Below, piece after piece: positions 1-29,780 of a DNA stretch of 29,780 nt. The stretch's first letter is position 1, and each line of letters begins with the position of its first letter. This stretch comes from an uncultured archaeon (lineage in GTDB: Archaea > Asgardarchaeota > Thorarchaeia > Thorarchaeales > Thorarchaeaceae), in contig CAZSWP010000019.1 in the NCBI GenBank assembly GCA_964610875.1, positions 1 through 29,780 of the forward strand, read 5' to 3'. Under the pieces are notes generated by a model that was not told the DNA's origin, ran no database searches, and worked only from the letters and a program-made list of their open reading frames with translations. The position numbers were made by a program, and so were the translations under genes.

Positions 1-168
1 ATCATGTGACGTGGCCAATTCGCCTCTAAATTCTTGTATTATTCTACAGAGCCAACTTGTAACAAAGAGATAAATGCCTCCGAAAAAACAGATAACAATT
101 ATTGTAATCCCTACAATGAAGTACCAGATACTATTGCTATCATTCGATTTTATCATATTGATATACAT
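1..168 (-). CDS. Partial hypothetical membrane protein (N-terminus; runs off window start)
   Basis: Manual translation of the minus strand from ATG 168 (or 156/195): MYINMIKSNDSNSIWYFIVGITIIVICFFGGIYLFVTSWLCRIQEFRGELATSHD, open to base 1, one clear TM helix, co-oriented downstream of the aminopeptidase. Not in the ORF track. Confidence 0.55.
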   Translation of the reverse strand, partial: MYINMIKSNDSNSIWYFIVGITIIVICFFGGIYLFVTSWLCRIIQEFRGELATSHD

Positions 169-257
169 TTGTTTCTTCCGAGTTTCCAGAAGCATTCACA
201 TTAATGATATCATATGTGTGTCATTGAAAGGATGGTTAATGAGGAGTTGGGGATGAC

Positions 258-1322
258 TCACATCTCATAGAAGTACTTCCCTTTCGAGTAAATCACTTCA
301 TCACCAGAAGTGACTTCTCCTTCATGCATCTTTTTGATCATATCAACATGAACTGCACTTTCATTTACACCGTTACAATCTTTGTATGCTCGTCCAAGTG
401 CACAATGAATGGTATCGCCAATCTTCTCATCGAAAAGCATATTGAGTGTGTACTTTTTGATTCCACGATTGGTACCTATTGCCATTTCACCTAATCTTCT
501 AGAACCGTCATCGATCTCTAGAATGCTCTTTAGCGTTTCCTGATTTTTCTCAGCGGAGTAATCAATAACTTCTCCTTTTTCGAATGTCAATCTTACACCG
601 TCAATGACCTTTCCCTGCTGCAGAAAAGGTATGTCAAAGTATATCTTTCCTTCAACCGTGTCTTCAACAGGAGCAGTAAATACTTCGCCACTAGGCATGT
701 TGTGCTTGCCATCAGATGCAATCCAGATTCTACCCTCAGTACTGGCATAAAGATCAGTTTCAAGTCCAGTGAAGCGTACATCTGAATGCCTTTCCAGACG
801 TTCTTTCATCTGATACATCAATTTGCTTTCTTCTTTCCAGTCAATGAGCATCGCACTATATGCAAAGTCTTCGTATTCTTCTAGACTCATATTGGCCTGC
901 TGAGCTAAAGTGACACATGGATGGACAGTTAAGCACCATCGTTTTGACAACCTGATGCTTTGGATTTCTTGATTTGTTTTATTGTTCAACATAATGTGAT
1001 CTGAATCGACATTAGCCATTGCCATTATGTTCATTGGTGCTCTAATTGCGATATATACGTCAGTCTTTTCAACGAGTGATTTGACATGCTCAGGGACCAC
1101 TTTCAGTGTGTCGTCATTTGCACCTTCAAAAAAGGCTCTAGCAACCTCTTCGCTCTGCATTAGGTTTACAACTCGTCCACCTGCTCTGGCAACTTCGCGA
1201 TTCAACGCTATCATGAAATCATGTGCCATGGGACTGCCAACAATTGTAACCATATCACCAGGTTTAACTTCTGTACTCCAGTTAACAACTACTTTTGCAT
1301 GTTGTTTTACTCGTTCATCCAT
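258..1322 (-). CDS. Aminopeptidase, peptidase family M29 (AmpS/AmpT/PepS-like)
   Basis: M29 motifs NMPSGEVFTAP, RLGEMAIG, LFDEK, TIHCALGRAY, SAVHVD. Start placed at MDERVK (ATG 1322); a TATA-like ATTTATAC lies on the minus strand at about 1357-1364. Confidence 0.93.
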   Translation of the reverse strand: MDERVKQHAKVVVNWSTEVKPGDMVTIVGSPMAHDFMIALNREVARAGGRVVNLMQSEEVARAFFEGANDDTLKVVPEHVKSLVEKTDVYIAIRAPMNIMAMANVDSDHIMLNNKTNQEIQSIRLSKRWCLTVHPCVTLAQQANMSLEEYEDFAYSAMLIDWKEESKLMYQMKERLERHSDVRFTGLETDLYASTEGRIWIASDGKHNMPSGEVFTAPVEDTVEGKIYFDIPFLQQGKVIDGVRLTFEKGEVIDYSAEKNQETLKSILEIDDGSRRLGEMAIGTNRGIKKYTLNMLFDEKIGDTIHCALGRAYKDCNGVNESAVHVDMIKKMHEGEVTSGDEVIYSKGKYFYEM

Positions 1323-1398
1323 TTCGCAGTTCCTCATCATCTGTGGCTTTTTTGGTAGTATAAATGGGTACCTGTCTAATCAATAAGAATGGGTTTTT

Positions 1399-1761
1399 TT
1401 GATGATTGTCAATTCTTTGAAAACAAGAAAACGGGGATCAATTTCGTACAAACCAGTGTTACCAAAACATGTCTTCCAAGAGATTGGAGTCGAGAACTGG
1501 AATACTTGGCAACCTAATCCTCCGACCGAGGCTATGGTTACTTGTGGTCCATTCAATGTGTCCGAGTATATAGCTGGCGAGTTCACTGAACTTACATACA
1601 ATCCAAACTACTACTATGGTCTTCCACATGATACCACAACTGGCGGTCCTACAACTGGTCCCACTGATGGTCCTGACTTAACACTAACAATCATTGCTGG
1701 TGCAGTTGGTGCTGCTGTGGTTATCCTTGTTGGTGGTTATGTCCTGCTTCGTCAGAAGTAA
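1399..1761 (+). pseudogene. Orphan C-terminal fragment of a peptide ABC-type (family 5-like) solute-binding/surface protein with Thr/Pro linker and C-terminal membrane anchor
   Basis: PVLPKHVF...WN...VTCGPF.VSEY.AGEF.EL.YNPNYY resembles the SBP family 5 'ILPKH...GTGPF...N.NY' segment, followed by a TTTGGPTTGPTDGPD linker, a TM helix and an RQK tail. There is no signal peptide and no room for the usual >500 aa, because the divergent gene starts at 1322. Confidence 0.7.
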
Positions 1762-1774
1762 TCAATAATGCAAT

Positions 1775-1805
1775 GGGGACTTCGTCCCCTTGCCTCTTCT
1801 TTTTT
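1775..1805 (+). terminator. Hairpin plus T-rich tract terminator
   Basis: GGGGAC-TTC-GTCCCC (1775-1789) followed by TGCCTCTTCTTTTTT, 13 nt after the stop at 1761. Confidence 0.7.
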
Positions 1806-1901
1806 CTTCAACTCAACAATTGCACTAAATTTTCCTTTTGTCACTACGAGCGCTTTAATAGTATGTATTGCATTAGAAATAACTCGGTTGGGATAGAGCG
1901 T

Positions 1902-3182
1902 TTGTCTGCAGCAATAATTGTACTTACCATATTCATAGGCACACTAATTGTAATCATGTCTGAGAGGATAGATGAAACTGCTACTGCACTCTTTGGCATG
2001 TCCTTAGCAGGCGTTGTACTCTATGTATATGAGGGCATATCATTTGAATCGTTTATCGGTCTGATCCAATGGGATTCAATACTCTTCATTGCTGCTATGT
2101 TGATTGTTGTTGCAGTTGCCGCGTCATCAGGTATGTTTCAGTATATCGCTCTGGTCTTAGTTAAGAGAACAGGTGATAATCCAAGAAAGATGTATCTAGT
2201 ATTCATGGGATTTGTATTTATCATCTCTCTCTTTTTGGACCCTTTACCCACAATGCTTGTCATGGGTAGCTTCACCGTTGAAGTTTGTAGAGCTTTGGAA
2301 ATTAGAGTTAAACCATTTCTAGTTTCTGAAGTAATAGTTTGTAATTTCGCATCACTTCCCACTATCGTTGGTTCAGTACCCAACCTAGTAATAGCCGTTC
2401 TGACCGAAATTGACGCAGGATTGCTATTCATTACCCTCTTTCCTTTGTCTGTACTCCTCCTATTTATCACGATTCCAATACTTCTGCGAATATTCAAGGA
2501 AGATTTTGATGCATGTGTTGATAGCGACACAAATCTTTTATTTCTCATTCAACCAAGAATTATGATTCGTTCTCGACATGACTTCTACCTCTCGGTTATA
2601 GCCATGATTATTCTAATTAGTGGATTCACTGCGAGTCCTCAACTTGGAATCGAGGTCAGTATGGTCGCATTAGCAGTTGCATCTGGTATGTTAGTATTCT
2701 CACAGAAGAGGGCAAAAGAGCTAATCCGACAGTTATCATGGGATATAATTTTCTTTCTAATTGGTTTATTCGGGCTCATTGTTGCATTAACTGAAACAGG
2801 GTTAGTTGATATGCTAGCGGGAGGTCTATCTGTTATCACAGGTGGAAATATCTTCATAGCGATTTTCTTTCTGATATGGATTCCTGGACTTGCATTGTCT
2901 GTGATAGATAATATTCCTGTTGCAGCTGTCTTGTCCCCACTTGCAATAGAATTCTCTAACTTGAACAGAATTGTCCCCTTAACGCTTGTTATTGGCGCTA
3001 ATGTTGGTGGCTATGCGATTCCTTTTGGTGATGCGCCAAATATGATCGCAGCAAGCCTGTCTGCAGAAAACGGCGAACCACTCTCATTCATTGAGTTTAC
3101 GAAAATCATTCTTCCAATAGCCATTCTCCATTTAGTAATTTCAACCGTGTATTCATTCATTGTTGCGATTCTCTTTGCATAG
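1902..3182 (+). CDS. ArsB/NhaD/SLC13-type ion/anion permease (P-permease/CitMHS-like)
   Basis: About 11-12 TM segments; repeat motifs TIVGSVPNLVIA / IPFGDAPNMIAA and SVIDNIPVAA. The N-terminal 43 aa of the ORF track overlap the upstream terminator, so the in-frame TTG at 1902 is preferred. Confidence 0.85.
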   Translation: MSAAIIVLTIFIGTLIVIMSERIDETATALFGMSLAGVVLYVYEGISFESFIGLIQWDSILFIAAMLIVVAVAASSGMFQYIALVLVKRTGDNPRKMYLVFMGFVFIISLFLDPLPTMLVMGSFTVEVCRALEIRVKPFLVSEVIVCNFASLPTIVGSVPNLVIAVLTEIDAGLLFITLFPLSVLLLFITIPILLRIFKEDFDACVDSDTNLLFLIQPRIMIRSRHDFYLSVIAMIILISGFTASPQLGIEVSMVALAVASGMLVFSQKRAKELIRQLSWDIIFFLIGLFGLIVALTETGLVDMLAGGLSVITGGNIFIAIFFLIWIPGLALSVIDNIPVAAVLSPLAIEFSNLNRIVPLTLVIGANVGGYAIPFGDAPNMIAASLSAENGEPLSFIEFTKIILPIAILHLVISTVYSFIVAILFA

Positions 3183-3288
3183 CATGTCCAAGTGTTGAAA
3201 GACATAATTAGATTGTTGGAACTGACTTGAATCTCGCCTTAATAGGTCAAAAGATAATAGGTTTCACGTCTAACATTTTCTTAGAGAT

Positions 3289-3852
3289 GTGGTGCATTTG
3301 GAGAAGAGCAAGAGCAATTACATTCTTTCCATAATCATATGCATTTCTGCAGCGATGTTCTATATTATTCCAGTTTTTGGGATTTTTGGTTATGCAATTC
3401 TTGCCATTCGATTATTGTATGTTCCACTACTTGTTTGGGCGATTGTAAATATTCTCGCCTATAGTGTGGGAGGAACACATTGGCATATCCCTATCGTTCA
3501 ATCTCGAGGTAATTATACATATTCGGTAAAAAAAGACCCGTCGTTCATCTATAGGTCTTTCAAATATTCTTTCAATAACGAGGAATATGTTATTGGTGGT
3601 TTTCCAGAACAGACTGTTGGGGATGTTCTAAGAGGGAATTGGCCATTCAAAAAGATTAAGAAAAATGATGATTGGATGGTGAAGGATGATAGAGGAAATG
3701 TAGTAACAGAACAACTATTCTCTAAATATGATGGGATTATTTTTGTTGAACTATCTGAACCTCTATACTTGGAAAGGGCAGAAGTTGGAATAGATGAATC
3801 ATCAAAGGAGGAATATTCTGATATGACAATAGGTGTAGAATTCTACGACTAG
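3289..3852 (+). CDS. Hypothetical membrane protein, paralog A (2 TM + putative beta-grasp domain + acidic GVEFYD tail)
   Basis: N-terminal hydrophobic helices. The soluble domain aligns without gaps to the next ORF, and the protein ends EEYSDMTIGVEFYD. Exact start (GTG) uncertain. Confidence 0.8.
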   Translation: MVHLEKSKSNYILSIIICISAAMFYIIPVFGIFGYAILAIRLLYVPLLVWAIVNILAYSVGGTHWHIPIVQSRGNYTYSVKKDPSFIYRSFKYSFNNEEYVIGGFPEQTVGDVLRGNWPFKKIKKNDDWMVKDDRGNVVTEQLFSKYDGIIFVELSEPLYLERAEVGIDESSKEEYSDMTIGVEFYD

Positions 3853-3864
3853 AGAAGTTATGAT

Positions 3865-4413
3865 ATGAGTACTAGTTTAAAACCATGTGCTTCTTGTGTA
3901 ATTTTCCTTTTCGCCATGGTCGTTGTCTGGTACTTTTCACTTATCCTTTTTGAAATCAATATTGCACAATCTGCATTGTTCTGGTTTCTTCCTTTTTTGG
4001 TTTTTATTCTAGTAACATTGCAACTTCTGGCATCATCTGAGGGCGAACGAACTAGACGTCTCTTCAAACGTTATGCTGCTGCAATACCGAGAGATTCAAC
4101 CTCAGTGCAACGTGTAATTAGAAATCCGTATTCAAAGGAAGAGATAGTAATTACCGGTTCATCTGAGATCACTTTTCGTGAAGCCTTAATTAGCGATTGG
4201 AGATTCGATGAAATTTCAAAACGTGATCGATGGTATATAGTAGACGATCAGAAAAACGATATCTCTGAAAACACTCTTGAATCATACCATAGAATCGCAG
4301 AAATCATGATAGCGCAAAAACCTGTTGAAACCTATAGTGAGTATGAAGAGAAAGGAGAAGACACACTAGAAGAATATTCGAGTGTTGATGAAGGTGTTGA
4401 GTTCTACGATTAG
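3865..4413 (+). CDS. Hypothetical membrane protein, paralog B (2 TM + putative beta-grasp domain + acidic GVEFYD tail)
   Basis: 12 nt downstream of paralog A, same architecture, ends EEYSSVDEGVEFYD. Confidence 0.8.
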   Translation: MSTSLKPCASCVIFLFAMVVVWYFSLILFEINIAQSALFWFLPFLVFILVTLQLLASSEGERTRRLFKRYAAAIPRDSTSVQRVIRNPYSKEEIVITGSSEITFREALISDWRFDEISKRDRWYIVDDQKNDISENTLESYHRIAEIMIAQKPVETYSEYEEKGEDTLEEYSSVDEGVEFYD

Positions 4414-4481
4414 ATGTCCTCATTACTTGAATGAGAAACCATAATTGGTTCCAGTTCTCTAAATCAGAGTTGGTATTAAAT

Positions 4482-4955
4482 ATGATGAAAATCAATGAGA
4501 TTTTGGTGAAAGGACTCACGGATCAATTCGCACATGTTGCTCCAAAAAAGGCATTGAAAGGTTTGACAGCAGAACTTGCACGCAAAAAACCCAATGGCAT
4601 TGTTCATTCCTGCTGGGAGCAATTACATCATATTGTGATTTGGCAGGACCCATTGATTGAAGCACTTAAGGGAAATGAAATTGATTGGGACTCTGCTCAG
4701 CAAAACGAATGGCCATCAGATGAAATTATGAAAGATGCCGCTGAATGGGAAAATCTTGTTTCTGGGTTCTTTGATGGTTTAGAAGAAACAAAGAGTATTG
4801 TCAAGGATTTAGATTTGAGTGTGAAAATTCCTGCATGGCCAAAACAATCAATGGGATACGCTGCAATGATGCTTGTAATTCACAACGCATATCATATAGG
4901 TCAGATTGTTACAACAAGAATGGCTCTTGATGCTTGGCCTCCATCTGACGATTGA
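4482..4955 (+). CDS. DinB/YfiT-like four-helix metalloprotein
   Basis: HSCWEQLHHIVIWQ and HNAYHIGQI His motifs typical of the DinB superfamily. Start MMKINE at 4482 preferred. Confidence 0.85.
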   Translation: MMKINEILVKGLTDQFAHVAPKKALKGLTAELARKKPNGIVHSCWEQLHHIVIWQDPLIEALKGNEIDWDSAQQNEWPSDEIMKDAAEWENLVSGFFDGLEETKSIVKDLDLSVKIPAWPKQSMGYAAMMLVIHNAYHIGQIVTTRMALDAWPPSDD

Positions 4956-4956
4956 A

Positions 4957-7338
4957 TCAATTGCGTTCGACTAACTCAACTTTCACCAGAACTGAATTGA
5001 AGCCTGGTGTATGACCAAATGCAGTATGCTTGTCATCCGTTAGTAGATTCACATTTCCATCTCTTGTCCACCAGCCATCTGATGCCCATACTACTCTCGG
5101 ATCGAGCTTATCGGTCAATTCCACATGCATTCTATCAATTGCCCCTCTTTTTGATTCAACCCGAACAATATCTCCATTAAGTAGACACAATTCTTCTGCA
5201 GTTGTCGGATGCATTCTAAGGAATGATCTTTCTTCTTCTATAGAATTCATTTCCATTCTTCGAATAGGGTCATTTACTATTTCATAGGGACATACATCTA
5301 TCTGGCACTCTCTACATCCTATACAATTTGATGTGTCCCAAACTGGTACTAAAAGTCCTGTCATTGAATCAGGAATTTCTAGTGGTCTTTCGTCCACCTT
5401 GACTGCAAGGTTACTAATAACTGAACCAAGGGCCTTTCTCATTTTAGAAGCCGATGGATCATCATCTACTATTGAATCATTTATCTCTCTTATATTTGGA
5501 GGTTTCATCTCTATCGCTTCATCGGGACATTCCTTTACACATTTTTGACAAGTGGTACAATGGGAGTAGCTTCTTACAGAACCTCCTACTTCTATTGTAG
5601 TGAATTGGGAGTGTAGTCGTTCTCGCAATCTTCCTGTAATCATTATCAGTGGATATTCTTCATAAACGTCAGGTGTTGATATCGGGCTCTCAAGAGGTTC
5701 CTCAAAGAATGGTAATGGATTATAACCGCCATTTTCCAGTTCTGTTGAATACAGTTCGATCTTTCCTGAGCTGGTCCCGAACTTGTTGTCTTCGAATACA
5801 ATTGATGGACTAGTTGTTCTGATCCCCTCAGGATGCTTTGTTAGCTCTTCAACAGTGATATGACGACACTCCTCTGTATCTAAAGCCATTTTTATGGCAT
5901 CAATCTCCGTTGTTTTGTATTCCTCTCCAAATCCCATTCTATTTGCAATTTCTAACCATATTTCCAATTCATGCCGTGCTTCTCCCAGTGGTTCAACAAG
6001 TCTTGGAGAATATTGAACGATTCGATGAAGTTCGCTATGTACAAGGTTGTGATGTTCAAAGAGTGTCGTTGCAGGTAGAACAATATCACACATTTTAGCT
6101 GTGTCGGTCATCATCTGATCAATACAAATAAGAAATGGTATCTTCTGAAAACATTCACTCACTCTTGTTGTATTTGGCCATTGAGTTATTGGATTTCCAG
6201 CTTGAATTACCAGAACCTTCAATGGAGATTCATCATGGTTGAGTACATATTCTGGAAGATATGTACCAGAAGGAACTACTGGCTTCATCTCTTCAGGAAG
6301 CAACTGTGTCATAGTGATAGCCTCACCATTGAATGGACTATTGTCCGATGAGAGGTATTGAAAGCCTCCTCCTGAGATTCCTATATACCCACAAATGACC
6401 AGTAAACTGTGTACCGCTCTTGCAGACCAAGTTCCATTAGTATAGTGGTTCATTCCTGCAGGTGCCGTCATGATTAGCGCTGGTTCGTGTTTCGCAAACA
6501 TCAATGCGATTCTTTCGATTGTATTTTCATCAACCCACGTTATCTCACTGACAGTCTTAGTATCATATTTTTTGATGGCTTCTGTAAACTCTTCAAAACC
6601 AATCACATGTTTTTGAATGAATTCCTTATTGTAGAGACCCCGTTTTATAATGATATTCGCTAGACCTAATGCAAGAGCACCATCTGTTCCAGGTCTAATT
6701 GTGGTGTAGATATCAGCTATCGCAGCATGAGGAATTTTACGCGGATCGATTACAATCAGTTTTGCACCATTATCAATGGCTTCTCTGATGATTCTCTTTG
6801 TATGTACGCTTGATTCGAATTTGTTCGTTCCCCATATCACAATACATTTCGAGTTGGTCCAATCCTGTAACTCATGCGGAGGAAAAGGACCTACATTGAA
6901 TCTTGCACCTGCGTATGCGCCTTCGAAGCAAATCTCAACTATACCAGGTATTAGTCGGTTTCCGAAATAACTGCAAAATCTTGAAGCATATCGTGGAGCC
7001 ATCCCATCGTTTCCAGAACCGGAATAGATGCCAACAGATTCGACTCCATGTTCTGCTTTGGCTTTTCCCATTCTTTTTGCAATCTCATCTAAAGCTTCAT
7101 CCCATGAGATTCTTTGATGTGAACCATCTGCCTGCTTCTTCATTGGGTAGAGTAATCTGTCCTCTGAGGAATGACGTAAAACATGACCATAGCCTTTGGG
7201 ACAGCATCTACCAAGTGTGTATAGATGGTTTTCATCACCTTCCAGACGAATAATTTTGCCATCCTCAATCTCTACTACAAAGGCACATAAATCTGGACAA
7301 TTCAGCGCACATGCAGAGTAGAATTTTTTTGAAGTCAT
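4957..7338 (-). CDS. Molybdopterin (Mo/W-bisPGD) oxidoreductase catalytic subunit, uncharacterised MopB subfamily, with inserted 2x[4Fe-4S] ferredoxin
   Basis: N-terminal CALNCPDLC...CPKG Fe-S motif; RISWDEALDEIA, WGTN, VIDPR, RPGTDGALALG, TDTAKMCDIVLPA, SSGKIEL; probable Cys ligand (EICFEG); C-terminal domain IV (MHP..A...N.LT). No TAT signal. Confidence 0.92.
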   Translation of the reverse strand: MTSKKFYSACALNCPDLCAFVVEIEDGKIIRLEGDENHLYTLGRCCPKGYGHVLRHSSEDRLLYPMKKQADGSHQRISWDEALDEIAKRMGKAKAEHGVESVGIYSGSGNDGMAPRYASRFCSYFGNRLIPGIVEICFEGAYAGARFNVGPFPPHELQDWTNSKCIVIWGTNKFESSVHTKRIIREAIDNGAKLIVIDPRKIPHAAIADIYTTIRPGTDGALALGLANIIIKRGLYNKEFIQKHVIGFEEFTEAIKKYDTKTVSEITWVDENTIERIALMFAKHEPALIMTAPAGMNHYTNGTWSARAVHSLLVICGYIGISGGGFQYLSSDNSPFNGEAITMTQLLPEEMKPVVPSGTYLPEYVLNHDESPLKVLVIQAGNPITQWPNTTRVSECFQKIPFLICIDQMMTDTAKMCDIVLPATTLFEHHNLVHSELHRIVQYSPRLVEPLGEARHELEIWLEIANRMGFGEEYKTTEIDAIKMALDTEECRHITVEELTKHPEGIRTTSPSIVFEDNKFGTSSGKIELYSTELENGGYNPLPFFEEPLESPISTPDVYEEYPLIMITGRLRERLHSQFTTIEVGGSVRSYSHCTTCQKCVKECPDEAIEMKPPNIREINDSIVDDDPSASKMRKALGSVISNLAVKVDERPLEIPDSMTGLLVPVWDTSNCIGCRECQIDVCPYEIVNDPIRRMEMNSIEEERSFLRMHPTTAEELCLLNGDIVRVESKRGAIDRMHVELTDKLDPRVVWASDGWWTRDGNVNLLTDDKHTAFGHTPGFNSVLVKVELVERN

Positions 7339-7367
7339 GACTCAAATCCCGTACAATCATATTCATC

Positions 7368-7380
7368 CATAACTGTTATG
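7368..7380. promoter_or_regulatory. Palindrome, candidate operator between divergent genes
   Basis: CATAAC-T-GTTATG perfect inverted repeat about 30 nt upstream of the oxidoreductase start. Confidence 0.3.
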
Positions 7381-7516
7381 ATATTTCGTTTCGTTGCCTT
7401 GAACTGCAGTTAATTAAATGTCTACTTGTTCACATAATTGGTCACTTTTACTCAATAATAGTATATGCAGTGACCACTCTATTATTTCATAAGGTACTAC
7501 AACAGGTGACAATTAA

Positions 7517-10500
7517 ATGAGTGATACCCCTGGTATTGATATTGTTGAGTATAGCGAAGACCTTGCTGAAGAATTAGCTAAGATGTACAACAGTTGGGAC
7601 GAATTATGGCCCGGTGGGTACACACAAGGTGTGCCGTACACTGCTGAACGTGTAAGAAAACAATTTGGAAAAATGAGTGCAATTGCCATTCTAATTGCTT
7701 TAGATGCCGAATCAGGAAAACCTCTAGGTTCCTGCACACTTCATCAGCACTGGCGTGATAATGATGCTGCTTATGTTGGAACATTAGGTGTTTCTCCTGA
7801 AGCTCTTAACAAGAAAATTGGGAAACGGCTACTACTTAGATCAATTGAGATTACTAGAAATCAAGGTTACCAACGGATGGACCTTGGAACATGGGCTGGA
7901 AATATGAGAGCAGTTCCATTGTATAAGAAGATAGGCTTAATGTGGAATCCAGAACGTAACGGTGTTCAAATGGAAGACTATATTCCAGCGGTCATGGAGC
8001 ATCCTTTTTCCAAACCGTTTTTCGAAAAAATCGATGAACCAGATGGATGGTACAATGCTCATGTTCGCGAAATAGAACAAGCACCTGACGACTACACTGT
8101 TGGTGGAATGAAAGTCTATCCTTACAGTTTTAGAAAAGGTGATGATGAGCTTCATGGGACAGTTGATAGATATGGTCGCTGTCTTACCGGCATTGAACGA
8201 ACAATAGATGGGAAACAGTTGCGTATAAATGCTCGACTTGATGATCACGAGGTTCTCTGTGGTGTACCGACGAAATATTATATTGAGATTGAAAATAATC
8301 AGGGTGAAGATGTAGAAGTCAGAGTATCTCTGAAAGGGCCCAAATTCCTACATTTTGACTCGCCATCACAAGAGAAATTTGTTTTAAAGAATGGTGACAG
8401 ACGGGACCTAGTATTTGAGTTTCATCTGGATGAAAGCGCCCCTATACACCAACTCGAAATTAAATCTCCCCAGGTATGTGCGGAAATCGAAGTAGATGGT
8501 CAGCTTGGTGTTCTCTGCACAGGTATGGTGGTTCGTCCAATTGCAGATATTCGTCAACGTTTTGGAATAGCCAGAATTACTCCTTTAGGTATAACACAAA
8601 TCCCACTTACAATCATTGGCTCTTCCAAGAGGAAACTGAAAGGTCAACTCAATATTGAAACACCTAATCCTGATATTCAGGTAAAACTTCCTAATGGTAA
8701 GATCGAAATACCTCCTGCAGGTCTTGCAGGAATGGTTATTGATGTTGTAACGAAATCAAGAATAGAACCAGGCAGTTATGACCTCTGGGCAAATCTTGAA
8801 CTTGAAATTCAAAATGGTGATTCACAAAAATCAAAAGTCAAAACGAGAAACTTCAGAATCCCTGTTTTTTGTACTGAAAATAATGAAGTTGCTGTAAGTT
8901 TTGATGACCGAGAAGATAGAGTGTTAATTGCATCGGATGCATTCAAAGCAACATTCGATCATGAAGGAGGCATTCTTAGAATTAGAGAATCGCCAGACAC
9001 TGAGCTTGGTTCAGATATACTTCGAACGGAAGTGGGTCCTCCTTTTGGGATGACTCCTTTTCGATTTGCTAGACGTGAAAGCAAGATTGAGTATAGTGAG
9101 GACCACATAACAGTTACAATGGAGGCTCAGCATCCAGATAGACCATTATTGATAGAAGACAAAGCTATTTTCACTCATAGGTCTAATATGATTCTCTATG
9201 AATCATGGATGACAAATACAAGTGATGAAGAACATCATTGTCAAGTTAGAATCATGGGTAGTGGAGGTGGAATATCCATAAGTCCTGGTACAAAATGGAT
9301 TCCCCTCAAATCCGGTGTTTTCAAGGCTCCATTTGGGCATGGTTTGTTCAACTATCCATCCATTCCACCAAATGCTGATATTTACAAAGAAGGATGGCTT
9401 GCGAAAACTGGTATTTCAGGAGTGAGAGGACAACTCTGGGATCTTGATGAAATTGAAGAAATTCGTATTGGGATGACGCAATTTATGACACTCCAATACA
9501 AGCCAATAGTTTTGAAACCAGGTGAAAAACGCAAGGTGGCATCTGTCTGGACAATACTCTGCATGGGTGGTTGGTCAGACATCCAAGAAAAGTATTATCA
9601 AATAATCAAAAATAGAACAGGTGCTAGTATAGTTATGACCGAACCAAAGGATGCTTTTTCTATATTTGATGTAGAGAATCCTGCGTTCATTATCAATCAA
9701 GATGACCCAGAGAAAATTCACCTGAAATTACGGAAAGGCATCTCTGCTCCAATACCAGTACTCGTGAATATTGATGCTCCACTCGGATGGTCTGTCAATC
9801 CCACTGTCGTTGAGAACCATATGTTTGAGGATGGTGAAGAAATAGAGATTGAAGTTAAAGCAGACGATAAGATTGTTGAAGGTCCATTAGCCAGTGAAGG
9901 GATAGTGAAACTAACTGTGGGAAGTCAGATACAGAAATCATTTACTCTAGTCAAACTTGGCAAAGAGAAAGGAACTGTTGATGTGAAGGAAACAGAACGA
10001 GATGGTCTTAGAATCTTCCGAGTGAAGAACGATGTTTGTGAATTTGAAGTATCACCAGATTTTGGTGGATGCATAATATCTTTGAAAAACAAGCAAGGTA
10101 CAGAACTTCTGGTTTCTTCGTTTCCTGAGCAAAAACCAAAGCCTGGTGGATTTATGGATAACTACTTTGGTGGAGTACAACCAGTTGTTTGGGATAATGA
10201 AATGGATGAGGGATTGGATAAAGCTCAGACCAATCGAGAAATTATGGATGCGAAGATTGTAGAGGATGGTTTATGGAAAGGGGTTGAAATATCTTGGACA
10301 GGTCATATCCAGAAAACTACAAGGGGCATACCTCTGGCGCTTCAATATCTGACTACTCCTGGAAGTAGAGTAATACGAGTTAGATGGATTATCAACAATG
10401 TCACAACTGCGCCTGTAAAGATGTATCCTTCTCTATTTCTAGATCCTGCCTTCGATGGAGATACCTCCGATTTAATGTTAAGAGTAAACTGGGAAGGAAG

Positions 10501-10795
10501 AGAAACTGATGTAAAGCCAGAACAATTCCCTGTAGTACCTATGGCTGATGGCAACTATATCTGGGTTCGAAAAGGTGTTTCGGATGTTGATGCACAGGGT
10601 TTTGCATTGATTACTTCTGAAGGTGTTGCGAAAGCATTGGGCCTGACTATTTCTTCTTTCATCTTGATTGGGATGATTGAGCATATGACATATTTGATGC
10701 CTGATGAAACCAAGACAATAGAGAATCTTCTCCTGATAGATCCAAAAGGCGTGTCTGAAATAAAGGCTGTTCAAAAAGTAATCGACAATCTGTAA
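7517..10795 (+). CDS. Large GNAT-family N-acetyltransferase multidomain protein
   Basis: N-terminal GNAT fold (AYVGTLGVSP...KKIGKRLL acetyl-CoA motif, GNMRAVPLYKKIG) followed by about 900 aa of beta-rich domains. SD AGGTGA upstream of the ATG. Confidence 0.85.
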   Translation: MSDTPGIDIVEYSEDLAEELAKMYNSWDELWPGGYTQGVPYTAERVRKQFGKMSAIAILIALDAESGKPLGSCTLHQHWRDNDAAYVGTLGVSPEALNKKIGKRLLLRSIEITRNQGYQRMDLGTWAGNMRAVPLYKKIGLMWNPERNGVQMEDYIPAVMEHPFSKPFFEKIDEPDGWYNAHVREIEQAPDDYTVGGMKVYPYSFRKGDDELHGTVDRYGRCLTGIERTIDGKQLRINARLDDHEVLCGVPTKYYIEIENNQGEDVEVRVSLKGPKFLHFDSPSQEKFVLKNGDRRDLVFEFHLDESAPIHQLEIKSPQVCAEIEVDGQLGVLCTGMVVRPIADIRQRFGIARITPLGITQIPLTIIGSSKRKLKGQLNIETPNPDIQVKLPNGKIEIPPAGLAGMVIDVVTKSRIEPGSYDLWANLELEIQNGDSQKSKVKTRNFRIPVFCTENNEVAVSFDDREDRVLIASDAFKATFDHEGGILRIRESPDTELGSDILRTEVGPPFGMTPFRFARRESKIEYSEDHITVTMEAQHPDRPLLIEDKAIFTHRSNMILYESWMTNTSDEEHHCQVRIMGSGGGISISPGTKWIPLKSGVFKAPFGHGLFNYPSIPPNADIYKEGWLAKTGISGVRGQLWDLDEIEEIRIGMTQFMTLQYKPIVLKPGEKRKVASVWTILCMGGWSDIQEKYYQIIKNRTGASIVMTEPKDAFSIFDVENPAFIINQDDPEKIHLKLRKGISAPIPVLVNIDAPLGWSVNPTVVENHMFEDGEEIEIEVKADDKIVEGPLASEGIVKLTVGSQIQKSFTLVKLGKEKGTVDVKETERDGLRIFRVKNDVCEFEVSPDFGGCIISLKNKQGTELLVSSFPEQKPKPGGFMDNYFGGVQPVVWDNEMDEGLDKAQTNREIMDAKIVEDGLWKGVEISWTGHIQKTTRGIPLALQYLTTPGSRVIRVRWIINNVTTAPVKMYPSLFLDPAFDGDTSDLMLRVNWEGRETDVKPEQFPVVPMADGNYIWVRKGVSDVDAQGFALITSEGVAKALGLTISSFILIGMIEHMTYLMPDETKTIENLLLIDPKGVSEIKAVQKVIDNL

Positions 10796-10805
10796 AAAAG
10801 GATGA

Positions 10806-10870
10806 TGTTTGTGGAACGTACAATGATATGTAGAGATTTACTCCGCAAATCATTCTATGTTCCATGAATG
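10806..10870 (+). other. Long imperfect hairpin between convergent genes (terminator/ncRNA/degenerate palindromic element)
   Basis: 30-position stem, 27 paired (21 Watson-Crick + 6 G-U on the + strand), loop ATTTA at 10836-10840. Confidence 0.6.
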
Positions 10871-11002
10871 AATTCATTCAAGAGATATTATCGAATTGTA
10901 TTTCTAGCAAACTGCTTTATCTGCTGTTTCCCAACTCTTGAGTGTGTTTTACGATCCGCACACTCAACTTGAGTTTCAACATCTTGTGGTGTATTGACTA
11001 GA

Positions 11003-11518
11003 TTATCGAGATGAGTGCAGTCTGAAGCTGTCTGCGAGTCTTTTGTTGACAGTGGTAAGCACCTCCTGAGGTTTTTTTGGAATTCTTTTCCCGTTATCGT
11101 ATTTACCGAATACAACAAGTAGACCATATGGTCCTCCGTCAGGTGATGGAACTAAAGCGCCACATCGAATTCTTCTAGTGATGCCAAAACCTGTTTCAAA
11201 CATTATTGCATGTCTTCTAACATTGTCTAAATCCAGATATGCGGCATTTCCTAATCTTACTCGGTGGTATTTGCTATCAGTATAGTAATCATTAATTAGA
11301 TTCTCAAGGGCTTTTACATCATGTGATTCTGATCTGTATGGGTGGACCGTTAACTCAAAGATACCTTGTGGCGGTCTTGAGAGGGAAAGATATGTTCCCG
11401 AATCAGGAAATTTCTCCACTCTCATACCTGATTCAACCCAGTCAACAGAGAATCCTATTGGGGGCATGTTATGTTTGAATGCCTCTGATAAGGAAAGTTC
11501 TAGGACTCCTTCAGTCAC
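11003..11518 (-). CDS. Hypothetical protein (about 171 aa, alpha/beta)
   Basis: Protein-like ORF; GTG at 11518 preceded by an SD-like AAGGTG. No family recognised with confidence. Confidence 0.7.
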   Translation of the reverse strand: MTEGVLELSLSEAFKHNMPPIGFSVDWVESGMRVEKFPDSGTYLSLSRPPQGIFELTVHPYRSESHDVKALENLINDYYTDSKYHRVRLGNAAYLDLDNVRRHAIMFETGFGITRRIRCGALVPSPDGGPYGLLVVFGKYDNGKRIPKKPQEVLTTVNKRLADSFRLHSSR

Positions 11519-11969
11519 TAGTCTTTGCACCTTTCTACACAATTGGTTACTAAATGAAAATCACCGGGTGGGGTTGCTGTTGTCCTGGTTGAAAGAACCA
11601 GATTATTTTTTGGTTTGCGCCATTCATAGTTTGGCGTTATGGCTTCTATTTTATTGTTACACATTTTCTTAAACTCCTAAATTTCTAATCGTTATCAAAA
11701 CCTGTCTATCATAATGGTGACAGGACTTCAACGGGCAATATAAAGAGCAATTGAATTTAATAGACTAGTACCCGTTTTCTTGAATTTCTCTATCAATACC
11801 TTCTTCGCTCTATTAATTAAAGTTGGATACCTATCTATATAAGTATTTGGCTTTAGTGGCCTTATTTACTCGAAAAAAGGTCTATAAAACCTTAATTTAA
11901 AAAAATTAAAACTATGAATCTCATTTTAAATATGAATTATGACCTTCTTTATGGACACATTCAAAGGGC

Positions 11970-11985
11970 GGAAAGCTTACTTTCC
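11970..11985. promoter_or_regulatory. Palindrome upstream of the SCP2 operon, candidate operator
   Basis: GGAAAG-CTTA-CTTTCC, 34-49 nt upstream of ATG 12019, where an archaeal BRE/TATA would lie. Confidence 0.4.
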
Positions 11986-12018
11986 AGTCACACCCTCGAT
12001 GAGAAAGTTGTGTTTGAC

Positions 12019-12375
12019 ATGATTGGTGAAGCGCCTCGGGATTTTGTTGGCAGACTTGTAAGCATAGTATTAGCGAAAGGATTGGAAAAGAAGAATGATT
12101 CCATCAAGGATTGGAAGATGAGGGTTTTAGTTCAAACAAATTACTATCCTGTGAGTCTTGAGTTCAATGAAGGTCTGTCAATCAGGAAGGGTAGTATCAT
12201 GGATCCTACATTGGAAGTCAAATTTGATATGGACACTTTGGTCGAATTGGTTACTGGTGTCAAATCACCATTGAAATGTGTACTTAGCGGTGATATCAAA
12301 ATGAAGGGATTTTTCCGTCATCCAATCGCAGGATTTCGTTTCTACAATTTGATGGTTGCATCCATTGGAGGTTGA
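12019..12375 (+). CDS. SCP2 (sterol carrier protein 2-like) lipid-binding domain protein
   Basis: SIRKGSIMDPTLEVKFDMDTLVELVTG..SP...VLSGDIKMKG matches the SCP2 C-terminal pattern. Start MIGE at 12019 preferred over the AT-rich upstream extension. Confidence 0.8.
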   Translation: MIGEAPRDFVGRLVSIVLAKGLEKKNDSIKDWKMRVLVQTNYYPVSLEFNEGLSIRKGSIMDPTLEVKFDMDTLVELVTGVKSPLKCVLSGDIKMKGFFRHPIAGFRFYNLMVASIGG

Positions 12376-12378
12376 GGA

Positions 12379-13803
12379 ATGAGTATCAAGGAATTACTTG
12401 AACCAATTGTAGGAGAGCAATATGTTTCTACAAGAGAGTCTGATAGGTACATCTATTCCTCTGATAGCACAGAAAATCCTGCAGTTAAACCATTGGCAAT
12501 TGTGATGCCAAAATCTGTAGATGAAATTCAAAAAATCATCAAGTTGGCAAATGATACTCTAACACCAATTGTGCCTTTTATAACCGGTCAGAATGTTGGT
12601 GGCCTTACAATTCCACAAGTTGAGGATTCATTGATTATAGATATGAAACGTATGGATAGCATAATCCATGTAGATGAAGATGCAATGTATGCTCTTCTCG
12701 AGCCAGGTGTAACTTTTGGTCATCTCAGAAGGTACTTGGATGAACACCATCCTAGTCTTCGTTATACATATCCACTTGCTCCTCCTTATACCTCAATATT
12801 GGCCAACGCCCTTCTCCAAGGTCTGTGTGACCTCTCTACTAAACACGGTGCTATGGCTGATTTTGTGAATGGTATGGAAATTGTCCTTCCAACTGGTGAG
12901 GTTATACGAACTGGGTCTGGAATCATGGGGGATGATAATTGGTTTGGAAGATATCCACTACCTGACATTGTTGGGCTATTTAGCGGATGGCAAGGAATGA
13001 CCGGTATCGTCACAAAGATTGCTATTCAACTGTGGCCACGACCTCCCTATATCGAACATGCAGCTTTATTCTCCTTTGGTGAGCATGAAACAACTGGTCT
13101 TATCACTGAGATTGCTAGAACACAATTGCTTGATGATGCAGACTGCATGTCTCTCTCCCTTGTGAAGATGTTACTTGGAATTGGGTATCCGGTTGAAATG
13201 TTTACTGGAGAACCAGATTATGCGACATTGATTTCAGTCTCTGGACATACACAAACTGAGATTGAGGAAAAGCTAACCGTAACTGAGAAAATCGTTAATG
13301 ATTGGAAGAAGACGGATTCACGCCATCTTCTAGTCAGGTGGAATGCAATTAGCAAACTCATGGGGGAACAGGCTCTCACTTGGGTTGACTTTCCCTCAGA
13401 TGCTTTTAAGATTCTCACTGAATTTGATGGTCTGACATGGGTGGGTACCTATATTCATCCCAGGAATTGGGGGACAGCGCTCCATGGAGGTCGTGCTATT
13501 ATCGAGCGACATGGTTTTGAACTCATGGCTTTTCTAAAACCAATGAATGGCATGCATTTTGGCGAATTCAAATTCATCATCCGTTTTCCTAAGGATTCGG
13601 AAACTATCACCAGAGTTAAAGCATGTAATGAGGAACTACTAGACTTTGCACTCGGATTGAAAGCCATTCCTTACAAAACCCCCGTTTGGGCTGCAAAAAA
13701 ACTTCAGGATCGAGCTGACCCTGAATTTGTGAACTTGTTGCGGCGCATCAAGAAGTTACTTGATCCCAATGAAATAATGAACCCTGGGCGGTGGGCATTG
13801 TAA
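12379..13803 (+). CDS. FAD-binding oxidoreductase, VAO/PCMH-GlcD superfamily
   Basis: P.AIVMPKSVDEIQ.IIKLAN, LEPGVT, EIVLPTGEVIRTG, GMTGIVTKI, IKKLLDPNEIMNPG. Confidence 0.9.
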   Translation: MSIKELLEPIVGEQYVSTRESDRYIYSSDSTENPAVKPLAIVMPKSVDEIQKIIKLANDTLTPIVPFITGQNVGGLTIPQVEDSLIIDMKRMDSIIHVDEDAMYALLEPGVTFGHLRRYLDEHHPSLRYTYPLAPPYTSILANALLQGLCDLSTKHGAMADFVNGMEIVLPTGEVIRTGSGIMGDDNWFGRYPLPDIVGLFSGWQGMTGIVTKIAIQLWPRPPYIEHAALFSFGEHETTGLITEIARTQLLDDADCMSLSLVKMLLGIGYPVEMFTGEPDYATLISVSGHTQTEIEEKLTVTEKIVNDWKKTDSRHLLVRWNAISKLMGEQALTWVDFPSDAFKILTEFDGLTWVGTYIHPRNWGTALHGGRAIIERHGFELMAFLKPMNGMHFGEFKFIIRFPKDSETITRVKACNEELLDFALGLKAIPYKTPVWAAKKLQDRADPEFVNLLRRIKKLLDPNEIMNPGRWAL

Positions 13804-14936
13804 TGGAATCCACTTCTAAAATCTCTGATTGGCTACATCGATGTGTGAGATGTGGTAACTGTAAATACGTATTTCGAGAATATGTGCCATCATGCCCATC
13901 AGGTGCATTCTATTTTTTTGAATCATTTTTCGCATCTGGAAGAATAAAACTTGCACAGGCAATGGAAGAAGGATTAATTGATTGGGATGATTCAATTAAG
14001 GAGTCACTTTTTTCCTGTACTACCTGTGCTAGCTGTCAAGAACAATGTCTTGCTCCGCATCACGAGTCAATAGTAGAAATTATTGAAGCTGCACGAGTGA
14101 AGGTTGTAGAAACACAAGGTGCCTTACCTCAGCATAAAGCATTCAGCGATAATATAGTGGTTCTTCATAACCCATATGGAGCCTCGCATCACGATCAAAT
14201 GCTTCGAGAAGAATTAGGACTACCCGAAAAAGCAGAATATGTCTATTTCATAGGGTGTACCTCAAACTATCGAGAAAAGCAGATTCGTGATGCTACAATC
14301 TCTCTGTTGATAAAAGGAGGAGTTGACTTTACAATTGTGGATGAATACTGTTGTTCTTCTCCTCTCTTGAGAACAGGACAGCTTAAGCAAGTCGAAGGTT
14401 TGATGGAACATAATTCAGAACAAATCACAAATACCAGTGCTCAGAGAGTTATCACTTCATGTGCAGGTTGTTATAGAACACTAAAAGACGAATATCAAAA
14501 GAAAGGTTACTTGAAAGGTGTTGAAGTACTACATATTTCAGAACTCATTGAGAGATTGCTAGAGAAGAAGCATCTCATGGTAAGAAATAGCAGCATGAAG
14601 ACAACGGTTACCTACCATGATCCATGCCATCTCGGGCGTCATATGAATGTCTACGAAAATCCTAGAAACGTTCTTCAGCTCCTTGGTGTTGATATGATTG
14701 AGATGCAATCGAATCAAGAGAATGCGTGGTGTTGCGGTGCTGGAGGTGGAGTAAAGGCTGCATTCAAACCCATGGCTAAAGCAACTGGAACCAAACGAGT
14801 TCAAGATGCTCTCGAAACTGGTACAAAAACTCTAGTCACTACATGTCCATTCTGTGTCCGCAATCTTTCAGATTCTGATTCGGGGAATCAGCTAGAGGTT
14901 ATAGATCTGTCCGAGCTAGTTGATAGATTAACATGA
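13803..14936 (+). CDS. Fe-S protein with 2x[4Fe-4S] and two CCG domains (GlcF/GlpC/HdrD-like)
   Basis: CVRCGNC..CP, CTTCASCQEQC, YFIGC, EYCC, TSCAGC, YHDPCHLGR, WCCGAGGG, TTCPFC. TAATG stop/start overlap with the upstream gene. Confidence 0.92.
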   Translation: MESTSKISDWLHRCVRCGNCKYVFREYVPSCPSGAFYFFESFFASGRIKLAQAMEEGLIDWDDSIKESLFSCTTCASCQEQCLAPHHESIVEIIEAARVKVVETQGALPQHKAFSDNIVVLHNPYGASHHDQMLREELGLPEKAEYVYFIGCTSNYREKQIRDATISLLIKGGVDFTIVDEYCCSSPLLRTGQLKQVEGLMEHNSEQITNTSAQRVITSCAGCYRTLKDEYQKKGYLKGVEVLHISELIERLLEKKHLMVRNSSMKTTVTYHDPCHLGRHMNVYENPRNVLQLLGVDMIEMQSNQENAWCCGAGGGVKAAFKPMAKATGTKRVQDALETGTKTLVTTCPFCVRNLSDSDSGNQLEVIDLSELVDRLT

Positions 14937-14941
14937 ATAAA

Positions 14942-15936
14942 CTATCGTGGTTTCACGAATCCTCCCCACTCAACCATATCCCGTGCGGTTGAATTCAAGT
15001 CCCATTTTGGTTCATAGCCAAGCTCTTCTTCGAGCTTTGACCAATCTATAATATATGTGGAACCTAGCATATTTGCTCTGAATTTTGTTAAGACTGGTGC
15101 ATTTTCTCTTCCCAATTTCTCATATAGATCCTCAGCTATTCCGCCAAGACCTGTTGTGACTCGATATGGTATGCTTCTCCATTTAGGTTCGATATCGAGT
15201 TCTTTTGCTAAAGCCTCAAGGAGCTCTCTGAATTCACAGGTGAAGGAAACAACATTGTATGCATTATCATTTGCTTGATTTATTTTCTCGGCAGCTAACA
15301 CAAGAGCTCTTGCAACATCTTCAGCATGAACAAAACTCTGAACATTCTTTCCACCACTGAAAACATACATGCCACCTTCCTTTAGACGCTCAATAAAGAT
15401 GGGTCCTGTGAACATATCTCCATGACCAAATACCACCGGTGGTCTGATCACAGTATGTTTTATTCCGTGTTGAGAACAAATTTTTCGAACTAATTTTTCA
15501 GCAGCAACCTTCGACCGTTGGTATGCATTTGTGGGCGCAATCTCTGTTTCTTCAGTCATCGGGATGTCATTGTTGGGGAATCCATAAAGTGCTGTGGATG
15601 ATGTAAAGATGAAATTGGGAATATCTTTCATCCTAGCACTCTCAAGAACATTTCTGGTTCCTTCGACATTTACTGGGAAAAAGTGATCCTCTCCTCCCCA
15701 ATCCACCATTATTGCCGCATTGTGAAAAAGCCACTCTGTTTCATCCGAAATCGCATTTTCAAGACTATCTGGATTTGTGACATCACCGATTTTCTTCTGA
15801 TACCTCAAGTTGTGTATGAGATGTGGATCCGAGGTCTCTCGCATCAGGACATCTACTTCATGACCCATTGCATCAAGTAGCCGAACAACGTGGCTACCAT
15901 TAAGCCAGTTCCACCTGTAACGAAACACTTGGTCAT
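14942..15936 (-). pseudogene. Extended SDR (NAD-dependent epimerase / 3-beta-HSD-like), frameshifted near the N-terminus
   Basis: ATG 15936 gives MTKCFVTGGTGL, then the frame changes at about 15899 to GSHVVRLL. Downstream HNAA, FTSST, YQRSK and RPPVVFG are intact. One missing nucleotide; real lesion or sequencing error. Confidence 0.8.
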
Positions 15937-16073
15937 TTGGAATCACATTCTTCTGATAGTTGGTGTTACATTTAATTTAGGTGGTTTATTAGTATCCTTC
16001 ACTATTATGGATGATTTGATAGTGCACAAAATTAACCCAGTTTGAAATACAAGCTTTCCAATAAGCAAATGCA

Positions 16074-16080
16074 TTTTAAG
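16074..16080 (+). promoter_or_regulatory. Candidate TATA box of the ABC operon
   Basis: TTTTAAG preceded by purine-rich AAGCAAATG, about 55 nt upstream of ATG 16134. Confidence 0.3.
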
Positions 16081-16133
16081 GGGATTAGCCTACTACGCTA
16101 TTCGAATCATTGGATTCATAGGACGGAAAAAAA

Positions 16134-16955
16134 ATGGACAACAAGATTATAGCATTTCTCGTTGTCGGATTAGTTGTAGGATTCGGTATTGGTTATGCAA
16201 TACCAGTCTTTCTTTTGCCTCCTGCTGAGCCAGTAACTACTGACCTTCTTGATACCATAATTGATAGAGGCTACTTAATTGCTGGTACCAGTTCAGGTTG
16301 GCCGCCATTCGAAATGGTGAACGACACGACAAACGAACTATACGGATTTGACATAGCACTAGTAGAAAAAATTGCTGACTACATTAATGATGAGTATGAT
16401 GCTTCTATCACTGTAGAGTGGGAAGACCTAGCATTCGATTCACTCATTGGTGCGTGTCAAGCAGGAACGGTAGATCTGCTCGCAGCTGCATTATTCATAA
16501 CACCTGATCGAACAGCAGTCTTAGCCCCATCAACTTGGTACATTCGTACCAATGAAGTGGTTGTAGTTATGACTGATTCGACACTTACAGTAGAATCACT
16601 TGATGATCTAGATGGTCTGACAGTGGGTGTACAGACAGGAACAGCTGAAGACTATGAGCTTGAAGATCACAATGATGCTGGCGGTTCTGTAACTGTACAG
16701 AAATATCCCAAACCAGATACAATGTTTGCGGATCTCGAAGATGGCACACTGGATGCAGTCTATGTTGACGAACCAGTGCTTTCACTATTTGCAGATCTAT
16801 ATGATCTGAAAGTGGTTTATGAGGTCACAGCTCCACCAACCGCATTGTTTATGCAATACGGAAATCCGAAATTCAAGAAAGCCGTAGATGATGCCATTGC
16901 AAGCTTCTTTGCTGATGGTTCTATGGATGAACTGATTGCAGAATACTTTGGGTGA
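16134..16955 (+). CDS. Polar amino-acid ABC transporter substrate-binding protein (SBP family 3)
   Basis: N-terminal TM anchor; GTSSGWPPFE, GFDIAL, FDSLI, ITPDR, VGVQTGT, L..GTLDAVYVD. Confidence 0.93.
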   Translation: MDNKIIAFLVVGLVVGFGIGYAIPVFLLPPAEPVTTDLLDTIIDRGYLIAGTSSGWPPFEMVNDTTNELYGFDIALVEKIADYINDEYDASITVEWEDLAFDSLIGACQAGTVDLLAAALFITPDRTAVLAPSTWYIRTNEVVVVMTDSTLTVESLDDLDGLTVGVQTGTAEDYELEDHNDAGGSVTVQKYPKPDTMFADLEDGTLDAVYVDEPVLSLFADLYDLKVVYEVTAPPTALFMQYGNPKFKKAVDDAIASFFADGSMDELIAEYFG

Positions 16956-16963
16956 TCTATAAG

Positions 16964-17650
16964 ATGCAGACGCCGGACCTCCTACAGATACTTCAATTTG
17001 TAGTTTTCTTTGGGTTGCCGGCGACTCTGCTTCTTACTTTTCTTGGGCTACTATTTGGTTTTCTCATAGGAGTCTTACTTGCCCTTGCTCGTGTCTATGG
17101 TGCAAAGCCGTTCAAAGTATTTGCGGAGATATATGAGAAACTTCTGAGAGGCATTCCACTTCTTGTATTGCTCGTGATGTTTGGAATCGGTCTTTTCTTT
17201 CTATTCTCTTGGGCTAGACCTTACAATATGTTAGTAGCTGCGTCTTTCTGCCTTGGTATAAGGAGTGGTGCATACCAATCGCAGATTTTTAGAGGTGCGA
17301 TTCTATCAGTTGATCCGGGACAGTTACAAGCGGCAAGATCAGTAGGCATGACGAGTATGCAAGCAACTCGACATGTTGTTCTACCACAAGCTTTTCGATT
17401 ATCCTTGCCCAGTTGGGCAAATGAATATGCAGTGGTAATAAAAGACTCTTCATTAGCTATGGTTCTTGGGATACCTGAGATGGTAAAGGTCAGCTTTGAT
17501 TTCTCAGCTACTAATCCTGCGTTATTCTTTGTTACAATGCTTGCAGTCACTATCATTTACTTCTGTTTCACATACCCTGTTACAAGATTCTTGGGTGAAT
17601 TCATGACAAAACGATTAAGAAACCTCGGTCTGGGAGGAGGAAGATTTTGA
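16964..17650 (+). CDS. Polar amino-acid ABC transporter permease (HisM/GlnP-like)
   Basis: RGIPLLV, EAA-like loop GQLQAARSVGM, LPQA, IKDSSL. SD GGTGA before ATG 16964. Confidence 0.93.
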   Translation: MQTPDLLQILQFVVFFGLPATLLLTFLGLLFGFLIGVLLALARVYGAKPFKVFAEIYEKLLRGIPLLVLLVMFGIGLFFLFSWARPYNMLVAASFCLGIRSGAYQSQIFRGAILSVDPGQLQAARSVGMTSMQATRHVVLPQAFRLSLPSWANEYAVVIKDSSLAMVLGIPEMVKVSFDFSATNPALFFVTMLAVTIIYFCFTYPVTRFLGEFMTKRLRNLGLGGGRF

Positions 17651-18408
17651 CAGTTTTACAGGTTAGGGATATTTGGAAATCATACGGTGATGTAGAGGTC
17701 ATTAAAGGAATATCATTTGATGTTGGAGAACATGAAGTTAAGGTTGTATTTGGACCAAGTGGGTCTGGAAAGAGTACTCTCTTACGATGCATCAATATGC
17801 TAGATCCCCCACAAAAAGGAGAGGTATTTCTTAGGGGTCAAAATCTCATGGATTCCAAATCAAATCTAAATCATCTGCGTTCTCGAATTGGTATGGTGTT
17901 CCAGCACTTTAATCTCTTTGCTCATCTCAAAGCAATCGATAATGTTGCAATTGGGCCAAAATTGGTGTTGGGACTAGAAAAAGAAGACGCAGATGAACGA
18001 GCTCGCAAAGCGTTAGAACAGGTGAAAATGAATGATTGGGAGAACAGCTATCCTGCTCAGCTTTCTGGCGGGCAACAACAAAGAGTTGGGATTGCTAGAG
18101 CAATAGCAATGGAACCAGATGTTGTCCTCTTTGATGAACCAACTTCAGCTCTTGATCCAGAACTGATTGGTGAAGTGCTACAAGTTATGCTGGATATTGC
18201 AAAGGCTGGAACAACGATGGTAGTTGTTACACATGAAATGGGTTTTGCTCGGGCTGTAGCAAATGAGATGATTTTCATTGATGAAGGGGTAGTAATAGAG
18301 CGAGGTACTCCCAAACACTTCTTCACAAATCCAGAAACAGAAAGAGCTAGAAAGTTTCTATTTCAATTAGAAGTTTTGTACGGTCAAAATGAAGAGAAAG
18401 AAGAATAG
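17647..18408 (+). CDS. Polar amino-acid ABC transporter ATPase (GlnQ-like)
   Basis: Walker A GPSGSGKST, MVFQHFNLF, LSGGQQQRV, LFDEPTSALDPE, VTHEMGFA. TTG start overlaps the upstream TGA. Confidence 0.96.
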   Translation: MTVLQVRDIWKSYGDVEVIKGISFDVGEHEVKVVFGPSGSGKSTLLRCINMLDPPQKGEVFLRGQNLMDSKSNLNHLRSRIGMVFQHFNLFAHLKAIDNVAIGPKLVLGLEKEDADERARKALEQVKMNDWENSYPAQLSGGQQQRVGIARAIAMEPDVVLFDEPTSALDPELIGEVLQVMLDIAKAGTTMVVVTHEMGFARAVANEMIFIDEGVVIERGTPKHFFTNPETERARKFLFQLEVLYGQNEEKEE

Positions 18409-18421
18409 GTGACGAATACAG

Positions 18422-19186
18422 ATGAAAGTATCTACCGCTGACAACATTGTTCAGATATTGCAGTTTGAACAGTATGTAGATGACTTCATTGATGGATTCT
18501 TGACAACCATGGGGTTGTATCTATTCGCGCTGATAATCGGATTATTTCTTGGTTTGTCATTAGCAATTGTTCGTCAATATGGTGGTGGAATTAGTAGCAG
18601 GATTGCTACAGGTTATGTAGAGGTTATTCGTGGAACTCCTTTACTAAGTCAAGTGTTTGTTATTGCATTTGCTCCTGGTGCAATTAATGCTTTAATTCAA
18701 AGTCTTGGCTATGAAGAATGGGATTTTCTTTGGCAAATTAGAGTACCTGATCCGTGGGGTGGTACAAGTATATTTCTTTCGACAAGAATTCTATTAGCAG
18801 CAATAGCACTTGCTCTCAATAGTGCAGCATATCAGGCAGAATACTTCAGAGGATCTATTAGTTCAATCAGCGGAGGTCAACTTCAAGCAGCTCGTGCACT
18901 AGGAATGACAAGAACACAAAGTATCAGACATATCATTCTGCCTCAGAGTCTAAGAAGAGTGATTCCTGCTTGGTCAAATGAAGCGGCTTACTTACCCAAG
19001 TATACAACAGTGGTGTCTTTTGTTGCAGTTGAAGAATTATTCTCAATATCATCATGGGTTGTAGGAAGAACATTCCTTGTGCTTCAGGTCTATGTCATTG
19101 TTGCTATCATATTTCTAGTACTCATTAGTACTGTTTCAATTCTACTAGACAGATTGTATGATAAATTCAAAATCCCCGGAATGTAA
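18422..19186 (+). CDS. Polar amino-acid ABC transporter permease (second)
   Basis: YVEVIRGTPLLSQ, SAAYQAEYFRG, GQLQAARALGM, ILPQS. Confidence 0.93.
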   Translation: MKVSTADNIVQILQFEQYVDDFIDGFLTTMGLYLFALIIGLFLGLSLAIVRQYGGGISSRIATGYVEVIRGTPLLSQVFVIAFAPGAINALIQSLGYEEWDFLWQIRVPDPWGGTSIFLSTRILLAAIALALNSAAYQAEYFRGSISSISGGQLQAARALGMTRTQSIRHIILPQSLRRVIPAWSNEAAYLPKYTTVVSFVAVEELFSISSWVVGRTFLVLQVYVIVAIIFLVLISTVSILLDRLYDKFKIPGM

Positions 19187-19217
19187 TATCTAGATACAAC
19201 TGCTGGCCGCATATTTT

Positions 19218-19439
19218 TCATTTCAGTGTTATTGCAGATTTTGGACACACATCTACACAATCTCCACAACGAGTACAGAGGTCTGTAAATGCAACATCAA
19301 CTCTCCATTCGTCAGGGTCGTTACTCACGTAATCTGGCGAATACATCATGAACAGAGCAGAGGGGCATATCTGTAGGCATTTCTTGCACTCTCGAGGGTC
19401 CTCACATTTAACATGGTCTACAATGATATCGGTTTTCAA
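19218..19439 (-). CDS. 2x[4Fe-4S] ferredoxin
   Basis: CEDPRECKKCLQICP and CTRCGDCVDVCP. TTG start 1 nt after the upstream stop. Confidence 0.85.
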   Translation of the reverse strand: MKTDIIVDHVKCEDPRECKKCLQICPSALFMMYSPDYVSNDPDEWRVDVAFTDLCTRCGDCVDVCPKSAITLK

Positions 19440-19440
19440 G

Positions 19441-20310
19441 CTACCAGACCTCTTTCAAAGCAGACATTTCATTCCTGTCGACCATCTCGATTGCCCCTTC
19501 AGGACATGCTTGTGCACATAATCCACAACCGAAACATTTCCACGCATCGATAAATGGCCTATCCATTGAATCGCTGAAACTTAGGGCACCAAATTGGCAT
19601 CTTGATGTACATTGGCGACATCCTGTGCACTTAGAAAAATCAACTTCTGCAATGTACTCTCCTTTCCAGAGAGCTTGGAGATCATACGATGTTCGGATTC
19701 GAGTAGCCGCACATTCTGGAAGTTCACAACTGCACAAAGCGGCTATATATGGTGATGGCCCCATCCAGACTGTATTTACTCTTCCCTGTTCTTGCATTGA
19801 AGTTACGAACTCTTTTGCTTCATCAACATATAGAGGTTCCACTCCTCTATCGGGAACATATCTTGGTAGTTTTGGTACCATCTCTGCAAGTGCTCCAAAG
19901 GCAAGACAACATGGATCTTCAATGCCTCTGGTCATATGTCTACAGGCACAATTGACTCTGATTATTGGACTTGCAAGCTCTAAGATTTTATGTGCATCTT
20001 CGAGTGTTACAACCTGTCCGGGATGCCCTTCAGCTCTTCGGGGATTTCTCCCTTTCAGAGGTTTTTCCTTTTTGAACCAGGAATTGATATAGCGATGTAT
20101 AAGTCGTCCCACGATTGGTTTTGAGAATTTATATCCTGGTCCTCGTGTAGAGATACCGTAGATCTTTTGTAGGTAGACCTTCTCAAACTGTTTCCAGAGT
20201 TCAAAGATATAATCATGAGCTCCTACCTCTTCCGCGGTTTCTTGGAGATAGTTACGAGAATTTAGATACCATTTCTTCCCAGCACCGTGTTTATAGCACC
20301 ATTCGCACAT
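19441..20310 (-). CDS. 4Fe-4S dicluster-domain protein with N-terminal Cys-rich domain
   Basis: MCEWCYKHG, CACR, CC, LCSC...C, then C-terminal CTGCRQCTSRC / CFGCGLCAQACP. SD GGTGA upstream. Confidence 0.88.
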   Translation of the reverse strand: MCEWCYKHGAGKKWYLNSRNYLQETAEEVGAHDYIFELWKQFEKVYLQKIYGISTRGPGYKFSKPIVGRLIHRYINSWFKKEKPLKGRNPRRAEGHPGQVVTLEDAHKILELASPIIRVNCACRHMTRGIEDPCCLAFGALAEMVPKLPRYVPDRGVEPLYVDEAKEFVTSMQEQGRVNTVWMGPSPYIAALCSCELPECAATRIRTSYDLQALWKGEYIAEVDFSKCTGCRQCTSRCQFGALSFSDSMDRPFIDAWKCFGCGLCAQACPEGAIEMVDRNEMSALKEVW

Positions 20311-20483
20311 TCAGATCACCTTGTGATCAAAGGAGCTGTTAGTCTATATCACTGCAAACGACTACAATTACTTATTGTTTTACTGAAACTACTTGTTAAT
20401 TCAAAAAAGTGACAACATTTCTCCGAAACCATTCACATAATTCAGAAAGTGGGGAATTGCTAATGGTTAGGACAAGAGACACT

Positions 20484-20886
20484 ATGTCATTTATCAGTCA
20501 ATCTATTTGTATCATTATTGTCATAGCTATTTTCTTTGGATTTGGTTTAGTTGTAATGAATACACCTTTTGGCAGTAATGCAGCTTTTCTTTTTCGCAAT
20601 TGGCTCTCTAGCGTTACTCTGTGAGATATTCGGAATATTTCAATATATTAGAAGACAAGAAGAGAAAGAAACTGAATCAGTCCATATAATTGCCATTGCT
20701 GATACGGAGGTTACAACCTCCACTGTATCAGGACCTAGTGAACCAATGATAATCTATGATACACCCCATTATCGCAGTAGTTGTGGAACTTCTCTGGGCG
20801 TAGATGAAGTTGAATGGATTGGTCCAATGAAATCTAAATGTCCAGAGTGTGGGTCAGTGCTGAAAGCTAAGAGGAGATTTACCTGA
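20484..20886 (+). pseudogene. 2-TM membrane protein with C-terminal zinc ribbon; frameshifted
   Basis: ATG 20484 frame gives TM1 (..MNTPFGS). The other frame continues MQLFFFAIG (TM2)...PHYRSSCG...EWIGP...CPECG. Frameshift at about 20575; the first Zn Cys codon reads CGC (Arg, 20773). Confidence 0.7.
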
Positions 20887-20942
20887 ACTACCAATTATAT
20901 TATCTTAGCTTTCCATGCTGAGATAAGGAATAGTGTATCATA

Positions 20943-22367
20943 CTAATGATGGTGTCCATGTCCTGCATCAATAGGCGCAAGTCTACCAAAGGCACGTTGC
21001 ACTAGTTCTGGCAAAGCAGGGTGAATATGTATTGACCTGAACATTGGATAGAAATCGCCTTGTCCTGCATTCATTAGGTTAGTTACTTCTTGAATCAGAA
21101 TTGGTGAGTGAGGTCCGATTATTGTTGCCCCTAGAATCTTCCTATTTTTAGCATCAACAATCATTCTCAAGAATCCTGGGGGATATCCCATGGCTGCACC
21201 TTTTGCAGCTCCATCATATCCAATCTGTCCAACCAGTAATTCATATTGAGATTCTTTTGCTTCTTTCAATGTCATACCGACAGTAGCAATTTGTGGGTAT
21301 GAGAATACTGCTCTTGGGATAGCGGAGTAGTCCATGGAGGCTAGTTCTATCTCGTCATTTTGTTTTGCATTAAGACTTCTCGAGAAGTTATACCATATAA
21401 TCTGTGCTTGCTCATTTGCCACATGTCTGAACATATGATGTCCAAGGGCGTCTCCAAATGCCCAGATGTTCTTCTTGGTTGTCCTGAAATGGTCATCAAC
21501 AACTACCCATCCGCGATTATTGACCTTGACTCCAGTTTTCTCTGGTTGAAACAGGTCTGCATTAGACACCCTGCCTGTTGCCATGAGTATCGTTTCTGCC
21601 TTGAACTCTTTCTCTGATCCAGATTCTCTATCTTTTGCTACAGCAGTCTTAGATTCATCTGTTTCTCTCAACTCTATTACTTCATGATTTGTGAGAATAT
21701 TCATTCTCTTCGAGAGTTCTTCTTTAAGTAAGTCTGAAACATCTGTATCTTCTTCTTTCACGAGGTATGGATTACGACCAAGAATTGCAACATCTGTTCC
21801 TATTGCAGAGAAAAAATGACCAAATTCAGCTGCAATGTATCCTCCTCCAATGATTATCATAGATTTCGGTTGCTCATCTAACTCCAACACAGTCTTATTC
21901 GTGAGATATTCGACATCATCTATACCTTTAATTTTTGGAATTAGGGGGCGTGAACCTGCTGCAATAATAACATGTTCACCTTTGATTTTTTCACCATCCA
22001 CTTCCATTGTATAATCGTCAACAAAACGACCTGTCGTTTTGTAGAAATCATAATCCTCTGTTTCAGCTATTCCTTCCTCCATCTCTGCTGCTTCATTCCA
22101 CGTTTCCTTTCTCATTCTCTCCATGAGTGTTTTGAAATCAACTCCCTCAACTTTTGCTTTGAGGTTCACCTTTTCTGCATGTTCTATCTCCATTATTACA
22201 TCTGCGACATATGTGAGAATCTTAGTAGGGATACATCCACGGTTCAAACAAGTACCACCAAATCTGCCATTGTCCACAATTGCCACTGACATCCCCTGTT
22301 GGTACGCATTGGCCGCTACACTTGATCCTGCACCAGAACCCAAAACAAGTAAATCATATTTCTTCAT
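20943..22367 (-). CDS. Class-I pyridine nucleotide-disulfide oxidoreductase (dihydrolipoamide dehydrogenase / mycothione reductase-like)
   Basis: GSGAG FAD motif, GGTCLNRGCIPTK redox disulfide, GGGYIAAE, HVANEQ, HIHPALPE catalytic His-Glu. Confidence 0.92.
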   Translation of the reverse strand: MKKYDLLVLGSGAGSSVAANAYQQGMSVAIVDNGRFGGTCLNRGCIPTKILTYVADVIMEIEHAEKVNLKAKVEGVDFKTLMERMRKETWNEAAEMEEGIAETEDYDFYKTTGRFVDDYTMEVDGEKIKGEHVIIAAGSRPLIPKIKGIDDVEYLTNKTVLELDEQPKSMIIIGGGYIAAEFGHFFSAIGTDVAILGRNPYLVKEEDTDVSDLLKEELSKRMNILTNHEVIELRETDESKTAVAKDRESGSEKEFKAETILMATGRVSNADLFQPEKTGVKVNNRGWVVVDDHFRTTKKNIWAFGDALGHHMFRHVANEQAQIIWYNFSRSLNAKQNDEIELASMDYSAIPRAVFSYPQIATVGMTLKEAKESQYELLVGQIGYDGAAKGAAMGYPPGFLRMIVDAKNRKILGATIIGPHSPILIQEVTNLMNAGQGDFYPMFRSIHIHPALPELVQRAFGRLAPIDAGHGHHH

Positions 22368-22434
22368 AATCGTTAACTAATTTGCCATTCCTGATAAAGA
22401 TGATGGTATTTCACTTTCAAAGAAAATTAGAATG

Positions 22435-22442
22435 TTATATAC
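22435..22442 (+). promoter_or_regulatory. Candidate TATA box of thrS
   Basis: TTATATAC preceded by purine-rich GAAAATTAGAATG, about 55 nt upstream of ATG 22495. Confidence 0.4.
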
Positions 22443-22494
22443 GCCAAGCTTAAGTGTAGAACTGAATCAAGAGATTAGTAACGAGGTCTCTACG

Positions 22495-24381
22495 ATGAGA
22501 ATGCTACAGATACACAGCGATGGTTTCTCATTTGAAGCTAAACGCAAAGCGCTGAAAAATGCTGAAAAGGTTGACTCCAAGAGCTACGCGACAGATGAGT
22601 CATGCTTAGTCAACTTTATTGCAGCCGAGACCTCTGATACAAAGGACATTGCGCAAGCTGCAAAGATGACTGCTGATATGATTGCAGAATCAGCTGATGA
22701 AGTGAAGGAAAAGAAGATCATCGTCTACCCATGGGTACATCTCTCAGAAAAGCCCTCCAGGCCAAGTGATGCATTAAAACTGCTAAAGCTTGTAGAAAAG
22801 GATCTCAAAGAGAAGGGATATGATGTACTAAGGATTCCATTTGGCTGGTACAAATCCTTCATGATTCACTGTAAAGGTCATCCGCTTGCAGAACGATCTA
22901 AAGTCCTTGATGTCAGCTCGGTTGTAAAAGCTGATGTTGACACAACCGAGGGCGAAGATCTTACTGCATTGCAAGCTGAAGAAGAAATTATTTCAAAATT
23001 CTATATCATTGAACCAGATGGAAAATTGACTGAGATTGACAAGTTCGATTTCACTGGATATGAGGAGCTTCGTCTTTATGTTAATTATGAAACTGCAAAA
23101 GATCGTACTGCTCAAAATCCTCCACCACACATTGAACTAATGAAAAACCTTGAGTTGGTCGATTATGAACCTGGTTCTGATGCAGGCAATTTCAGATGGC
23201 CCCCAAGAGGTCTGACTCTGAAGAAGGCAATTGAAGGACGAGTTACAAAAGAGATGGTTGATTATGGTGCTCATGTAGTCCAAACACCCCTCATCTTCGA
23301 CTATCAACATCCTGCATTGAAATCGTATATGCAGCGATTCCCCTCACGACAATATATAGTTCGCTCAGGGGATAAGGACTATTTCGCTAGATTTGCTGCT
23401 TGTTTTGGACAGTTTCTATTGCTATCGCAGGCTACGATATCTTACAAACAATTGCCTCTCAAGCTCTTTGAAATCGCACCTAGTTACAGACGAGAACAAA
23501 GTGGCGAGCTTGCTGGAATGAGAAGACCCCGCTCTTTCACCATGCCTGACATTCATGAATTTGTCAGTGATGTCGAAATGGCAAAAGAAGCAGTAATGAG
23601 GCAGCTCGAGTTTGTCATCAAGCTACATGAGGAATTGGATCTAGATGTTGAAATTGCCTTCAGAGTTTTACAGTCATTCTATTATGAGAATACTGATTTC
23701 GTCAATGATGTGATTAAGAAGATCGGAAAACCGGTCATGCTTGAACTCTTTGAAGAACGTTATGCATATTTCATTTTCAAGGGTGAATGGAATGTTGTAG
23801 ATGAGCAAGAGAAAGCTGCTTGTCTTGGTACAATTCAAATTGATGTTGAGAATGCAGAACGATTTGATATCAAGTATATCGATGATAATGGAAATGAACA
23901 ACGTCCACTCATTCTTCATACATCTCCTTCTGGATCAATTGAACGAATTCTCTATGGCGTTCTAGAACAAGCTCATAAGAATATGAAAAAAGGTATCAAA
24001 CCAAAATTACCTTTGTGGATGACTCCAGTCCAGGTCCGTTTGCTGCCAGTGGATGAAGATCTCATTGAGTACTGTGAAGAAATTGGTAAAGCACTCGATG
24101 ATGCACAGATTCGATATGAGATAGATGACCGTCCTATGACAGTTGGGAAGAAAATCAGGTCTGGCGAAAAACTCTGGATTCACTATCTTTGTGTCATAGG
24201 TGAAAAGGAGCAGAAAAGTGGGGATCTTGCTGTAAGACGCAGAGCTGAGGGTGATCAGGTCAAGATGAAACTTGAAGATATGATTGCTGAAATCAAAGAA
24301 AAGACGGCATTCGCACCATATCAGCGACTCCTGTTACCATCCCATATTTCAAGACAACCAATATTCTCTAGAGAGGTTTAA
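22495..24381 (+). CDS. thrS: Threonine--tRNA ligase, archaeal type with N-terminal editing domain
   Basis: Archaeal editing domain (MRMLQIHSD, YPWVHLS, PFGWYKSF..CKGHPLAE.S); core RFAACFG, SYRREQSGEL, RSFTMPDIH, QIDVENAERF, ILHTSPSGSIER; anticodon-binding domain. Confidence 0.97.
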   Translation: MRMLQIHSDGFSFEAKRKALKNAEKVDSKSYATDESCLVNFIAAETSDTKDIAQAAKMTADMIAESADEVKEKKIIVYPWVHLSEKPSRPSDALKLLKLVEKDLKEKGYDVLRIPFGWYKSFMIHCKGHPLAERSKVLDVSSVVKADVDTTEGEDLTALQAEEEIISKFYIIEPDGKLTEIDKFDFTGYEELRLYVNYETAKDRTAQNPPPHIELMKNLELVDYEPGSDAGNFRWPPRGLTLKKAIEGRVTKEMVDYGAHVVQTPLIFDYQHPALKSYMQRFPSRQYIVRSGDKDYFARFAACFGQFLLLSQATISYKQLPLKLFEIAPSYRREQSGELAGMRRPRSFTMPDIHEFVSDVEMAKEAVMRQLEFVIKLHEELDLDVEIAFRVLQSFYYENTDFVNDVIKKIGKPVMLELFEERYAYFIFKGEWNVVDEQEKAACLGTIQIDVENAERFDIKYIDDNGNEQRPLILHTSPSGSIERILYGVLEQAHKNMKKGIKPKLPLWMTPVQVRLLPVDEDLIEYCEEIGKALDDAQIRYEIDDRPMTVGKKIRSGEKLWIHYLCVIGEKEQKSGDLAVRRRAEGDQVKMKLEDMIAEIKEKTAFAPYQRLLLPSHISRQPIFSREV

Positions 24382-24407
24382 TGCTAACCTCTCTGCCAAT
24401 TTTTTTT
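24370..24407 (+). terminator. Hairpin + oligo-T terminator of thrS
   Basis: AGAGAGGTT-TAATGCT-AACCTCTCT (9-bp perfect stem with the stop codon in the loop), followed by GCCAA and a T run. Confidence 0.7.
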
Positions 24408-24515
24408 GATCCATTTTCATCCATACCCTGTAGTGAGTGCATCATGCTCACTCGATTCGGAACGAATTTTAGTAGCGATTCATATAATGTGTATACATAG
24501 AATGAGGAGAGAAAC

Positions 24516-25658
24516 TTGAAGATACTGGTATTAGGCTCAGGACAAATGGGTCATGGAGCTGTCTTTGATCTTGTTAGGACTGACGAAGTTGAACATATTA
24601 TAGTCGCTGACATTAATGAAGATGCAGCAAAGGAACTTGCTGGCGAAATGGGTGAAAAAGTATCTGCTCAAAAGGTTGATGCCAAAAACCGAGCACAGCT
24701 CATATCGGTTTTCGACGAAGTTGATGCTGTGATAAGTTGTGTAAGCTATACCGTGAACGAGTTACATACTGAGATAGCAATAGAAACTGGGACTCATATG
24801 TGCGATCTCGGTGGAAATCTTGATGTTGTAAAACGCCAACTTGAGATGCATGAAAAAGCAAAGGATGCCGGTGTTACAATAATCCCTGACTGTGGATTAG
24901 CTCCTGGAATGGTAAGTGTTCTAGTGAGGGCAGGTATTGACCAATTGAACAGAACTGAGGATGTAAAAATAAGAGTAGGCGGTCTTCAACAGAAACCACA
25001 TCCTCCACTGAACTATTCACTGATATTCTCAGTTGAAGGTTTAATCAATGAATATGTTGAACCTTGTATGGTATTACGTGATGGTAAAATCGACTATGAA
25101 GAGCCATTAGTCGGTTTTGAGCAGGTTAATTTTCCCGAACCATTTGGTACTCTCGAGGCTTTCAATACTAGTGGTGGAACCTCTACCTTGCCACTGACTT
25201 ATGAAGGCAAGGTGAATAATCTTGACTACAAAACCATTCGATATCCTGGGCATGGCCACAAGATGTGGACATTGATGAAATTGGGACTGATGAATAATGA
25301 TGAACAAGACTTCAATGGTGTGAAAATTGCTCCTCGTAAAGTTCTAGAGCGCCTTTTAGAGAGAAATCTTCCAAAATCAGAGAAGGATGTCACTCTTGTG
25401 CGAGTACAAATAGAAGGTTGGAAAGGCACAGAATCGAGAGTCATAGAGTATGAAATGATTGACTATTTCGATGAAAAGAGTGGCCTGACATCTATGATGC
25501 GAACAACTGCATTCCCTGCAACAGTAGCTTCTATAATGTCTATAAAGGGTGAGGTTGAAGGTTCAGGTGTACTGCCTCCAGAGAGGTCTCTTCCACCTGA
25601 GAAGTTTATTGAAGAATTGAAACAACGTACATTACCAGTTGTTGAAAGAGTGAGCTAG
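24516..25658 (+). CDS. Saccharopine dehydrogenase / lysine 6-dehydrogenase family protein
   Basis: GSGQMG Rossmann motif, CDLGG, DCGLAPG, FSVEGLINEY, YKTIRYPGH, MMRTTAFP. TTG start with SD GAGGAG. Confidence 0.9.
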   Translation: MKILVLGSGQMGHGAVFDLVRTDEVEHIIVADINEDAAKELAGEMGEKVSAQKVDAKNRAQLISVFDEVDAVISCVSYTVNELHTEIAIETGTHMCDLGGNLDVVKRQLEMHEKAKDAGVTIIPDCGLAPGMVSVLVRAGIDQLNRTEDVKIRVGGLQQKPHPPLNYSLIFSVEGLINEYVEPCMVLRDGKIDYEEPLVGFEQVNFPEPFGTLEAFNTSGGTSTLPLTYEGKVNNLDYKTIRYPGHGHKMWTLMKLGLMNNDEQDFNGVKIAPRKVLERLLERNLPKSEKDVTLVRVQIEGWKGTESRVIEYEMIDYFDEKSGLTSMMRTTAFPATVASIMSIKGEVEGSGVLPPERSLPPEKFIEELKQRTLPVVERVS

Positions 25659-25818
25659 TTTTAGCTACTGAACGCTGCACCATCATAATGTCCCCCCTAA
25701 TCACAATTCATCAGAGATATTCAGTTATCGTGATAGCTATCATCATTCTCTATACTCACTTTTGATTATTGATTGCTTTAATGTAAAGTTCTTTTTATCT
25801 AACGTGTATGGTTATTGA

Positions 25819-25910
25819 TACAATGAGCCGTAAGTCGATTTTTTTGGGATTCATCACACACATTCTTCTAATAACGCCCATTGTTCTACTTGGGCTTGTG
25901 ACTCATTGTA
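25819..25910 (+). other. Long-range inverted repeat / structured leader upstream of threonine ammonia-lyase
   Basis: 25819-25836 pairs with 25893-25910 at 17 of 18 positions (3 G-U on the + strand). Confidence 0.55.
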
Positions 25911-26013
25911 CTTCTGATATTTTTAAATTACACCTTCCAGTTCTCTCACAAAACTGGATTGAATCGCGTAATTGTTATCAAGCTCTAGGTTCTTAAAAAA
26001 ACGGTTAGGACTA

Positions 26014-27237
26014 ATGACAGGTTATGAACATATTTTCAAAAAAACATTAAATGCTCGTGATGTTCTCAAAGGAATTATTCATATTACTCGTTTGGATCCG
26101 TCTTCCACATTCAGTCGTCTTACTGGAGGCAATGTATACCTAAAGGAGGAGAATCTCCAGAAAACAGGTTCATTCAAAGTTCGTGGTGCTGCGTATGCCA
26201 TGTCACAACTCACTGATAATGAGAAAGAGGTCGGAGTGATTGCTGCATCAGCTGGCAATCATGCTCAGGGTGTCGCTTATGCTGCGACAAGATTAGGACT
26301 AAAATCGACAATAGTCATGCCTGTCTTTTCACCAATTGCGAAAATTCAAGCTACACAGTCTTATGGGGCAGATGTTGTCCTCTATGGAGAAACATTTGAT
26401 GATGCATTATCTCATGCATTGGAAAGAGCTGATAAAACTGGGGCAACATTTCTGCACCCATTCAATGATGAAGATGTCATTGCTGGGCAGGGTACAATTG
26501 GCTTGGAAATACTTGATGAGCTTCCTGAAGTGGAAGTAGTTGCAGTACCTGTTGGAGGTGGAGGAATTTCTACTGGAATAGCTATTGCAATAAAGGAACA
26601 GAAACCTGATGTTGATATCTATGGTGTTGAAGCCAAAACGGCTGCTTCAATGCAGGCATCTTTCGAAGCTGGTGAATTAACTGCTCTATCGGATGCCGAT
26701 ACAATCTGTGATGGTATTGCGGTAAAGGCAGTGGGAAAGATTACATACAATATAGCTAAAGATGTGCTTACAGATGTAGTAACAGTTGAAGAACTAGAAG
26801 TCACAAGGACATTATTTCTGCTTCTTGAGCGTGCCAAAATAGTTGTGGAGCCAGCAGGATGTGTTGGTCTTACCGCATTTCAGAATGGTGCAATAGATAT
26901 CAAGGGCAAGATGGCAGTCGCTGTTTTATCTGGTGGTAATATCGATATGTCCTTCATGTCTCGCGTTATCGAAAAGGAGTTGTATCGTCTTGGTAGATCG
27001 GTACGATTACGGGGTATAATATCTGATCGTGTCGGAACACTCAATAAAGTAATAGAATTGGTTGCTGCTTCAGGCGTGAGTGTGATTGAAATCGACCAAG
27101 ACAGAAGTGACCCTGATATTCTACCTAATAAGACTGAACTAACAATGATACTTGAGGTACCAGATGAGTCCGCAGTAATAAGATTGCTGAAGATTCTCGA
27201 AGAACATGGATTCTCTTTCCAGATATTTGAGGATTAA
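26014..27237 (+). CDS. ilvA: Threonine ammonia-lyase (PLP) with C-terminal ACT domain
   Basis: KEENLQKTGSFKVRGA, ASAGNHAQGVA, HPFND..VIAGQGTIGLEI, PVGGGG, LSGGNID, C-terminal ACT (DRVGTL). ATG 26014 preferred. Could be the catabolic TdcB type. Confidence 0.93.
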   Translation: MTGYEHIFKKTLNARDVLKGIIHITRLDPSSTFSRLTGGNVYLKEENLQKTGSFKVRGAAYAMSQLTDNEKEVGVIAASAGNHAQGVAYAATRLGLKSTIVMPVFSPIAKIQATQSYGADVVLYGETFDDALSHALERADKTGATFLHPFNDEDVIAGQGTIGLEILDELPEVEVVAVPVGGGGISTGIAIAIKEQKPDVDIYGVEAKTAASMQASFEAGELTALSDADTICDGIAVKAVGKITYNIAKDVLTDVVTVEELEVTRTLFLLLERAKIVVEPAGCVGLTAFQNGAIDIKGKMAVAVLSGGNIDMSFMSRVIEKELYRLGRSVRLRGIISDRVGTLNKVIELVAASGVSVIEIDQDRSDPDILPNKTELTMILEVPDESAVIRLLKILEEHGFSFQIFED

Positions 27238-27239
27238 TT

Positions 27240-29066
27240 CTAAATCAAGGGGATACTTGAGATAGCGACCCATGCCCATATGAAAGCACTGACGAATATT
27301 GCTGGCCATGGATTATGAAATTCGATAGATGTCCACGCAATGAGAATAGTAGTAAGAGCTGAAACGATAAAGAATAGCATTAACAACAAACCTAGAAGCA
27401 CCATTGAGCCAACAATGAATCCCATTGCTGTTGTGACTGCAACAAGAATCACTGACCAGATTCCAGCAAATATAAGACGGAATGACACAGCTAACAGTAA
27501 TTTCTTTGTAAATTCATTATTGCCCCAATCCCGTTCAGCAGTCAAGAGACCTCTGATCCATGTTGTATCGGCAATATAGTATGGGATTGCAAATAACATG
27601 ATGATAATAGTGTTCGTGATTCTTGTCCCAACTGGATACCTGACCATTGAGAATACTATCCAAGGTTCCATTTGTTCTGGGAGTCCTCCGATAGCCATCC
27701 AACTAATGAGCCATGTTATTGTTAAGAGTGCTGGAATCAATCCTTTAACCAAGTCCTTAGCATATTCTAGCAATGGCTGTTTGACTATACCTGCAGATTC
27801 GTAGGCATTTAGTGTGTTTTCAATTCCAACACCAATTCTAAGAGTAATTGTAGTAAACGTTGTGAAAATAATGAAGAACAACACAAGTCCTGTAGCAAAC
27901 ATTGAGTTTGGCCAGTAAATATGTGCATTCTCAAAGTGGAATGTTATAGATGATGTAGCTCCAAAGATTAACACAAAGGCTGTACCAAGAACGGCACTAA
28001 TGATAGCGAGGTTTTTCAAAGGTTGTGCTGTTGTTTTGTTCTCGATTTTTCTTGGTTTTAGTTTCTCAGGAAGATGATTGATTACGATTAGCATGAAAGG
28101 TAGGCATGATGCAAGTAGGGCAAAGATTCCACTTGCCATCGCAAAGACTTTGTAGATAAATACTTGTTGTGACGGATCAAGAGTATGCTCTAGTTGTTCT
28201 GTGCCCTGAAGAGCGTTAATCATCCAGATTGTACTCTCACTAACTATTGTTCCATCAATTGCTTCAAACACATGGTCAGTTGGAGCAAAAGCCAATTTGT
28301 AAGCAGTCTGTTCAGTAAAGTTTCCATATGTTATCCCTGCAACAGCACTCTCATTTCCGGTAGCAATTCTCAAAGTTTCAATAGCATCTTCTGTTGATAT
28401 CATCTCATCATACTCGCCAATTGCAATCATGAAGTTGCCTGGAAATTCTGTAACTGCTCCCAAACCCATGTCGGCAACTGCACCAACTGCGACATATGCA
28501 CTTGGTGCCACTGGAAAATCTGCAAGCTGGATTGCTACTTGAAAACCAAGAGAATGTGTCAATACTCCATAAGTGTCATTGTCAACATTATATCTACCTT
28601 GAACAAATTCCAAAGCTGCATAGCAATCTTCAGCCATTGTCTGAAAATCAGTTATGTTGAACGAAAGCATGGAATCTCCATGACCTGGTAGATCCACAGA
28701 AACAACAGTGAGATTTCTTCTTGCCAATTCTATATTGAAGGAATACATGCCTTCTTTGGAACCTGCTACTCCATGTGTAGTTAGAACTACCGGCATTGGT
28801 TTCTCATAAGTGACGTACCGAGGGCGATACACTATGAATTCAACTGGTCTTCCTGGAAGTCGCTCGATGGAATGCCTATCAATAATCAAATCACCCAGTC
28901 CTCTGTCAACTGACCAAGAAAGATAGAGGGATGAAGCTATAACGATGGATAGTACGAGTAAGGTGAAATATTGTGTATTCCTATTCAAATGTATTCCCAC
29001 CGAGAACTGGCCGAATCGGTGATATAGTTGAGATAAAACATTCGGTATGACGTGCTCTGGGTCCAA
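27240..29066 (-). CDS. Polytopic membrane protein with extracellular alpha/beta-hydrolase domain
   Basis: N-terminal TM; HGVAGS oxyanion region, DLPGHG, nucleophile THSLG, Asp (YDEMI), His (TDHVFE); about 8 C-terminal TM helices. Confidence 0.85.
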   Translation of the reverse strand: MDPEHVIPNVLSQLYHRFGQFSVGIHLNRNTQYFTLLVLSIVIASSLYLSWSVDRGLGDLIIDRHSIERLPGRPVEFIVYRPRYVTYEKPMPVVLTTHGVAGSKEGMYSFNIELARRNLTVVSVDLPGHGDSMLSFNITDFQTMAEDCYAALEFVQGRYNVDNDTYGVLTHSLGFQVAIQLADFPVAPSAYVAVGAVADMGLGAVTEFPGNFMIAIGEYDEMISTEDAIETLRIATGNESAVAGITYGNFTEQTAYKLAFAPTDHVFEAIDGTIVSESTIWMINALQGTEQLEHTLDPSQQVFIYKVFAMASGIFALLASCLPFMLIVINHLPEKLKPRKIENKTTAQPLKNLAIISAVLGTAFVLIFGATSSITFHFENAHIYWPNSMFATGLVLFFIIFTTFTTITLRIGVGIENTLNAYESAGIVKQPLLEYAKDLVKGLIPALLTITWLISWMAIGGLPEQMEPWIVFSMVRYPVGTRITNTIIIMLFAIPYYIADTTWIRGLLTAERDWGNNEFTKKLLLAVSFRLIFAGIWSVILVAVTTAMGFIVGSMVLLGLLLMLFFIVSALTTILIAWTSIEFHNPWPAIFVSAFIWAWVAISSIPLI

Positions 29067-29280
29067 TGGATATCAGAAATATTTCGATGGTTTCTCTTTA
29101 TACTAACGGATGTGTTGTATAAACCGACAAAGTACAATGTGATTTATTGGTATCATATTGTAAAATCAGAGAATTGACTTTGGTTGCATCTCACATCCAT
29201 TTAGATCTAAACTGACCAATCCACGTGAATTTCGAAAAAGAATATATGAAGATAATCCTGTTTCAATTCAGTTGATAAAC

Positions 29281-29780
29281 ATGGGTAGTGATGAAATAAT
29301 TCAAAATATTTTCAATGAAGTTATGGAAGAAATCGAAGAAGAAATTGAAGATGGCTTTTCAGAGTTGATAACAAAGAAACGAATTGCCAAAACTGTTTCC
29401 AAAATTCAAGATGAAGTAAAAGGTGATGTTCTGAAAACCATTCAGAAAAAGTACTCGGATGATATGTCTGATGATGATAAGAGGTCTCTTGGTGAGAAAC
29501 TTGCCAAAATAATAACAAAAGAAGCAAGAAAGAATCTAGCATATGTTATTCGGTTGATTTCAGAAAAGTCGATGGAAGTTATCCAGGAGCTCGAATCTGA
29601 AGTAATTGATGAAGTCTTTGAAGAAACTGAGGAGAAAAAGGAAGAAGAAACAGAGGAAGAAGATAGAGATTCCGAAGAGGAAGAGGATGACGAAGAAGAG
29701 GAAGAAGATGAAGGGGATGAAGAAAAGGAAGAGGATACAGAAGAAGAGCTTGTTGATGTAGTAGAGGAAGAGGATAAAGA
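29281..29780 (+). CDS. Partial hypothetical helical protein with long Asp/Glu-rich tract
   Basis: Manual translation MGSDEIIQNIFNEVMEEIEEEIEDGFSELITKKRIAK..., open to the window end; absent from the ORF track. Confidence 0.85.
   Translation, partial: MGSDEIIQNIFNEVMEEIEEEIEDGFSELITKKRIAKTVSKIQDEVKGDVLKTIQKKYSDDMSDDDKRSLGEKLAKIITKEARKNLAYVIRLISEKSMEVIQELESEVIDEVFEETEEKKEEETEEEDRDSEEEEDDEEEEEDEGDEEKEEDTEEELVDVVEEEDK

Follow-up and report, generated by a model that had tools for sequence, protein, structure and literature searches.

Two adjacent genes in the 29,780-nucleotide stretch of archaeal DNA analyzed here (the window) encode small proteins that differ over most of their length and yet finish with the same peptide. 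The locus therefore raises the question of why these two C-terminal ends have remained identical, and of what might recognize them. Among known organisms, the Asgard archaea are most closely related to eukaryotes, and their protein quality control and membrane-associated machinery bear on the origin of eukaryotic systems.

The gene pair and its shared ending

Gene A (3289..3852, plus strand) encodes a protein of 187 amino acids when it is translated from the GTG codon at 3289; the public gene call starts from the ATG at 3355 and gives a protein of 165 amino acids. Gene B (3865..4413, plus strand) encodes a protein of 182 amino acids. Each protein is composed of a transmembrane hairpin, a ubiquitin-like (UBL) domain, an acidic linker, and a conserved C-terminal tail. 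The tail is located at 3808..3849 in A (EEYSDMTIGVEFYD, plus strand, followed by a stop codon at 3850-3852) and at 4369..4410 in B (EEYSSVDEGVEFYD, plus strand, followed by a stop codon at 4411-4413). The translated reading frames have EEYS-x4-GVEFYD in common at their C-terminal ends. The last six codons and the stop codon are GGT GTA GAA TTC TAC GAC TAG in A (3832-3852) and GGT GTT GAG TTC TAC GAT TAG in B (4393-4413). The final six codons differ at three nucleotides, each in a third position and each synonymous, and the original prediction, which had called attention to these silent differences, was borne out in this respect by the reading frames and their translations.

A and B were found to be only 31% identical over 149 amino acids by BLASTP. 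Since the identity is this low, the agreement of the two tails at six of the last six residues and at all four residues of the upstream element is far above that expected by chance (~0.31^10). For the same reason the two genes are, as judged from their sequences, tandem paralogs of old origin, and a recent copying of DNA does not account for their matching ends. In the whole 3.75 Mb genome, A and B are the sole open reading frames with a C-terminus of the form G-[VILA]-[ED]-F-[YF]-[DE].

The family and the conservation of its tail

A Pfam scan of A and B gave no family match, a search for related loci with B as the lone query gave no match, and an ESM Atlas feature search gave no usable match. 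An exhaustive profile search was needed because a word-indexed homolog search with B returned B itself alone. The exhaustive search, conducted over 1.84 billion proteins, identified a family that comprises 125 clusters at 50% identity, and relatives of A and B were also recovered when related genomes were searched in six frames. Members were found in 54 of the 76 genomes of the host's Thorarchaeota family, whereas none was found in 224 genomes from 29 other families of the same phylum. No tailed member was found in three genera of the host's family (g7, g13, and g14). With the exception of one "uncultured archaeon", the named carrier records are all "Candidatus Thorarchaeota archaeon" MAGs. 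The full-text literature, interrogated by searches that were not specific to the family, provided no description of either the family or the tail. This is an undescribed and lineage-restricted family without a Pfam model.

The ending [FY]-Y-[DEN] was found in 46 of the 125 family clusters, 45 of them distinct, and the conservation among orthologs on which the original prediction depended is thus observed. In the untailed members, the chain ends as soon as the final strand of the domain is complete. In a family tree that was constructed by a quick method and is poorly resolved, a tail-less group of 37 clusters is separated from a group of 64 that includes all 44 tailed members in the tree and a few apparent losses of the tail. 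The two other paralogs from the host genome (contigs C27 and C39) fall within the tail-less group. A and B are positioned in separate subclades of the tailed group in this same quick tree, and the tail therefore appears to have been kept since an old duplication.

A logo of the tail was derived from the 45 distinct tailed clusters with their C-terminal residues aligned. The resulting consensus is [DE]-E-Y-[ST]-x-[IML]-x-x-[GSA]-V-x-[FY]-Y-D-COOH. The final residue (position -1) is Asp in 43/45 clusters, position -2 is Tyr in 45/45, position -3 is aromatic in 45/45 (26 Tyr and 19 Phe), and position -5 is Val in 43/45. Position -4 is occupied by Glu, Thr, or Lys, position -6 by Gly, Ser, or Ala, and position -8 by Asp, His, or Glu; any residue is accepted at position -7. 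Further upstream, position -9 is Ile, Met, or Leu (35/45 when Val is included), position -10 is Ser, Asp, or Thr, and position -11 is Ser or Thr. Position -12 is Tyr in 26/45 clusters and otherwise Glu or Phe, with Tyr or Phe in 29/45. Position -13 is Glu and position -14 is Asp or Glu, an acidic residue being present at these two positions in most clusters. The tail positions are conserved to the same degree as residues W112, F114, W123, and N131 in the domain's structural core. Outside of the tail the identity between members is merely 25-45%, and the flanking genes at the same loci are 57-77% identical.

The codons of the tail were compared in 23 distinct genes. The first and second positions of the codons for the aromatic-Tyr-Asp residues are nearly fixed and the third positions vary, the stop codon directly follows the tail in 23 of 23 genes, and TAA, TAG, and TGA are all used. 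Fixed first and second positions, free wobble positions, and the use of all three stop codons demonstrate that selection acts on the peptide and not on the DNA or RNA. Purifying selection on the tail at the peptide level, which had been proposed in preference to a recent duplication of DNA, is supported by this pattern and by the low identity of A and B. A contribution from chance, from recent gene conversion, or from an overlapping DNA or RNA signal such as a ribosome-binding site is of negligible probability. The next start codon is indeed located 12-17 nucleotides downstream of each tail in A and B, but the codon pattern is not that of a nucleic acid signal, and the tail is retained where the downstream gene differs or is distant. 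The divergence of A from B similarly argues against conversion or chance.

The variant V-E-[FY]-Y-D accounts for over half of the tails, and this sequence, followed by either a stop codon or TGG, was used for a pattern search of 86 genomes from the host's family. The motif was found in 27 places, compared with 5 for the reversed control pattern. Eighteen of the 27 belong to the UBL family, 17 of them as intact genes and one as a fragment at the end of a contig. Another five, which is about the control level, are junk frames with lengths of 8-33 amino acids, and the other four are outside of the family and have TGG (Trp) instead of a stop codon after the motif. The V-E-[FY]-Y-D ending is thus confined to the UBL family in this set of 86 genomes. 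Such a private ending is evidence against a general sorting or client signal and fits a dedicated partner or the binding of the tail to the family's own domain.

These results bear directly on the possibility that the tail is a YxxPhi sorting signal or a site of Tyr or Ser phosphorylation. Most tailed members have a Y-[ST]-x-[IML] element with acidic character upstream of the final residues, and both this element and an S-x-x-[DE] spacing are common in the tail. However, the upstream Tyr of 26/45 clusters is absent from some tails that are otherwise intact, for example the short HMGVEYYD type, and the invariant part of the tail is the extreme C-terminus. A general signal would also be expected to be shared with other proteins, but the ending occurs in no other protein family of the 86 genomes. 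A role of this kind, which the original prediction had raised for YxxPhi sorting and Tyr phosphorylation, is not supported and is very unlikely.

Fold, topology, and the free C-terminus

The structure of B was predicted with AlphaFold2 using an alignment of 21 sequences and then one of 101 sequences, and the same model was obtained from both. Two helices (residues 9-29 and 33-70/71) form the putative membrane hairpin, which is assigned to residues 9-56 (3889..4032, plus strand), with the second helix continuing to approximately residue 70. Residues 80-150 (4102..4314, plus strand) fold as a compact domain with pLDDT values of 94-98. The acidic linker (residues 151-168; 4315..4368, plus strand) has pLDDT values of 55-68, and the entire segment from residue 151 to residue 182 has values of 55-74 and is without secondary structure in both models. 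For A, the hydrophobic hairpin was located at approximately residues 12-60 (3322..3468, plus strand) from the sequence, the family alignment, and a hydropathy scan, and the domain at approximately residues 86-156 (3544..3756, plus strand) from the alignment to B. The order of hairpin, UBL domain, linker, and tail is that of the family, in which 17-30 residues separate the last strand of the domain from the final six residues.

The modeled domain of B superposes on Ufm1, the UBL domain of BAG6, and the RBD of RAF with Z-scores of ~8 and rmsd values of 2.1-2.4 Å over ~70 residues. Every one of the top Foldseek matches to this domain is a beta-grasp protein, and a search of the Atlas by shape returned ubiquitin-like proteins, including TMUB2 and an Arabidopsis MUB. 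When the family profile was compared with the sequences in the PDB, transmembrane noise was the sole result, with no sequence link to a UBL domain of known structure. We are confident that the predicted domain is a ubiquitin-like beta-grasp by fold, with the beta-beta-alpha-beta-beta(-beta) topology, and a UBL domain had been claimed from the sequence of the locus. Lys and Arg residues flank the hydrophobic hairpin at both ends, and in B there are five within the 15 residues that follow it. According to the positive-inside rule, this distribution places the domain and the tail in the cytoplasm, and we take both to be probably cytoplasmic.

The original prediction had recognized that a tail folded back into the domain would speak against a docking motif. 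The tail could in principle belong to the folded structure, either by completing the beta-grasp or by packing against the membrane helices, and the rise of the pLDDT to ~74 at the final residues of B is compatible with this arrangement, as is the similar V-E-F-x-[DE] sequence with which some tail-less members finish at their last strand. Such a role is nevertheless highly improbable: neither AlphaFold2 model shows secondary structure in the tail, a linker of variable length stands between the tail and the domain, and at least 37 family members have the same domain fold with no tail. The peptide is under selection and is predicted to be disordered, and its free C-terminus hangs on a tether of variable length and is probably exposed to the cytoplasm. 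A docking motif is the best reading of these observations taken together. We predict that the tail is a selected C-terminal docking motif, with a probability of roughly 0.85, and it looks like a short linear docking peptide on one Thorarchaeota family of small membrane proteins. The original prediction is thus supported with respect to a selected linear motif beside a UBL domain; its further proposal of a membrane proteasome adaptor is plausible by resemblance.

The closest analogues of the family are HbYX tails by function and the eukaryotic membrane ubiquitin-fold proteins by architecture. In TMUB1/2, Herp/Usa1, UBX proteins such as Ubx2/UBXD8, and the prenylated MUBs, a hairpin or another anchor holds a ubiquitin fold against the cytoplasmic side of a membrane, as is predicted for the family. 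There is, however, no detectable sequence homology between these proteins and the family, the order of the domains differs, and we know of no TMUB1/2, Herp/Usa1, UBX, or MUB protein that has the tail described here. In the family, a ubiquitin fold is held next to the membrane, and conservation is strongest in the free peptide that ends the chain.

Membership in several established systems was evaluated by searches for receptor domains in the host genome (95% complete) and by comparison of sequence signatures. Members of the ubiquitin family proper, which are conjugatable modifiers, match the ubiquitin profile in sequence and expose a Gly-Gly at the C-terminus. No Pfam (PF00240) or PDB sequence match was obtained for the domain, which is internal, and the chain ends in Asp. 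The UBX domains of p47 and FAF1 have a conserved Arg in strand 1 and a Phe-Pro-Arg loop between strands 3 and 4. The family has a conserved Arg (R83) in strand 1. Its strand 3-4 loop, however, has the sequence D-x-R-G-N-D-[IV]; the R...FPR signature is absent, and a W-P-F triplet is found in the loop that leads from the helix to strand 3. The LIR/AIM core, [WFY]-x-x-[LIV] with upstream acidic residues, is matched by the tail as a pattern, and the Atg8 receptor (PF02991) was not detected in the host genome at E <= 1. For an FFAT-like reading of E-F-F-D-A in the acidic tract, the MSP receptor (PF00635) was likewise not detected in this genome at E <= 1. The PUB and PUL domains that would bind a p97-type tail (PF09409 and PF08324) appeared in the genome as noise (E ~0.5). 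By these tests the family is outside of the ubiquitin, UBX, LIR-receptor, and FFAT systems. Nothing significant was found in the host genome with the profiles for ubiquitin (PF00240) and E2 (PF00179), in agreement with the report that Thorarchaeota seem to be without true ubiquitin homologues (bioRxiv 10.1101/2021.08.17.456605).

Candidate partners of the tail

Three kinds of partner were considered: the proteasome, the family's own ubiquitin-fold domain, and another soluble protein that reads the terminal Asp. An HbYX motif is defined by a small or hydrophobic residue at the third-last position and a penultimate Tyr or Phe at the extreme C-terminus of a protein, and HbYX peptides of 7 residues suffice for gate opening (PMC3493965). 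The tail conforms to this definition in all 45 clusters, and the HbYX-like character that had been proposed for it therefore stands as a description of the sequence; the proteasome adaptor built upon it is an argument from resemblance. HbYX-like endings are present in 0.93% of archaeal proteins (PMC11475706), and in the host genome 44 of 3646 long open reading frames have such an ending by chance. Two alpha subunits of the 20S proteasome are encoded in the same genome (alpha-1 on contig C29 and alpha-2 on contig C13), together with a PAN that ends in IYC and Cdc48 paralogs that end in YYG and GYV. A divergent 20S alpha-2 paralog was found in every genus, including those without the UBL family, and its distribution therefore gives the proteasome reading no support.

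The tail of the family shares with the HbYX activators (PAN, archaeal Cdc48/AMA, Rpt2/3/5, Blm10/PA200, and Pba1-Pba2/PbaB) its location at the extreme C-terminus, an invariant penultimate Tyr, a hydrophobic residue at the third-last position (aromatic in this family), and a flexible cytoplasmic tether, which is predicted for the family. The activators are ATPase rings or assembly chaperones, whereas the carrier here is a small membrane-anchored UBL protein. The tail also differs in that its last residue is fixed as Asp and in that at least 3-11 further upstream positions are conserved. An HbYX motif accepts any last residue and makes no demand on the positions before its own three. The additional conservation in the family, at Asp -1, at Val -5, at Gly/Ser -6, and in Yxx[IML], points to an interface that is larger than, or different from, that of HbYX.

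In the mechanism that we favor, the N-terminal transmembrane hairpin would anchor each protein, with the ubiquitin-fold domain on the cytoplasmic side, followed by a flexible linker of ~17-30 residues and the free C-terminus. The terminal carboxylate, the penultimate Tyr, and the aromatic residue at position -3 would insert into a pocket of the partner. Our leading candidate for this pocket lies between adjacent subunits in the alpha ring of the 20S proteasome and would be entered by HbYX-type docking. Proteasomes would in this way be tethered or regulated at the membrane, with two tails supplied by A and B. The identification of the proteasome as the partner is made by analogy and is possible but somewhat doubtful. 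The complete statement, that of a family-specific docking peptide for which the alpha ring of the 20S proteasome is the leading candidate, is accordingly offered as tentative. If the partner is the 20S proteasome, then this would be, to our knowledge, the first membrane-anchored proteasome-docking protein in archaea that is not an ATPase. A more elaborate version, in which a lineage-specific set of membrane-anchored ubiquitin-fold proteins docks 20S or Cdc48-20S at the membrane by HbYX-like tails and the UBL domain recruits a second factor, is rather unlikely. If true, it would describe an archaeal counterpart of the eukaryotic adaptors for membrane and ER-associated degradation. The tail is a directly testable handle on an uncultured organism, since short synthetic peptides of 7-14 residues and recombinant proteins can be used, and the identity of the partner would give the family a function.

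It is also conceivable that the tail binds to the family's own ubiquitin-fold domain. In cis this would be autoinhibitory; in trans it would link A to B, or one neighboring copy to another. The binding would occur by addition of a beta-strand, as with LIR/AIM, UFIM, and SIM peptides, and would lead to heterodimers or head-to-tail chains at the membrane. The motifs recognized by Atg8 (LIR/AIM), Ufm1 (UFIM), and SUMO (SIM) resemble the tail in having an acidic run and an aromatic-x-x-aliphatic core within a disordered segment that acts beside a UBL fold, and the acidic run and Y-[ST]-x-[IML] of the family fit the LIR core. Ufm1 bound to its interacting motif is among the closest structural matches to the domain. 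The restriction of the V-E-[FY]-Y-D ending to proteins with the UBL domain in the 86 genomes, the frequent occurrence of tailed genes as tandem sets of 2-3 copies, and pLDDT values of 58-74 for the tail, which exceed those expected for a fully free tail, are consistent with this possibility. No strand or bridge was predicted for the tail by AlphaFold2, however, even with 101 sequences, and although the tailed and tail-less domains differ at C108 and position 149, no column that resembles a peptide-binding site separates them. In contrast to LIR/AIM, UFIM, and SIM, the motif of the family is on the same chain as the UBL domain, and these other motifs are without the C-terminal V-x-[FY]-Y-D that is best conserved here. 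Binding of the LIR or SIM type has no need of an extreme C-terminus with an Asp carboxylate. We regard the binding of the tail to the family's own domain as unlikely.

The remaining possibility is another dedicated soluble partner that reads the C-terminal Asp and its carboxylate, either a two-carboxylate clamp or the product of the downstream DinB_2 gene. The Asp in 43/45 clusters and the acidic residues upstream of it favor a partner of this type, which we nevertheless consider doubtful. The EEVD-COOH tails of Hsp70 and Hsp90 are bound by TPR carboxylate clamps, and the similarity to these tails is the terminal Asp after an acidic disordered segment, with two carboxylates. The family, however, has Tyr at position -2 and Phe or Tyr at position -3, that is, aromatic residues before the Asp and not E-E-V, and it was not assigned to the EEVD class. 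The terminal Asp also makes a PDZ domain, which had been suggested as a receptor, unlikely.

The genes that surround the tailed members were examined for partners. In the window, a CitMHS-type permease (1773..3182, plus strand) is located upstream of A, and a DinB_2-family gene (4431..4955, plus strand) begins 17 nucleotides downstream of B. The conserved block consists of an M29 peptidase, the CitMHS permease, the UBL gene or genes in sets of 1-3 per locus, DinB_2, and a convergent molybdopterin oxidoreductase. The conserved neighbors of the tailed genes include no proteasome, AAA, Cdc48, E1/E2, TPR, or chaperone gene, and the lack of a conserved TPR neighbor argues further against a clamp. 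The neighborhood is an inherited metabolic and transport block without an evident partner gene. We know of no DinB-fold protein that functions as a peptide receptor, and DinB_2 is not adjacent in about half of the tailed loci. Since the region is syntenic overall (M29, CitMHS, and the Mo-oxidoreductase), the adjacency of DinB_2 may be inherited and not functional. DinB_2 is nonetheless the most persistent neighbor: in ~10 loci, which come from several genera, it follows on the same strand after 8-60 nucleotides, and it is still adjacent where local rearrangements have moved CitMHS. DinB_2 is therefore a weak lead as a partner for the tail.

The syntenic block and gene models

The UBL genes A and B lie within a block (window 258-7338) that is kept across several genera of Thorarchaeota and is composed of an M29 peptidase, a CitMHS permease, the UBL gene or genes, DinB_2, and a convergent Mo-oxidoreductase. 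The same block was found in relatives at loci L007, L015, L025-L031, and L034, with the number of UBL genes varying from 1 to 3 per block. Identities within the block are 30-45% for the UBL genes versus 57-77% for their neighbours, and the UBL genes evolve much faster than the genes that surround them.

Where gene A begins is ambiguous (window 3289-3357). A public gene call (P0007) begins at ATG 3355 and gives a protein of 165 amino acids with nearly no loop separating the two hydrophobic segments. A start at GTG 3289 provides a K-rich N-terminus and a two-helix hairpin, as in relatives.

Tail-less paralogs and possibly disrupted copies

The genome that holds the window, G000, carries two further and more distant paralogs of the family at C39:10462-10980 (L003) and C27:48608-49261 (L004). 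Both lack the conserved C-terminal tail and terminate immediately past the final strand of their beta-grasp domain.

A 33-codon frame ending in EELGVEFYD and a stop is found at L065 (G234:C5:134802-134819); no family member is detectable in G234, and the frame may be what remains of a gene since lost, or it may match by chance. The tandem copy at L011:940-1356 (G011:C12) is interrupted by three in-frame TGA stops and its tail has decayed to SVEFYGCS; it is likely a pseudogene. At L012 (G007:C110) the family gene is broken into two overlapping frames in which the segment TFREACLK is read twice, reflecting either a frameshift or an assembly error.

The ubiquitin system, ATPase tails, and a conserved loop

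The profiles for ubiquitin (PF00240) and E2 (PF00179) gave no significant match in the whole G000 genome (95% complete), in line with the published report that Thorarchaeota seemingly have no homologues of true ubiquitin (bioRxiv 10.1101/2021.08.17.456605). The same genome encodes PAN (C3:107731-109002), ending in GIYC, and two Cdc48-like ATPases, ending in TYYG (C15:28310-30535) and SGYV (C83:5107-7200). The GIYC and TYYG ends are canonical HbYX motifs.

Among the surface loops of the UBL domain, the one conserved most strongly, D-[ED]-R-G-N-D-[IV]-[TS] in family alignments A1 and A3, connects strands 3 and 4 (residues 127-134 of B). Because the Cdc48-binding FPR loop of UBX domains is found at the equivalent position, this loop is a candidate site for interactions made by the UBL domain itself.
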